Positions 1 through 57,578 of a stretch of DNA of 57,578 nucleotides are shown in pieces. Positions within the stretch are counted from its first letter, which is position 1; each line of letters starts with the position of its first letter. The translations under genes and the position numbers were made by a program. Below the pieces are notes generated by a model, which had not been told where the DNA came from, ran no database searches, and was given only the letters and a program-made list of their open reading frames with translations. The DNA comes from a virus. Its lineage: Duplodnaviria; Caudoviricetes. The DNA lies in the IMG/VR virus record IMGVR_UViG_3300017647_000281, positions 1 through 57,578 of that record; one strand, given 5' to 3'.

Positions 1-867
1 GTGGCGAGTCTCGACAACCACATATTCATGGCTCTAAGCCATTACAGAAGTTTGATCTCGGCCCACTTTGAGTGTCCGGTTCTGGCATACACCGGCCCGA
101 TTCACCCGGCCGTTCTGAGCTCTTATGTGGGGGCAATCGAGCACGTGGTGGGGGAGGTCACCAAAGACCATGCGCCTGGTCGGGTCTGCATAATCCTGGC
201 CACCCCCGGTGGCGTTGTCGAAGCAGTGGAGAAGATGGTTGAGGTCACTCGACACCACTTCACTGAGGTCTTCTTCGTCGTACCGACCGCCGCTATGTCT
301 GCCGGCACAATCTTCTGCATGTCCGGCGACAAGATCTACATGGACTACACGTCATCACTGGGCCCAATAGACCCGCAAGTCTCCCTTGAGAATGGGAGTC
401 TGGTGCCAGCGCTGGGCTACATCGATAAGGTGAACGAGCTGATCGATAAGTCAGCCAACGGCCGGCTGACCGATGCCGAACTGCTCATGCTGCAGCGGCT
501 TGACCTCGCAACCCTGCGTCGATACGAACAGGCGCGAGACCTCTCGGTAAGCCTTTTGAAGCAATGGCTCGTCAAGTACAAGTTCAAAGACTGGACTGTG
601 CACGCGAAAACTCATCCAGGAACCCCGGTTTCGGCCGATGAGAAGGAAGCACGCGCCGTGCAGATCGCCAAAGACTTGAGCGACAACAATCGTTGGCACT
701 CGCACGGGCGTATGATCGGAATTAGTACGCTAACCGATAGTCTGAAGCTTCGGATTGAGGACTATACGAACGAAGCGGACCTTAGGCAGAATCTGCGCAT
801 TTATTCTGAGTTGCTTGCTGAACACGCAGAAAGACAGCAATCGACTTTCTTGCTTCACTACACATGA
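1..867 (+). CDS. SDH-family (ClpP/SppA-fold) serine protease, moron
   Basis: Motifs TPGG, AMSAGT (catalytic Ser), LGPIDPQ (Asp), HSHG (His); opposite strand to late genes; start is at the window edge and uncertain. Confidence 0.8.
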   Translation: MASLDNHIFMALSHYRSLISAHFECPVLAYTGPIHPAVLSSYVGAIEHVVGEVTKDHAPGRVCIILATPGGVVEAVEKMVEVTRHHFTEVFFVVPTAAMSAGTIFCMSGDKIYMDYTSSLGPIDPQVSLENGSLVPALGYIDKVNELIDKSANGRLTDAELLMLQRLDLATLRRYEQARDLSVSLLKQWLVKYKFKDWTVHAKTHPGTPVSADEKEARAVQIAKDLSDNNRWHSHGRMIGISTLTDSLKLRIEDYTNEADLRQNLRIYSELLAEHAERQQSTFLLHYT

Positions 868-888
868 AGGGATCAGAGGGCACTGAAA

Positions 889-1083
889 ATGACGATTGAC
901 AAACGCACAGCCGAGGCAGTTGAGCGCGAGCTTGCAAGCCGTCCTGTGGAAAGAGCCGAGCGTCTGAACGAAATGAATGACCGCTTCGAACGACTGGTCG
1001 AGCGCGGAGCTATTCAGCCCGAACGCTACAAAATCGCTCCTATCAATCCAATTTCTTTGACCACCAACTATTCGTTCAGCTGA
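889..1083 (+). CDS. Small hypothetical protein (64 aa) co-transcribed with the SDH protease
   Basis: 22 bp downstream of the protease, GAGGG RBS, followed by a terminator. Confidence 0.7.
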   Translation: MTIDKRTAEAVERELASRPVERAERLNEMNDRFERLVERGAIQPERYKIAPINPISLTTNYSFS

Positions 1084-1100
1084 TTTAGCTGCGCATAGGA

Positions 1101-1127
1101 AAAAGCCCCTCACTGAGGGGCTTTTTT
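1101..1127. terminator. Bidirectional intrinsic terminator
   Basis: AAAAGCCCCTCA-C-TGAGGGGCTTTTTT between convergent genes. Confidence 0.85.
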
Positions 1128-1386
1128 ATTGGCAGCTCTGCACCGCCGCGAGCAACTGCGCCTCGTAACCCTTCCGCTGCTCCAGTTCAGCCAGCAGTGC
1201 CCGCACCTTGGTCTGCAAGCTGTCACCCTTTCGGAGCGACGCCGTGGCCCAGGTCGGTTCCTGCACTGCCGGCGCTCTACACGGAATAGCCACCGGCACC
1301 TCTACGCGCACAGTGCGCGGCTCGGCCTGCTGCTGAGCTGCGCATCCCGCCAACGCGACCAGCATCCCCATCACCAGCCATTTCAT
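1126..1386 (-). CDS. Outer-membrane spanin (Rz1-like lipoprotein)
   Basis: MKWLVMGMLVALAGC lipobox, Pro-rich, follows the Rz-like gene. Confidence 0.8.
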   Translation of the reverse strand: MKWLVMGMLVALAGCAAQQQAEPRTVRVEVPVAIPCRAPAVQEPTWATASLRKGDSLQTKVRALLAELEQRKGYEAQLLAAVQSCQ

Positions 1387-1757
1387 AGGCCCAGCTCCTT
1401 GTCGATGACCGCCTCTGCCGCTGCGCACTGGTCGCCATCGGCGTGCTCCTGCTGCAGGCGCTGCGCGGCGGCGAAGTGCTGGCCGGCCTGCTGCTGGGCA
1501 GCGGCCACGGCCTGGGCCGCCTCGGCCTGGCGCTGCTCGGCCTGATCAGCCAGGCCGGCGATGGCCGCGTTCTGCTGGCCCACCAGGGACTCCAGGTTGT
1601 CTCGCGCCGACTTGCACATGACCAGCAGGCCGGCAGTTGCATCGAGCTGGGGACGGTAGTGGCCGGCGGCCAGTCGCACGCCCAAGCCAGCGCCGGCGGC
1701 GACCAGCAGCAACGCGGCCAGCATCAGGGCCAGCGGTTTCGCCAGTAGCTCGCTCAT
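1383..1757 (-). CDS. Inner-membrane spanin (Rz-like)
   Basis: N-terminal TM helix plus Ala/Gln-rich coiled coil, lies between endolysin and lipoprotein. Confidence 0.78.
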   Translation of the reverse strand: MSELLAKPLALMLAALLLVAAGAGLGVRLAAGHYRPQLDATAGLLVMCKSARDNLESLVGQQNAAIAGLADQAEQRQAEAAQAVAAAQQQAGQHFAAAQRLQQEHADGDQCAAAEAVIDKELGL

Positions 1758-2230
1758 GCTGCAGCCCCCACGGCCTTCAGGTAGTTCGCCGGCCACTCCG
1801 CCGGCCGAGGCTTACCGGGACGCCAAACCCTCGCGTAGAGCTTCCAACCTCCCGCGGTATCGCCCAGCGCCGGGAGGGGCTGCGCATCGGTCCAAAGCAG
1901 CAAGCGGGCCAGGGCCGCGGCCAGGATGTCGTCCCGCTCAATCGCCTCCCACACCGCCTGCTCGGTAGGCTCTACACCGCGCTGCGCGCAGATACCGGCA
2001 GCGAGCCTTGCCGAAGCCGGGTGCATCAGCACTCCATGCACGCCACCGCCCCGCTCGTTTTGCCAGAAGCCACGCGCCGGCCCGTTACCGAGTTGGCGCC
2101 GATAAAGGAAGCCCGACTCCTGCAGGCCGATGCTCAGCAGCATGGCAATGGCCTGGGGACTAGTCATGCGGGCAGGCAGCAACGCCAGCGCCGGCTCGAG
2201 GATCGAGCGGCGCACCTGGATCAATTCCAT
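1754..2230 (-). CDS. Putative endolysin (lysozyme/transglycosylase-like)
   Basis: IGLQES...GPARGFWQ motif; immediately upstream of the spanin pair; GGAG RBS before ATG at 2230. Confidence 0.72.
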   Translation of the reverse strand: MELIQVRRSILEPALALLPARMTSPQAIAMLLSIGLQESGFLYRRQLGNGPARGFWQNERGGGVHGVLMHPASARLAAGICAQRGVEPTEQAVWEAIERDDILAAALARLLLWTDAQPLPALGDTAGGWKLYARVWRPGKPRPAEWPANYLKAVGAAA

Positions 2231-2321
2231 AGGCATCTCCAGAAACGAAAATGCCCGCCTATCGGCGGGCATGGTGGGTGAAGGTCTTGCTATCCTCTGG
2301 CCGCCAATTGGAGGGCGACCG

Positions 2322-2471
2322 ATGAAGGAACAACGGAAGTTGCGCGGGCTGCGCGCCCACGTCGACGAACTACTGAGCCAGGGCTGGCAAATCTCGGCGC
2401 GCGAACCGCTGGCCCTAAAGCGTGGCCGGCAGCGCCTGCACTACCGACACGGGATGCTGGTCAGCGCCTGA
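2322..2471 (+). CDS. Small basic hypothetical protein (49 aa)
   Basis: GGAGG RBS, ATG at 2322, ends at a bidirectional terminator. Confidence 0.6.
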   Translation: MKEQRKLRGLRAHVDELLSQGWQISAREPLALKRGRQRLHYRHGMLVSA

Positions 2472-2475
2472 ATTG

Positions 2476-2502
2476 AAAAGCCCGCCAGACGGCGGGCTTT
2501 TT
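2476..2502. terminator. Bidirectional intrinsic terminator
   Basis: AAAAGCCCGCC-AGAC-GGCGGGCTTTTT. Confidence 0.85.
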
Positions 2503-2504
2503 GA

Positions 2505-2837
2505 TTACTCCGGCCGGGCGGTGTGCCAGCCGCCCTTCGCCATGCGCTTTTGCACCATCTGCTGATAGGCGCCAGGTTCTGGCGGGTTTTTGCGCTGGTG
2601 CCGACGGTGATTGCACACGATGCACGCCGCGGCGATGTTGCTGGCCTGATTGCTTCCACCATCCTGACGCGCGCGCAGGTGCTCGGCGGTGCATTGGAAT
2701 GCACGCGCCTGCTGGCGGGAAACGCCATGGTGTTTGGCGAACTGTTCGGGGGAGGCTTGCCACATCGGGCAACCGCAATAGCAGCAGCGGCCGTGTTGGC
2801 GTTGGAAGGCTTGGGTGCGGGCCTTACGAATGTTCAT
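2505..2837 (-). CDS. HNH endonuclease (110 aa)
   Basis: CCYCGC ... EHLRARQDGGSNQASNIAAACIVCNHRRH zinc-binding HNH motif. Confidence 0.88.
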   Translation of the reverse strand: MNIRKARTQAFQRQHGRCCYCGCPMWQASPEQFAKHHGVSRQQARAFQCTAEHLRARQDGGSNQASNIAAACIVCNHRRHQRKNPPEPGAYQQMVQKRMAKGGWHTARPE

Positions 2838-2847
2838 CTCTGCTCCA

Positions 2848-2984
2848 AGGGCCTGACGGCCCTCCTAGTTAAAGGAAGTCCGTCGTCCGCCTGCAGCGAG
2901 AAGAACGGTGGCCATGTCTGTGACAATGGCCTCAAGGAGTCTAAAGAGAACTCCAGGCACTACCCGTTAGCGGGTAGGTGGCCT
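2848..2984 (-). ncRNA. Candidate structured RNA/leader upstream of the HNH gene
   Basis: Adjacent inverted repeats at 2955-2984, 2936-2954, 2910-2931, 2856-2885 and 2848-2863; no ORF; promoter-like TTGTGC...TAAATT upstream. Confidence 0.55.
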
Positions 2985-3020
2985 GAATTTATTCCATCGC
3001 CCGCTCCTTGCACAACACCC

Positions 3021-3257
3021 TCACACCTCGAAGTCGTACTGCGGCAGGCTTGGCGCCTGCCCTATCACCTGCCCGTCGACCAGGAAGGCGATCTGCCCGG
3101 CCGCCACGCTGGTGCCTCGCGCGACGACCTGGCTGCCTGTACGCAGCTGCAGCACGCTTGTGCCGGCGGCGGCGTCGACACTGACCACCTCCCCGACCGT
3201 CTTGGCGCCGCCCGGCAGCAGGCCGATGAAGCGTTTCCAGGGGTTTACCGTGGCCAT
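3021..3257 (-). CDS. Small tail-tip structural protein
   Basis: Last gene of the translationally coupled tail operon; MATVNPWKRF N-terminus. Confidence 0.65.
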   Translation of the reverse strand: MATVNPWKRFIGLLPGGAKTVGEVVSVDAAAGTSVLQLRTGSQVVARGTSVAAGQIAFLVDGQVIGQAPSLPQYDFEV

Positions 3258-5017
3258 CAACTGCTCCCGTAGTGGCGTTCGATCTTGAGCGTCTGCCAGA
3301 CCTTGCTGGCCCCGATGCCTTCCGCGCTGATGTCGACGCCCAGGCAGAGGCCACGCCAGGTGGCGTCGGGGTCGCGGAACTCCACCAGCATGCCCGGCTG
3401 TACCAGCCCCGGCGCACTGCCGCCCACCTCGAACAGCGGGATGCGCCGCGTCTCGATGGCCTGGCTACCGCCCTTGGACAACTCGCAGATCCCGCGCGAG
3501 CGGCCCACGTCGGTCCCGGTCATCCAGTCATCCATGACATCCGGCGCAGGCTCATCACCGGCCGTTCCTGCGCGGCGCACCTGCACGCTGACCCCGTAGT
3601 TGGTGCCGCTGACGTAGACGAAATTCCACTGCGGCTGTGGGCTCCACTCGCTGCCCCACTCCGCGACGATCTCCGCCGGCACAACGCGGTCAGGCACCGC
3701 TGTGCTCCAGAACCAGGTCGCCTCCCGGTAGCGCGGCAGGATAGTCAGGGAGTCGTCGGCAAGTCCCGGCCGCACGATGCCGCCCGCCACCTCGGCCAGG
3801 CGGTGGATCACCTCCATGGCCGTCATGTCGGTGTAGCTGAAGGCGCCGGCCGGCAGCGTCCAGTCCGGCGGCCCCATGGCCACCGTGTCCCAGCTGGCGG
3901 AAAACCCGGTGTACTCCAGCTGGTCGTCGACCACGTTGCGCGCATTCACCTGCGCGGCGTTCATCCCGCTGCGCTTCGGCGCGTATGGCGACGCCAGCAG
4001 CTGCGTGCGGCTGCCACCGCTGATCGAGTAGCGCTCGCTCGGGTGCTTGCCGCTGCCGCTGTAGCGCTCCATCAGGAAGCGCCACACCCAGCCATTGATT
4101 GTCAGCTCCAGGGTCTTCGGGCCGTCCGCATCCGGCAGCACCAGATTCAGCGAGGTGCGGCCGAAGAGATCCGCAGAGAAAGTCCAGGCGAAGCTGTCGA
4201 TGTCCAGGCCGATGCGGATGTTGGTGGCATCCAGGGGCGTGCCGCTGGGCAGCACCGTGAGCGTCACGGTGTTGGCGATCATGTAGGTCTCCAGAATGTC
4301 GGGCTCTTGCGGCGGATCGATCACCACCACAGGCCCCGGGTAGTCCGGGTAAACGATGCCGGTCGGCTTCGGGTCGGTCGGCGTGCCCCAGCCCCACGGC
4401 AGGGTGCGCATCTGGTCGATGATCCGCGCCGGGGTGAAGCGCACCACCGTGCCACTGTCCACCGGCTGGATGGCATGCGGCCGTGCGGTGTAGCGGAAGT
4501 CGAAGAACACTGAGGCCGTGGTGCTGGGGATGTAGCGCTCCCCCGAGAAGGAGAACTCCACCACTCCGGCCTTCGGGATGTAGAGGCTGGCGGCGCGCTC
4601 GGCAGCAGCATCGAAGCGCTGGCCCAGTTCGTCGCTGCGGAACCAGGCCTGCCCACTGGCGGTGTCCTTGCGCGCCGGCTTCGGGTTGTAGATCAGCCGT
4701 AGGCGGACGTCCTGTCGCTTGATCGAGTGATCCCAACCCAGGTGCTGGGCAAGGTCCTTCTGCGCGACGGTGTCCCAGCTGCAGCCGCCGGCTGCGTCGA
4801 GGCCGCTGCCCTTACCCCAGCTTGAGCCATGCCCTTGATCGGCCGGCGCCACGGTGTCCCAGCGGCCAGCCAGAGAGGCGTTCCGCTCCTCGCCCTGGCC
4901 CCAGGGTGCTGCGGGGGCCACTTCCTTCGCGGCTACCGTCCCCCACATCGAGCGGCGCTCAGGATCGAACTGGCGGCGGGCCTTGCTCCAGCCCGCCACC
5001 GCGTCATGAGTCAGCAT
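3257..5017 (-). CDS. Tail/baseplate hub-like virion protein
   Basis: 586 aa, coupled within the tail operon, beta-rich. Confidence 0.65.
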   Translation of the reverse strand: MLTHDAVAGWSKARRQFDPERRSMWGTVAAKEVAPAAPWGQGEERNASLAGRWDTVAPADQGHGSSWGKGSGLDAAGGCSWDTVAQKDLAQHLGWDHSIKRQDVRLRLIYNPKPARKDTASGQAWFRSDELGQRFDAAAERAASLYIPKAGVVEFSFSGERYIPSTTASVFFDFRYTARPHAIQPVDSGTVVRFTPARIIDQMRTLPWGWGTPTDPKPTGIVYPDYPGPVVVIDPPQEPDILETYMIANTVTLTVLPSGTPLDATNIRIGLDIDSFAWTFSADLFGRTSLNLVLPDADGPKTLELTINGWVWRFLMERYSGSGKHPSERYSISGGSRTQLLASPYAPKRSGMNAAQVNARNVVDDQLEYTGFSASWDTVAMGPPDWTLPAGAFSYTDMTAMEVIHRLAEVAGGIVRPGLADDSLTILPRYREATWFWSTAVPDRVVPAEIVAEWGSEWSPQPQWNFVYVSGTNYGVSVQVRRAGTAGDEPAPDVMDDWMTGTDVGRSRGICELSKGGSQAIETRRIPLFEVGGSAPGLVQPGMLVEFRDPDATWRGLCLGVDISAEGIGASKVWQTLKIERHYGSS

Positions 5018-5772
5018 CAGGTGAACTCCACAGGAATGGGGCCGCGCCCTTGCGGCGGGTAGTAGCGGTGAACCTCGGCGCGCGCCGTACCCAGCGGCTG
5101 CGGCCCCAGCAGGCTGTCATCCCACCAGGATGGCTCCGCAGCGGGCAGTTGCCCGGCCTGGGTGATCCGATAGATCCAGCCCATGAAGACCGTGGGCCGA
5201 ATCAGGTCGCCCTCGGCGACGTTCAGCGACGGCTGGAACACGGTCCCCCAGGCATCCATCGCCACGACGTACACCTGGCCGGAGCCTGCAACGCGCAGAT
5301 CCATGTCTAGATCGCCGGCCACCGTGGCGCCAAACCCCGCCACCCGCCACTCGCCACTGGGCACTCGCTCAAGCGCCACGATGTCCCGGTTAGCCGGCAC
5401 ACCGTCTACTTTCACCGTCGCCAACAGTCCTGCCGGAGTCCCGCCACCGCTACCCGATCCGTCGTTGAGGTCCATTGTCAGCACGACGTCCTCACTGATC
5501 ACGGGATAGCGAGCGGCAGCACGCGCCGGCGCGACCTCGTCCTTGGCCAGCAGCAAATGGGGAATATCGACAGCTGTCGACAGGAACTTCTGCGGTGCCG
5601 ACGCCACATCCCGGCAGATGAAGAGTGCCCGGACCGTCAGAGTGTCAGGCGACAGCAGCATCGCCAGCTTCGGCGTAGCGGTCGCCTCTCCATCGCGCGT
5701 CAGCCGCACCGAGAGCGTGCGCAGAGCCAACGTCAGCGGATAGGGGATAATTACAGGGTCAACGTAGATCAT
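5017..5772 (-). CDS. Virion structural protein (tail accessory)
   Basis: Coupled in the tail operon. Confidence 0.6.
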   Translation of the reverse strand: MIYVDPVIIPYPLTLALRTLSVRLTRDGEATATPKLAMLLSPDTLTVRALFICRDVASAPQKFLSTAVDIPHLLLAKDEVAPARAAARYPVISEDVVLTMDLNDGSGSGGGTPAGLLATVKVDGVPANRDIVALERVPSGEWRVAGFGATVAGDLDMDLRVAGSGQVYVVAMDAWGTVFQPSLNVAEGDLIRPTVFMGWIYRITQAGQLPAAEPSWWDDSLLGPQPLGTARAEVHRYYPPQGRGPIPVEFT

Positions 5773-5775
5773 GAC

Positions 5776-6774
5776 TCACCCCCAGTCCGCCGCATCCAGG
5801 CTCGCGAAGAAGCCCAGGTCCTGGGTATACCCGAAAATCGGCAGCCACTGCCGCCCGCCCGGAATGTTGATAGGCCTTACTCGGCCCTGCCAGGTATTGG
5901 TCAGCCCCAGCGTCACAAGCACTTCAGACAGTGGCGAGATCGACAGGCAGGGTTCGGTGATGAGCCCGCGCAGATACCCCGCAATTGCGGCCTGGCTGCT
6001 GGTTGTCGCCCCATTCAACCCCGACCCGAAGCACGCAAGAGCAGCGCGAACAGGCTGCAATCGAGCCGGATACACCTTGGCGCGGAGATTCTGATAGAAG
6101 CCTGCAATACGCGAGTCGCCGAAGTTCGCCCCCGGAGCAAAGTAGCGTGGGGCAGCCCCCTGGTCGACAACCCCTGTGAAGGGATTCCGAAGGCAGCAGC
6201 CATAGGCCTGTGTGAACCAGCCATTGCCCGAAGTGTTGTAGCCGTTGCCGACTGAACAGAACTCCGCGGGACCGCTCAGCCCCATCGCATTGATGTATCG
6301 CCCGAAATACTGCGCCGAATAGGTGATGGCCGAAATGGCATTGGCGGACGTGGTGCTGGTCACGTACCCCGCTTGATAGATGCAGGTTTTCTCGTCGGCG
6401 ACGACCATCCAGTGGTTGATCAACGAATTCTGCAGATAGTGAAATCCGCGGGTGGTCTCAGAGGAACCGTCGTACCAGTAGGCGGAACGACGGTTCACCC
6501 CGCCCGCCAGGCCTGTCGTGCCATCGGTGACCGACTCCATGATGTAGATGCCGACGAACTCTGCAGAGCTATTGCGGACATAGTTGACGAAGCCATCACC
6601 GTTGCCGAGGCTGAAGCCGGCGGGGATATCGTGCCCCACCGTCCACCCAGCACCTGGCTTGCCGCCATAGCCCGTCACCAGGCAGGCCATCAGGATCGTG
6701 CGGATCTTGTCGAAGTGGTCGCCGGTCAGCGCCGGCGCCCCCGTGTCCAAGCTCGTATAAACACGAACAGTCAT
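5776..6774 (-). CDS. Putative tail fibre/receptor-binding structural protein
   Basis: N-terminus YTSLDTGAPALTG...LMACLVTGYG typical of this tail type; C-terminal part has less biased codon usage. Confidence 0.62.
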   Translation of the reverse strand: MTVRVYTSLDTGAPALTGDHFDKIRTILMACLVTGYGGKPGAGWTVGHDIPAGFSLGNGDGFVNYVRNSSAEFVGIYIMESVTDGTTGLAGGVNRRSAYWYDGSSETTRGFHYLQNSLINHWMVVADEKTCIYQAGYVTSTTSANAISAITYSAQYFGRYINAMGLSGPAEFCSVGNGYNTSGNGWFTQAYGCCLRNPFTGVVDQGAAPRYFAPGANFGDSRIAGFYQNLRAKVYPARLQPVRAALACFGSGLNGATTSSQAAIAGYLRGLITEPCLSISPLSEVLVTLGLTNTWQGRVRPINIPGGRQWLPIFGYTQDLGFFASLDAADWG

Positions 6775-9700
6775 CAGTCAGCATCCCCTCGAATCTGCAG
6801 GCGGAACTGGTCGTCATCGACCGTGCCCTGACCGCTCAGCACCGTGCGCGCCAGCCACACGGGCCCCAGCGCCGAGTCGGTGTTGAAGCGCACCGCATTG
6901 GCCGCCGCCCAGCCGATCCCCCACCCTTCTTTCTTGATGGTGAAGTACGGCGTATTGGTCTGCGGGTTGATCGGTGCGCAGTCCGCCGCCGTGTTGCCGG
7001 TGGTGATTACGCCTAGCTTTTCCTCGACCACCTGGAACTGCGAGGCACTGGTGAACACCAGCGCCCACTTCCCATCGATCGCCCCCATGTTGGTGATGAT
7101 CGGCGGGTAGCTGAGCTGGTCGTAGTTCGCCGTGGTGGTCTCGCCGACGGGCGCGTCCGTCCAGTTGGGCGCCCCGGTGTTCCAGGCTTTTTGGGTGAAC
7201 CAGTGGTGATAGCGCGCCTGCAGGTCGCCCCAGCTGAGCGCGCTGCTCACCGTCGCCTCGTTCGCCGGCATGTCCCAGGGCACCGGCGAGGCCAGGCCGA
7301 TCTCGCCGCTGATCTGCACCTCGGTGCACAGCGTCATGTGCTCGACGCGGTCGTGCACCACCAGCGGCAGCGTCAGCGGGTTGCCCTCCTCGTCCTGCAG
7401 GACCAGCGGGTTGGCCCACGTCACCGTTCCCGCCGCACGGTTCGCCGTGAAGCTGGCGGCGCGCAGGGCGGTACCGTTGGCGTCGAACACCTCGATCTCG
7501 GCCTGCTGCTGCCGCGCCAGGGCCAACGTGCCGCCGGCCACAGGCGAGGCGACTACGGTCTCCGCGACGTGGCGGATCACCAGCACGTCAGCCTCGCGGA
7601 ACTGCGGCACCCGGCCATCCGCCGGTAGGCGCACCGGATCGAGCCCGATCAGGTTCGCGTCAAGCGGCAGCGTCGAGTAGACGACCGCGTTGTAGCGCAG
7701 CAGGATCGGGATCACCGGGATGTCGCTGGCCCCGGTCTGGTCGTCCAGGTTCGAGGTGAACCGCAGCCTGACGATGCCCGTCGCGATGTCCACCGTGCCC
7801 TTGATCACCGCCCCGTTCAGCACGCCGTTGGCGTCGGCCGTGGCCGTCACCACCTGAGCGTTGTCGACGCGCACCGCGGTGACCTGCAGGCTCGCCGGCC
7901 GCAGCGGCGCCCCGGGCGTGCGGAACGTCATGGCGTTGACCGCGAACCCGGAGTTCGTGGTCAGGCACGCCAGCAGCGTGACGGCCGCCGCAGCGCCGGC
8001 CGGGTAGGTGCTGAGCGTGGCCGCGCGGCCGGCATAGTCCACCGAACCGACCGCCACCCCGGCGTTCGTGGTGCTGCTGACGTTCTTGTACAGCACGCCG
8101 GAGCGGTCCACGTAGGTCTCACCGGCGTAGGTGAACACCAGCGAGCCCGGCAGGATCGACTCCGACACGCCCGGCAGCAGGTCAAGGGTGACCGGGACCA
8201 CGGCCTGGGTGTCGGTCTGATCGCCGTAGCTCTGACTGTTGCTCTGCGCGCGGATGGTCAGCGTGCCACCGAAGTTCTCCATCTCGCTGCGGTCGGTGCT
8301 GACCAGCTCGATGGTGTCCGGGTTGAACCCGTGTTTTTCCGTCGCGTAGGTGAATTCCTTGTAGGTGTAGGTCCGCGCCACCTGCAGCGAGCAGGCGCCG
8401 GTCGAGTAGTTGATGCTCCCGGCCCGGCCGCCGCCCCAGCCGCCGGCGGTGTTGTCGCTGACGGCGTTGTTGACCAGCACCTCCGACTCGTACACCGGCA
8501 GGCTGTTGCCGCTCTCCAGCACGCCGTGGTCGATAGCCGGCACGGCCTGCCTCTGCTTCGTGATCCAACTGATCTGCACCGAACCCGGCTTCAGCGGCGC
8601 GCCCGGGATGGTGAACGTGGTCATGCCGGTGCTGTCCGAGGTCACCGCCAGCGGGGTGTCGGTGAACGCCCCTTGCTGGTAGGTGTGGGTGATCGCCGTC
8701 CCGGCGTCCGGGGTAGCGGTCAGTTCCATGCTCACAGTACCGGCGGCGTAGTTGATGACGCCGCTGCCGCCGGAGCCGGACAGCGTGCCGTTGCCGGCGT
8801 CGACGACGGTCTTGGTTACCCCGCCGACCTTGAAGCTGGCGGTGTAGGAGCCCGGCAGCAGCCCCTGGTGGGGCAGCGTCCTGTTCACCTTGGCCTTGGC
8901 CTGGATGCTCACGCCGGTGCGCTGGGTGAACGCGGCGCTGTTCTGCCCCACGTAGGCCCAGATCACCGAGCTGCCGACGTCCGGCAGGGCGTTCAGCGTC
9001 AGCGACACCGAACCGGTGTTGAACTGGATGGTCCCGGTGCCCTCCCCGGCCAGCTCGCCGTTGCCCTGGTCGCGGAGCACCTGCCACTTGCCCAGGGCCA
9101 TGTAGGAGATTTCGAGCGTGCCCGGCATGGGTGGCGCGTCGGACAGGCTCAGCGTGTACACGTAGCCACGGTTCGACAGGTCGACCGGGATCTCCCCGGT
9201 GACGGTCTCGCCGGTCGCTGCGGCGCCAGGCTGGTGGCTGGCGGTGGCCGCGCCGGTGTAGCCGGCGCCGGTGCGCACCAGGTTGATCTCGCCTGTCTCG
9301 TAGTCGATGGTGCCGCTGGTGATCCAGTTGCTGCCCGACACGTAGCGCAGGCCGCCTTTGCTGTCGTCGGCGAAGGTGCCGCCGTTGACGGACAAGCTCA
9401 GGGTACCCGGGGCGCAGCCGGTGCCGAGGAAGGTCCGCGACTGGCCGCCGCTGACCAGGGCGAACGTCAGGTTCACCGAGCGCGCCGGCCCGGTGGCCAG
9501 CACGATGCGTCGCTGGTAGCCGCCGAGTTGGTCGATCAGCGCGTTCTCGCGGGTGCTCGACGGCACCAGCTGGGCGTAGACGGATTTCACCCGCAGGCTC
9601 AGTGCGCCCTCGGCGACGGCCTGGGCCAACGGGCTGATACCGTAGTAGTGCGCGGCATCCGCTACCTGGGTAGTGAGGATCTGGCTCTTGGTGCCGCTGG

Positions 9701-10346
9701 AGCCCGACGGCATCGCCGTGCCGGCCGGCGTCGGCTGACCGCCGGGGAAGGTGGTCAGCAGCGGCGAACTGATCGACAGATCGAGGCGGCGCCGGGTGAA
9801 GTTCACGAAGTTGCCGTTGCCGTAGTCGTACGTGAAGCTCTCCAGGCGAGCCTGCACGTCGGTGATCCGTACGTACTGCGACAGCGAGCCGTTCACCAGT
9901 TGGTAGACCTGGCCGATTTCCGGCTGCCGCTGCTCCTCCCGCTGAATGCAGGCAATTGCGCGCTGGCCCTGCAGCTGGTTGCCCAGCAGGTCGAAGGGCG
10001 CGATTACCGCCGGCACGACGTAGGACTCGATGGCGTTGCGGGCGTCGGCGCGCTCGTCGGTCTGGGTGCCGCCGAACAGCAGCACCGACACGCGCGGATC
10101 GGCCGGGGCCTGGGTGAGGATGGCGTGGGCGCCCAGGTAGCTGTCGCTGTTGGTCGACTGGACGCCCGCGAAGGCCTTCCGCAGGTTGATGCGGCCGATG
10201 GTGCGGTCCAGGCGCGAGATGTCCGGGAACAGGTTGTTCACCTCGGCGTCCACCACGGCCTGCCCGGTGGCGCGGCCGCCGCCGTCCGACTCGTCGGTCA
10301 GGCGCTGGGACTTGAGCAGCTTGATGTCGCTTTTGCTGATGGCCAT
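6774..10346 (-). CDS. Large tail structural protein (~1190 aa)
   Basis: MAISKSDIKLLKSQRLTD..DGGG N-terminus; repeated G-x-I-D/N-Y-x-x-G beta motifs. Confidence 0.75.
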   Translation of the reverse strand: MAISKSDIKLLKSQRLTDESDGGGRATGQAVVDAEVNNLFPDISRLDRTIGRINLRKAFAGVQSTNSDSYLGAHAILTQAPADPRVSVLLFGGTQTDERADARNAIESYVVPAVIAPFDLLGNQLQGQRAIACIQREEQRQPEIGQVYQLVNGSLSQYVRITDVQARLESFTYDYGNGNFVNFTRRRLDLSISSPLLTTFPGGQPTPAGTAMPSGSSGTKSQILTTQVADAAHYYGISPLAQAVAEGALSLRVKSVYAQLVPSSTRENALIDQLGGYQRRIVLATGPARSVNLTFALVSGGQSRTFLGTGCAPGTLSLSVNGGTFADDSKGGLRYVSGSNWITSGTIDYETGEINLVRTGAGYTGAATASHQPGAAATGETVTGEIPVDLSNRGYVYTLSLSDAPPMPGTLEISYMALGKWQVLRDQGNGELAGEGTGTIQFNTGSVSLTLNALPDVGSSVIWAYVGQNSAAFTQRTGVSIQAKAKVNRTLPHQGLLPGSYTASFKVGGVTKTVVDAGNGTLSGSGGSGVINYAAGTVSMELTATPDAGTAITHTYQQGAFTDTPLAVTSDSTGMTTFTIPGAPLKPGSVQISWITKQRQAVPAIDHGVLESGNSLPVYESEVLVNNAVSDNTAGGWGGGRAGSINYSTGACSLQVARTYTYKEFTYATEKHGFNPDTIELVSTDRSEMENFGGTLTIRAQSNSQSYGDQTDTQAVVPVTLDLLPGVSESILPGSLVFTYAGETYVDRSGVLYKNVSSTTNAGVAVGSVDYAGRAATLSTYPAGAAAAVTLLACLTTNSGFAVNAMTFRTPGAPLRPASLQVTAVRVDNAQVVTATADANGVLNGAVIKGTVDIATGIVRLRFTSNLDDQTGASDIPVIPILLRYNAVVYSTLPLDANLIGLDPVRLPADGRVPQFREADVLVIRHVAETVVASPVAGGTLALARQQQAEIEVFDANGTALRAASFTANRAAGTVTWANPLVLQDEEGNPLTLPLVVHDRVEHMTLCTEVQISGEIGLASPVPWDMPANEATVSSALSWGDLQARYHHWFTQKAWNTGAPNWTDAPVGETTTANYDQLSYPPIITNMGAIDGKWALVFTSASQFQVVEEKLGVITTGNTAADCAPINPQTNTPYFTIKKEGWGIGWAAANAVRFNTDSALGPVWLARTVLSGQGTVDDDQFRLQIRGDAD

Positions 10347-10367
10347 GTGCACTCCAGCCAGAAACGA

Positions 10368-10391
10368 AAAAACCCGCCGAAGCGGGTTTTG
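10368..10391 (-). terminator. Intrinsic terminator with UUCG loop
   Basis: Minus strand AAAACCCGC-TTCG-GCGGGTTTTTT. Confidence 0.75.
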
Positions 10392-10438
10392 GGAGGGGGT
10401 AAAGAAAGGGGGGCAGGCGCCGGGGAAGCCTCAACGCA

Positions 10439-10639
10439 TCAGCTGCGGAGGGGCGAGACGTCCCTGGTGGTCGCCAGGGACTGGGCGACGGTGTCGGGGG
10501 CATCGGTCAGCGGCATCGCGCTGCCCGCAGTCCACCCGGTCCCCCAGCCTTCCCTGCAGATGGAGAAATAAGGCGTCCCGGTCTGCGGATTGATGGGGAC
10601 GCAGTTCGCCGCAGTAGTGCCGGTGGCGATCGTTTGCAT
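10439..10639 (-). CDS. 66-aa protein paralogous to a C-terminal segment of the large tail protein
   Basis: 26/39 aa identical to the segment encoded at 6891-7007; GGAGA RBS. Confidence 0.6.
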   Translation of the reverse strand: MQTIATGTTAANCVPINPQTGTPYFSICREGWGTGWTAGSAMPLTDAPDTVAQSLATTRDVSPLRS

Positions 10640-10652
10640 GGTGTTCTCCGGG

Positions 10653-11057
10653 TCAGGGTGTTTCAGGGGGCGGCGGGGCCACTGTGATCAAGCGCAGGGT
10701 GATTTCGTAGTCCTCGGCTGGCCCCGGGTTCACCGTGCGGTGTACCTGGGAGGCCTCGAGCGGCGCCTGGCCGTTGGCCCGGTTCCACGTCACCGAGAAC
10801 TCCCGGCCGTCGGGCAGCACCAGGTCCATCACCTTCAGCCGCTGGTCGCGCAGGACCTCCAGCTGCCGCACGACCGACAGCGGCGTCCAGGCGCCGCCGT
10901 TGGCCTGCAGGGTGATGGGCCGACCGTGCAGCTTGATGCCCTCCTGCACCAGGAGGGCGCCGGTGATGGAGCGCTCCTGCTCCTGCGCCACCGAGTCCCA
11001 GGTGAACTCATCGGTCCATTCGAGCTGGTCGTCCAGTTCGATGCTGTCGAGCATCAT
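10653..11057 (-). CDS. Distal tail-like protein
   Basis: Directly follows the tape measure; WTDEFTW..VAQ...SITGALLVQ motif. Confidence 0.7.
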   Translation of the reverse strand: MMLDSIELDDQLEWTDEFTWDSVAQEQERSITGALLVQEGIKLHGRPITLQANGGAWTPLSVVRQLEVLRDQRLKVMDLVLPDGREFSVTWNRANGQAPLEASQVHRTVNPGPAEDYEITLRLITVAPPPPETP

Positions 11058-14000
11058 CAGCTAGTCCTCAAGGCAGCCTTGCCGAGCAGGTCGAGCAGTT
11101 GGCTACCGTCATCGGTGACGCCGACATCCACGCTCCGCCCCTGGACCTCGAGGCGGATGGTCTTCATCGGCTGGGAAGGTGTTGCAGCAGGCGCCGCCGC
11201 GGCCGCCGCGGGAGCCTGTGCCTGCGCAGCGTTCTGCGCGTCCACCCGGGCCTGCTGCTCCGCCAGTTGGCGCTTGGCATCGGTCTCGGCTTGGATCTGC
11301 TGCAGCGTGGCCAAGGCCTGCATCAGGTTCTGCACGGCGTTGAGGTCGCCGGCCTTCTGTGCGTCGGCCAACTGCGTCGTCAGATCCTGCTTGCGGCTGT
11401 TGAACCGACTACGGTCCACCGCATCCTGCTCGCCGCGCAGGCCCGCCAGCTCTTCCCGCAGGCTCGCCAGGGTGTCGCGCGAGCCCTCGGACAGCTGCTG
11501 CATCCGCTGTTTGGCCGAGTCAATGCTGCTCTCCAACTGCCGCAAGTCGGAGTCGCCCAACAGGTTCATGCCATTGCGCGCGGCCTTGGCCTGCTCCAGG
11601 AACTGACGCAAGGTGATCTCGCCCGTCTCGTAGCCATCGAGCAGGCTTAGCAGTTGCCGCTTCTGCTCCAGATACGACACCGCCACGCTGTCACTGTCGG
11701 CCTTCATCGACAGCGCCCACTTCCCGAGGCTGGAAACGCCAGGCATCGAGGCAGCGGCCTCGACCTTGCCCATCTCCTCGCGCACGCGCTGTAGCGACTC
11801 GGTGGTGCTCTCCAGCGAACTGGTGTCGATCTGTGGGGCCGCGCTGGAGAGTCCGCGCAGTTGGTCGAAGGCCGCCAGCGCCTCGGCGCTGAGCTGGGCC
11901 AGCGGCGCGCGGGTGGAACTGATCACGCCGGAGAAGAAATTCGCGAAGTCGGACATGTCCTCCTTCACGAACCCCACCGACTTACGTTCCTCCTCCATGG
12001 CATCGCCGATGGCCTTGCGCTGGGCCTCCAGGGAGTCGGTGGCCTTGTCCGTCGACTCAGCGAAGGCATCCATGCCCTGGGCGCCAGTGGTGCCGGCAGC
12101 CTTCATCTCGGCGATCTTCTCGCTGAGTTCCTTCTGCGAGCGGTTGAACTCATCCGCTTTGATCTTGCCGTCGTTGTACAGCTTGTTCAGCGCGGTGCGG
12201 ATGTTCGAGATATCCGCCGAGGTCCTGGCATTGGCGATGGCGTTCTGTACATCCTTCAGCGACTCCAGGCCTGTGCTCAGGTCAGAGACACCCAGGGCCG
12301 CACCGCCCGCTGCCTTCTGCAGCTCCTTCAGCTTGGCGTTCAGTACGCCGGCACCGTTGGCATATTCCTGCTGGCTGAGATTGCCGGCCTGGTAGGCCTT
12401 GCGCATTTCCTCCTGCAGCTTGGTCAGTTGGCCCACCGAGGTAGCCGTACTGATCTGGTCCAGCGCGTTCTGCAGGCCGGTGACGGCCTGGACCGCCTGA
12501 GCGCTGGCGTCCTGTGCGCCGGTCTTCAGGCTATCGAAGTGTTCGGTGATGACCTGGCTCTGCTCGCCAGCCGCGCTCGCCGTGTCCTTGGTGCTGGTGT
12601 CCCAGGCTGCCGCAATGTCCTTGGCATCTTGCTCGACCTGAGCCTTGAATCCCGCCGTCAACCCATCCAGGACTTCCCGGGCTTGCGCTGCGGAAGCCTT
12701 GAGCTTCTCGCCGCCGAGCAGCGAGGGCACCTTGTCGGCGACCGTCTCGATTGCGCCCAGCATTTCGCTGAGCTTGTTGGTAACCGCCGCAGCCGCCAGC
12801 GAAAGACCAGCAGTCAAGCCATTGAACAACGTGCGGAAGGGCGCGATAAACAACTGCACCCGGGTGGCCATCTCGTCGATTTCCGACCGGAACCCACTGA
12901 GCCAGGTGGAGGTGTTGTCGACCAGCGCCTTGAAGTCCACCTCCCCGAGGCGCTTGATGAAGTCGCCAACCCACTCGGCGCCCTGCACGAAGGCGTCCGA
13001 CAGGCCCTCGGCCAGTTTGTCCAGGCGCCCGTCAGCATCCATCTGCGCGATGGTGTCGGCCAGGGCCTGCAGCTTGCCCTTGACGTAGTCCAGCGCCCCC
13101 GCGTTGGCGATGCGGTTGAGGAAGTTGGTGGCGGTGTCCTGCAGGTTGCTGATCAACCCGCTCAGGCGGCTCATGTTCGCCGCGGCAGCACCGCCCGAGG
13201 TGCGGCCCATTTCGTCGATCAGGGCCTTGATCACGTCGCGGCCGAGCTTGCCCTTGCTCGCCAGCTCCTGCAATTGCTCGACGTTCTTCCCGGTGACGTT
13301 GGACAGCATGTCCCACACCGGCACGCCGCGCTCGACGAGCTGCAGGATTTCCTCGGTCTGCAGCTTCTGCTTGGCCCAGGCCTGGCCAACCGCCGTAGCG
13401 ATCCCCTCCAGGCGCTCCATGCCGCCGCCCAACTTCTCCGACTGGTCCTCCAGGGCCTTGAAGGTCCCATCCATCGGATCAATGCCGTAGGCCTTCAGCA
13501 GCGCGAAGGCATCGGTGACCTCCTGCAGTTGCAGGGGGGTGTCCTTGGCGAACTTGGTGATCCAGGCGGCAGCCTCCTGCCCTTTCTCCACCGAGCCCAT
13601 CAGCGACGTCAGGCGAGTTTGCAGGCCTTCAAACTCATCGCCTGTCTTCAGCATCGAGACGATGCCATCACGTACCGCGCCAACGCCGCGCCCGATCAGG
13701 CCGAAGGCAGCATTGATCCCCACGAAGGCGGCCGCATACCCAACGGCCTGGCGCACGCCAGCGGACATCGCAGAGCGAAGCGCATCCACGCGCGACACAT
13801 GGTTTTCCGCCTCGCGCCGTGCGCGAGCCTGGGCGCGCTCCAGATCACGCAGCTCCTTGGCGTTCTGGCTGATCGCCTCCTTGGTACGCGTGACCTCGGC
13901 CGCCAGGCGCCGCTCCTCGTCGGCCAGCTTGTCGGTGTCGATGCCGGCAGCCCGGGCGGCCTGTTGCTGGTCGGCCAGTTTGGCGTTGAGGGCGTCCAGG

Positions 14001-14332
14001 GTGCGCCGCAGGGTGGCTGCGTCCTTCTCGGCAGCCTTCAGCGCGACTTCCAGCCCCTTGTTGCCGGGCTCCTTGTTCAGCGCCTCTCGCAGGTCGTTGA
14101 CATACTTCTCAGCACGATTCACCGAGGTCTCGGTGACGCTTACCGCACGCTGGGTGCTCGACAGGGCGCTAATCAGGCCGCGGGCACTCTTGGCATTGTC
14201 GAGGGCCTCGCCGAGCTGGCTGGCCTTGGAGCGCAGCGCCTCCAGCGCCTCGGCGGACTGCTTGGCGGCGGGAGACATCTCGTCCTTGCCGCGCAGAACG
14301 AATTGAATCAGGCGTTGAACTGGATTGGCCAT
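11057..14332 (-). CDS. Tape measure protein
   Basis: 1091 aa Ala-rich helical protein with tape-measure domain (FAKDTPLQL...KLQTEEILQLVERGVPVW). Confidence 0.92.
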   Translation of the reverse strand: MANPVQRLIQFVLRGKDEMSPAAKQSAEALEALRSKASQLGEALDNAKSARGLISALSSTQRAVSVTETSVNRAEKYVNDLREALNKEPGNKGLEVALKAAEKDAATLRRTLDALNAKLADQQQAARAAGIDTDKLADEERRLAAEVTRTKEAISQNAKELRDLERAQARARREAENHVSRVDALRSAMSAGVRQAVGYAAAFVGINAAFGLIGRGVGAVRDGIVSMLKTGDEFEGLQTRLTSLMGSVEKGQEAAAWITKFAKDTPLQLQEVTDAFALLKAYGIDPMDGTFKALEDQSEKLGGGMERLEGIATAVGQAWAKQKLQTEEILQLVERGVPVWDMLSNVTGKNVEQLQELASKGKLGRDVIKALIDEMGRTSGGAAAANMSRLSGLISNLQDTATNFLNRIANAGALDYVKGKLQALADTIAQMDADGRLDKLAEGLSDAFVQGAEWVGDFIKRLGEVDFKALVDNTSTWLSGFRSEIDEMATRVQLFIAPFRTLFNGLTAGLSLAAAAVTNKLSEMLGAIETVADKVPSLLGGEKLKASAAQAREVLDGLTAGFKAQVEQDAKDIAAAWDTSTKDTASAAGEQSQVITEHFDSLKTGAQDASAQAVQAVTGLQNALDQISTATSVGQLTKLQEEMRKAYQAGNLSQQEYANGAGVLNAKLKELQKAAGGAALGVSDLSTGLESLKDVQNAIANARTSADISNIRTALNKLYNDGKIKADEFNRSQKELSEKIAEMKAAGTTGAQGMDAFAESTDKATDSLEAQRKAIGDAMEEERKSVGFVKEDMSDFANFFSGVISSTRAPLAQLSAEALAAFDQLRGLSSAAPQIDTSSLESTTESLQRVREEMGKVEAAASMPGVSSLGKWALSMKADSDSVAVSYLEQKRQLLSLLDGYETGEITLRQFLEQAKAARNGMNLLGDSDLRQLESSIDSAKQRMQQLSEGSRDTLASLREELAGLRGEQDAVDRSRFNSRKQDLTTQLADAQKAGDLNAVQNLMQALATLQQIQAETDAKRQLAEQQARVDAQNAAQAQAPAAAAAAPAATPSQPMKTIRLEVQGRSVDVGVTDDGSQLLDLLGKAALRTS

Positions 14333-14349
14333 GGATATCCTCGGGTAAG

Positions 14350-14373
14350 AAAAAGCCCGCCAGATGGCGGGCT
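14350..14373 (-). terminator. Intrinsic terminator upstream of the tape measure gene
   Basis: Minus strand AGCCCGCC-ATCT-GGCGGGCTTTTT. Confidence 0.7.
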
Positions 14374-14377
14374 GATG

Positions 14378-14605
14378 TCATTCAAAATCGTGGAAACCCA
14401 GGCGCCGGCTGAGCCAGAGGAACAACGGGATAAACACGAACCGGCCGAGCAATAGCCAAACCACAAGAAAGCCGATATAGAAGGCCCACTCGGCAGTCCA
14501 GGCGGATACCGACGCAATGTAAGGGCCTACTCGCAAGCAGGAGCTAATGGTGAACAAGAGGAAGAAGAAGACGTGGAGAAAAGAATATCTGCGCATTTTG
14601 CTCAA
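14378..14605 (-). CDS. Possible small two-TM membrane protein (overlaps the opposite-strand moron)
   Basis: Two hydrophobic stretches; ends 4 bp before a terminator; weak RBS. Confidence 0.35.
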   Translation of the reverse strand: MSKMRRYSFLHVFFFLLFTISSCLRVGPYIASVSAWTAEWAFYIGFLVVWLLLGRFVFIPLFLWLSRRLGFHDFE

Positions 14606-14897
14606 TGGCCCCGCATCTACGAATGACTATGCTCTGGCCTCTGAACTGCTAGATGAGCAGCTAGCCAAAGGGAAATATCTCCGCAACCGGGCACAACCGA
14701 ACGACATCGCCAACCTTGTGTGGCAAGGAATAACCACTAAAGGTCGTCTCTTTGCGGATGAGCTGGAGGATGAAATCAGGCGTAGCACTTGGTGGCACCG
14801 CACTCTTGTGGCCAGCGGCGGCATCGGGCTTTGGCTGCTGGGGTACTGCACCGAGTCGATCCTCGATTACGGCAAAGCAATGCTCTTCGGCGGATGA
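14547..14897 (+). CDS. Moron protein with winged-helix-like core and C-terminal hydrophobic segment
   Basis: AGGAG RBS, opposite strand to the tail operon, ITTKGRLFAD motif, AT-richer than flanks. Confidence 0.6.
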   Translation: MVNKRKKKTWRKEYLRILLNGPASTNDYALASELLDEQLAKGKYLRNRAQPNDIANLVWQGITTKGRLFADELEDEIRRSTWWHRTLVASGGIGLWLLGYCTESILDYGKAMLFGG

Positions 14898-14919
14898 GGC
14901 CATCCATGGCCATGCCGCC

Positions 14920-15666
14920 TTAGGCCGCCAGGTCCATCTGCAGGAACTTCGAGATGTCGTCGGCGACAACGGTCGGATCGGCGAGCAGCTCGATGGGGCC
15001 GGTCAGTTTGAGGTAGTCCTGGCCCAGGATCGGCATCTCCTGGAGCAGGCCGAACTTGGCGCGGCGGATGCGCAGCGCGTAGGGCTCGCCCGACTGCGCG
15101 TCGTTCAGGCCGGCGATGAAGATCTCGAACTCCTTCTCCGAGCTGTTGAGCATCTGCACGGCCGTGCTCTTGCGCGGGGTGTAGTCAACCAGCACGCCGG
15201 TCTCGTCGATGGTGGTGCCGGACAGCACCTGGATGCCGTGGGGCGTCAGCAGGTAGTCGGTGCCAGCCGCCAGGGGATCGCCGCCGGCGGTCTTGACGGT
15301 GATGGTCTTGGTCATGTCCGGCATGTACTTGAACGGGATCAGCTCGAAGGCCACGCCGGCGGAGGTGTGAGCCTCGCCGGTGATCGCCGCGGTGGGCGCC
15401 ACGGTGATGGTGCCGCGAGTGATCGCCGCCACGTTCTCCGGGGTGATGTCGTAGAGGCCGATGGAGCCGGTCACGTCGGTGGGACGGGTGCGCACGTTGC
15501 GGTTGCCGCCGCCGCCCATGTAGTTCGGCAGGGCCTTGCGGTCAGTGGCATAGCTGACGCTGAAGGCGTCGCAGTTGCCGAACGGCAGCAGGCCATCCTG
15601 CGAGCCGTACAGGCGGGCGAAGGGCTGGCCCTCGCCGATGAAAGAACGATCAATGGGCTGGAGCAT
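14920..15666 (-). CDS. Major tail (tube) protein
   Basis: Position between tail terminator and tape measure; 248 aa beta-rich. Confidence 0.8.
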   Translation of the reverse strand: MLQPIDRSFIGEGQPFARLYGSQDGLLPFGNCDAFSVSYATDRKALPNYMGGGGNRNVRTRPTDVTGSIGLYDITPENVAAITRGTITVAPTAAITGEAHTSAGVAFELIPFKYMPDMTKTITVKTAGGDPLAAGTDYLLTPHGIQVLSGTTIDETGVLVDYTPRKSTAVQMLNSSEKEFEIFIAGLNDAQSGEPYALRIRRAKFGLLQEMPILGQDYLKLTGPIELLADPTVVADDISKFLQMDLAA

Positions 15667-15695
15667 GTAGGTCTCCTCGAGGGATTGGCCGGCGC

Positions 15696-15911
15696 TTACT
15701 TGGCGCCGCTGGTTTCAGTGGTCGGCGCCGGGGCGGGCGCAACGGGCTGGGCGGCGGCCTTCTCGGCCTTGGGCTTTGGCGCGAAGCCATGGGCCCAGGC
15801 GTGTTCCGCGACGGCCTGGGAAACCTCGACGGGCAGGCTCGACTTCGGGTAGTGCGTCACGCCGGCCCCCGCGCGGTGGTTGAAGGCCTTGGTGATGGTG
15901 ATCTCGGGCAT
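15696..15911 (-). CDS. Small hypothetical protein (MPEITITK...)
   Basis: GGAGG RBS; Ala/Pro-rich tail. Confidence 0.6.
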   Translation of the reverse strand: MPEITITKAFNHRAGAGVTHYPKSSLPVEVSQAVAEHAWAHGFAPKPKAEKAAAQPVAPAPAPTTETSGAK

Positions 15912-15961
15912 GTGGCCCTCCAGAAATGAGAAGGCCGCCCGAAGGCGGCCTGGTGGATGGG

Positions 15962-16399
15962 TTACAGCTGCTGCACGTAGGTGACGGTGATGGGGATCAC
16001 CCGGAACGCCCATCGGCGCCCCCTGTCGGGGTACCGCGGCGCGGAGGTGGGGAACGCCACCTTGATCAGGCCGTCGACGGTGAACCCGGCCTTGATGCCC
16101 TTCAGCGCCCGCTTGATGTCCAGCCTGGCGGTGCGCAGCGGCTGGGCATGGTCACGAAGCCGGGTCATCGCCACGATGTTGATGGTCAGCTCCTCGCGCA
16201 CCGTCGCCCCGGACCGGTCCAGCTCCGAGGTGTCGCCCTCCTGCAGGACGATCAGCTGGTCGGGCAGTTCCTCGTCCTCGGCGTCGATCAGGTCCAGCAC
16301 GTTGTCCTCGCGGATCTCAGCGCCGAAGCCGGGAACGCCGGCGAGCAGCGTCTGCAGCTGGCCGATGATGTCGGCCTGCACGTTGGGTACGTCGCTCAT
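15962..16399 (-). CDS. Tail terminator/completion protein
   Basis: Size and position after the head-tail joining gene. Confidence 0.65.
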   Translation of the reverse strand: MSDVPNVQADIIGQLQTLLAGVPGFGAEIREDNVLDLIDAEDEELPDQLIVLQEGDTSELDRSGATVREELTINIVAMTRLRDHAQPLRTARLDIKRALKGIKAGFTVDGLIKVAFPTSAPRYPDRGRRWAFRVIPITVTYVQQL

Positions 16400-16710
16400 C
16401 AGGGCACCACGTAGAAGGTGATGAGATGGCCGTCATCCGCATGGATGTCGTCGATGTGCCATTCCTTGCCGTTGGCGTCGCGGAACCGCCCCTGACGATC
16501 CAGGGGCGCAAGCTGATGCTTCTGGACGGCAATTGTCCGGTATCGATCGATGGCTCCGATCTCGCCGAGTCGCTCCACGCCGTCGCTGACTATGACGGCC
16601 AGGCCGGAAGCTATGACGGCGCCCTGACGGTCCAGAAAGTCCATGGGACCGTCGTTGAAAGCCCGGATGGATAGGCGATCCAGGCGATCACGCATGCTCG
16701 CCCAGCCCAT
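16399..16710 (-). CDS. Head-tail joining protein
   Basis: Position after the capsid cement gene; 103 aa. Confidence 0.62.
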   Translation of the reverse strand: MGWASMRDRLDRLSIRAFNDGPMDFLDRQGAVIASGLAVIVSDGVERLGEIGAIDRYRTIAVQKHQLAPLDRQGRFRDANGKEWHIDDIHADDGHLITFYVVP

Positions 16711-16713
16711 GGT

Positions 16714-17067
16714 TTAGGTCGCCGCCGCCGGCGCGGAGACGCCGTTGAGGCGCACGCGACCGAACGCCGACGGGTTGGCCGCGGCCTCGGTGGCCACGCC
16801 CACCAGCACCAGGCCGGTGGCCGAGGCGTTGCTCAGGCTGCCGCTGGTGGTGTTCATGTACACCAGGTCGCCGACCGCCCAGGCCTGCGCGCTGGTCTTG
16901 GTCAGCTCGAAGACACCGGTCAGCTTCAGCTCCACCGGATCGCCAGCGGCTTCGGTGGTGGCGGCCACGCCGATGAAGGCGCCGACCTTGTAGAGCTTGC
17001 CGGAGACGGTGCCGCCGGCCGGCGCCGGGACGGTGGTGATGTCGCCGTTCTGGATGAAGGTCTTCAT
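16714..17067 (-). CDS. DUF2190-like capsid cement protein
   Basis: MKTFIQNGD...GVFEL.K...AWAVGD.VY motif after the capsid gene. Confidence 0.8.
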   Translation of the reverse strand: MKTFIQNGDITTVPAPAGGTVSGKLYKVGAFIGVAATTEAAGDPVELKLTGVFELTKTSAQAWAVGDLVYMNTTSGSLSNASATGLVLVGVATEAAANPSAFGRVRLNGVSAPAAAT

Positions 17068-17136
17068 GTGGTCTCTCTCTCGAAGGTGCAGAAACACGAA
17101 GGGCGCCTTCCGGCGCCCTGGTGAAGTGAGGCTCGA

Positions 17137-19125
17137 TCAGTTGCCCGCGTTCATGTAGGTGCCGCGGTAGTCGATCCAGGCGGCGCCGAACACCAGGCGG
17201 GCCTTGATCTCCATGCCGTCCACCTCGAAGCCCTGGCGGGTTTCGGTGAACACGCCCTGCTCGCCCTCGAGGTAGGCGTACTCGAAGGTGTCCACGACGC
17301 CCGGGGCGGCGTAGAGGAACCACTGGTTGCCTTCGATGCGCGCGTCGACGATCACGGTCAGCGTGGTGTTGCGGCTGTCGTTGATGTCGGCGTTCTTGGC
17401 CGGCACATAGTTGGAACTGGTGAACTGGAAGGCCTCCAGTTCCTTGTCCGGGCCCACCACCAGGAACTCCGGCCCCAGGTTGAGGAAGTGACCGGCCTTG
17501 GACTTCTGCTTGCGCATCGCGGCGCGGGCCGCGGCGAGGGAGGCGGTGCTGATCGCCCCGCCGCTGGCGGCGACGTTGCCGTGCGCGGTGGAGTAGATTT
17601 CCTCGCCGTCCACGAAGGTGGGGTTACCCAGCAGCAGGTCCCACACCACGTTGGACTCGGTCTGGCCGGCGGCCGCGCCGAGGGCCTGCGGGATGCGGGT
17701 CAGCGCCGACAGATCATCGTTGACGATGGCCTCCCAGGTGATGGCGATGATCTTGCCGAACTTCGCCACCTTGATCGGCGCGCCCTCCTCGTCGAGGGTG
17801 CCGTACTTGTACTCGCCGGACTCGTTGACCTTCTCCAGCGCCGCGATGTCGCCCAGGGCCACGCGAGTGGCCTCACGGAAGTCCGGCAGACTGGTCTGAC
17901 GGCCCAGCGGGCGCCAGGTCTGCGGCGCGAGCTCGTAGGCAGCGCGCAGGGTGCGGTTCACGGTGCTGCCCAGCAGCAGGGGGAAGTCGCTGGTGGTGTG
18001 CATGCCGGCGGCGCGCACCGACTCGGCGCTGCAGCCCAGGGCGGCGGTGGCGATCTCGCGCGGCGTCAGGCCGCGCGAGTTGCCACCGGCCAGGCTGATG
18101 CATTCGCGGGCCAGGTCCAGCAGGCGCATGCCGCGGAACTCGCGGGCAGCGTCTTCCAGCTTGGTGGTCGGGCTGCAGCGGTGCTGCAGGGCGTTCTCCA
18201 TGGCGGAGCGCTTGGCACGGACCACCGACAGGTCGATGGTGCCCGACGGGGTCGGCTGCGCACTGCGGCTTTCCGGCTGCTCCGTCTGCTGACGCTCGGC
18301 CAGCTTGTCGATCATGGCGACGCTGGCCTGCTCGGCAGTGACGCCGCGCTCCACCAGGTCATCAGCGAAGGCCTCGTCCAGGCCCGCCTTGCGGGCCATC
18401 AGGCGGATGGCCTGGCCGCGCTTGCGCTCGGCCTCGGCGGCCTCGCGACGGGCGGTTTCCTCGGCCGCTCGGATTTCTTCTTCGGTCATCTTGGGTTCCT
18501 CTTGGGTCTTGGCCGAGACGGCCGGTTGCTCGGTCGGCGCGGCGGCCTCCCGGGTTTCGAAAACGGTGCTGAAGCGCGGGCCCTGGTAGTCGGCTTCCGT
18601 CTTGGTGCTGCGCGTCTTGGCGCCATCGTCGAAGCCGATCGGCACCAGCGAGAGCTCCATGGGCTCCCAGTCCACCGCGCGATAGGTGGGCAGCTTGTCG
18701 TCCGGCTCCTCGGTCATCTCGTAGCGATGCACCGAGTAGCCGACGCTGATGTTGCGCAGGATGCCGTCACGCACATCGCGGAAGATCGGCTCCACATCCT
18801 CGCGCTGGCTGAAGCGGACCAGGGCCCGGCCCTCCCCTCCCTCGAGCCAGGCGCGCTCGACGACGCCAATGACGTCGCCCAGCTCCCAGGTGCTGTGGGT
18901 ATTGAGGAAGGGGGCGCCGTTGTTCAGCCGCTCCAGGCGTACCGCCGATTCGCTGACCTCCAGCTCCTCCATGTAACTGCCGATGTCCCAGGACCAGCGG
19001 CGCCCCTTGGCGCCCGTGGTCCAGGTGATCTCGACGGTGCGATCTTCGATGTTCACCGAGTCGGGGCGGATGGCCGCCCGCAACTGGAGCATCGGCGTGT
19101 CATGCGTCTGTGCTTTCGCCGTCAT
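17137..19125 (-). CDS. Prohead protease / major capsid protein fusion
   Basis: N-terminal HK97-type protease (FLNTH, RNISVGY, ELSLVPIG) fused to a capsid domain (HTTSDFP.LL). Confidence 0.88.
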   Translation of the reverse strand: MTAKAQTHDTPMLQLRAAIRPDSVNIEDRTVEITWTTGAKGRRWSWDIGSYMEELEVSESAVRLERLNNGAPFLNTHSTWELGDVIGVVERAWLEGGEGRALVRFSQREDVEPIFRDVRDGILRNISVGYSVHRYEMTEEPDDKLPTYRAVDWEPMELSLVPIGFDDGAKTRSTKTEADYQGPRFSTVFETREAAAPTEQPAVSAKTQEEPKMTEEEIRAAEETARREAAEAERKRGQAIRLMARKAGLDEAFADDLVERGVTAEQASVAMIDKLAERQQTEQPESRSAQPTPSGTIDLSVVRAKRSAMENALQHRCSPTTKLEDAAREFRGMRLLDLARECISLAGGNSRGLTPREIATAALGCSAESVRAAGMHTTSDFPLLLGSTVNRTLRAAYELAPQTWRPLGRQTSLPDFREATRVALGDIAALEKVNESGEYKYGTLDEEGAPIKVAKFGKIIAITWEAIVNDDLSALTRIPQALGAAAGQTESNVVWDLLLGNPTFVDGEEIYSTAHGNVAASGGAISTASLAAARAAMRKQKSKAGHFLNLGPEFLVVGPDKELEAFQFTSSNYVPAKNADINDSRNTTLTVIVDARIEGNQWFLYAAPGVVDTFEYAYLEGEQGVFTETRQGFEVDGMEIKARLVFGAAWIDYRGTYMNAGN

Positions 19126-20605
19126 CTGTCGGTTTCTCTTCAGTGGGGTTGTCGGTTGGCGCCGCATTGCCGGCACCAGACATCCGCCGGGGATCGCAGT
19201 CGAGCACCAGGCCCAGCTTGTCCAGCAGGTCGTTGGCCTTCTGGATCTGCTCGGCGTGGGCTTCCGGATCGGTCACGCCCAACTCGCGCAAGGCATCCGT
19301 CCAGGGCGTGAAGCCGTTGCGCACACGGTCCTTGAGGTTCGAGGTCTCGGTGGAGGGGTCGACCATCTCCCGACGCGGCGGAATCCATTCGGCGGAGGCA
19401 TCGCCAGCCACGCCGGCCGGCACCAGCAACTGCGCCTCCATGAACCAGCGCCAGGCGCTTTCGCACAGCTGCGGAATCAGCATCCGCCACTGCCATACGT
19501 CCACCCGCCGGGCGAAGTGCAGCCAGCCCATGCGCCCACTGGAGAAGTTCACCCCCTTCAGGTCATGGGAGAGCAGTTCGTAGGGGATGCCCAGGCCCAC
19601 CGAGATGGCATGCAGGGCCTGCCACGAATAGGTGGAGTAGCCATTGAATGCCGGCGGCGAGGCGAAGCTCACATCCTCGCCAGGGCCAAGCTCCTGGATG
19701 ATCCCCGGTTCGATTCGCTCGATCAGCGGAGGCTTCTTCGCCCCGCCGCCCGCCGCATCGTCCTTGGTGACGAAGGCGGCGTAGCAGGCAGCGATCTTCG
19801 CCTGCTCCATCACCGCGTCTTCCATCTCGTCGAAGCTGCGCACGCGCTGCATCACCGGCGCCAACCAGGTGTAGCCGCGCGCCTGCCCCGGGCGCTTCGG
19901 CAGGAAGATGTGTGCCACGTCCTCCGCCGGGATGCGCCGCGACTGCATGCTGCGCCAGGTTCCGCTGGAGCCGGGGTGCTCGTCGAACAGCCAGTAAGCG
20001 ACGCGCCGGCCGATGGAATCGAACTCGACACCCTGGATGATCAGGTTGCCGCCGTTCTGCCCGTCCTTCTCCTCGTCGAGGAAGTCCGGTTCCAGGACCT
20101 GCAGCTGAAGCGGAACGGCCAGGCCGTCTGTGCTCTTACGGCGCCGTCGGCGCACCAGGCATTCGCCAGACTCGACCACCGTCTCCATGATCTTGTGCTG
20201 CAGCCCGGAGAAGTTCTCCAGCCCGTCGGCATCGCACTGGACGGAGTCGGCCCAGACGCGCCAGAGCGCGGCCAGTTTCTTCCCGGCACGCTCACTGCCG
20301 CCGATTGGTCGCGGCACGATGCCGGCACCCACCACGTTGTCAGCGATGCCGGTGATGGCCCGCTCGACATAGGGGTTGTTGCGGCGCAGGTCCCTGGCGC
20401 GGTTGCGCAACACGGCCAGGGCCGGGGCGTTCTCGGTGTTGGCATCGGTGCCGGCCGAGCGCCAGCCATCGTTCCGGCGGCCGCCGGCGGCCCCCTCGAA
20501 ACGGCGCTCCATGAGCTGCAGCCGGAGCTCCGCCTGCTTTTGTCGTAGGCGAGCCTCGGCGCGCTTCGCGGCGCGGCCGGGAAGCCAGGTGTCAAGGAAG
20601 CCCAT
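19100..20605 (-). CDS. Portal protein, lambda family
   Basis: LRNRARDLRRNN, RPGQARG, VNFSSGR motifs. Confidence 0.92.
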   Translation of the reverse strand: MGFLDTWLPGRAAKRAEARLRQKQAELRLQLMERRFEGAAGGRRNDGWRSAGTDANTENAPALAVLRNRARDLRRNNPYVERAITGIADNVVGAGIVPRPIGGSERAGKKLAALWRVWADSVQCDADGLENFSGLQHKIMETVVESGECLVRRRRRKSTDGLAVPLQLQVLEPDFLDEEKDGQNGGNLIIQGVEFDSIGRRVAYWLFDEHPGSSGTWRSMQSRRIPAEDVAHIFLPKRPGQARGYTWLAPVMQRVRSFDEMEDAVMEQAKIAACYAAFVTKDDAAGGGAKKPPLIERIEPGIIQELGPGEDVSFASPPAFNGYSTYSWQALHAISVGLGIPYELLSHDLKGVNFSSGRMGWLHFARRVDVWQWRMLIPQLCESAWRWFMEAQLLVPAGVAGDASAEWIPPRREMVDPSTETSNLKDRVRNGFTPWTDALRELGVTDPEAHAEQIQKANDLLDKLGLVLDCDPRRMSGAGNAAPTDNPTEEKPTDDGESTDA

Positions 20606-20606
20606 G

Positions 20607-20810
20607 TCAGAAGCCTTTCGAGAAGGAGGCGAAGCGGCGAGTGCCGTTGCTATTGGCGTTCAGGCCCAGGTCGGATTCCATGTGCCGCAGGATCCGGATC
20701 ATTTCGTCGACCGACCGATAGGTGACGCTGCGGTCGGCGAAGCGCACCGACAAGGCGCCTTCGGCGATGGCCGCCTTCAGCGCCTCATACTGTTCCAGGG
20801 TGTAGGCCAT
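20607..20810 (-). CDS. gpW-like head completion protein
   Basis: ALKAAIAEG...V.FADRSVTYRSVDEM, between terL and portal. Confidence 0.85.
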   Translation of the reverse strand: MAYTLEQYEALKAAIAEGALSVRFADRSVTYRSVDEMIRILRHMESDLGLNANSNGTRRFASFSKGF

Positions 20811-22756
20811 CAGTTCCGCTTCCAGTAGTTGGATTTCGCCCGCGGGCGCTCGTCTTCGGTAACAGCCTCGTCGCCGCCTGGCGCCGGCTGTTGCGCCAGC
20901 AGATCCAGGTCAGCGCCGAAGCGCTGTTGGCTAATGCGCAGCGCGGCCAGGGCCCCCACCAGGCAGTCCAGCCCCTCGTTCCGCCGCCCCCTGGCATCCC
21001 AGCGATGCACCCATACGCCGTTGACCAGCTTGCGCAGCTTCTCCTCGGCGACGAGCTGCTTCGTCTCGTTCTCGTCGCAGATGTCGTCGTTCGCTGGCAG
21101 GTGGATGACGCCTGGCTGCGAGATGCCGGCCTGCGACTTCACCGTGTCGACGGGCATCCGGTAGCGGCCGTAGACCAGCTCCTTGGCGTTGTCGGTCCCG
21201 ATCTCGGTCAGGTAGACCTTGCTGACCTTGCTGCGCGTGCGCGGCATGTTGGCGATCGGCTTGCCGTACTGGCTTGCCCCCTTGGTGGGGACCACCCAGA
21301 GCACGCCATGCTTGCGGCTCTCTGCGTACACCTCGTCGGTGTAGTGGCCACCGGAGTCCCAGCCCCAGCGGTCGACCTTCATCACCAGGCCATCCGCTCG
21401 GGTGAACTGCCGCTGCAGTTCCAGGCCAACCTTGCGCCGGAGTTCCTCGCTGGCCGGGTCGCCCATGAGGATGAATCGGTGCACCAGCCAGGCCTCCTCG
21501 CCCGGCCCCCATGCCCATACGCGGCCCTCGTAGCGGTCGTCCTGGGTGTCGATGAAGCCGGTCAGCAGCACCGCCAGGGCCGGCACCTGACCGGTCCATA
21601 CCTCGCGGCGGCCGTACAGCACCTCCCAGTCGACCTTCTCGCCTTCGCTCTCGTCGAACGTCTCGCCCAGGGTGGTGTTGACGAAGGTCTTTAGCTTGTT
21701 GCGGTCGTCCTTGGCCTTGAGAAAGTCCAGGACGATCCGCCCCCAGGTCGTGAACGGGCTGTAGGCCGTCCAGACGTGGAAGGTGACCGACTCCGGCGTT
21801 GGCATGGCGGCGCCGTCGGCGTCGTAGAAGTCCAGAGCATCGCGAGTCCAGATGCCGGTTCGCTCACACACCCAGCGCCCCCTCGGCTGCTGGGCCTGCA
21901 TCTCGTGCTGCTGCACGTCGCAGCCACTGGCCGCGCACTTGTACCAGGCATCCTGCGGACGCTCAGGCGCCCACTTGATGCCGAACTCGCAATCCTTCCC
22001 GCCCCATAGCAGTGGCTGCTCCACCTGGCAGTGCGGGCAAGGCACGTGCAGGCGAAACAGGTGCGGCGACTCGCCGGCCGCCGCCTCGATCTGGCAGGTT
22101 CCTTTGATCTTCGGCGTGCTGCCCCGGATCGATTTCGGGAACGTCGAGCCCTCGATGCGCTTGTCGCCAAGGAATGTCGGCGAGCCCTCTTTCTCCACGT
22201 CAGGCTCGAAGGCCGCCAGCTCGTCGTAGATGACCGTGTCGGCCGAGAGCTCCCGGTAGTTCTTCGCCGCCGCCCCGCCGCGGCACCACAGCTGCTTGCC
22301 GTGAGTGAAGCGCTTGGTGTCCAGCGTGTTGTCGCGGTGCTTGGAGCCGTACCACGGCGCGAGCTCGCGAACGACCGGAACGTCGCGGATCATGGTTTCG
22401 ATCTGCGACTTCATGAAGCCGGCGGCGCTGCCGTCGGTGGGAACCAGGAACAGGATGTTCCGCCGCTTGTGCTCGACCTGGTAGGCGGCAGCAGCCAGCA
22501 GCATCTTGGAATAGCCAACCCGGGCTGACTTGATCACGTTGACGGTACGGATCTCGTCGTTGCCCATGGCGTTCAGGATCGCTACCTGGAAGGGCAGCGT
22601 CTCCCAGGCACCTTCCTGGTAGGACGACTCGCTGGACAGGTAGAAGTTATCGTCCGCCCACTCCACCGGCGTCTGCGGCGCCGGCCGCTCCAGCGGCTTC
22701 AGACCGGCCCGGATGGCCGAGGCGAGCTCAGTCAGCTGTGGTTGCGAGATATTCAT
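20810..22756 (-). CDS. Terminase large subunit (lambda gpA family)
   Basis: KSARVGYSK Walker A, YDEL Walker B, GSTPK. Confidence 0.95.
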   Translation of the reverse strand: MNISQPQLTELASAIRAGLKPLERPAPQTPVEWADDNFYLSSESSYQEGAWETLPFQVAILNAMGNDEIRTVNVIKSARVGYSKMLLAAAAYQVEHKRRNILFLVPTDGSAAGFMKSQIETMIRDVPVVRELAPWYGSKHRDNTLDTKRFTHGKQLWCRGGAAAKNYRELSADTVIYDELAAFEPDVEKEGSPTFLGDKRIEGSTFPKSIRGSTPKIKGTCQIEAAAGESPHLFRLHVPCPHCQVEQPLLWGGKDCEFGIKWAPERPQDAWYKCAASGCDVQQHEMQAQQPRGRWVCERTGIWTRDALDFYDADGAAMPTPESVTFHVWTAYSPFTTWGRIVLDFLKAKDDRNKLKTFVNTTLGETFDESEGEKVDWEVLYGRREVWTGQVPALAVLLTGFIDTQDDRYEGRVWAWGPGEEAWLVHRFILMGDPASEELRRKVGLELQRQFTRADGLVMKVDRWGWDSGGHYTDEVYAESRKHGVLWVVPTKGASQYGKPIANMPRTRSKVSKVYLTEIGTDNAKELVYGRYRMPVDTVKSQAGISQPGVIHLPANDDICDENETKQLVAEEKLRKLVNGVWVHRWDARGRRNEGLDCLVGALAALRISQQRFGADLDLLAQQPAPGGDEAVTEDERPRAKSNYWKRN

Positions 22757-23261
22757 CCAGTAATCCAGGCAGGCGCTCGTCGAGCTGCGCGGCCCGGTTG
22801 CGAGCCTTCGACAGCTCGCGTTGCACCGATTCGATGTGGCGAACCTCAAGGTCCGGGTGGCGCCGTTTCAAGGTCAGGGGCAGGGTGTCGAGGATCGAAG
22901 CGATTTCGGCTGCCAGCTTGGAGAAAGCAAACATGGCGAAGTCCGTCGGCACTGCGCGCCGGCGGCTGATGTCGTTCTTCAGCTCCTGCCCCTCGGCCTG
23001 AGCCGCAGTCAGCCGCAAGCGCTCCTGCGTCAGCTTGTGCTCGGCAAGCGGGTCAATACCCTCGGGGTATTCAGGGTCCGTTTCCGGTTTGACCTGGTTG
23101 CTACCCAGCCCCCGCAGATAGCGGATGTACGCCAGGCGGCAGGCGTCAATGTCGAAGCCGCCCTTCCCCTTCGAACCAGGCAGGACGCCGTCTGCAAGCA
23201 GATTTCGAACCTGCCGGTCGCTCAGGTCGAGGTGCTTCGCTATCTCGATCTGCGTGGCCAT
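22728..23261 (-). CDS. Terminase small subunit (Nu1-like)
   Basis: N-terminal HTH (MATQIEIAKHLDLSDRQVRNL); overlaps terL. Confidence 0.9.
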   Translation of the reverse strand: MATQIEIAKHLDLSDRQVRNLLADGVLPGSKGKGGFDIDACRLAYIRYLRGLGSNQVKPETDPEYPEGIDPLAEHKLTQERLRLTAAQAEGQELKNDISRRRAVPTDFAMFAFSKLAAEIASILDTLPLTLKRRHPDLEVRHIESVQRELSKARNRAAQLDERLPGLLDEYLATTAD

Positions 23262-23289
23262 GAATCACCAAACCGGAACCGGAAACGGT

Positions 23290-23400
23290 CCCTCCTGAAA
23301 AAGCTGGTATGTAGTCCGCGGTCGGGGTTCGAATTACCCTCGACGGCCCCACCCCCGGGGAGAACCTAGACAGGGGGTGCCCCAACCAGGGATTTTTTCG
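23290..23400. other. Probable cos packaging region
   Basis: GC-rich non-coding stretch just upstream of the Nu1-like gene in a gpA-type phage; exact nick site not determined. Confidence 0.4.
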
Positions 23401-23506
23401 CCTTGAGGGTTCCAGCTGGTTTTAGGTTTTGTGCTGGACAATAAGAATCACGCACCAAAACCGTGCAGCCACTCCAGGCACGGCGCGGAAGGTCACAAGC
23501 CCCGGT

Positions 23507-24295
23507 TTAGGCCCGCGGGCCCGACCGAGGTCGGCGCCTCCATTCAGTCGGCGTCCGTCCCTGCGCAGCCTTGGCAATGGCCTCCTCGATGTTCGCCTCC
23601 AGCCTGGCGTCGTCCTCGGCGATGCGTCGCACCACCTCGAAGAACTTGAAGCGCTCGCGGTACTGGGGCGAGCGCACGAAGGCCAGCACCATCACCAGCG
23701 TCTTGTCGCGCCGCTCACCGATGCCGATTGGCACCCTGCCCCGCTTCATCACGAAGTAGGCCTGCTGGTGCCCCTTGGCCAGAGACCTGGCGCTGTCGGT
23801 GGCGTTGTGCTTGGAACCCTCTCGGTACTCCAGGGCGCCCAGGCCAGACAGGATCTGGATCATCTGGCCGCGGCTCATGTTGCCGTACTGGTCCAGGCGA
23901 GCACCTGCGGCGGGCACGATGAACATCCCCTTGGGCAAGATGCCCTTGGCTCGCAGGTTGCGCTCCGAAGCCTTGTCCACCCGGGGACCGCCGAATACCT
24001 GGGGCGCCACCCAGTCTTCCGGCGCCTGCCCCTTCGATGCATGGTCCTTCTCGTCCTTCACCCACAGCGCAGCCTCCAGGCGGTTCGGCGTAGCGCTCAG
24101 GATGCGGATGGCGTTGCGAGTGAAGGGCGTCGGCTGATCGAACACATCGTCAATCTCCGACCGCAGTGCCTGGTTCGCCTGGTTGGCGGTGTGGTTCAGG
24201 GCGTCGGCCAGCACACGGTTGGGCAGATCGCCGCCAAGGCCAGCCAGGGAGGCGACTGCGTCGTCCAGGTCCTGGGCACTGATGCTTCCGCGCAT
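23507..24295 (-). CDS. Conserved phage late protein (neck/minor tail gpZ-like)
   Basis: ADALNHTA...VFDQPTPFT motif; lies between holin and terS. Confidence 0.6.
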   Translation of the reverse strand: MRGSISAQDLDDAVASLAGLGGDLPNRVLADALNHTANQANQALRSEIDDVFDQPTPFTRNAIRILSATPNRLEAALWVKDEKDHASKGQAPEDWVAPQVFGGPRVDKASERNLRAKGILPKGMFIVPAAGARLDQYGNMSRGQMIQILSGLGALEYREGSKHNATDSARSLAKGHQQAYFVMKRGRVPIGIGERRDKTLVMVLAFVRSPQYRERFKFFEVVRRIAEDDARLEANIEEAIAKAAQGRTPTEWRRRPRSGPRA

Positions 24296-24297
24296 GG

Positions 24298-24627
24298 TCA
24301 GCCCTCGCGCTTCGGCAGCTTCCAGTCGGCAAAGCGATCGGCAAGCTCGGCGATCTTCTTCACACCGAGGAAGCCTGTGAACACGCCGGCCGCCGTAGCC
24401 ATGTTCTGGGGCAGGCCGAGCCACTCCATGACGGGGATCAGGCCCAGGGTGATCAGCGTGCAGAGCGCAGCCTCAAGGAACGCCTGCCGACGAGTGCCGC
24501 CGCCATAGATCACGCGGGTAAGTGCGACCAGGAAGGACAGACCGCCTGCGTACAGCACGGGCGCGTGCTGGCTCAGCCACGCGAGCGCAATGGCCAGGAG
24601 CTCGGGCTTGTCGGACATCTTCATCAT
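24298..24627 (-). CDS. Holin, lambda S family, with dual-start motif
   Basis: Three TM segments, GFLGVKKI, basic C-terminus; starts MMKMS. Confidence 0.88.
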   Translation of the reverse strand: MMKMSDKPELLAIALAWLSQHAPVLYAGGLSFLVALTRVIYGGGTRRQAFLEAALCTLITLGLIPVMEWLGLPQNMATAAGVFTGFLGVKKIAELADRFADWKLPKREG

Positions 24628-24656
24628 CTCGATATCCCCTCTGCGGGGCGGAAACG

Positions 24657-24681
24657 AAAAAGCCCAGCGCTATGGCTGGGC
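24657..24681 (-). terminator. Terminator-like hairpin before the holin
   Basis: Minus strand GCCCAGC-CATAGC-GCTGGGC-TTTTTCGTTT. Confidence 0.6.
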
Positions 24682-24688
24682 CTTGGTA

Positions 24689-24846
24689 TGGGTGCAGGGG
24701 CCGGCGCTGATCTCCGGCTTACCCGTGTTCAAGGGGCTACCCACAGTTACTGACGGTGCCTCGCCGCACTTCCCCGAAGGGCGCATTCAAGCGGTACCCG
24801 GATTTCCAGTGGCCACATCGCGCATCAGCCTGCGCATTCACCTGCA
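24689..24846 (-). ncRNA. Candidate tRNA-shaped kissing-loop RNA in the late leader
   Basis: Closing stem TGCAGG/CCTGCA then CCCA; hairpins GCGCA-GGCTGA-TGCGC and GCCGG-AGATCAGCG-CCGGC with complementary loops; internal cUUCGg. Confidence 0.6.
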
Positions 24847-25012
24847 TTGAGTGCGTGTCTTTCCACGCTGCCCGAACAGGCCGCACCGGGAGTATCGAGG
24901 ATGGCGATACGCCTGTTCTGCCGGTGTTTTCCCGTATCACCGCACCGCCGGCAGACGGTGTTCGGCTCCCCCTTGCGGGCCGTGCCGACCACGGTTCCAA
25001 ATCTCTGGGCAA

Positions 25013-25040
25013 TAAAAAACCCGGCGCAAGGGCCGGGTTT
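25013..25040 (-). terminator. tR'-like late terminator
   Basis: Minus strand AAACCCGGC-CCTTGC-GCCGGGTTTTTT shortly after the late promoter. Confidence 0.8.
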
Positions 25041-25083
25041 CGTTGCCGGTCTGTGCGACGCGCACGGATCAGCAGATGTGGGC

Positions 25084-25112
25084 AATTTCGCTCAAACGCT
25101 CACACAAGTCAA
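25084..25112 (-). promoter_or_regulatory. pR'-like late promoter with tandem repeat in the spacer
   Basis: TTGACT-17 bp-GAAATT directly after the Q-like gene; TGAGCG-TT-TGAGCG direct repeat. Confidence 0.6.
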
Positions 25113-25666
25113 CCCACCTCCAGCAACCTTTCGCGCTCCAGGATCTCGGTCACGTGCACCATGGCCTGCTCCTCCAACGCATCCAGCGCCTTCCAGATAT
25201 CTCGCCGCCATCGACTCCTGGTCGAGTCAGGCCGCGCCTCGGTGTCCCACTCGTTGATGTCGTACCACTTGTCAGAGAGCACCAGGACATCGGTCGAGCG
25301 CTTGCCGTCCTTCCCCTTCAGCTTCGGGATGCACCAGCTCGATACCGCGTAGGTCAGGAAGATACGCGGCGCCGGGCTGGAGATCCTGGCTGGCATCCGG
25401 CTCACCGCCTGCAATCGCCGGCCGTTGTGCGTCGAATACCGGGCGTACAGCACATCCCACTCCACCGGCAGCAGCTCGCGGTGCAGCAAGGCGTGCAGCA
25501 TGCAGTCGAACTCGAACTGGTCCCGGGCCGACAGCAAGGCGCGGTAGCCGCCGTCGACCTTGCGATCGATCAGCTTCTGCCAGCTCTGCTTCGCCGTGTT
25601 GTCGATGGCATCGGCGGCCAGGACGCGGACGATCGCCGGCAGCACGTCTCGATAGATTCCTGTCAT
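25109..25666 (-). CDS. Putative late antiterminator (Q-like)
   Basis: Position before the promoter-terminator-holin unit; C-terminal ST.SRWRRDI HTH-like segment. Confidence 0.65.
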   Translation of the reverse strand: MTGIYRDVLPAIVRVLAADAIDNTAKQSWQKLIDRKVDGGYRALLSARDQFEFDCMLHALLHRELLPVEWDVLYARYSTHNGRRLQAVSRMPARISSPAPRIFLTYAVSSWCIPKLKGKDGKRSTDVLVLSDKWYDINEWDTEARPDSTRSRWRRDIWKALDALEEQAMVHVTEILERERLLEVG

Positions 25667-25944
25667 GCGGCCCCCTTCGGCGGCGGGGTGATCCCCAGGA
25701 CATCGCGCAGCAGTTGCTCGGCCGCGGCGCCTTTGACGTTGCCCTGCAGCACCCATGCCTTGGCGAAGTCCTCGAAGCAGAGGGGCGACGGGCTGCCCAT
25801 CCAACTGGCCACCAGCTGGAGCAGGCACGCCATCACCGTGGGCCCGGCGGCCATGGATGGCAGTTCCTGGGCCAGCACCTGGAGCAGCTTGCGCTCGGGC
25901 TGGGTCATGCTTTTCCGCGGCGCGAGGGCCGTTACGTTGGTCAT
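25663..25944 (-). CDS. Hypothetical protein
   Basis: Translationally coupled between the helicase and the Q-like gene. Confidence 0.65.
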   Translation of the reverse strand: MTNVTALAPRKSMTQPERKLLQVLAQELPSMAAGPTVMACLLQLVASWMGSPSPLCFEDFAKAWVLQGNVKGAAAEQLLRDVLGITPPPKGAA

Positions 25945-27368
25945 GCGGCTTTCCCCTTGCCGTACTGGCGACCCTTGTACGGGCGGTTCATCTCGACCTC
26001 CTCATCGCTCGGCTGGTAGCCGCCGACAAGCTCAGCGAAGCGGTGGAACTGGCCCTGGTGCTGGACATGTGCAACGCCCACCTGGCCATGACGGTTCTTG
26101 TCCACGATCAGCTCGGTGACGCCGGCCTGGCCCGCGGGGCTGTCGTTGTCGCGGTGCACCAGCACCACCACGTCGGCGTCGGCCTCGATCTGCCCGGAGT
26201 CGCGCAAATCGCTCTTGGTCGGGCGCTTGTTGCCCCGCGTCTTCGGCCCACGGTTGAGCTGGGCCAGCACCACCACGGGCACGCCGAGTTCCTTGGCCAG
26301 GCGCTTCAGGCCCTTGCTGATCTCGGTCACCACGTCGTAGCGGCTCGCGTTTCGCTGCTCGCCCTTGATCAGGCCGATGTAGTCGACGGCGACCATGCCC
26401 AGGCCGTGCTCGCGCTTCACCGTGCGGCAGATCTGGCGGATATCCCGCATGGTCAGCGAGGCGTCATCGCAGAAGATCAGCGGGGCATCGTTGAGCTTGT
26501 TCACCGCACCGGTCAGGCCCGGCCAGTCCGCATCGGCCATCGAGTGGCCTTCGGCAATGTGCTTGAGCGGGACACTGCCCACCGACGACAGCACACGGTT
26601 GGTCAGCTCGACGTCGGTCATCTCCAGACTGAACACCAGCGCCGGCTCGTTGCAGGTCAGCGCCACCCGCTCAGCGAACCCGAGGCCGAGCGTGGTCTTG
26701 CCGCTGCCCGGCTCGCCGGCCACCACCACCATGTGGCCGGGGCAGATGCCCGGGATGAAAGCGTCCAGCGAAGGCAGGCCGGTGTCGTACCCCAGCTTGA
26801 CCTCCCGGTTGAAGCGCCTGTCGATGCCGTCGATGGCCTCGGGCAGCACCTCGCCGACGAAGCGATAGCGCTTCCGGGCGTCCAGCCCCTCGGCCTCCAG
26901 GGCAAGCCATGCCTGCTGGCCCTGGCTCAGTACCTCGTCCAGCGGTTCGCCATCCTGCAGGCGCTGGCTCATGATCTGCGCCGCGGCGATCACCCGACGG
27001 GCCACCGAGCGCTGCTTGACGATCCGCGCATACTCGCCGGCATTGGCCGAGCTGGGGGTGTTCTTCACCAGCGTGCCGGCCGCCTCCAGTACGCTCTGTC
27101 CGTCGGCAAGGTGCGAGCGAGTCTCGTACAGCGTCACGACGTCGATGGGCATCGCCTTGGTGCGCATGGCCACCAGCAGGTCGAACAGCTCTGCGCAGGC
27201 GGGGTGGTGGAAGTCCGCCACATCGAGCCGGGCGCCAAGGTCATCGATCAGCTCGGGCTGCTGGATCATCGAGCCGATCAGCGAGTACTCGGACTCGTGG
27301 CTGTACAGCTTCGACGCCGGCACTTCGTCCAGCGCCGACATCTCGTCCAGATAGGCGTATGCGCTCAT
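25941..27368 (-). CDS. dnaB: Replicative helicase, DnaB family
   Basis: GEPGSGKT Walker A, VDYIGL, LAQLNR, SDLRDSGQIEADAD, KNRHG; phage-encoded copy. Confidence 0.93.
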   Translation of the reverse strand: MSAYAYLDEMSALDEVPASKLYSHESEYSLIGSMIQQPELIDDLGARLDVADFHHPACAELFDLLVAMRTKAMPIDVVTLYETRSHLADGQSVLEAAGTLVKNTPSSANAGEYARIVKQRSVARRVIAAAQIMSQRLQDGEPLDEVLSQGQQAWLALEAEGLDARKRYRFVGEVLPEAIDGIDRRFNREVKLGYDTGLPSLDAFIPGICPGHMVVVAGEPGSGKTTLGLGFAERVALTCNEPALVFSLEMTDVELTNRVLSSVGSVPLKHIAEGHSMADADWPGLTGAVNKLNDAPLIFCDDASLTMRDIRQICRTVKREHGLGMVAVDYIGLIKGEQRNASRYDVVTEISKGLKRLAKELGVPVVVLAQLNRGPKTRGNKRPTKSDLRDSGQIEADADVVVLVHRDNDSPAGQAGVTELIVDKNRHGQVGVAHVQHQGQFHRFAELVGGYQPSDEEVEMNRPYKGRQYGKGKAA

Positions 27369-28147
27369 ACGTCACCTCGCACGGAAGGCCAGCGGAAGAG
27401 CACGGCCTCGCCCCCCGCATCACACATGCGATCGATCACGCGATCACCGATGAACCGACGGATGTCGGCCAAGTTCAAGTTGCTGATCAGGATGGTGGGC
27501 AGCAGCCGCTCGTACCGACCGTTGATGACCTGGAACAGCACCTGGCATTCGAAGTCCGAACCATGCTGCGCACCGACCTCGTCGATGACCAGCAGGTCCA
27601 TGGAGTGCAGGTCCGCATACACATCCGCCTCGGTCTTGTCCTGACGGCCGAAGGTTTCCTTCACGGTCATGATGATCTCGGAAGCGGTGGTGTACCTCGC
27701 CGTCGCCCCCTGCCGCCCCTCGGTCCGCAGCACCTGCTGGATGATCGCGCAGGCCAGATGCGTCTTCCCGGTCCCCATGGTGCCCAGCAGCAACAGCGAG
27801 CGACCAAGCTTCCAGTTGGACTGGAAGTCGTTGGCGTAGGCCTGGCAACGAGCCAGAACGCCCGGCTGCTCCGTAGGAGCGAAGTCGGTGCGGTAGTTGG
27901 CGAACGTGGCGGGGCGGAAGCGCGGCGGAATGCGGCTGTCCATCAGCACGGTGTTGACCTCTCGGTCATCGCGCTGGTCCAGGGCCTTGGCGCGGATCTC
28001 CGGATCATCCGAGTTGCAGGCATCGAACTCGCAGCGTAGGCAGCCGCTCCAGCGCCAGCCGCCATCGAACTGTTCCTGCAGCTTGCTCTCGAAACCGCCG
28101 TGGGTGGGGCAGTTGACGTGTCGGGTTTTCGATTGATCGTTGGTCAT
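27365..28147 (-). CDS. DnaC/IstB-like helicase loader ATPase
   Basis: GTMGTGKTHLA, LLVIDEVG, RYE..LPTILISN, DRVIDR. Confidence 0.9.
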   Translation of the reverse strand: MTNDQSKTRHVNCPTHGGFESKLQEQFDGGWRWSGCLRCEFDACNSDDPEIRAKALDQRDDREVNTVLMDSRIPPRFRPATFANYRTDFAPTEQPGVLARCQAYANDFQSNWKLGRSLLLLGTMGTGKTHLACAIIQQVLRTEGRQGATARYTTASEIIMTVKETFGRQDKTEADVYADLHSMDLLVIDEVGAQHGSDFECQVLFQVINGRYERLLPTILISNLNLADIRRFIGDRVIDRMCDAGGEAVLFRWPSVRGDV

Positions 28148-29109
28148 GGTCTTGGTCTCGCAATCCGGTAGGTGCCGTCGGCCTGGCGCTCCAGGCCCTC
28201 TTCGTGGTCGGTCTGGTTCAGGTTCAAGTGGGGTGATGGGTGCCCTGGCCCTGCTCGCTGGGTGCCGAACGGGGCCCGCTGGTTTCGCACCCAGTTGCGC
28301 CAGGTCGCCAGCCAGTCGAGCTTGGTCGCGTTCTTCCCGGTAGCAGCTCGCCAGTGGTCGCCGAAGCTCTCCCCGACCTTGCGCATGGCCGCCTCGCTGA
28401 ACTCCCTGCGCTCGTTGAGCGCCCAGGCCAACCAGTCATCCGGCAAGGTCCAGTCAGCCGGGAGGCGTGTGCCCCGCCTGGACCTGCCGACAGGAGGGGG
28501 CGGCTCGGGCTCCGGTGCTGGGCGCTGCTCCTGCGGCGCCAGCTCTTGCTCTTGATTCGGTGAATCAGTGAATCGGAGAATCAGGGCGTTATCGAACGGT
28601 GAATCCACCGTTATCGAACCGTTGTCTAACGTTGGATTAACGTTATTTCCCTCGATGGAAGCGGCCTCAATAACGTTAGGTTCACTGTTATTGCCCCCGG
28701 TGGAAGCACTGGCGTTAACGTGGACAAGGCGTTTTACGCCAGTCACACAGCCGCCCTTTCCACGTTCGTTCACGGTAATGAAACCGTTGGCATCAGGGAG
28801 GACGCTGTCCCGCTCAGTGCCGTGGGGCTTCTGGTGCTTGAGGAAGCTCACGACCTCGACAACGGCGTACCCCTCCACCTGGTAGCGCGTGACGAAACCT
28901 TTCTCCGCGAGCGCATTGAGACCCTGGTCCACGTCGTAGTCGTCGCCAGGGAACAGCTTCACCTTGATCTTCTTCGGGCGGTCCTCAAGCCGACCTTCCC
29001 GGTCGGCCAAGGTCCACAGCCCAATAAACAGCAGCCGGTCGAACGGACCGAGCTCCATCAGGTCTTCGTTCTCAAACAGGCCTGGCTTGATGTTGCGAGC
29101 ACGAGCCAT
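28144..29109 (-). CDS. Phage replication initiator protein
   Basis: MARARNIKPG.F.NE...LLFIGLWTLADREGRLEDRP N-terminus; DWLATWRNW C-terminus. Confidence 0.85.
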   Translation of the reverse strand: MARARNIKPGLFENEDLMELGPFDRLLFIGLWTLADREGRLEDRPKKIKVKLFPGDDYDVDQGLNALAEKGFVTRYQVEGYAVVEVVSFLKHQKPHGTERDSVLPDANGFITVNERGKGGCVTGVKRLVHVNASASTGGNNSEPNVIEAASIEGNNVNPTLDNGSITVDSPFDNALILRFTDSPNQEQELAPQEQRPAPEPEPPPPVGRSRRGTRLPADWTLPDDWLAWALNERREFSEAAMRKVGESFGDHWRAATGKNATKLDWLATWRNWVRNQRAPFGTQRAGPGHPSPHLNLNQTDHEEGLERQADGTYRIARPRP

Positions 29110-29351
29110 CAGATGTTCAGCTCCTCGGTGATCCGGCGGATGAAGTCGTCGTAGGCCTCAGCCATGACGAACCCCTGCTGTTCCAGCGCTTCGCGGTAGG
29201 CCTTGGCAGAGCCGTACAGCACCCACCGTTCGCGCTCCGGCAGATCGCGGAATTGGTTGTAGGAGGGCCAGGGACCGGCAATCACCGGGAGCCCGGGGAC
29301 GAAGGAGCCGGGCGAGCCCGGGGTGCCCCGCGCGGGGCTGCGGGTGCTCAT
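29109..29351 (-). CDS. Hypothetical protein
   Basis: Coupled in the early-right operon. Confidence 0.65.
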   Translation of the reverse strand: MSTRSPARGTPGSPGSFVPGLPVIAGPWPSYNQFRDLPERERWVLYGSAKAYREALEQQGFVMAEAYDDFIRRITEELNI

Positions 29352-29659
29352 CGGGCACGCTCCAGGCGCTCGACGAGCGTCCGCAGCTTGCGCTTGAGGC
29401 GGGCGGTCAGGTCGCGCTGCTCCACCCAGCGCCGGTACGCAGCGTCGGTGAAGCGCAGGACGCCCTCGAAGGCCTCGTCGTCGGGGTTGATGCGCCGCCG
29501 ATCGTCCGGATAGGGCCGGCCATAGGCGTTGAAATAGGTCGAGTACATCGTGTTGAGCTCGCGCCGCAGGGCGTTCCGGCGCGTCTCGGCTTTCTGGTAG
29601 GCCACCGCCGCCTCGGCGATCAGTTTCATGTGCTGCTGCTCGTCGAATACCTTGCTCAT
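29348..29659 (-). CDS. Hypothetical protein
   Basis: ATGA overlaps at both ends. Confidence 0.65.
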   Translation of the reverse strand: MSKVFDEQQHMKLIAEAAVAYQKAETRRNALRRELNTMYSTYFNAYGRPYPDDRRRINPDDEAFEGVLRFTDAAYRRWVEQRDLTARLKRKLRTLVERLERAR

Positions 29660-30465
29660 TGCTTCACCTTCTGGACCAGGCGGAACCGGCCCTCGAAATA
29701 CGGATGGGTGGCCTGGGTCTCGCTGACCATCTGGCACTCGGAAACGAAGCGACGGAACACCGCGGTGATGTCGCTGGAAGCCCACACGGCGTACTGGCTG
29801 CCCTGGGCTTCCTCATGGCCGTTGCGGACCATCCCCCAGGGCTTCGGGCTGATCGGCATCTGGCGCACCACCGTGTTCACCACAGTGGCTGACAGGCCGT
29901 AGCGCTCGTGGATCACCTCGCGAATGCGGGTGATGGGCATGCAGTTCTGCGGGCAGTGGTCCCAGACACGCGACTCGGCCAGGTCCTCCACGTGCTGCTC
30001 GATCCGCTCAATGGCAACTTGGTGCTGGGCTTGCTGCTGCTCGATTTGTTGCTGCCGGCGCTCGAGCTGCACCTGGATCTGCGCATGGGCCAGCATCTGC
30101 TCGGCCTGGGTCATGGGCCGCGCGGCCTGCTCCTCCAGGTCGGTCATGTGATCGAAGACAGCGGCCTGCAGCTCGTAGCTGTAGGACATGGCCATCAGGC
30201 AGGCCTCGCGTTTCGGGAAGCGGTAGCCGCGGCGCGGCCGGCCGTAGCTGTCGGGGAGATCGGCCGAAAATTCGGCTGATCTTTCACCAAGCACTTCAGG
30301 CACTTTGTCGAGGAAGTGCTTGTGCTCCAGCTTGGCGAACCCCTTCGAGGGAAACGGCTGCCCGGCCTGCTCAGCCTGCTGCTGGCGGTGGGCATTGATG
30401 AAGTCGACCAGTTCCAGGCTGGTCATGGTGGCGGCCTGGCCGCCGATGGTGGTCAGGTCGTTCAC
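29656..30465 (-). CDS. Rha/antirepressor-like DNA-binding protein
   Basis: TMTSLELVDFIN...HKHFLDKV...Y.FPKREACLMAMSYS Rha-type N-domain, Gln-rich coiled coil. Confidence 0.78.
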   Translation of the reverse strand: MNDLTTIGGQAATMTSLELVDFINAHRQQQAEQAGQPFPSKGFAKLEHKHFLDKVPEVLGERSAEFSADLPDSYGRPRRGYRFPKREACLMAMSYSYELQAAVFDHMTDLEEQAARPMTQAEQMLAHAQIQVQLERRQQQIEQQQAQHQVAIERIEQHVEDLAESRVWDHCPQNCMPITRIREVIHERYGLSATVVNTVVRQMPISPKPWGMVRNGHEEAQGSQYAVWASSDITAVFRRFVSECQMVSETQATHPYFEGRFRLVQKVKQ

Positions 30466-30719
30466 TTCGAGGCCTCCTCAATCGCCTTCAGGCGGATCTC
30501 GAACTGCTCGCGGTCGCAATCGAACTGGTTGTGCCAGTCGTCTGCGTTGTAGATGGCCATTCCATAAAGGCCGGCGAAGTGGGACATCGAGGGCTCCTTG
30601 TCCAAGCGCTCGCGCAGGACAAGCAAGGTCGACCGCAGCATGTCGATGCAGTCCATCGCGCAGCTGACCTTGAACGCGGCTTCCTCGGCGATCAGTTGAA
30701 TCTCGGGCTTCTTGTTCAT
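30462..30719 (-). CDS. Hypothetical helical protein
   Basis: Coupled in the operon. Confidence 0.6.
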   Translation of the reverse strand: MNKKPEIQLIAEEAAFKVSCAMDCIDMLRSTLLVLRERLDKEPSMSHFAGLYGMAIYNADDWHNQFDCDREQFEIRLKAIEEASK

Positions 30720-30949
30720 GCCGGCACCTCCAGCTTGTCCAGCAGGCTAATGAGGTCCTCGGCGGCCACCTTGGTGGTGCAGACGATGGCGAGCAGGATG
30801 GCGTCCTTCTCCCGATCCCCCAGGCGCGGGCCGGGGTCGCTGCCTTCGAACGCCAGGTCCTCGCGGAAGGCCTTGGCCAGGTTCTGGATGGTGTCGATAT
30901 AGGCCTGCAGGTCGTCCGCCAGCAGTTGCACTTCGGTGCGCCTAACCAT
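30716..30949 (-). CDS. Hypothetical helical protein
   Basis: GGAGGT RBS, coupled. Confidence 0.6.
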   Translation of the reverse strand: MVRRTEVQLLADDLQAYIDTIQNLAKAFREDLAFEGSDPGPRLGDREKDAILLAIVCTTKVAAEDLISLLDKLEVPA

Positions 30950-31226
30950 TGGCCACCTCCCCGCCTTCCAGCGCCGCGCGCACCAGCGCCAGGGCCTCCT
31001 CGTTGGCATAGAGCAGCAGAACTACCCGACGGGAGACCGAAGGTTCATCCAAGATGTCCAGCAGGCCGCCGCGCACCGCGTCGAGCAGGTCAGCAGCACT
31101 GTCCAGCGCCTGGTCAGCGTCGACACCCTCCACGGTCGCGAGCACAGCGGTATTCCCTTCGGAGCGCCTGGAGAGATCGACAGGGGGATGCTCGCGGAAA
31201 GTGATTCCGATAGTGGTTCGGCTCAT
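30942..31226 (-). CDS. DUF3077-like small protein
   Basis: EGVDADQALDSAADLL ... ALVRAA pattern. Confidence 0.5.
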   Translation of the reverse strand: MSRTTIGITFREHPPVDLSRRSEGNTAVLATVEGVDADQALDSAADLLDAVRGGLLDILDEPSVSRRVVLLLYANEEALALVRAALEGGEVANG

Positions 31227-31522
31227 GGCTTGGCCCCCTTGTTCAGTTGGGCGCTCGCCGAGTCGAGCAGCGCTTTCGCGCCTTCCAGCAGGAAGGACAG
31301 GCAATAGGCCGACCGCTCGGCATCCTCTGGATCGCCGTCAACGATCAGGCGGGTCAGATGGAGGCAACCGGCGAGCAGGTTGCTGCCGCCATCCAGGCAG
31401 TTCTCCACCGTCAGGCCGGCCACGGGAGCGAACGGAGACTGGCAGGAGATCAGGGCCTCGAATTGATGAATGGCCGAACTGGTGACCTTGGTCTCCAAGG
31501 CGGCGCGGGTGACGGCGGTCAT
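31223..31522 (-). CDS. DUF3077-like small protein
   Basis: AGLTVENCLDGGSNLL ... FLLEGAKALLDS pattern. Confidence 0.55.
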   Translation of the reverse strand: MTAVTRAALETKVTSSAIHQFEALISCQSPFAPVAGLTVENCLDGGSNLLAGCLHLTRLIVDGDPEDAERSAYCLSFLLEGAKALLDSASAQLNKGAKP

Positions 31523-31833
31523 GCGTCACCGCCTTGCGCTTTCACGCTGCGCTCTACCGAGAAGATCAGCGCGCCAACGGTCTCCCCGAGGAAGCTCAGG
31601 GCGCGCATCTCGTCCAAGTAGGTGAGCTCGCCGCCGTAGTTGACGACGTCGCCCAGGTGCTCGCAGAGGTACCGCAGGCCGTGCGCCAGATTACGCGCCA
31701 GGCCCAGAGCCTCATCAGCAGGAACGCCGGCCCTGACGGAAAGCAGCTCGCCATGCCCCCTGTTAGCGAAGGCCTGCTCAGTGGTTGCCAGCAGTTGCGC
31801 CGCAGCCGGCGCTTTGGTATTTTCGACTTGCAT
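31519..31833 (-). CDS. DUF3077-like small protein
   Basis: LLSVRAGVPADEAL ... ALSFLGETVGALI; AAGGAG RBS. Confidence 0.6.
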   Translation of the reverse strand: MQVENTKAPAAAQLLATTEQAFANRGHGELLSVRAGVPADEALGLARNLAHGLRYLCEHLGDVVNYGGELTYLDEMRALSFLGETVGALIFSVERSVKAQGGDA

Positions 31834-31922
31834 GTTGATGTCTCCTTGAGACAAAGAGGTTCCTGCCACTCGCGCCAACGAGTAGGTCAGGAAAGAAAGC
31901 CCGGTTGCCGCCGGGCTTTTTT
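31830..31922 (+). ncRNA. Candidate cis-antisense RNA covering the RBS/start of the DUF3077-Rha operon
   Basis: Promoter TTGCGC-17-(TGG)TATTTT at 31795-31823; hairpin with CGCCAA loop at 31861-31892; terminator AAAGCCCGG...CCGGGCTTTTTT at 31896-31922. Confidence 0.6.
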
Positions 31923-32212
31923 GTGCCCGGCATTTGGAGAAATGCAGCCCTGGATTAGGGCGGCTGGGGTTGATGGGCGATTGCCCGGATGTCGCGAGTG
32001 TTCAAAGTGTTAGGCCTCCAAGGCCGATGAATAGTCGTGGTCCAGACACCCTGCACCACCTCCGACGAATCCCAAGCAATTCGCCTCTACTTACTTAATG
32101 CCTCCCCACAGCCCCAAAATCGGGGGTGAATCGAATCGCCCTGGGAAAAAATTTCGGGCCGCTTGGTTTCGCATGCGAAAGTCCGGGCATCAGCATCAAG
32201 GCGAGAACCTGC

Positions 32213-32830
32213 TCAGCAGACGACACGAAGCTGGCCCCCGTTGCCTTCGGCCAATTCGTTCTCCATGCCGCGACGGATCTCGAAAGCACGGGACTCGACG
32301 AAGCGAAGCGTTTCGATAGCGCCGGGCAGCAGCGGGCGGTCCTGGGCATCGATCTTTCCGTCAGCCAGGACTTCGCCGCACGCGGTCACCGCATCGCCGA
32401 GACGCGACATCAACTGGCCGAATGCGCTTACCGGGCAGCCGTCGGCGCCAGCCTCACGGGCAGCAACTAGGCCATAGCGAGCAGCCAGCTCGGCAATGCA
32501 GCGCTCGCGGCGCTCTGGATCAAGAGCCTGCACCCAGGCCTCCTCTACCCAGGACGGCAGATCGACCTCCCCATCCAGCCAGCGCTCGACTCGCTTGCTC
32601 CAAGCCTTGTAAGCGCGGCCGTAGGCAGTCACGTCGGCGGTAACCGTCAGGGCGGTCAAGTCCGGATAGCCACGCTCGGCGGCGCGCTCCGGAACCATCT
32701 GGAAAATCGTAGCGTTCAGCGACTCACCGAAGCCGTCCTGGCTGATGGCGGTGCGAGCAATCATGTCGCGAGCGAAGGCGATCAGAACGCCCTCGCGGGT
32801 CAGGCTGTGTCGGAAGTTCGACGTATTCAT
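32213..32830 (-). CDS. CII-like regulator
   Basis: Position after cro; VLADGKIDAQD motif common to phage CII-like proteins. Confidence 0.6.
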   Translation of the reverse strand: MNTSNFRHSLTREGVLIAFARDMIARTAISQDGFGESLNATIFQMVPERAAERGYPDLTALTVTADVTAYGRAYKAWSKRVERWLDGEVDLPSWVEEAWVQALDPERRERCIAELAARYGLVAAREAGADGCPVSAFGQLMSRLGDAVTACGEVLADGKIDAQDRPLLPGAIETLRFVESRAFEIRRGMENELAEGNGGQLRVVC

Positions 32831-32954
32831 GTTGCGCTCCTGGTTCTACTCTTTGCCCCATCAAGGAGGCTTTCTGTTCGGAGGCCAGCGGAGGGAGTCA
32901 TCTATGCCGGCTATCTGTTCACCACCCTCAAGGCCAGCGCCTGGCCCTGCCGGC

Positions 32955-33239
32955 TCAACTCAACAACAGCGGGCACTCTTCGTAGGGCCGTTCGGCAGAG
33001 GAATTACTTGCCGCCTTCCCCGGCCTGCGCTTTTTGGTGTCGTCATAGTCGGCGCGGCCCGGCACATCGGACTCGGCCGCCTTGAGCTGGCCACCCGAAG
33101 CCAGCTCCAACACGCACTGCTGGGCGTAGGAAAAGCCGCCGGCAGCGCGCATCTGAGAGGCACGACCACGGGATACCCCCAAAGCCAGAGCTATGGCGCT
33201 ACCGGTACGGAAGAATTTCAGGGCTTGGTCGAAGGTCAT
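32955..33239 (-). CDS. Cro-like repressor
   Basis: MTFDQALKFF...IALALGVSRGRASQ HTH, divergent from cI. Confidence 0.82.
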   Translation of the reverse strand: MTFDQALKFFRTGSAIALALGVSRGRASQMRAAGGFSYAQQCVLELASGGQLKAAESDVPGRADYDDTKKRRPGKAASNSSAERPYEECPLLLS

Positions 33240-33264
33240 GAGGTGTCTCCGGGCTCGTGAGCGC

Positions 33265-33328
33265 AGTTTAGAAAAATAAACTACGACAGGCAAGGAAACT
33301 AAACATGAAAGTGTTTAGCCTTCTAAAC
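33265..33328. promoter_or_regulatory. OR operators and pR promoter
   Basis: GTTTAG-AAAA-ATAAAC (33266-81), GGCAAG-GAAA-CTAAAC (33289-304), GTTTAG-CCTT-CTAAAC (33313-28); minus-strand TTGCCT-17-TAAACT. Confidence 0.75.
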
Positions 33329-34183
33329 ATGGACTTTTCAGATCGCGTCAGAGACCGCATGAAGGCGCTGAAGCTCAGCTCGGTAGAGCTGGCCCAGCTT
33401 GTGGGTGTCTCCAAGGGCTCCGTAACTCACTGGACGACCGGAACAAACCAGGCCAGCGGGAAGCGCCTTATCGCCCTAGCGAATGCGCTGGAGTGTTCTG
33501 CGGAGTGGCTTGCGACAGGCGATGCGACGGCACCTGCTCAAACGAGCGAGCCGGCAGCGAACGACCCGAAGCCCGCCAAGTCAGCGGCGGCGACAATGGT
33601 CCTGGACATGCTGAAGAAGCATGCAGGGAAGAGCCTCAACGAGGCTGCGCAACAGCGTATCGCCCAAGCTGTCGCGGAGAGCCTCGCCGAGGCTCCTGCC
33701 CCGCAAGGTGGTGGGAATGTGATCGTCGGGGACTTCTCCCGGCCCGTCGGCCTGGTCGGCGACGAGATCCGCATCGCCCGCTACGACATCCGCGGCGCCA
33801 TGGGCGGCGGCCAGGTGCCGGCCGACTACGCCGAGATGCTCCGCGACGTGAAGGTCAGCCAGCAGCACCTACGCGAGCTGGGCGTCACCTACGACGATCC
33901 AAACCACCTCAAGGTAGTGCACGGCTGGGGGCAGTCCATGGAGCCCACCATCAAGCACCGCGATCCCTTGATCGTCGATATCAGCATCCAGCAGTTCACC
34001 GGCGACGGGATCTACCTGTTCACCTGGCAGGGCCACCTCTACATCAAGCGCCTGCAGGTCCAGGATGCCGATCACTTCGAGATGATCTCGGACAACAAGA
34101 AGCACAAGGACAGGGCCATCCGCATGGATGAGACCTACATCCATGCCAGGGTGCTGCTGGTGTGGAATGCTCATCTGGTATAG
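33329..34183 (+). CDS. CI repressor (XRE HTH plus S24 peptidase)
   Basis: ELAQLVGVSKGSVTHW HTH; GQSMEPTI, YIKRL, ISDN autopeptidase motifs; start may be 33305 or 33329. Confidence 0.93.
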   Translation: MDFSDRVRDRMKALKLSSVELAQLVGVSKGSVTHWTTGTNQASGKRLIALANALECSAEWLATGDATAPAQTSEPAANDPKPAKSAAATMVLDMLKKHAGKSLNEAAQQRIAQAVAESLAEAPAPQGGGNVIVGDFSRPVGLVGDEIRIARYDIRGAMGGGQVPADYAEMLRDVKVSQQHLRELGVTYDDPNHLKVVHGWGQSMEPTIKHRDPLIVDISIQQFTGDGIYLFTWQGHLYIKRLQVQDADHFEMISDNKKHKDRAIRMDETYIHARVLLVWNAHLV

Positions 34184-34376
34184 CAAGGCATTACGCTTCG
34201 ACGAACGGTTTCTTCGGCTGATCCAAGACGGCTATCGGCGCCACCGTCTTTGGCGCTATTATTTCGCGCCACTGACTTCCAGTCTCGGCTCTGGGCGTTG
34301 ACAACGAGCAATATCAGAAATTTCGATTTGATTTTGGCCGCTTTGGCCGCATACCCATCGGAGGGGGCACGCTAGG

Positions 34377-34670
34377 ATGGCCGAGGGCATCACGGGGCAG
34401 GAGACGACAATCAATGTCATCAATGTCTCCACGGAAAGATTGCCAGAGCTCCTTGATGCAGCGGGGCGGCTATTTGAGCTGCTTTGGAGCAAGAGCCCGC
34501 CCCTAGCCGCTTTTGTAATAATTTTGTTGGTGCTCCTTCCGTTCTATGTGGCCTATATTTACTTTGCGTGCCGCCAGAGTGAACGGGAGTCGGACAAGAA
34601 AGTCGAACGAGCTGTAAGGAAGGAGCTTAAGAGGCAGGGATCAAGGGCCTCTGGAGGTAAGAAAGCATGA
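34377..34670 (+). CDS. Single-TM membrane protein (moron)
   Basis: Hydrophobic helix LAAFVIILLVLLPFYVAYIYF with basic tail; ATGA overlap with the next gene. Confidence 0.7.
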   Translation: MAEGITGQETTINVINVSTERLPELLDAAGRLFELLWSKSPPLAAFVIILLVLLPFYVAYIYFACRQSERESDKKVERAVRKELKRQGSRASGGKKA

Positions 34671-35161
34671 GCCACATTTTGATGGGTGCTGTAGCAGCGT
34701 TTGCAGTCGTCATTTACTGGGCGCTATGCCGCAGGGCATCACTCAAGCATCGAGCCAAAGCGGCCGATTTGGTTGCTGCTTACGTCGAAGACGACAGCCA
34801 TACCGAGCATGAGAAAGAGGTTGTAGTCCTCCTGTACAAGGCTATGACCAGATGGATTTTCATGCCTGTAATGGCAGTCCTCACGCCGTTTGCCATGGTT
34901 GTGATGATAATTCGCAGCCGCGACGAAGATTGGAAGCCTAAGCCGAAGGAGCATACGGACATCCTTGATGCCCTAATGAAGACCTATATCACTCGTAGCC
35001 CGATCACCTCGGTTGTGTGCCTGATGGCCATCGGGGTAACCATGGCATTGCTGGTGCCTATAGGCATCGCCCTGAACCGGATCAAGCAAACCCCTACTCT
35101 GGTTGGGGTTTATGGCACCATTCTTTCGAATGCGCCTAACTCGAAACACCTTCATGCATGA
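34667..35161 (+). CDS. Multi-TM membrane protein (moron)
   Basis: Three hydrophobic segments; AT-richer than the core phage. Confidence 0.75.
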   Translation: MSHILMGAVAAFAVVIYWALCRRASLKHRAKAADLVAAYVEDDSHTEHEKEVVVLLYKAMTRWIFMPVMAVLTPFAMVVMIIRSRDEDWKPKPKEHTDILDALMKTYITRSPITSVVCLMAIGVTMALLVPIGIALNRIKQTPTLVGVYGTILSNAPNSKHLHA

Positions 35162-35186
35162 AAAACCCCGCTTCGGCGGGGTTTTT
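35161..35186 (+). terminator. Intrinsic terminator
   Basis: AAAAACCCCGC-TTCG-GCGGGGTTTTT. Confidence 0.88.
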
Positions 35187-35231
35187 CATTTCTGGCCCTT
35201 GACCGCCCTACTCGTTTTGGTAAATTTTCCC

Positions 35232-35299
35232 GGCCCTGGAGTTGGGAAGACAGCAGCTACCAGGACAAGGCCGCGCCATTGAGTGCGGCCTTTTCGTTT
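35232..35299 (+). ncRNA. Candidate stand-alone sRNA (~65 nt)
   Basis: Promoter TTGACC-16-(TGG)TAAATT at 35199-35226; hairpin 35235-35264; terminator 35267-35299. Confidence 0.5.
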
Positions 35300-35335
35300 C
35301 CGGCCTAAGCTGAATTCCCTGCTCTGGAGGTTCCC

Positions 35336-35552
35336 ATGGCCGACTCCCTTCTCCCCCGCCCCGCTCTACCGCCTAAGCCTGAACATCAACGCCATCGGCT
35401 CGGCTGTCGAAGAACTAGCGATCTGGGTTGAGCAACGAGGTTCCACCGAGACCTCAGACGCCGTGAAGCTCCACTTGGAGACGCTGATCGAGAATGCGGA
35501 GTTCATTTCTGAGGCGCTGGTGGAGCCGATTGCGCGCGAAGAAGAGAGATAG
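35336..35552 (+). pseudogene. Small protein gene with a +1 frameshift in a C run
   Basis: GGAGG RBS and ATG at 35336 (MADSLLP) are out of frame with the coding body LYRLSLNINAIGSAVEELAIWVEQRG; removing one C at 35353-35357 fuses them. Confidence 0.6.
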
Positions 35553-35572
35553 CAAAGCCCCGCTGCGGGCTA

Positions 35573-35980
35573 CTACTTTTGGTCCTTCATAATGTCGAGA
35601 AGGTCCTTTGCCGTTTGCATGCTCAATGGCAGCGGCGAGTCCTGCCCCTCTGATGCTTTCTCCCGATGGTGGAAGTAACGCATCAAAGCTATGAGCAGGA
35701 CTGTTGGTATAGATGCCAAAGCCAAAATGATCGGAATGTCAGTGGCTGCATGGGACTTAAAGCTGAGCACGACATACCACTTCCCAAAGACGAAGCGACC
35801 ATTACCGAGGAAGATGAACCCAACCAGCATAAGGTAGAAAAAACCAACCAACTGCATGGCTCGCCGGGCCAGCTTCTGCTCCCATTCGAAGCGCCAAATT
35901 TCCTTTCTCAGATAGTTCTGAAGGATTTTTGGATCTACGGAGCTTTCGCCTTCGGCCAATCCCTGGTCGTCGTTGCTCAT
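35573..35980 (-). CDS. Two-TM membrane protein
   Basis: Two hydrophobic helices; ATGA overlap with the upstream peptidase gene. Confidence 0.75.
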   Translation of the reverse strand: MSNDDQGLAEGESSVDPKILQNYLRKEIWRFEWEQKLARRAMQLVGFFYLMLVGFIFLGNGRFVFGKWYVVLSFKSHAATDIPIILALASIPTVLLIALMRYFHHREKASEGQDSPLPLSMQTAKDLLDIMKDQK

Positions 35981-36441
35981 AGGATGCCGAGGTTTCTCAG
36001 GCGATATTCCATTGCGGCGGTCGAAACACCGAAGGTAGCGGCCAGCTTTTTAAGATCGGCAACCTTCTCTTCGAAAATCATGTGCTTCACCAAGGCGGCG
36101 GGCATCAGAAGCGATGCGGCAAAGCGGTTTGCCGCAACCTCTCTAGGGTCGCGCACGCTAGCGCTCATCTGCTTGTCGGTATCACGCGGGGCGTCAACAT
36201 CGCCATTTATATGGTGCCCGATCTCATGAGCTACCGTGAAGCGACGGCGTACTGCGGAATCAGCAGGATTGTAGGTAATCAGCGGATCACCATCGCGATA
36301 GCTGTAATGGCCGCTTTCGCGGTCAAGCGGCGAACCTGCCTGAACCTCAATGCCCATCTTCTCGGCAATGGCGATGGGGTCGACTGGAAGCTTGAAGTCC
36401 CAATGAGCCTTCAGGACGTCAAGCGCGGTGCTGTATCTCAT
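35977..36441 (-). CDS. ImmA/IrrE-family zinc metallopeptidase
   Basis: LPVDP..IA, RRRFTVAHEIGHH (HExxH), E.AANRFAA.LLMP, LA..FGVS..AM.YRL. Confidence 0.9.
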   Translation of the reverse strand: MRYSTALDVLKAHWDFKLPVDPIAIAEKMGIEVQAGSPLDRESGHYSYRDGDPLITYNPADSAVRRRFTVAHEIGHHINGDVDAPRDTDKQMSASVRDPREVAANRFAASLLMPAALVKHMIFEEKVADLKKLAATFGVSTAAMEYRLRNLGIL

Positions 36442-36485
36442 GCGTCCCTCCTCTCTATGGCTGATGACAAGCTTTTGGCGGCGAC

Positions 36486-36513
36486 ATTATGCTTGCGCCG
36501 TTCCAATAGTCAA
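36486..36513 (-). promoter_or_regulatory. Sigma70 promoter of the peptidase-membrane protein operon
   Basis: TTGACT-16 bp-CATAAT. Confidence 0.65.
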
Positions 36514-36552
36514 TTTGGGCGCAATTGGCATTGTTTGCAAGGGTGGTACGAG

Positions 36553-36816
36553 TCAGAACTGCTCGACGTCCAGCAGCGCCCAGGGTCGCAGCCCCTGCTC
36601 CTTGGCCTGCTTCTCGGCCGCCAGTATTGCCTCGGTCCGGCTGATGCTCCGCGAGCGGTGCTCGAAGCGGAACGCCGGGCCGCTGGCTTCCCTCACGCTC
36701 AAGACCACCAAGTAGCCGCCAACCGGCCTGCTGGCGTCCTTTGTCGTCTTCTTTTTGACCGGAGCAATCCCCAAGGCTTCGCGCATCTGAAGTTCGAGGT
36801 CTTTGGTAGAGGGCAT
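36553..36816 (-). CDS. Hypothetical protein (start may extend to 36897)
   Basis: LELQMREALG...VVLSVR...FRFEH..RSISR.EA pattern; follows the DUF1654-like gene. Confidence 0.6.
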   Translation of the reverse strand: MPSTKDLELQMREALGIAPVKKKTTKDASRPVGGYLVVLSVREASGPAFRFEHRSRSISRTEAILAAEKQAKEQGLRPWALLDVEQF

Positions 36817-36925
36817 CTGGCTGGACTCGCAGAGAGGGGCGGCGATTATCGCAGCTTCCAGGACACGCCGGTGCCCATTCGCTGGGCGGCACATCATTTC
36901 GATACCCCCCCCTTTCTGGAACCAA

Positions 36926-37264
36926 TTAGAACGGCGCCACCTCCTCGTGCAGGCTCTGCACCACCATTTCCTCGCTGTAGGCCTCCTCCCCACAGTCCTG
37001 GGCACCCTCCTCCTCTGACGGCTGCCACGTCAGCAGCACCGTCCCGTCCTCGTTCCGCGTCATCTCCAGGCCTTCCGTCTCGGCCAAATCCTCGAGCACC
37101 TGGCGCCACGCCAGTTCCGTGTCGCTGTCCAGCTTCCAGATCGTCGCTCGACGGTCCGCCTGGGCCTTCGGGCTGTTGATCATCGCTGACACCCTCAGGC
37201 GCAGCCGGTCTACGCCGGTCATTCCCGCGCGGTCCTGATCTGCTGCCCCTCTCTTCTTGGCCAT
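36926..37264 (-). CDS. DUF1654-like protein
   Basis: RL.LRVSAMINSPKAQ...W.LDSD...AW..VL motif; GGGAGA RBS. Confidence 0.72.
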   Translation of the reverse strand: MAKKRGAADQDRAGMTGVDRLRLRVSAMINSPKAQADRRATIWKLDSDTELAWRQVLEDLAETEGLEMTRNEDGTVLLTWQPSEEEGAQDCGEEAYSEEMVVQSLHEEVAPF

Positions 37265-37284
37265 GTTGGCTCTCCCTGCTTTTA

Positions 37285-37300
37285 CTGTATAGATATACAG
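37285..37300. promoter_or_regulatory. LexA (SOS) box
   Basis: taCTGTATAGATATACAGta matches CTGT-N8-ACAG, 20 bp upstream of the DUF1654-like gene. Confidence 0.85.
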
Positions 37301-37360
37301 TAAATCTCCATTCAACCCTTTTGCAATGAGGCTCTCAAGAAATCCTCGGTCATCCCTTCT

Positions 37361-37410
37361 GTTTAGTTAACTAAATTTCCCTTGACCTCTTCTGTTTAGT
37401 TTTCTAAATT
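37361..37410 (+). promoter_or_regulatory. OL operators and pL promoter
   Basis: GTTTAG-TTAA-CTAAAT (37361-76) and GTTTAG-TTTT-CTAAAT (37394-409); TTGACC-17-TAAATT (37382-37410). Confidence 0.8.
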
Positions 37411-37532
37411 GAAATCGAAGCGCTGTTGCACTGCCTGCACGGCGAGACCTTGCAGTAACCGCCAAGCAGTAACCAACCGAGTTTTGTGAAAGCCATCAAT
37501 CGCGGCAGGCCCCTGCTCGCTCTGGAGAAACC

Positions 37533-38126
37533 ATGAAAGCCTCGATCAACATCAAGAACCTGTTCGTCACCGTGGGCGCCAGCGCCAGCCATGCGCAGCC
37601 ACTGCTCAAAGCCGAGCCGTTGGCAGCCCGCTTCGCGGCCTCGGGCTTCCTCCTCCCCGCCCCGGAGATCGGCGAATACTGGGATGGCGAAGGCGGCGTC
37701 TTCATCGGTTGGATGCCGGCGCGCGATGGCAACCCGGCCTATCCGCTGGTGGCGGCAAGTGGTCCCGAGTCGGAAGCCAAGGTCGCATTCGGCGGGTACG
37801 GCCACGAGACCAAGGGTGCAAACAGCGCTCACGACGGGGCCGCGAACACCCTGGCCCTGCTGTCCGACGGCCAGGATCACCCCGCAGCCACCTTCGCCGC
37901 GAAGTACACCGCCGATGGCCACGGCGACTTCTACCTGCCAGCGCGCCGCGAGCTGATGCTGGGCGAGATCAACGTGCCCGACCTGTTCGCCAAGGCCGCT
38001 TACTGGTCGAGCACGCAGCACTCCGCCTACCGCGCCTACTACATGGACTTCGAAGATGGCTGGCAGGGCTACGACGGCAAGGACTACGAGCGCGTCGCCC
38101 GCCCCGTCCGCAGAGTCCTTCAGTAA
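37533..38126 (+). CDS. DUF1566-like (C-type lectin fold) protein
   Basis: DGAANT, GHGDFYLPARREL, YWSSTQ, RPVRR C-terminus. Confidence 0.8.
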   Translation: MKASINIKNLFVTVGASASHAQPLLKAEPLAARFAASGFLLPAPEIGEYWDGEGGVFIGWMPARDGNPAYPLVAASGPESEAKVAFGGYGHETKGANSAHDGAANTLALLSDGQDHPAATFAAKYTADGHGDFYLPARRELMLGEINVPDLFAKAAYWSSTQHSAYRAYYMDFEDGWQGYDGKDYERVARPVRRVLQ

Positions 38127-38171
38127 TTCACTTATTCATTCTCTGGCCAGCACCAGCGGAGAGGTATTGCC

Positions 38172-38408
38172 ATGAAACCAGCAACCAGCGTTCCGAAGGC
38201 GCCGACCTTCAATAGCCGGGAAGCCGACAAGTTCGTCGTTCGCCTGCCCGACGGCATGCGCGATGAAGTGGAAACTGCTGCGGCGCGCGACGAACGCAGC
38301 ATGAACAGCCTGATCGTCGTCGCCCTGCGCGAGTACCTGCATGGCCAGCAGCAGAAGCAGGCCCTGCTCGACGCACTGACCAAGGCCGCAGGGAGCGTGC
38401 ATCAATGA
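38172..38408 (+). CDS. Arc-family ribbon-helix-helix protein
   Basis: SREADKFVVRLPDGMRD......RSMNS. Confidence 0.9.
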   Translation: MKPATSVPKAPTFNSREADKFVVRLPDGMRDEVETAAARDERSMNSLIVVALREYLHGQQQKQALLDALTKAAGSVHQ

Positions 38409-39181
38409 ACGCCATCACCATCGTTCTCCGCTCTGGCATGGGCATGCAGCTCGACTCGGTTCGCCCCTACCTGAAGCCGGGTACTCCGATCGCCATCGGC
38501 CGCGGCGGTTCTGTGATTGCCGAGGTGGCCGAGGGCAACGCCATCGAGGACAAGCGCCTGGCGGCCGAGGCTGCAGCGGGCTACATCGACTCGGTCGAGC
38601 GCTACGTGGAGAACACCAACTCCCTGGAGGGTACTGTCACTGCTCTGGAGAGCGCTCTGGTAGCTATCGAGCGCCTTGCTGCAGAGGGGCAGGCCGAGCC
38701 ATGGGCGGCCCTTCGCCGCATCCAGGAGATCACGGCGGTATTCCTGGATCACTCCGGAGCGCGTGCAGAGCGAGGCTCTCCCGCCTCTGGCGCCGCCGCA
38801 GAACCGGCTTACCCTGGCGCCGCAGCTGCTCGCCGCCAGGTTCTTCCCGGCGAGCCCCCCCACTCCGCGCCGGTTGTTCCCCTCAAGCCAGGCATCTTCG
38901 ACGTGATCACCGGCACCGTCGGCGCCACCAGCAGCGGGCCAAGTGTTCAGCTCCCATCGCCGGAAGAACACATGGCCCAGATCGAGCGCGTTGCCGCCGA
39001 GCTCCGCAAGGACCAGACCGAGCTGGCTGAAAGCCTTCAGGTCCTCTCTAGTTGGATAGACCGCGTCGAAGTAGAGGACGGCTATGTGAGCGTGCCGGTG
39101 ATCGAGGCCGTCGAAGTACTCGTGCGCGAGATGAATCGTCAGCTCGGGATCGAGAAGCAACGCGCAGGAGGTGATGCATGA
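38405..39181 (+). CDS. Hypothetical protein
   Basis: ATGA-coupled in the early-left operon. Confidence 0.65.
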   Translation: MNAITIVLRSGMGMQLDSVRPYLKPGTPIAIGRGGSVIAEVAEGNAIEDKRLAAEAAAGYIDSVERYVENTNSLEGTVTALESALVAIERLAAEGQAEPWAALRRIQEITAVFLDHSGARAERGSPASGAAAEPAYPGAAAARRQVLPGEPPHSAPVVPLKPGIFDVITGTVGATSSGPSVQLPSPEEHMAQIERVAAELRKDQTELAESLQVLSSWIDRVEVEDGYVSVPVIEAVEVLVREMNRQLGIEKQRAGGDA

Positions 39182-39702
39182 GCATTGTCCTCAAGGGCCA
39201 CGTGCTCAACCAGCGCCAGCTCGACGCGATCACCCCGGTGATGAACGACCTGATCCAGGGCCGGGTAAGCCAGACCGGTTTCGAAGAGGCCTGTGTCCAG
39301 GCACTGGAGCATGCCGATTGCCCCCTGGGCTACGACGTCTCCATGCCCGGCACGGGATCCACCGTCGAGCAACGGGCCACCAAGTGGCTGCGCGACGGCC
39401 AGGTAGGCATGTCATCGCGTGCCATCCACGACCACATGCTGGGGCTGGCTCCTCGCAATGGCTTCCCGTACCCGCACGATCCTGACGACCTGAACCGCTG
39501 CCTGCTGCTGCTCGACCTGATTCCCGAGTGGAAGCCGCGCATGGGGGAAATGGCGCAGCACAACCCGCAGTGGGCGGCCCTGGCGGCGACCTGGGAATCC
39601 ATCACCGAGGCGTTCCTGCGCGAGGCCGGCCTGGACTGGCAGCACCACTGCAAAGCACCGAAAACCTACGCGCTCATGCGGCGCGCACTGGGGGACGCAT
39701 GA
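39178..39702 (+). CDS. Hypothetical phage protein
   Basis: GQVGMSSRAI...YPHDPDDLNRCLLLL motif; coupled. Confidence 0.7.
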   Translation: MSIVLKGHVLNQRQLDAITPVMNDLIQGRVSQTGFEEACVQALEHADCPLGYDVSMPGTGSTVEQRATKWLRDGQVGMSSRAIHDHMLGLAPRNGFPYPHDPDDLNRCLLLLDLIPEWKPRMGEMAQHNPQWAALAATWESITEAFLREAGLDWQHHCKAPKTYALMRRALGDA

Positions 39703-39923
39703 GCAGCCGTCAGCACTGGGCTTGGCACTGCCTGCTCAGCATTGCAGCCATCGCCTTCTTCGGCCTCTTCCTCGCCACCGTCGAGCAGCGCGACGAGGCC
39801 CGACGCCTGGCCAAGCCCACCATCGAGATGCGCGGCACCACCCTGGTGGTCTCGTGCCCGAAGCCGATCACGCCGGCGGCCGCCACTGGCGCCCGCCAGC
39901 AGCAACCGAGGTTCATCCTATGA
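39699..39923 (+). CDS. Small protein with one TM helix
   Basis: ATGA coupling at both ends. Confidence 0.55.
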   Translation: MSSRQHWAWHCLLSIAAIAFFGLFLATVEQRDEARRLAKPTIEMRGTTLVVSCPKPITPAAATGARQQQPRFIL

Positions 39924-40156
39924 CCATGACTGCGCAAGTACCTCCGTTCCGCAACCCCAGCCAAGACAGTGACATCGTGTTTGGACTGGCCAGCACCAGC
40001 CCCTTCACCCCCCTCGGTGATCGCCTGGTTCAGCTCGGGCTCGCCCTGCAAAGCAGTACCAGCACCGCCGGCGAGCTGGAGCAGTTGGCCCGGGCTTGCG
40101 GTATCGGCCTGCACCTGAAGCTGGTGGAGGACGGCAGCCGTGCTGATGAAGCGTGA
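39920..40156 (+). CDS. Hypothetical protein
   Basis: Coupled in the operon. Confidence 0.55.
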   Translation: MTMTAQVPPFRNPSQDSDIVFGLASTSPFTPLGDRLVQLGLALQSSTSTAGELEQLARACGIGLHLKLVEDGSRADEA

Positions 40157-40826
40157 CCACTTCCTGAGCCTAACCCGCATCTGGCGACGCCCTGGGCTGT
40201 CGCTTCGCACCCAACTGCTGATCGCGCGCAGGGTGGCCCGCCAGTACAACCAACTCGATGAGGTCGAGAGGACCGTCTACTCGCGCGCCCGCCGGCCTCT
40301 CAAGAACGGCATGCCGTTCACCAGGGCGAAGCTGGACAAGCTGGAGCGTGACTACCAGGCCATTCGCGGGATGCGCGAGGCCGGACGACTGGCTATCGGT
40401 GAGTGGTTGATGTCGGCCGGCAGCGAGATCGAGGCGGAACTGGGGGTCGCAGGCATCTGCGACGTGCTCGCCATCAACCCGGCACACCGCGCCGAAGTGG
40501 CGGATGCGAAGCCCGGCCAGGCCCTGGACTTTCTGGCCTTCGTGGCCGGCCTCGAGGACAGCGCAACCCATTTCGGCGCCAGGCGTCCATCGCCTTGGAA
40601 GGAGGGCCCGCTGTTCCACTGCATCCTTGAGCTGATGATGAAGTTCACCAGGGAGAACCCGCGCGCCCTGGGTGATCCGTTCGCGCCGGACGGCCCGCTC
40701 TACGGGGCCCCGAAAACTCTGGTCCGCAACGACGGCACGGTCGAGACGCAGCGCGCGGCGCTGACTCTGCACAGCCGTGACGGCAGCACCAGGGTGATAG
40801 AGCGGAAGCAGGAGGTGCAGCGATGA
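40146..40826 (+). CDS. Hypothetical protein
   Basis: Long ORF with phage-like codon usage, coupled. Confidence 0.65.
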   Translation: MKRDHFLSLTRIWRRPGLSLRTQLLIARRVARQYNQLDEVERTVYSRARRPLKNGMPFTRAKLDKLERDYQAIRGMREAGRLAIGEWLMSAGSEIEAELGVAGICDVLAINPAHRAEVADAKPGQALDFLAFVAGLEDSATHFGARRPSPWKEGPLFHCILELMMKFTRENPRALGDPFAPDGPLYGAPKTLVRNDGTVETQRAALTLHSRDGSTRVIERKQEVQR

Positions 40827-41551
40827 GCCTGATCAAGCGCTTCGAACGCAACCTGGTCGGCCGAGACTTCGCAGTGGGCGACATCCACGGCTATTTCACG
40901 CGCCTGCAGGTGGCGCTGGACGCCGCCGGCTTCGATCCGACTCGCGATCGCCTGTTCAGCGTCGGCGACCTGGTGGACCGCGGGCCCGAGAGCGAGCAGG
41001 TGCTGGCGTGGCTGGACAAGCCATGGTTCCACGCCATCCAGGGCAACCACGAAGGCATCGCCATCCGGCACGTGCGGATCGGCCACCTCGACCAGGACAT
41101 CTACCTGCTGAACGGCGGCGCCTGGTTCCTGGGGCTGCCCAGCGCCGAGCAGCAGGAGATCGCCGCCCGCTTCGCAGACCTGCCGATCGCCATCGAGGTG
41201 CAGACGTCCGCCGGGCTGGTTGGCCTGGTCCACGCTGACTGCCCGTTCCCGAGTTGGACGACGCTCCGCGAGGCGCTGGAAGGGCGCATGCCGGGACTGA
41301 GGCGTGTGGAGGATGCCTGCCAGTGGTCGCGCCACCGAGTTGAGCAGCAGGATGCGAGCGGTGTGCAGGACATCCTGGCCGTTGTCGTTGGTCACACGCC
41401 GCTGCGCCAGCCTGCCGTGCTGGGCAACGTGTACCACATCGACACCGGAGGCTGGTTCCGGGACGGCCGCGGCCATTTCACCCTGCTGGACCTGTCGACG
41501 CTGGAGACCATCCCGCCGATGCCGGCGAAGCTGGATTGGGAGGACGCATGA
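40823..41551 (+). CDS. Ser/Thr protein phosphatase (lambda NinI-like metallophosphoesterase)
   Basis: GDIHG, VGDLVDRG, GNHE, VHA, GHTP, IDTG. Confidence 0.92.
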   Translation: MSLIKRFERNLVGRDFAVGDIHGYFTRLQVALDAAGFDPTRDRLFSVGDLVDRGPESEQVLAWLDKPWFHAIQGNHEGIAIRHVRIGHLDQDIYLLNGGAWFLGLPSAEQQEIAARFADLPIAIEVQTSAGLVGLVHADCPFPSWTTLREALEGRMPGLRRVEDACQWSRHRVEQQDASGVQDILAVVVGHTPLRQPAVLGNVYHIDTGGWFRDGRGHFTLLDLSTLETIPPMPAKLDWEDA

Positions 41552-42285
41552 AGCGCCAGCAGATCAGCCAGGCCGCCCTTCCCGAGGTTGGCCAACCTCT
41601 CGCCGGCGGGTTCTACGCAGGCCGGATCTACTTCGATGGCGCCGAGCACGCGGTGATCGATGCCGGCCGGGCTTTCGAACTGACGGCACAGTGGTGGGAT
41701 CGCGCCGGGCCCAAGCCGAACATCCGCGGCGCCAAGTCCTACTTCGACGGTATGGCCAACACCCAGGCGATGGCCGAGGCCGGCAGCGCCATCGCGGTCA
41801 AGGTGCTGAAGATGGTGATCCGTGGCCACCGCGGCTGGCACATCCCGGCCATTGAGGAACTGCAGGTGCTGCGGGCCAACCTTACCCAGCTCAAGGACTG
41901 GGGCCGCTACTGGCCTTCGGATGGTGAAGGAGGCCCGGCCCAGGCATTCACGCAGCACAGCTATTGGAGCAGCACCCAGCGCAGTGCTGGCAGCGCCTGG
42001 AACTCTGCGGTGCATATCTGGTGTACCCCGACCACGAACTGGGCTTCGCGGGAGATGGGCATCCGCCCGGTGCGCACGCTCAGGATCAAGGCGGACGGCT
42101 TCATCCATGCGCCAGCGAGTGACGCCACACCTGTGCAGGCCGACCTGCAGGGATTGGCCAACGTGACAATGGTGCGTGACATGGTCGAGCGCTACGCGAA
42201 CGAGGACGGCGGGAAGTTCTACGGGCGGGTGGATGACCTGGTGGCGGAGCTGGCCGCAATCGGCAAGGAGGCCCTCCATGGCTAA
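41548..42285 (+). CDS. Second DUF1566-like protein with C-terminal extension
   Basis: GGFYAG, DGMANT.AM, W.IPAIEEL, YWSSTQ, RPVR. Confidence 0.72.
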   Translation: MKRQQISQAALPEVGQPLAGGFYAGRIYFDGAEHAVIDAGRAFELTAQWWDRAGPKPNIRGAKSYFDGMANTQAMAEAGSAIAVKVLKMVIRGHRGWHIPAIEELQVLRANLTQLKDWGRYWPSDGEGGPAQAFTQHSYWSSTQRSAGSAWNSAVHIWCTPTTNWASREMGIRPVRTLRIKADGFIHAPASDATPVQADLQGLANVTMVRDMVERYANEDGGKFYGRVDDLVAELAAIGKEALHG

Positions 42286-42682
42286 GCCTCTCGGATCGCT
42301 CGCACGAAAAACCCTGAATCGGGCCAGGCGAGTTGCGCCAGCGCCTGCGCGTAGGGTCACCAAGGAACAGGAGTTGTCGGCTCAGGCGGAGCAGGCTGCG
42401 GCGCCAGCACCGGCCCAAGCACAGCAGGCCGGGCCCAGGCTGGACCGGGTGCTGTTTCTGGAGGGGCGGCGAGCGGCGCAGGAGATCCTCAGTGGCTTCA
42501 CCGGAACGCTCTCGCACTCCGGCCTGGCTCAGGAGGTTTTCCAGCAGTTGAGGAAGGGGGCGTCGAGCAGGCCGGCCAGCTTTGCCGCTGGCATGGAATC
42601 GCTCATCGCCGAGGTTGAGGCGCTGGTCGCGCGCCACGAAATGCAGAATCCGCCAAACGTGGCGCAAGAAACTTGGAGGTAG
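42278..42682 (+). CDS. Hypothetical protein
   Basis: AGGAGG RBS; coupled. Confidence 0.6.
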   Translation: MAKPLGSLARKTLNRARRVAPAPARRVTKEQELSAQAEQAAAPAPAQAQQAGPRLDRVLFLEGRRAAQEILSGFTGTLSHSGLAQEVFQQLRKGASSRPASFAAGMESLIAEVEALVARHEMQNPPNVAQETWR

Positions 42683-42684
42683 GT

Positions 42685-42903
42685 ATGACGGAAGATGCTC
42701 AGAAGGGGAATGTTCAGGTGGACATTCTGCTGAAGTTCGAGGAAGTAAGCAGTCAGGTCGGGCTCGGCCGGACGGCCATCTACAGGACGATTGGCGCAGG
42801 CACATTCCCGGCGCCGATCAAGCTTGGGCGAGCATCGCGCTGGTCGCAGCGCGAGGTGCAGGCCTGGATGGATGAACGCAAGCGCGAGCGAACTGCCTCG
42901 TAG
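42685..42903 (+). CDS. AlpA-family excisionase/recombination directionality factor
   Basis: EV...VGLGRTAIY..I..GTFPAPIKLG.ASRW...EV..W; convergent with the integrase. Confidence 0.88.
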   Translation: MTEDAQKGNVQVDILLKFEEVSSQVGLGRTAIYRTIGAGTFPAPIKLGRASRWSQREVQAWMDERKRERTAS

Positions 42904-42946
42904 GGGGGGAATGGCGGCCTATGGCCGCCCCCTCAATGCCGCCATG

Positions 42947-44125
42947 TCAGGTGATCGCCCGACACCCCTCAACCCAATCAGCCCAGGCCTGCATCATCTC
43001 CCGCCGCTCATCCAGGTAGACAGCGTGGTTATACGCGGCCTTGGTCTTGTCCTTCTCCTTGTGAGCCATCTGCACGTCGATCACCTTGGGCCGGAAGCGC
43101 TTCATCTCTTCCAGGTGCGTGTTCGCGGTAGCCCGGAAGTCGTGGCAATGCCACCCCTTGAGCCCCATGTACTCCATCGCCCTGTTCAATGTCGTCGCGC
43201 TCAGTGGCTGGGTTGGGTCCTTCAGGCCCGGGAACAGCAGTTCGCCACCGGTGATCCCGCGCAACTCCCTCAGCAGGTCAATCGCCTGTGTTGGAAGCGG
43301 CACCAGGTGCACGCGGCGCTTCTTCATTCTCTCCGCCGGCACGGTCCACAGCGCGCTATCCAAATCGAATTCTGACCAGCGCGCGGCGCGCAGTTCGATG
43401 GTGCGAGTGAACAGCATCGGCAGCAGGCGCAGGGCTATCACAGTGCCACGGAATCCCTTGTACCGATCGACCGCGGCCAGATAGGTGCCCAACTGCTCAC
43501 GTGACATCGGCTGGCTGTGATTGATCTCGCCGCGCTCGACGGCCCCTTTCACCGCGGCCGCTGGATCAGCGTCAGCCCGAAGGGTAACCACCCCGAAACA
43601 GAAGACCGCCGACACCCACTGCCTGACCTGCAGGGCGTAGGCCGAAGCTCCTCGGCCATCCATCCGGCGCATGATCTCCAAGATGTGGGCTGCGGTGATC
43701 TCGCGCATTGGCAGCCGGCCAATCACAGGGTAGACGTTCCCCTCGAAGGCGCGCCGGATCTGGTCTCGGTATTTCTCCGTCCGCTTGGTCAGGCGCTCGT
43801 CAATCCACTCCTCCGCAACAGCCTTGAACGTGTTCTTGTTCTCTGCCAGCTGCTTGGCCTTCTCGGTCTGCCGCACGTGCGAAGGATGCCGGCCTGCCTT
43901 CACCAGGGCCTTGGCTTCGTCACGCTCTGCGCGCGCGTCCGAAAGTGAGACGTCAGGGTAGGCCCCGATCGCGAAGGTGTTTTCCTTGCCAGCGAGTCGA
44001 TAGCGATAGCGCCAGAGCTTCGAGCCGTTAGGGCGCACCTCAAGGAAAAGGCCGCCGCTGTCGGTGAGCTTGATAGGAGTGTCACCAGGCTTGGCCTGGC
44101 GGATCTTCACGTCGGTGAGAGGCAT
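42947..44125 (-). CDS. int: Tyrosine integrase, P4 family
   Basis: MPLTDVKIRQAKP...D.GGL.L.V...G.K.WR arm domain; R..EL, HDFR, H, AYNHA.Y catalytic motifs. Confidence 0.95.
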   Translation of the reverse strand: MPLTDVKIRQAKPGDTPIKLTDSGGLFLEVRPNGSKLWRYRYRLAGKENTFAIGAYPDVSLSDARAERDEAKALVKAGRHPSHVRQTEKAKQLAENKNTFKAVAEEWIDERLTKRTEKYRDQIRRAFEGNVYPVIGRLPMREITAAHILEIMRRMDGRGASAYALQVRQWVSAVFCFGVVTLRADADPAAAVKGAVERGEINHSQPMSREQLGTYLAAVDRYKGFRGTVIALRLLPMLFTRTIELRAARWSEFDLDSALWTVPAERMKKRRVHLVPLPTQAIDLLRELRGITGGELLFPGLKDPTQPLSATTLNRAMEYMGLKGWHCHDFRATANTHLEEMKRFRPKVIDVQMAHKEKDKTKAAYNHAVYLDERREMMQAWADWVEGCRAIT

Positions 44126-44132
44126 GAGGGTA

Positions 44133-44172
44133 TGCGGGTATCGGTCCATTGATACCCGCAACGATACCCGCA
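44133..44172. repeat. Integrase arm-type binding repeats
   Basis: GATACCCGCA at 44151-60 and 44163-72, inverted copy TGCGGGTATC at 44133-42. Confidence 0.7.
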
Positions 44173-44278
44173 TTTTTCGGGGATGTCAGCGAACCTATGG
44201 GAACCGAAGGGGACATGAAAGCCGCTCAGATAGCGGCTTTCAGAGGGGAGGCGGAACAGAATGGGATTACAGAGAACA

Positions 44279-44308
44279 TCAATCGTGCTGATCGATCATC
44301 AGCAGCAT
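44279..44308 (-). pseudogene. trpG: 5' fragment of trpG at the att junction
   Basis: GAGGT RBS then ATG CTG CTG ATG ATC GAT (MLLMID, the TrpG/PabA N-terminus), then CAG CAC GAT TGA. Confidence 0.72.
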
Positions 44309-44620
44309 GTCTGCTCGGACCTCAATGATTGCACTGCTTTCGGTTCGCGTCGCCGGCGCACCCGGGGCGGCCTGGGCAGGACCTGGCCATTATGCCAGCG
44401 GATGGGGGGACGAACGCGAGGAAGGGACCGGCGCGAGGGCCGGGAAAGAAGGAATCAGGCGCGCCAGCGCCAGCGGGCGAATGCCTTGAGGAGGGAGATG
44501 AGGATGCTGTTGCGGTGAATCACGGTAGCGATCTCGCCAGATGATTGCCGAACAGTAGCCGATGGCCGCCCGGCAACGCAAGCCGCACGGGCCCGCGCGG
44601 CGCCGGGAGCCGGCGGGCGG

Positions 44621-44881
44621 CTAGCGGCAGGCTTCCAGCGCGGCGCGCAGGCGGGCCTCGTAGCCCAGGTGCTGCTGGCGCTCGGCAAGCAGTGCGCGGA
44701 CCTTGGTCTGCAGCGAGTCGGAGGGATGCAGGAGGGAAGTGGCGAACACCGGCATGGGGACGGCCGGCGCCCGGCAGGGAATGGCGACCGGCACCCGCAC
44801 TTCGAGCGCGGCCGGTTGGGTGGGCGCCGCTGCGGTGCAGGCCGCCAGCAGCGGCAGGCCCACGAGGAGAAGAACTTTCAT
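44621..44881 (-). CDS. Rz1-like o-spanin lipoprotein
   Basis: LLAAC lipobox; homologous to 1126-1386. Confidence 0.8.
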   Translation of the reverse strand: MKVLLLVGLPLLAACTAAAPTQPAALEVRVPVAIPCRAPAVPMPVFATSLLHPSDSLQTKVRALLAERQQHLGYEARLRAALEACR

Positions 44882-45237
44882 GGCGCCAGCTCCTGGTCGA
44901 TGAGCTGGCGCGCAGCGGCGCAGTCCTCGCCGTCGCTGTGCCCCGCCAGCAGGCGCTGGGCGGCCGCCTCGTGGGCATCCGCCTGCACCTGGGCCGCCCG
45001 CAGCGCCTGGGCGGCGTCGATCTCGCGCTTCCGCGCGGCTAGCGCCAGTTCATCCAGGCGGCGGTTCTGCTCGGCCAATTGGGCTTGCAACACGCTGCTG
45101 CCCTGGGCACAGAGCGCGCTCTCGACACGGGTGGCTTCCAGTTGCGGACGCAGGTGCCGGGCCGCGAGCCAGGCGCCCACGGCAACGCCGAGGCCGATCA
45201 GGAGCAGGACGACGGCGAGCTTCCGGTACAGGCTCAT
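44878..45237 (-). CDS. Rz-like i-spanin
   Basis: N-terminal TM plus coiled coil. Confidence 0.8.
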   Translation of the reverse strand: MSLYRKLAVVLLLIGLGVAVGAWLAARHLRPQLEATRVESALCAQGSSVLQAQLAEQNRRLDELALAARKREIDAAQALRAAQVQADAHEAAAQRLLAGHSDGEDCAAARQLIDQELAP

Positions 45238-45851
45238 CCCAGCACCTCCTGCGCCCGTCGCCACAGTTTCCGGCGCTCGGCCAGGCCATTGAGGCCGCCG
45301 TTGATGCGCCGGGTGATGTCCTCGAAACGACCGGCGTCGGCCAGTTCGTTCAGGCCCGCGTCCGCCCACCACCAGGCCGCCGACTCGCAGGCCCAGCGCG
45401 GTTCGGCGAGCGACTCCGGGTGGGCCTCGAAGGCCTGGCCGAGCGCCATGCCGACGCGCCGATAGTTGGCCCGGCCGGTGATCTGCAGCAGGCCACGGCC
45501 GCGGTAGCGCCAGCCATCGCCGGAGGCCTCGTCACCATTGCCGTTGCGCCCGGCGTAGGCACAGTTGGCGATGGCCTGGGGCTGGTAGGCCAGTCGGCAA
45601 GCCAGCGCGGTGGGCTTGCCGGCGGCGTTGCGGAAGCGCCGCGGCCAGGTGTCCGCCAGGCCCTGGGCGCTGTAGGCGAGGTTTTCCACCAGGCGCGTCA
45701 GCCCGGCGCTCTCGTGGCCGACCTGGGCGAGGAAAGCGGCGGCGCGCGGCGCTCGGTCAACCCCGTGGGCACGCATCGCCGGCACCAGCCAGGGCAGGAC
45801 CTGGTCGGCCCGGGGAAACAGCTGTAGCAGTTGTTGGTCGGTGATCTCCAT
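45234..45851 (-). CDS. Glycoside hydrolase family 19 endolysin
   Basis: AAFLAQVGHES, GDGWRYRGRGLLQITG, ITRRINGG.NG. Confidence 0.93.
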   Translation of the reverse strand: MEITDQQLLQLFPRADQVLPWLVPAMRAHGVDRAPRAAAFLAQVGHESAGLTRLVENLAYSAQGLADTWPRRFRNAAGKPTALACRLAYQPQAIANCAYAGRNGNGDEASGDGWRYRGRGLLQITGRANYRRVGMALGQAFEAHPESLAEPRWACESAAWWWADAGLNELADAGRFEDITRRINGGLNGLAERRKLWRRAQEVLG

Positions 45852-45862
45852 GCGGCCCTCCT

Positions 45863-46879
45863 TCAGCTGCGCCCCTTGCCACCCGCGGCATCGGCCTTGC
45901 CCTGGGCGCCGCCGTTGCAGGTGATGGTGGTGCTCCAGCCGCCGGCATCCAGGCGCTGCTCCACCGAGTCGGTGAGGAACTCGCCGTCCAGGCCGTCCTT
46001 GAAGCCGCTAAGCCGCACGCTGCGCTCGGCGAACAGGTCGCTGCGCCCGGGCATCTGCAGGCGCACGAAGGCGCTGCCGCGGTTGAAGTCGGCCAGCCGC
46101 GCCCTGGCCGCCTGCTCGGCGGCGCCGCGGTCCGGGTAGGGATGGCGGTCGACGAACTCGGCGCTGACGCCCTCCGGCGCCTTCGGGTTTTCCAGCGCCA
46201 CCTGGCGCATGGCGCCGCTGGCCGGGTCCTGGTAGCAGGTCTTCACCCGGCGGTAGACGGTACGGTCGTCGAGGCGCAGGTCGAAGGAACCGACATCGCC
46301 CGGCATCAGCTCCAGCGGCGCGATGGCGCGCCCGGAGGCGCTCTCCCCGGCCTGGCGCGGCAGCACCAGCAACAGGCCGTCGGCCAGCTTGGCGGTGCAG
46401 TCGTGCTGGCGGGCCAGACGGGTGATGAAGTTGAAGTCCGATTCGTTCAACTGCTCCGCGCGGGCGACGCTCACCTGCACCGGGCAGCGCGCGCTCCAGC
46501 GGTTGCGCGCGGCCAGGTCGAAGACGATCCGCGCCAGGCTGGCGTTCTCCCAGGCGGCGCAGCGGGTGCTTTTGCCCTCGCCGTGCATGTCGCCGGCGCG
46601 GCCGCTCAGGGTCAGCCGGCGGGGCGGCCCGTCGAAGCGGAGCGCATCCACCCGGTAGCGGCCCATGGGCGCCAGTTCCTCCCCGGCGTAGCCGAGGAAC
46701 AGGTCCAGCCAGGCGCCGCGCGCGGGCAGCGCAATGGCGCCATCGCGGTCGTCGAGGACCAGCTCGAAGGTATCGGACTCCAGGCCCGGCTTGTCGGTCA
46801 GGACCAGGCTGAGCAGACGGTCGCTGAGCAGGTGGGTGATGTCGCTGCCGTTGGCGAGCAGACGGAAGGTCGGGCGCAC
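45863..46879 (-). CDS. gpD-like late control/baseplate hub protein
   Basis: DRLLSL.LTD..G.ESD, EQ.NESD.NF.TRLA. Confidence 0.9.
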   Translation of the reverse strand: MRPTFRLLANGSDITHLLSDRLLSLVLTDKPGLESDTFELVLDDRDGAIALPARGAWLDLFLGYAGEELAPMGRYRVDALRFDGPPRRLTLSGRAGDMHGEGKSTRCAAWENASLARIVFDLAARNRWSARCPVQVSVARAEQLNESDFNFITRLARQHDCTAKLADGLLLVLPRQAGESASGRAIAPLELMPGDVGSFDLRLDDRTVYRRVKTCYQDPASGAMRQVALENPKAPEGVSAEFVDRHPYPDRGAAEQAARARLADFNRGSAFVRLQMPGRSDLFAERSVRLSGFKDGLDGEFLTDSVEQRLDAGGWSTTITCNGGAQGKADAAGGKGRS

Positions 46880-46925
46880 TTCGGGCCTCCGGAAAGGAAA
46901 GACCCCGCCGGAGCGGGGTCGGGGG

Positions 46926-47132
46926 TCAGTCCCACAGGCGTACCCGGGGATCGCTGGGGGGCGGCAGCTCGGGCAGGCGGATCAGCAGCCCGGCGCGCAA
47001 CGGCTGGGGCTCGTCGGCCAGGCCGGGGTTGGCTTCGAGGACGGCTTCCACGCTGCCCAGCAAGTGCCCGTAGTGGTACTGGCAGAGGCTGTCCAGGCAG
47101 TCGCCGTCCGCGGTTCTACAGATCGTCGCCAT
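46926..47132 (-). CDS. Tail protein X
   Basis: GD.LD.LC..HYG......VLEANPGLA. Confidence 0.9.
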   Translation of the reverse strand: MATICRTADGDCLDSLCQYHYGHLLGSVEAVLEANPGLADEPQPLRAGLLIRLPELPPPSDPRVRLWD

Positions 47133-47952
47133 AGCGGGTGAACTCCAGGGTGAAGGCCTGGCTGCGCGGCACGCCGTCGCTCAGCAGGCTGGATTGGTTC
47201 TCGCCGATGCGGGTGATGCACCAGTTGCCCAGCAGCTGGCCGGACCAACTGCTCAGGCTCAGCGGCTCGCGGCGCGCGGCGATGTCGCGCAGCTTCTGCA
47301 ACTGGCCGACGCCAGCGCCCAGCAGGGTGGCGATGGTGCCGCTGAGGCTCAGCGTCTCCGCGCCCTGCCCCGGCGACTGCAGGGCCGGGCGCCGGTCCAG
47401 GCGCGCCTGGGGCACCCAACTGTACTGGGTGTCGCGCACCAGCTTGTCGAAGGCCGCGGTGGACAGGTTGAAGTAGAAGGGAGTGGCATTCGGCGCCAGC
47501 GGCCGCATCACCAGCAGGTGGGGCTGCGGCTTGACCGCTTCCGCCGCCGGCGTGGTCAGCGGCGCCAGCAGTTCGCTGGGGATGATGTTGGCCAGCTTCG
47601 GGCTGATCGCCCCGGCGATGCGGTTGATCGCCTGACCGGCCCGCGCCGCCTGCCGGCCCAGCGCGTCCAGCCGCTCGTCCACCCGCTGCACGGCGCGCTC
47701 GGCCTTCGAATAGACGGCCACCACCTTGTCCAGCCGCGCATTGGCTTGGTCGATGCCGCGCATAACGCGCTGCAGTTGCACCGACACGCCGGGCGGCAGG
47801 CCCAGCAGTTTCTCCAGCTGGCCGCTGGCGTCCTGTAGCTCGCCGATGGCCTGGTCCAGTGGGTCGATCGTGCCCTTCAGCTCGCGGCGGCCGGCCTCGA
47901 TGGCCTGGCCGATGGACCGCAGGCCGGCCTGTAGTTGCTCCATGTAAGCCAT
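47116..47952 (-). CDS. gpU-like tail protein with N-terminal coiled coil
   Basis: W..Q.RL.RRPA.Q..G.G.E, G.PR...FTLEF.RYG. Confidence 0.85.
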   Translation of the reverse strand: MAYMEQLQAGLRSIGQAIEAGRRELKGTIDPLDQAIGELQDASGQLEKLLGLPPGVSVQLQRVMRGIDQANARLDKVVAVYSKAERAVQRVDERLDALGRQAARAGQAINRIAGAISPKLANIIPSELLAPLTTPAAEAVKPQPHLLVMRPLAPNATPFYFNLSTAAFDKLVRDTQYSWVPQARLDRRPALQSPGQGAETLSLSGTIATLLGAGVGQLQKLRDIAARREPLSLSSWSGQLLGNWCITRIGENQSSLLSDGVPRSQAFTLEFTRYGDDL

Positions 47953-47980
47953 GCTGGCTCCTCATTGGTCATGTCGCCGT

Positions 47981-49903
47981 TCAGAGCCTCGGCAGGTCGA
48001 ACAGGCTGTCGTTGCGCTGGCGGCTGTTGAATTCGTCGAGCAGCCGGCGCAGTTGCGGCAGCAGCTGCTCGGCCAGCAGGCGCGGCTCGAACAGGCCGCC
48101 GCCGACGTTCAGGGTGATCTGCGGGGAGAAGTGCCAGTTCTGCACCGGCGGTATCGCTGGCGCGGCGGGAGGCAACTTCGCTTCGGGCGCACTGGCGGCC
48201 TCGGCCTTCGCCGCTGCACTCTCCTTGCCCAACCAGGCACCGAGCTTGCCACCGCCCCAGCCGCCCAGCTTCTCGCCCAGCAAGCCGCCGAGCGCACCGC
48301 CGATGGCCGTGCCCACCACCGGGACTATCGAGCCCACGGCAGCGCCCAGCGCGGTTCCCACCAGGGCGCCGGCGGCACCGCCATAGCCTTCGCCCTTCTG
48401 CTGCGCTGAGCCGTCGCTGGCATAGGTCTGCACGGCACCCAGCACAGCCAGCCCAGCACTCAGCGGTACGGCACCGCGCAGCAGCAGGCGACCGCCGCGG
48501 GCCAGTTGCGCGCCGCCCTTGCCGGCCGCGTCGAGCACGGCGGGCACTCCACTCACCGTGTTGCCTGTGCGCAGCGCGATCTCCGGCAGCTTCCCGGCTC
48601 TCGCACCGAGCAGGCCGCCCCGCGCCAGGTTCACGGCGCCGCGCCCCGCATCGAACAGCGCCCGGCCCCCCTTGTAGGCACCGAACAGCCCCACAGCCGA
48701 AGCCACCACGCCGGGGTTCTCGTTGACCAGCTGCGTCCCACGGCGGAAAGCCTCGGAGCCCACCTCCAGCGCAGGGTCCACGTAAGGCACGAGCGCATCG
48801 CCGACGGCTCCCAGCAGCGTCTCGCTGGATGCCCGCGCCGCACCGATGCGGGCCGAGGTCGTGTCATTGCGCTGGAGGAGAAGGCTGTCGACCACTCCAC
48901 TGGCCTTCAGGGCCTGCGCTTGCAGGTGCCGCAACGCCTCTCCGCCGCCCGAGGCCGGCAGCAGACCCTTGAGCCCTTTGCCCACCCTTTCGGCCGCCTC
49001 TTCGGGCGAACCGCTCTTGCGCATCTGCAGTTCCAGCATGGCCCCCAGGCGGACGACGGCCTCGCTGCCCTGCCCCTTTCGCGGGCGCGCCCTGGACAAC
49101 AGTTCCGGCAGATGGCGCGCCAGGTCCGCCGTCTCGAACTCGCCCCGCTGGCCGAGGAAGGCCAGGGAGTCCAGCGTCTTCGCCAGCTCGGCGGGAGTAT
49201 CGAGCCCGGCCTTCACCTGCAGGCTGCGCAGCAGCGCCGCAGTGTCGGCGAGCCCGGCGCCCTGGCTGCGGGCGAATTTCGCCGCCAGCGGCAGGAGCGC
49301 CTGGGCATCCTGCTGCCGCATGCCACTGTCCATCAGCGCAGCGAGCAGGCTCGCGCTGTCGTCCCGGCTCATCCCGCTGCCTTGCGCGCTTTCCTGTATC
49401 CGTTGCGACAGCTGCCGCTCCTGCGCGGTGCCGGCGATACCGCCACGGATCGCCAGGGCGCGGATGCGTTCCTGATAGTCCGCGGCGATACCGATGGGCA
49501 CGCCCATGGCGCTGCCGAACCTGCCCAGCTCGCCGAAGCGGCGGCCGGCGCTCTCCAGCTGCTCCCAGCCCCGGGCCCTGAGTTCGCTGCCACGCACACT
49601 ACGGCCCAGGCGCTCATACAGCTTCGACAGGTTGCCCACCTCCAGGCCTTGCCGCTTGAGCAGCGCCAGGTTGCCTTCCAGTGCCCGCAGGGTCGTGCCC
49701 GCCTGGGCGTCGCCGACGCGCTGCAGGCGCAGGTATTCCGCCTGCAGGTCGCGGGTTTCGCCGACCAGGCCCTGGAGGTCGAAGGCACGCTCGCTGCCGC
49801 GCCGGAGCGCTTCCACACGCGCCTTGGCGTCCGCCACGACCGCCCCGAAACTGGCGTCGAGCACCCCGCCGAGCACGATGCTGATCTTCTGTTTCTCGCT
49901 CAT
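47981..49903 (-). CDS. Tailocin tape measure protein
   Basis: 640 aa Ala/Gly-rich protein between gpE and gpU. Confidence 0.88.
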   Translation of the reverse strand: MSEKQKISIVLGGVLDASFGAVVADAKARVEALRRGSERAFDLQGLVGETRDLQAEYLRLQRVGDAQAGTTLRALEGNLALLKRQGLEVGNLSKLYERLGRSVRGSELRARGWEQLESAGRRFGELGRFGSAMGVPIGIAADYQERIRALAIRGGIAGTAQERQLSQRIQESAQGSGMSRDDSASLLAALMDSGMRQQDAQALLPLAAKFARSQGAGLADTAALLRSLQVKAGLDTPAELAKTLDSLAFLGQRGEFETADLARHLPELLSRARPRKGQGSEAVVRLGAMLELQMRKSGSPEEAAERVGKGLKGLLPASGGGEALRHLQAQALKASGVVDSLLLQRNDTTSARIGAARASSETLLGAVGDALVPYVDPALEVGSEAFRRGTQLVNENPGVVASAVGLFGAYKGGRALFDAGRGAVNLARGGLLGARAGKLPEIALRTGNTVSGVPAVLDAAGKGGAQLARGGRLLLRGAVPLSAGLAVLGAVQTYASDGSAQQKGEGYGGAAGALVGTALGAAVGSIVPVVGTAIGGALGGLLGEKLGGWGGGKLGAWLGKESAAAKAEAASAPEAKLPPAAPAIPPVQNWHFSPQITLNVGGGLFEPRLLAEQLLPQLRRLLDEFNSRQRNDSLFDLPRL

Positions 49904-49958
49904 CGCTCATTCCATCCATCAAAGGCGGGAGCGGCGCACGCACGCCGCTCCCGCGCCC

Positions 49959-50069
49959 TCAGGCAGCGTCCTCGCCCAGCCACCAGAGCAGTTCGCCCTG
50001 GCTCATGCCGTCGAGGTCGGCGGCGCCGAAGCCCAGTTCGCGGGCCAGGCGCCGCGCCAGCTCACGCAT
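49959..50069 (-). CDS. gpE'-like tail assembly chaperone extension
   Basis: LA.ELGF....LDGM...EL.WW; overlaps the gpE stop. Confidence 0.65.
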   Translation of the reverse strand: MRELARRLARELGFGAADLDGMSQGELLWWLGEDAA

Positions 50070-50373
50070 CCGCGTCGGGTTCGTCGCCGTCTTCGCGCAC
50101 CAGGCGAAAGTAGGCGTTCTGCAGCCGCTGGTAGTCGCTGAGCTTGAGCCCCTCCAGGTCCTGGGCGCTGACCTGGGCGAGGGAGGCGAACAGTTGCAGC
50201 TCGCGCTCCTCCGCATCGCCGCCGACACGGGTGGCCAGGCGGATGTCGCGCACCGTGGGCGCGCGCAGGGTCAGGCTGTCGACGCTGACGCCGTTGCATT
50301 GCGCCGGGCGCGACAGGCGCACGGTGGCGGCGTCGGCGCCCAGGCTGAGCCAGGCCGGTTGTGCTTGGGTCAT
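50062..50373 (-). CDS. Tail assembly chaperone gpE
   Basis: LTLRAPTVRD, L.L.DY.RLQ.AY. Confidence 0.88.
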   Translation of the reverse strand: MTQAQPAWLSLGADAATVRLSRPAQCNGVSVDSLTLRAPTVRDIRLATRVGGDAEERELQLFASLAQVSAQDLEGLKLSDYQRLQNAYFRLVREDGDEPDADA

Positions 50374-50383
50374 GGCGCGCACC

Positions 50384-50887
50384 TCACAGGCCGAGGTGGC
50401 CGCGCAGGGCCGCCAACTGGTCGACGCCGTTGACGCGGCGCACCGAGTTCAGCGGGTCGATCTCGAAGACCTCGCGGCCGTCGACCTCCAGCTTGTAGTA
50501 GCTGACCACCACGTTGAACTTGAACTCGGCCAGCTCGCCGACCTTCCAGTCGCCCGGGTCGACTTCCTGGAGCATGCCGCGCAGGGTCGCGATCACCGGC
50601 ACGGCGTCGCCCTTCTGGCCCTTGAAGGAGCCGCGGAACACGCCGTTGAAGCCGCTCTGGTCGGCCAGGCCGAAGAAGTTCAGCGCCTCGCGCCGGGCGC
50701 CGTTGGTGGAGAACTTCGCCTCCATCTTCTCCAGGCCCATGTCCAGGGCGATGGGCGCATCCATGCCGCCGGCCTGGTAGTCCTGGGTCTTGATGCTCAG
50801 CTTGGGCAGGGTCAGCGACGGCACGTCACCGGCGAAGCTGACGCCGTCGACGAACAGGTTGGTGTTGCTCAGGGTTTGCGGAATCAT
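50384..50887 (-). CDS. Contractile tail tube protein (FII)
   Basis: TLPKL...Y.AGGMD.P..D.G, EID..N.V..VNGVDQLA. Confidence 0.93.
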   Translation of the reverse strand: MIPQTLSNTNLFVDGVSFAGDVPSLTLPKLSIKTQDYQAGGMDAPIALDMGLEKMEAKFSTNGARREALNFFGLADQSGFNGVFRGSFKGQKGDAVPVIATLRGMLQEVDPGDWKVGELAEFKFNVVVSYYKLEVDGREVFEIDPLNSVRRVNGVDQLAALRGHLGL

Positions 50888-50899
50888 GGGTGTTGCTCC

Positions 50900-52057
50900 T
50901 TAGGCGTCGAGGACTTCGGTGAGCCACTGGTCGGTGACTTCCACGCGGAAGTTGGGGTTTTCGGCGGGCGGCACGTCGGTGAAGCGGATGTTCCAGTACA
51001 CCTTGCCCTGGGCCAGCTGGCTGGCGGTGTTGAGTTCCGCGTCGGCGTAGACCTCGAAGTCGATCACCGCGCCCTGGTTCTTCAGGTCGCGCATGAAGGC
51101 GCGCAGGCCCTCGGTGACGTCCTTGACGTAGGTCTTGGTGATGCCGCGGTCGACCGCCCACTTGTGCCCGGCGAGGATGGCGTCCATCACCATGTCGAGG
51201 GTGCGCACGCGGGTCACGAAGGCCCACTTCGGGTCGCTGGACAGGGTGCGGTTGCCCCACAGGCGGTAGCCGTCGTCGCGGATGATGGTGGTGACGTTGG
51301 CGTTGTTCAGCAGGTTGGCGCGGCAGGTCGCGTCGCCGTCGAGGAACTCCACCGGGCGGGTGGTGCCGGTGATGCCGGTGAACACCTTGTTCGACGGCGA
51401 GGACCAGAAGCCGTACTCGGCGTCGGTCCAGGCGAACAGCCCGGCGGCGTAGGCCGAGGCCGGAGCGTCGGCGGTGGCGCTGGCCTCGGTGTCCCAGTAC
51501 TGCACGCCGGGGTCGACCAGGTACACGCGCTTGCTGCCGAACTCGCCGGCATAGGCGATGGCCGCCTCGTCGGTGCTGTTCGGCCCGTCGACGATGGCGA
51601 TGGCGCGCAGCTTGCCGGCCAGGGCGTCCATGGCGGTGGCCACGGCCTCGGTGGCGGAATGCTTCGGCGCCACCAGCAGGCGCGGCTGGGCGTTGAAGCG
51701 CGACTTGCCGTCGAGCAGCGCTTGCAGGCCGGTGCGCTGGCCGGACTCGGTGACGCTGCCGATGATCGCCGAGGTCTGCTGCGCCGGGTCCTCGACCTCG
51801 GCCACACCCACCGCGACGACCACGGCGGAGGCCTGGGTGAAGATGGCGGTGCAGGCCTTGTAGATTGCCGAGCCCACGCCGAAGGCGGCGGCCGCCTCGC
51901 GCAGGCTGGTCAGCAGCACCGGCACGTCGGGCTCGGCGCTGGCCGGAGCGCCCGGGGTGAAGGTATCCACCAGGCCGATGATCGAGGACGACGGCAGCGC
52001 GATGGTGCGCGCGCCGATGTCGACGTTGGTCACGGTAACGCCGTGAAAGAAGCTCAT
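50900..52057 (-). CDS. Contractile tail sheath protein (FI)
   Basis: FFHGVTV, GFW.SPSN, GYRLWGNRT, VPPAEN. Confidence 0.95.
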   Translation of the reverse strand: MSFFHGVTVTNVDIGARTIALPSSSIIGLVDTFTPGAPASAEPDVPVLLTSLREAAAAFGVGSAIYKACTAIFTQASAVVVAVGVAEVEDPAQQTSAIIGSVTESGQRTGLQALLDGKSRFNAQPRLLVAPKHSATEAVATAMDALAGKLRAIAIVDGPNSTDEAAIAYAGEFGSKRVYLVDPGVQYWDTEASATADAPASAYAAGLFAWTDAEYGFWSSPSNKVFTGITGTTRPVEFLDGDATCRANLLNNANVTTIIRDDGYRLWGNRTLSSDPKWAFVTRVRTLDMVMDAILAGHKWAVDRGITKTYVKDVTEGLRAFMRDLKNQGAVIDFEVYADAELNTASQLAQGKVYWNIRFTDVPPAENPNFRVEVTDQWLTEVLDA

Positions 52058-52075
52058 AGGATTTTCTCCAGACAT

Positions 52076-52098
52076 AAAAAAACCGCCGGTAGGCGGTT
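52076..52098 (-). terminator. Intrinsic terminator between the fibre module and the sheath gene
   Basis: Minus strand AACCGCC-TACC-GGCGGTTTTTTT. Confidence 0.7.
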
Positions 52099-52100
52099 GT

Positions 52101-52141
52101 GGGTTGGGGTTGGGGTTGGGGTTGGGGTTGGGGTTGGGGTT
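52101..52141. repeat. (GGGGTT)n hexamer tandem repeat
   Basis: GGGTT followed by six perfect GGGGTT units. Confidence 0.95.
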
Positions 52142-52171
52142 CAGACTTAGAATCTAGCTTTCCTGAATCGA

Positions 52172-52444
52172 TTACTTAGCCAGCAGCTCCTCTACATCGG
52201 GGTTCTGTGCAAGAAAGTCGGCAAGACGGGTAAGGGCGTCTTGCGTTGGTGCTGGCGAAGGCCGATTGACCAGCTCCCATTCCAGACCATTGAAACGTGG
52301 CCATTGACCGTCAGGAAACGACTCCTGCGGTGCGATCAGAGTGCTGCGCGCCGGTAGGAGGAAAATACCCGGCTCCAGTGGCGACTCGTCCGCTTCGGTG
52401 ACGCCGATGAACAGACCGGCGGTGTCGAACAGATAGGCAAGCAT
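52172..52444 (-). CDS. Tail fibre assembly chaperone
   Basis: ADESPLEPG.FL.PA.ST..AP motif directly after the fibre gene. Confidence 0.8.
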   Translation of the reverse strand: MLAYLFDTAGLFIGVTEADESPLEPGIFLLPARSTLIAPQESFPDGQWPRFNGLEWELVNRPSPAPTQDALTRLADFLAQNPDVEELLAK

Positions 52445-52452
52445 GGAGCCTC

Positions 52453-54063
52453 CTAGTATTTGATGCAGACCAGCAATGCAACGTTGCGTGGCCGAGTTTC
52501 TAAGCCACCGGCACTACTGATGGTGATGCTGTGGCTGTGGGTACCAGCAGAGGCAATAGATAGGTTGTGGCTATGCTCTCCGCCACTACCTACGGAAACG
52601 CCATGGGTATGATCCCCCGCGGACGCTACGCCAACATTGTGCGAATGCAGACCTGCCGCAGAAGTCGTGTTTGTGCTTCCCAAGGCCTGCATGACAGAGT
52701 TGGGCCCCGCTGCTCCTTGGCCAACCCCCGGAGAGCCCAACGCAGCATGAGTATGCTGTCCCTGGGCATCAGTCCAAGCGCCGTGGGCGTGATTGCCCGC
52801 GGTAGCGGTGCTTGCGGCGTGATTGTGGGCGCCGGCGGAATTGGTCGTCCCCGTGTGAACATGGCCGCCAGCATCGGCAGTCGTCGCGCTGTGGATGTGG
52901 CTTTCCATGGCGCCGCTCTGCCAACTGCCCAGTACCCTATCACCATCGACACCACGACTATCGTCCCAGCCACGAATGAACTCGCCGCGTAGATCCGGCA
53001 GGTTGAAGGTGTTGAAACCATCGCCAGCGCCATGGGTCGTACCGATGGCGGCAAACAGGTCTGCATACGCCGTGCGACTGACGGCGGCGCCGTTGGCCTT
53101 GAGCCAACCCGTCGGTGCCGTGCTGCGCGCAAAAGTCGCCACCAAGCCTGCGGGAGCCATGGTCCGCGTCTCCGACTTGCTGAAGACGTCGAGGTTTGTC
53201 CGACCGGCAGCTTTGTCGATCACATCCGCCAGGTTGTTCCCGCGCTCCAGCGGTGCTGGCGCGCTGCCGGCCGGCTCGTTGTTCACCAAGGTGATGCGGG
53301 TGTTCGCAGCGTAGCTCTTGCCCAGCTTGAGTCGGGTGGGGATGTTCGCGTCGGGCTGCCACTCGTCGGCGCCGGTCCCCTTGTCCAGGCGCAGGCCGGC
53401 CACGTAGACCGCCAGGCCGTAGGTGGTAGTGACGGTCAGGTCGACGGTGGTCTGGTTGGCCGCCAGAAGCTGCTTCTCGGCCACCGTATCGACGGTGACG
53501 TTGATAGCATCCATCTCCTTCCACTGATAGTCACCGTCGGCGTTGCTCGCCTTGCCCAAGAACTGGGTAACGGTGCCGCCCGGAATGATCTGGGCGGCCT
53601 TCACGTTGCTTAGAACCCACTGCTGGGAGGCCACGGCGATGGCCGGGTCGACCTGCAGAGTGATGATCTGGGCATTGCTGACCAAGAAGTCGACGCGCAC
53701 CACTACATCGGAGAAAGCACCCTCGTCGACGGTGGGCTTGTAGGTGTCCGGCAAGGTGCCGACCACGAACATGGAGCCATGACTGTCAAAAACTGCGACT
53801 TCGCGCATAGTGAAGCCGCCGATGTCCGCCGGCACTACCAGTTCAGCGGTGAAGCGCTTCGGATCGGTGGGCGATTGGTAGACGCGGTTGACCGCCGCGC
53901 GGTAGCGCTCGCGCACCAGTTGGGTGTCGGTCTCCTGCGGATCGGTCGGGTTACCGTTGCCATCACCGACAGCCATGGTCGGTAGGTTGATTGGCACGCC
54001 GGCGGATTCCGCCTCGGCCATGGCCGTCAGGCCGTAGAAAGTGTGAATCGTCTTAAATAGCAT
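52453..54063 (-). CDS. Tail fibre protein with collar domain and HxH needle
   Basis: MAVGDGNG / GGFT.RE baseplate anchor, P.GWL.ANG..VSR..YA.LF, FNLPDLRGEFIRGWD, nine HxH motifs, ETRPRNVAL. Confidence 0.92.
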   Translation of the reverse strand: MLFKTIHTFYGLTAMAEAESAGVPINLPTMAVGDGNGNPTDPQETDTQLVRERYRAAVNRVYQSPTDPKRFTAELVVPADIGGFTMREVAVFDSHGSMFVVGTLPDTYKPTVDEGAFSDVVVRVDFLVSNAQIITLQVDPAIAVASQQWVLSNVKAAQIIPGGTVTQFLGKASNADGDYQWKEMDAINVTVDTVAEKQLLAANQTTVDLTVTTTYGLAVYVAGLRLDKGTGADEWQPDANIPTRLKLGKSYAANTRITLVNNEPAGSAPAPLERGNNLADVIDKAAGRTNLDVFSKSETRTMAPAGLVATFARSTAPTGWLKANGAAVSRTAYADLFAAIGTTHGAGDGFNTFNLPDLRGEFIRGWDDSRGVDGDRVLGSWQSGAMESHIHSATTADAGGHVHTGTTNSAGAHNHAASTATAGNHAHGAWTDAQGQHTHAALGSPGVGQGAAGPNSVMQALGSTNTTSAAGLHSHNVGVASAGDHTHGVSVGSGGEHSHNLSIASAGTHSHSITISSAGGLETRPRNVALLVCIKY

Positions 54064-54073
54064 GGGGAGTCCC

Positions 54074-54355
54074 TCATTGATCTTCGGTCAGGCCCAAACA
54101 CACCGAGGCGCATGGGGCTCGGCCTTGATGACTTCGGCGGGCTACTCGATGGGGGCCTCGGATCGTGCGTTGGCGTAGTAACCAGAACGCGGTCGCAGTG
54201 CCCCGCTTTCGACTGCTAGCAGGCCGTACCAGGTGCCGATGATGTCGATGGCCCCCATCCGCGGGTGACAGGCTGCCGTCCACGCCCTGGGCGGCGGCGA
54301 TGAGAGTGGTGCGCATGGCGGCCTCGTCTCTCTCCCGAATGTAATAGTCGATCAT
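54074..54355 (-). pseudogene. Degraded fibre-associated small gene
   Basis: MIDYYIR start then apparent loss of frame; follows the truncated fibre remnant. Confidence 0.45.
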
Positions 54356-54591
54356 GCGGTCAGGGCCTGGAGTTCAGCGTTGGTGAGGCGACGGGGGAAG
54401 TAGCGAATAGACCGCAGATGCCCCCACAACGAACCGGAGAACTGATTCCTACCCAACCTCAGTTCGGTATGTTTGTTGTAAGTCCGCTCCTGTGCTCGTA
54501 TAGATACAGCCGATCCGTTCACCAGCGCCGCAGTGGCCCCAGGCAGGATGTCGCCATTGGCGTTCTGGACGAAGTAGTTTTTGAGTTCCAT
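54352..54591 (-). pseudogene. Internally deleted second fibre/receptor-binding gene
   Basis: N-terminus MELKNYFVQNANGDILPGAT joined directly to a LamG-like C-terminus GHLRSIRYFPRRLTNAELQALTA. Confidence 0.55.
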
Positions 54592-54599
54592 AGCAGCCC

Positions 54600-55190
54600 T
54601 CAGACCGTGGCAGTGCCGTAGACCGGCAAGGCGGATTCGTTGATGACCAGACGCGGCGGCTGATAGTTGCTGACGCTCAGATCACTGCCGAGAGTGGTCA
54701 CCACGGCGACCGACAGCTCGGCCTGGCTCGTGACGGTGAGCAGCACTGTCTCGAGTTGCGAGCGCAGGTTCTTCGTGTTGGCTACCACCTCGAGCACTTT
54801 GGCTAGATCAACCTTGGTCAGAGCCCCCTGGTCAACGTCCAGCAGCAAGCGGAAAGTGTAAGGCTGGCCGGTCGGAGTCTGGTTGAACCACTCCTGCACG
54901 CGCACCGGCAGACCTAGGGCACCCAGCGCCCGACGTACAGCGCCAACGGTGCCCTTGATGCGTTGCACAGCTAATGCCTGCTTCACGGTGTCACGCTTCT
55001 GGCTCTCCGACCAATCGTCGGACCAGCTATCAACTGACCAAGCCCAGGCCAACCAGGGCAATAGGTTCAGAGGGCAGGTTTCCGGATTCCAAAGCGCTCG
55101 AACGAGTACCGGGATATCGGTTGCTCGAACACCGAACGCCTCAGCTGCTCGCTCAAGGGCTGTAGCGTTTATAGGCAAGAGACTAGTCAT
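54600..55190 (-). CDS. Tail protein I (P2 gpI)
   Basis: SLLP.NAT.LERA, LWNP.TCP..LLPWLAWA.SVD.W, KGT.GAV. Confidence 0.92.
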   Translation of the reverse strand: MTSLLPINATALERAAEAFGVRATDIPVLVRALWNPETCPLNLLPWLAWAWSVDSWSDDWSESQKRDTVKQALAVQRIKGTVGAVRRALGALGLPVRVQEWFNQTPTGQPYTFRLLLDVDQGALTKVDLAKVLEVVANTKNLRSQLETVLLTVTSQAELSVAVVTTLGSDLSVSNYQPPRLVINESALPVYGTATV

Positions 55191-56076
55191 CGCTCTGCTC
55201 CGCTACGGTCAGTTGAATCGACTCGCAAAAGCTTGCCTCACTAATCGCCACGGCAAGGTTGCTCGATGGCGAGCTCAGATCCACCCGCTGTACTCCCGGC
55301 TGGTGCAAGGCCGCGTAAATCCCGGACAGCGTCACTCCCTGTCCAAGTACATGCTGCGCCTTCGCATAGGACTCGGCAGCCGCCTGGGCGGCATCGCGTA
55401 CGACGGAAGCATCCGGTCCAGGTAACACGGTTAGTGTCGCAACGATGCTGTAACGAACGATGCTGGCAGACTGCACCGTCAATCGATCAGTCATCGGCCG
55501 AACCTCATCCGCATTCAGCACTTTAGCTACATTGGCCAACAAGACTTCGGATGCCATACCGTCGCCAATCCTGGATAGGACATACACGGTGACGGCGCCT
55601 GGCCCTGGACTGATAGCACTCACGTCAAGAACCTCCGGATCCGCACTGAGCCCATGAAAGATGTACGACTGCTCGCTACCGGCAGTCGTATAGCCCTCGA
55701 AGGACAGTTGGATACGTCGCCGATAATCCTCGTCGGCCTCATAGGCAGGCTGACGTGGAGGGATTGCCTTTGCATCGCCGGGATCGATCAGGAGGCGTTC
55801 GACCTGATAGTTGGCTCCGATCTGGTCAAGATCAGAACCAGTGGCATAAGCCAGCATCACAGCTCTGGCGGCGTCATTGACCCGGCCCCTGAGCATGACC
55901 TCACGATAGGCAGCGAGCTCAATCAGCTTGACGACGGGGTCCGACTCCAGAACAGCCGTCCAGCCGTCACCCATGCTTGATTGGAAGTAAGCCAATTGCT
56001 CTTGGTAGATGCTCTCGAAATCCAGGGGCTCTACCACGGCAGGCATCGGTAGTTGGGAGAGATCGATGATGTTCAA
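55183..56076 (-). CDS. Baseplate protein J (P2 gpJ)
   Basis: DLSQLP.P.VVE.LDFE, LESDP..KL, ND.ARAVMLA.A.GSDLD, VRP.TD. Confidence 0.93.
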   Translation of the reverse strand: MNIIDLSQLPMPAVVEPLDFESIYQEQLAYFQSSMGDGWTAVLESDPVVKLIELAAYREVMLRGRVNDAARAVMLAYATGSDLDQIGANYQVERLLIDPGDAKAIPPRQPAYEADEDYRRRIQLSFEGYTTAGSEQSYIFHGLSADPEVLDVSAISPGPGAVTVYVLSRIGDGMASEVLLANVAKVLNADEVRPMTDRLTVQSASIVRYSIVATLTVLPGPDASVVRDAAQAAAESYAKAQHVLGQGVTLSGIYAALHQPGVQRVDLSSPSSNLAVAISEASFCESIQLTVAEQSDD

Positions 56077-56399
56077 ATACTCACCTCCATGCTCAAGTTG
56101 TCACCCTGGTAGAGCCCGCTCAACAGCAGGCTGACGCGGCCATCGAGCACCGCGCTGACCTTCACCGATTGCAGGCGGATGCGCGGCTCCCAGCGCCCGA
56201 GGGAACGGGCGACCTCGGCCTGCACCGCGCTTTTCCAGCCTTCGCTGAGCGGCAGGTCGACCATGCGCCGCAGCTGGCTGCCGTATTCCGGGCGCATGCG
56301 CCGGCTGCCCAGGGGCGTGCCGAGGATGTCCTCGATGGATTGTTTCAGGTGCGCCAGGCCGCCCAGGGGCTGGCCGTTGCGCCTGTCCATGCCGATCAT
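56073..56399 (-). CDS. Baseplate wedge protein W (gp25-like)
   Basis: HL.QSI.DIL.TP.GSR.MRPEYGS, WEPRI. Confidence 0.92.
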   Translation of the reverse strand: MIGMDRRNGQPLGGLAHLKQSIEDILGTPLGSRRMRPEYGSQLRRMVDLPLSEGWKSAVQAEVARSLGRWEPRIRLQSVKVSAVLDGRVSLLLSGLYQGDNLSMEVSI

Positions 56400-56499
56400 G
56401 GCCGCGCCCTCCCCTGTGGCGGGCGGTTGTGCTTGCCCATGCTGTTCTCCAGAAACGAAGAGGCCCGCACGTGGCGGGCCTGTGGATGAAAGTGACGGT

Positions 56500-57063
56500 T
56501 CAGTGGGTGTGGTGGTTGCTGTTGCCGGTGGTGTCCATGATCGAGCCGCTGCTGGTGACGCTGCCTTGCACCGCCAGGTTGCCCTGGATGGCCACCTCGC
56601 CCTGCAGGCTGATCTGCCCGGCCTTGACGCTGACCGCGGCGTCGCTGACCAGTACCTGCGCCCCACCCACCTTCACCGTGACGCTGCCGCTGGGCAGCTC
56701 GATGCTGTAGCTGTGCGCGGCCCAGTCGTAGCTCAGGCTGCCGCCGTCGGCGAAGCGCCAGGTCTCGACGTGGTCGCGGCTGTCCGCCGGGGCGCCGGCG
56801 TCGCCGTACAGGCCGGGCACGAAGGTGCCCATGGCCAGCACCCCGGACGGGCTGAGCAATACGCCCTGCTCGCCGATGCCCGGTGCCCGCCAGTGCCGCG
56901 CCGGACCTGCGCCCTGGGCGTGCCAGCGGACCCAGGCACTGGTCCAGTCGCCATTGCGCACCCGCACCCGGGCGGCGGCCAGGTCCACGGCGACCACCAC
57001 GCAGGGCACGATCAGCGAGGCGAGCATGCGGTCGTGCTCGGCGCTCACGTAGGTCGGGTTCAT
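56500..57063 (-). CDS. Baseplate spike protein V
   Basis: W.AP..GEQ...LSPSG, F.DGG...YD, C-terminal HHTH. Confidence 0.92.
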
Positions 57064-57578
57064 GCCAGGTCCTCCGGGGCGAAGTAGTCGGCCTCGTGGC
57101 CGGGGCCGGTCTGCGGCTCGATGCCCAGCAGCAGCGAGCCCGGCGGCTGGTCCTCCCAGGGCCATTCCGGCGTGCCCAGCAGCAGCGGCTGGTCCCACTC
57201 CAGCAGCCAGACGCGGTAGGCCTCGCTGGCTTCGGGCCGGGCCTGGACGAAGGCGGCCGGCTCCAGCGGCAGGTCCCAGGTCTGCGCACGCAGCAGGACG
57301 GCGATCAGCGAAGCCAGCTGCAGCACCAGCACTTCCGCCTCGGCGTCGTCGCGCTGCAGCAGCAGGCGTGCCTGCAGCCGGCACAGCAGCGCCGTCTCGC
57401 CGGTGCCGGGGTCGCGGCCCGGCGCCAGCGCGGCGTATTCCAGCAGCAGCGCGGGTAGCTGCGGGGTGGCCGTGCCCAGTGGGCCGCGCAGTATCTGCAC
57501 GGCCTCCGGCAGTACCGCGCGCAGCCGCTGTTCGACGGCGGCCAGCAGGCTTTCGAGGGTCAACTCCTGGTCAGGCAT
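57060..57578 (-). CDS. Tailocin tail completion/terminator-like protein
   Basis: [13 protein letters not shown] motif; immediately upstream of gpV. Confidence 0.72.

Follow-up and report, generated by a model that had tools for sequence, protein, structure and literature searches.

A covarying leader RNA upstream of a stand-alone HNH nuclease gene, probably a translational gate of a prophage cassette

The intergenic region upstream of a small HNH nuclease gene in the window (the whole stretch of viral DNA that was analyzed, 57,578 nucleotides, from a lambda-like Pseudomonas-type prophage) encodes a leader RNA that is a genuine conserved structure, covarying across homologous loci and tied specifically to this HNH family. 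The leader probably acts in cis as a translational gate of an autonomous, moron-like cassette. An odd intergenic region thus proves to hold a widespread RNA motif, uncatalogued in Rfam 15 and present at no fewer than 69 to 80 of 100 sampled loci, and the motif gives a defined entry point to the means by which mobile elements prevent harm from a bare nuclease.

The core of the cassette (2471-3015) consists of a weak sigma-70 promoter, the leader of ~140 nt, the HNH gene, and a terminator. The features of the cassette outside the leader are as follows:
2986-3015, minus strand: sigma-70-type promoter, with -35 TTGTGC (3015-3010), an 18-nt spacer, and -10 TAAATT (2991-2986)
2835-2846, minus strand: proximal Shine-Dalgarno (SD) sequence GGAG (2846-2843) and start codon ATG (2837-2835)
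2505-2837, minus strand: stand-alone HNH nuclease gene, 110 aa, Pfam HNH (PF01844)
2471-2506, bidirectional: intrinsic terminator, GCCCGCC-GTCT-GGCGGGC between an A-run and a T-run (inverted repeat I1)
2322-2471, plus strand: convergent 49-aa ORF with a GGAGG ribosome-binding site, accompanying the cassette in the window lineage only
2251-2272, minus strand: second terminator-like hairpin, just before the putative endolysin gene

A moron is an autonomous promoter-gene-terminator insert in a prophage, and positions 2251-3015 are best read as a cassette of this kind between tail and lysis genes: the insert has its own promoter (weak in the window) and terminator, lies between phage genes, and is absent from relatives. 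Sixteen related P. aeruginosa phages contain the preceding 79-aa gene and lack the cassette, and locus L031 carries the same cassette in a different prophage backbone. The proposal that the unit is self-contained was supported by the joint recurrence of promoter, leader, HNH gene, and terminator beside unrelated neighbors. These neighbors vary on both sides and include integrases (among them those of filamentous-type prophages), relaxases, and defense genes such as a Pycsar-type TIR effector, GmrSD, and AbiJ; some homologs lie in defense islands, and cassettes occupy module junctions and positions next to att sites and tRNA genes. The placement among defense genes is the one hint of a role in anti-phage defense.

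The promoter-like TTGTGC...TAAATT of the original prediction fared unevenly. A strict consensus scan of 2150-3150 returned no promoter, in keeping with a weak one, and at the same position in the homologs a TAnnnT box was found in 39 of 69 loci, a TTG-type -35 box in 44, and a 17- to 18-nt spacer in 59; it is this conservation of the boxes that speaks for a real promoter in the window. The terminator expected for the HNH gene was present at 2471-2506 as a GC-rich inverted repeat with a T-run, and it serves both the HNH gene and the small ORF that converges on it. The same scan missed it, probably because flanking A/T pairs were counted as stem. In the Rfam search, several leader families matched it through their terminator stems, at subthreshold scores. 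The second hairpin (2251-2272) marks the distal edge of the DNA common to the window and L031. The gene beyond it (1754-2272) belongs to a PHROG family of "unknown function" and had no Pfam match, and its putative endolysin role is inferred from its position and the spanin-like genes after it. The convergent ORF shows 78% amino acid identity in L031/L106, occurs in no other of 131 loci, and had no Pfam, NCBIfam, or PADLOC match, with unnamed clusters only in the Atlas; being confined to L031/L106, it was rejected as a general partner of the HNH protein. Late read-through transcripts of the prophage would also include the leader.

The 110-aa ORF was predicted to encode an HNH protein with an intact motif, and this was borne out by the Pfam HNH match (24.7 bits, cutoff 21.4; E = 2.6e-5), by PHROG HNH families (best E = 1.4e-15), and by the retention of all eight positions that are invariant in 22 family sequences (C18, C21, H53, N67, C72, C75, N76, and H80). 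These supply the catalytic His, Asn, and His/Asn of the beta-beta-alpha-metal motif and two CxxC pairs of zinc ligands. The N terminus cannot extend farther upstream, since an in-frame TAG lies at 2867-2865. Family members are proteins of 110 to 130 aa with an extra ~25 aa inserted after the first CxxC and before the catalytic His; counted at E <= 1e-30, the family falls into 307 clusters of 50% identity. The AF2 model had a pLDDT of 90.6. Among solved structures, the closest relative is the Gme HNH nicking endonuclease, 4H9D (E = 1.7e-4; Foldseek probability, 0.98), and the top rows of the Foldseek search of the PDB were all HNH domains, none at E <= 0.001. The packaging HNH is of the HK97 gp74 type, and both this type and the Gme protein share size and the beta-beta-alpha-metal fold with the window protein. 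Unlike the packaging HNH genes of HK97-like cos phages, however, the window gene does not lie beside terS (22728-23261) or terL (20810-22849; the terminase is lambda gpA-like, PHROG 15): a six-frame search, which also confirmed the Pfam match, gave 2505-2837 as the sole HNH of the record, ~20 kb from terS, in agreement with the earlier view that this is not a terS-linked packaging nuclease.

The 183-nt intergenic RNA folds with -79.1 kcal/mol, against -62.9 +/- 4.5 kcal/mol for 200 dinucleotide shuffles (z = -3.61), and none of the 200 shuffles folded as well. All minus-strand stems that had been listed for this region were found in the sequence where they had been placed, including the overlapping hairpin at 2863-2848. 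The leader and its elements, 5' to 3' on the minus strand, are as follows:
2849-2993, minus strand: leader RNA, starting at the -10 box and ending shortly after the SD hairpin (covariance-model match)
2955-2984, minus strand: P1 hairpin, core CACCUACCCG / CGGGUAGUG, loop CUAA (read and folded)
2936-2954, minus strand: P1a hairpin GGAGU...ACUCC, inserted only in the window/L028/L031 lineage
2910-2931, minus strand: P2 hairpin, GGCCAUUGUC-ACA-GACAUGGCC (as DNA, GGCCATTGTC-ACA-GACATGGCC)
2905-2908, minus strand: strand a (CCGU), directly 3' of P2 and complementary to strand b
2888-2898, minus strand: P3, a small hairpin CGC-UGCAG-GCG (from the alignments)
2873-2884, minus strand: P4 5' arm, comprising strand b (GACGG), a bulged A, and the anti-SD CUUCCU
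2855-2866, minus strand: P4 3' arm, comprising the SD-like AGGAGG (2866-2861) and strand c CCGUC (2859-2855)
2848-2863, minus strand: alternative hairpin AGGGCC-GUCA-GGCCCU, which takes up strand c plus the 3' portion of AGGAGG

Missing from the earlier list were P3 (2898-2888) and the competitor of the SD hairpin, CCGU at 2908-2905. The whole P4 element reads GACGG-A-CTTCCT-TTAACT-AGGAGG-G-CCGTC at 2885-2856. RNA libraries yielded a single item, a 230-nt metatranscriptome contig (2732-2961) that may derive from carried-over DNA.

Homologs of the leader were sought by several routes. BLAST and nhmmer searches with the window intergenic DNA matched only L028 and L031/L106, and the wider leader family was detected by an all-against-all comparison of upstream regions combined with covariance models. 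The leader at 2849-2993 scored 60 bits with model R2 (E = 1.2e-15) and 60.6 bits with model R1, and it was the sole R2 match in the 57.6-kb record. At E <= 0.1, 69 of 100 sources had the leader directly 5' of the HNH gene and in the same orientation, the genomic HNH loci sampled being the best 80 of at least 279. With the filters off, R2 at the same threshold placed it at the same position in 8 sources of a further set of 11 and in 3 of a second set of 12, giving 11 more; L099, L110, L114, L121, L122, L125, L130, and L131 were covered by the filtered search only. Leader-bearing sources belong to the Gamma-, Beta-, and Deltaproteobacteria, and leader lengths are ~125 to 145 nt. The match ends -5 to +18 nt from the start codon in 63 of the 69 loci, with start codons set independently of the leader from the protein alignment, and it ends 50 to 110 nt ahead of the assigned start codon in the other six. 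Each of five host genomes gave exactly one leader match, always at the HNH gene, and only 2 of 151 family-level genomes gave any match. The Rfam check proposed for the region was run against Rfam 15: neither the window nor eight homologous loci had a match at the gathering score, and the L029 leader had none at E <= 10. A metagenome scan with two short motifs and a gap, which was too loose, returned 120 stretches, none of those stored containing the HNH gene or the leader, and the same two-motif idea applied to viral contigs recovered only L106.

The original prediction called for a covariation test upstream of homologs, and a conserved, covarying leader emerged from it. Among 68 distinct sequences, 85.5% of cells were paired, against 64.6% in shuffled alignments (0 of 500 shuffles reached the observed value) and 40 to 46% in slid alignments. 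Double-sided changes occurred in 30 of 35 pairs, with a covariation score of 0.554 versus 0.213, and alignment A6 gave the same picture. Alignments derived from covariance models lean toward the model, and the sequences are related; the slid control and a MAFFT alignment that was not structure fitted, with compensatory changes in 15 of 23 predicted pairs, reduce this bias without abolishing it. Compensatory changes were seen in 9 of 10 pairs of the helix homologous to P1, and covariation was seen in 9 of 9 pairs of the two helices of P2 and in 4 of 4 pairs of P3. P4 was 84 to 100% paired, with compensatory changes, and CGGA of its 5' arm was invariant in a 26-sequence alignment. The arms of P1a read GGAGC/GCUCC in L028 and GGUG/CACC in L031, and the hairpin is missing in the other 23 aligned leaders. 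A close relative from sequencing run X15 (94.5% identical) carries two compensatory double changes in P2 (2929/2912, C-G to U-A; 2927/2914, A-U to G-C) and differs within P3 at loop bases 2893-2895 only; the runs were compared as contigs, and uncovered stretches in X17, X19, and X20 are uninformative. G-U cells outnumbered A-C cells 325 to 83, and the HNH-sense RNA is therefore the folding strand. Junction nucleotides are also conserved (UGUUKGG and GGUACCG). A RUG after P1 opens frames of ~3 to 34 codons, whose apparent stop codons fall in the P2 loop (both by eye); a leader peptide was considered and rejected.

The suggestion that the RNA switches translation fits these data: the most conserved helix is P4, in which the anti-SD CUUCCU pairs with the SD AGGAGG, and mutually exclusive helices covary. 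GCGG before the anti-SD is complementary to, and covaries with, both CCGU after P2 and CCGY after the SD. In the window ensemble, the probability of being unpaired was 0.01 for AGGAGG and 0.25 for the proximal GGAG; in 5 of 6 folded leaders the value for the SD was 0.00 to 0.04, and in L026 the SD before the start codon reached 0.24. For both the a.b and the b.c pairing, cognate strands beat permuted partners (0 of 300 permutations each), in contrast to the a.c control, in which cognate strands were no better than permuted ones (247 of 300). Raw co-changes of the three strands include CCAC/GUGG/CCAC in L061, CCUGC/GCAGG in L073, and CCCGU/GCGGG/CCCGC in others. By columns, a.b had 10 cells with double changes where 2.6 were expected (0 of 500), and its pairing excess was modest (88.1% paired versus 83.0% shuffled). 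The P2 base lays claim to the two invariant C's of strand a as well, and invariant columns cannot separate the pairings. The clamp state was computed at -74.6 kcal/mol and the a.b-enforced state at -67.9 kcal/mol for the window, with corresponding values of -50.4 and -45.7 kcal/mol for L029. When a.b was enforced, the AGGGCC-GUCA-GGCCCU hairpin appeared in the minimum-energy fold, and a similar GGGCC-loop-GGCCC hairpin was recognized by eye in L025, L027, L028, L030, L040, L056, and L108. In Xanthomonadaceae-type leaders, b.c lies ~10 nt upstream of AUG, with no clear GGAG (by eye).

In the proposed mechanism, the anti-SD CUUCCU of P4 would bury the SD AGGAGG, keeping nuclease synthesis low at equilibrium, and a clamp of 4 to 5 bp between strand b (GCGG) and strand c (CCGC) would lock P4. 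Strand a (CCGU) could take b from c, so that the clamp would be lost and the weaker 6-bp SD/anti-SD stem would remain; in the window subgroup, the freed strand c may fold into the small GGGCC...GGCCC hairpin. We infer that the choice between a.b and b.c sets translation, and since the 6-bp stem is still possible in the a.b state, "ON" may mean only "less OFF." The leading guess for the effector, in preference to a general metabolite, is the HNH protein itself (autogenous control) or cotranscriptional kinetics, because the leader accompanies one protein family and keeps an elaborate P1-P2-P3 domain. Autogenous translational operators are known from ribosomal-protein leaders and from T4 gene 32 and regA; like the leader, these are confined to the gene of one protein and contain the SD region within the structure. 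Because both competing helices covary, clean mutational tests of the gate are possible.

A precedent for such a gate exists in phages. Hairpins that sequester the ribosome-binding site control the endonuclease genes I-TevI/II/III, segB, and mobE, an HNH gene of phage Aeh1, and these T-even-type hairpins keep a potentially harmful nuclease low, according to PMC2988022. As described there, the SD of a phage endonuclease gene, free-standing or intron-encoded, is hidden within a stable RNA fold, as in the leader. The T-even structures are single, phage-specific hairpins relieved by a late promoter inside the structure. The leader, in contrast, has four helices over ~125 nt that are conserved across bacterial classes, with the promoter ahead of the entire fold and a third strand that competes for the clamp; the alignments revealed, by eye, no conserved -35/-10 pair within it.

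Beyond a gate of this kind, the leader might be a dedicated RNA sensor or partner, a new class of RNA switch that turns the cassette into a one-gene, RNA-gated defense or addiction module, a possibility that we regard as rather unlikely. A toxic 110-aa HNH protein would then be kept silent on prophages, integrative and conjugative elements, and defense islands, and the cue for its release might be binding of the nuclease, an infection-derived molecule, or a nucleotide messenger. If the trigger is the protein itself or an infection signal, the cassette would be a compact natural RNA-controlled nuclease module of defense islands; if the sensor or partner role is real, the leader would be a second HNH-associated RNA class after HEARO/omega-RNA.

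It is unlikely that the leader RNA is chiefly a partner of the nuclease, acting in trans or bound to the protein (as a scaffold, guide, or neutralizing antitoxin), with translation control as a secondary effect. Its restriction to one HNH family, in a single copy per genome, is typical of RNA-protein partners and autoregulatory operators rather than of metabolite riboswitches; the P1-P2-P3 domain exceeds the needs of SD masking; and the HNH protein is small and basic, with a core that weakly matches IscB and Cas9 HNH domains. In the IscB system, HEARO/omega-RNA is likewise a conserved structured RNA of mobile DNA, immediately followed by an ORF with an HNH domain. IscB, however, is a RuvC-plus-HNH protein of ~400 to 500 aa (split RuvC, bridge helix, and PLMP domain) whose RNA bears a guide, whereas the window protein is an HNH core only, with 25.5 bits against a 175-bit cutoff for NCBIfam guided_IscB, confined to model positions 202-241 (the HNH part). 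The idea that the RNA acts as a guide found no support: a variable single-stranded stretch is missing, the variable parts covary as stems, and the conserved promoter leaves just ~7 nt ahead of P1. The leader runs into the ORF with no terminator between them and ends in the SD hairpin, and no Rfam HEARO match was found at E <= 10 in 2300-3300 or at the gathering score in eight homologous loci. Toxin-antitoxin systems offer a further comparison: in type I systems a 5' untranslated region structure blocks toxin translation, and in type III systems (ToxIN) an RNA lies upstream of the toxin gene. No antisense RNA gene of the type I kind is evident at the cassette, and the product is a zinc-finger HNH protein, neither a membrane peptide nor a ToxN RNase. 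A ToxIN-like antitoxin, also raised earlier, likewise found no support, 36-nt-type tandem repeats being absent; Tandem Repeats Finder gave 0 rows in 2200-3300, and the leader has no direct repeats. The only PADLOC row for the HNH protein was REase_II (E = 0.0089; 13.6 bits), which is not a defense-protein match.

A ligand-sensing riboswitch, in which a small molecule or second messenger would favor a.b and turn the nuclease on, appears quite unlikely. Mutually exclusive, covarying helices that share a switching strand beside the expression platform, a multihelix domain with conserved junction nucleotides, and the location of cassettes among the defense genes named above would all suit it. Translational riboswitches such as the add adenine riboswitch use competing helices, one of which masks the SD, and as in the leader the switching strand joins either an upstream or the SD-masking helix, with both conserved. 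The upstream helix of the leader, however, encloses P3 only and not a whole aptamer. Furthermore, the structure never precedes another gene family in the genomes searched (the single matches in 5 of 5 host genomes and the 2 of 151 noted above), it is confined to one protein family and matches no Rfam family, and the gene function points to no candidate ligand.

It is highly improbable that the hairpins act on DNA or transcription, whether by terminating or attenuating the tail operon transcript or by serving as a site for recombination or homing. A weak terminator-like site within P1, reported by a simple scan (2966-2954, then GAGTTCTCTT), and the position of cassettes at module junctions and near att sites and tRNA genes favor such action, but the excess of G-U over A-C cells indicates a one-strand RNA and not DNA cruciforms, a conserved promoter lies upstream of P1, the family consensus has no T-run after P1, P2, P3, or P4, and the structure accompanies the HNH gene rather than tail genes or att sites. 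That the stems are functionless GC-rich sequence, arisen by chance or neutrally, is scarcely credible: GC-rich intergenic DNA often folds well and the window holds one copy only, but the fold is far more stable than its shuffles, and compensatory changes extend over 69 to 80 loci from several proteobacterial classes.

Many database members of the HNH family start 30 to 100 residues ahead of the conserved region. For annotation, the leader suggests that such early starts may be start codons miscalled across it.

The record is a 57.6-kb provirus with its late genes on the minus strand, and the cassette (promoter, leader RNA, gene for a 110-aa HNH protein and terminator) occupies 2471-3015 of the window.

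Features of the cassette, its flanks and the late region
22728-23261, minus strand: terS, late gene
20810-22849, minus strand: terL (PHROG 15)
minus strand: portal and head-protease fusion, late genes
3257-5017, minus strand: 586-aa tail protein, last of the tail genes save the 79-aa gene
3021-3260, minus strand: 79-aa protein, ending the tail gene run
2838-3020: ORF-free gap of 183 nt between the 79-aa gene and the HNH ORF
2505-2837, minus strand: HNH ORF, 110 aa (Pfam HNH, 24.7 bits; cut-off, 21.4)
2471-2506: GC-rich inverted repeat with T-runs, the terminator common to the HNH gene and the 49-aa ORF
2322-2471, plus strand: ORF of 49 aa with a good RBS, running towards the HNH gene
2272-2251, minus strand: second terminator-like hairpin, on the far flank of the 49-aa ORF
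1126-2272: putative endolysin (172-aa protein at the endolysin position; PHROG family of unknown function) and, beyond it, two spanin-like genes

The stems listed upstream of the HNH gene in the original prediction were all found where it had placed them, and the gap folded to -79.1 kcal/mol, compared with -62.9 ± 4.5 kcal/mol for shuffled sequences (z = -3.61; 0 of 200 shuffles as stable). The proposed promoter, TTGTGC-18-TAAATT, was weak, and a strict consensus scan of 2150-3150 returned no promoter. The window had no Rfam 15 family at the gathering score, and nearly all subthreshold rows fell on the terminator.

The HNH protein consists of the HNH core alone (AF2 pLDDT, 90.6), and among solved structures the 112-aa Gme HNH nicking endonuclease 4H9D is its closest relative (E = 1.7e-4; Foldseek probability 0.98, E = 0.01). 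A word-indexed search placed its family in 22 clusters, and an exhaustive profile search gave 307, 921 and 3268 clusters at 50% identity for E ≤ 1e-30, 1e-10 and 0.001, respectively. Species-representative genomes contained 279 relatives (352 pattern matches), the best 80 of which supplied the genomic loci used, and viral contigs contained 34; after tblastn and ORF definition, the set held 131 loci, 129 ORFs and 105 distinct proteins. In many of the database proteins P0023 to P0172, the conserved region began only at residue 30 to 100, which points to frequent extension of the HNH ORF across the structured leader by gene callers.

A plain sequence search with the gap matched only three loci: a syntenic prophage (L028, whose tail and HNH proteins are 70% and 59% identical, respectively, to those of the window) and L031 and L106, which represent one prophage whose tail and lysin genes differ from those of the window and which keeps the leader, the HNH gene, the small ORF and the distal terminator. 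In 16 P. aeruginosa phages, the match covered only 31% of the query, namely the 79-aa gene and the end of the tail gene, and other genes stand after the 79-aa gene; compared with these phages, the window therefore carries the cassette as an insertion.

When the 300-nt regions preceding the HNH genes were compared all against all, they fell into homology groups of 23, 22, 7, 5, 4, 3 and fewer members, with 27 of the 105 remaining singletons. The 23-member alignment, with which the gap of the window aligns, contained a conserved promoter and four hairpins (P1 to P4) with compensatory changes, and RNAalifold predicted 23 pairs, 15 with compensatory changes, from a MAFFT alignment of 26 sequences. 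The covariance model R1, built from the latter, had 43 matches at E ≤ 1 in 100 sources, and the 33 at E ≤ 0.005 were used to build model R2, which matched 69 of the 100 sources (99 loci and the window) at E ≤ 0.1, always on the HNH strand. In 63 of the 69, the match ended within -5 to +18 nt of the independently assigned HNH start, and in 50 of these the AUG of the model was exactly the assigned start codon. The other six, all Desulfobulbaceae-type loci (L043, L049, L072, L074, L088 and L097), had a match that ended, AUG included, 50 to 110 nt upstream of the assigned start; the stretch between the two may hold an extra element or a short upstream ORF. With filters off, matches at E ≤ 0.1 appeared in the expected place in 8 of 11 Xanthomonadaceae-type loci and 3 of 12 others, these E-values referring to smaller searches than that of the 100 sources; L051 and L062 were weaker, and L052 gave no leader match. 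The same strand arrangement was seen by eye in L098, L127, L129 and L091; it was not seen by eye at the most distant HNH genes, L121, L122, L125 and L130 (27 to 44% identity) and L131 (60% over its sole matching stretch of 35 residues). The organisms with leader-matching loci included Pseudomonas, Halopseudomonas, Aromatoleum/Azoarcus, Methylotenera, Noviherbaspirillum, Massilia, Azonexus, Competibacter, Lysobacter, Stenotrophomonas, Luteibacter, Rhodanobacter, Marinobacterium and Desulfobulbaceae. Five host genomes had one match each, always at the HNH gene, and a family-level sample of 151 genomes had matches in only 2.

Covariation was scored in alignments of 33 and 69 sequences (68 of the latter distinct). 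Paired cells made up 86.0% of the 33-sequence alignment (68.9% when shuffled, 40 to 49% when the alignment was slid) and 85.5% of the 69-sequence alignment (64.6% and 40 to 46%, respectively); double-sided changes occurred in 29 and 30 of the 35 pairs, and the covariation scores were 0.523 and 0.554, compared with 0.228 and 0.213 after shuffling, with 0 of 500 shuffles reaching the observed value in either case. The shuffle control overstates the case, since the model guided both alignments and their sequences are related; the slid control kept the relatedness and still cut pairing by half, and the MAFFT alignment, made without such fitting, agreed with the fitted ones. G-U cells outnumbered A-C cells (325 and 83 of 2275), which places the fold on the HNH-sense RNA. 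A relative in sequencing run X15, 94.5% identical to the window, gave independent support for the fold, with two compensatory double changes in P2 (2929/2912 and 2927/2914) and P3 changes confined to loop bases. Upstream of the hairpins, a TAnnnT -10 box was found in 39 of the 69 leaders, a TTG-type -35 box in 44 and a 17- to 18-nt spacer in 59, from which transcription should start a few nucleotides before P1. The soil metatranscriptome run X17 contained a 230-nt contig identical to 2732-2961, spanning the leader and the HNH start, with the rest of 2200-3400 uncovered; a contig from an RNA library gives no ends and is not proof of transcription.

The best-conserved helix was P4 (GCGG-A-CUUCCU ... 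AGGAGG-CCGC), in which the SD is paired with an anti-SD and which the start codon follows directly in most members. Strand b (GCGG), 5' of the anti-SD, pairs with strand c, 3' of the SD, to form a clamp; in the raw strings, strand a (CCGU, made up of the four or five bases that directly follow P2) was also complementary to b, and all three strands changed together across the leaders. The co-changes included the following: CCAC / GUGG / CCAC (a/b/c) in L061; CCCGU / GCGGG / CCCGC (a/b/c) in many Beta- and Deltaproteobacteria; CCUGC / GCAGG in L073; CCCAU / GUGGG in L071; and CCGCC / GGCGG in L033. Cognate a.b and b.c strands paired better than permuted ones (for each, 0 of 300 permutations did as well), and the a.c control had no such advantage (247 of 300). 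In columns not fitted to the a.b helix, a.b was 88.1% paired, compared with 83.0% when shuffled, with 10 double-change cells where 2.6 were expected (0 of 500). Nearest-neighbour energies favoured the clamp state by 5 to 7 kcal/mol (-74.6 against -67.9 kcal/mol for a.b in the window; -50.4 against -45.7 kcal/mol in L029), and the SD was almost never unpaired in the fold ensemble. The hairpin at 2863-2848, originally described as mutually exclusive with its neighbour, forms in the a.b state and, by eye, recurs in a subgroup of leaders.

These results fit a promoter-to-terminator cassette in which the leader gates, in cis, the translation of a nuclease that could do harm. The observation behind the original prediction was confirmed and can be generalised, and its interpretation was right in part: the cassette is self-contained, and the RNA goes with the nuclease, whose translation it most likely switches. 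The exclusive tie to one protein family and the elaborate P1-P2-P3 domain argue that something specific reads the RNA, and the nuclease itself, by putative binding, is the simplest candidate. In T-even phages, according to PMC2988022, hairpins sequester the RBS of the endonuclease genes I-TevI, segB and mobE (HNH); the principle is common to both, whereas the leader differs in architecture from the hairpins described there and is far more widely conserved. The guide role also put forward lacks a defining feature; the IscB model matched in its HNH segment alone (25.5 bits; cut-off, 175), PADLOC models had no meaningful match to the protein, and both the guide and the defence ideas are without support. 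A ToxIN-like role likewise lacks a defining feature, as does that of a packaging HNH, the gene at 2505-2837 being the sole HNH gene of the record and lying about 20 kb from terS.

Rfam 15 has no family for the leader, and it was not found in full-text literature on HNH endonucleases and RNA motifs, where supplements might hold it as an unnamed motif; HNH combined with "riboswitch candidate" and motif returned nothing in full text. "HNH endonuclease" did not occur in the motif-catalogue papers listed from the ncRNA-discovery literature, nor HNH in the main text of the 224-motif paper, and of three papers that combine HNH endonucleases with upstream RNA motifs and covariation, the two listed concern, by title and abstract, TnpB/IscB and retrons.

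The nearest downstream ORFs included integrases (10 of 67), TrwC relaxases (3 of 67) and single cases of AbiJ, GmrSD, PIN, RES and others; the nearest upstream ORFs included GmrSD (3 of 60), integrases (3 of 60), type I restriction R subunits (2 of 60), a Pycsar-type TIR effector and HipA. Lacking a constant partner gene, the cassette behaves as accessory DNA on mobile elements and in defence islands. In several Pseudomonas loci, a tRNA-Ser(CGA) or tmRNA gene flanks it on one side and an integrase gene on the other; in L025, L027, L030, L040 and L056 (about 3650-3860) and L024 (3418-3769), it begins about 100 nt after the tRNA or tmRNA gene and its terminator. A direct repeat, GTGTCGAAA-N-GTGTCGAAA, precedes the cassette in Pseudomonas-type loci and possibly represents integrase arm sites. 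In L030, a convergent tyrosine integrase follows, and the genes beyond it look filamentous phage-like by eye, from their translations.

A 14-nt stretch of the HNH coding region, 2578-2591, is 93% complementary to the terminator arm 2476-2489 (inverted repeat I2); this may be chance, or on the mRNA the stretch could act as a second terminator 5' arm and compete with terminator formation. The 49-aa ORF had no family match; the otherwise different L031/L106 prophage has a copy with 78% identity, and no other locus has one. It may be an HNH partner confined to this lineage, or else a second moron in the opposite orientation. The putative endolysin had no Pfam match, and a holin-like gene (PHROG 126) was found at 24298-24627, upstream of terS; the lysis module is therefore split, with this gene about 22 kb from the putative endolysin and spanin-like genes, at the opposite end of the late operon. 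Just past the spanin-like genes, on the opposite strand, an ORF cut by the window start (1-867, plus strand) encodes a ClpP-like SDH-type serine protease (Pfam PF01972, E = 6.5e-14) and is possibly prophage-edge cargo.
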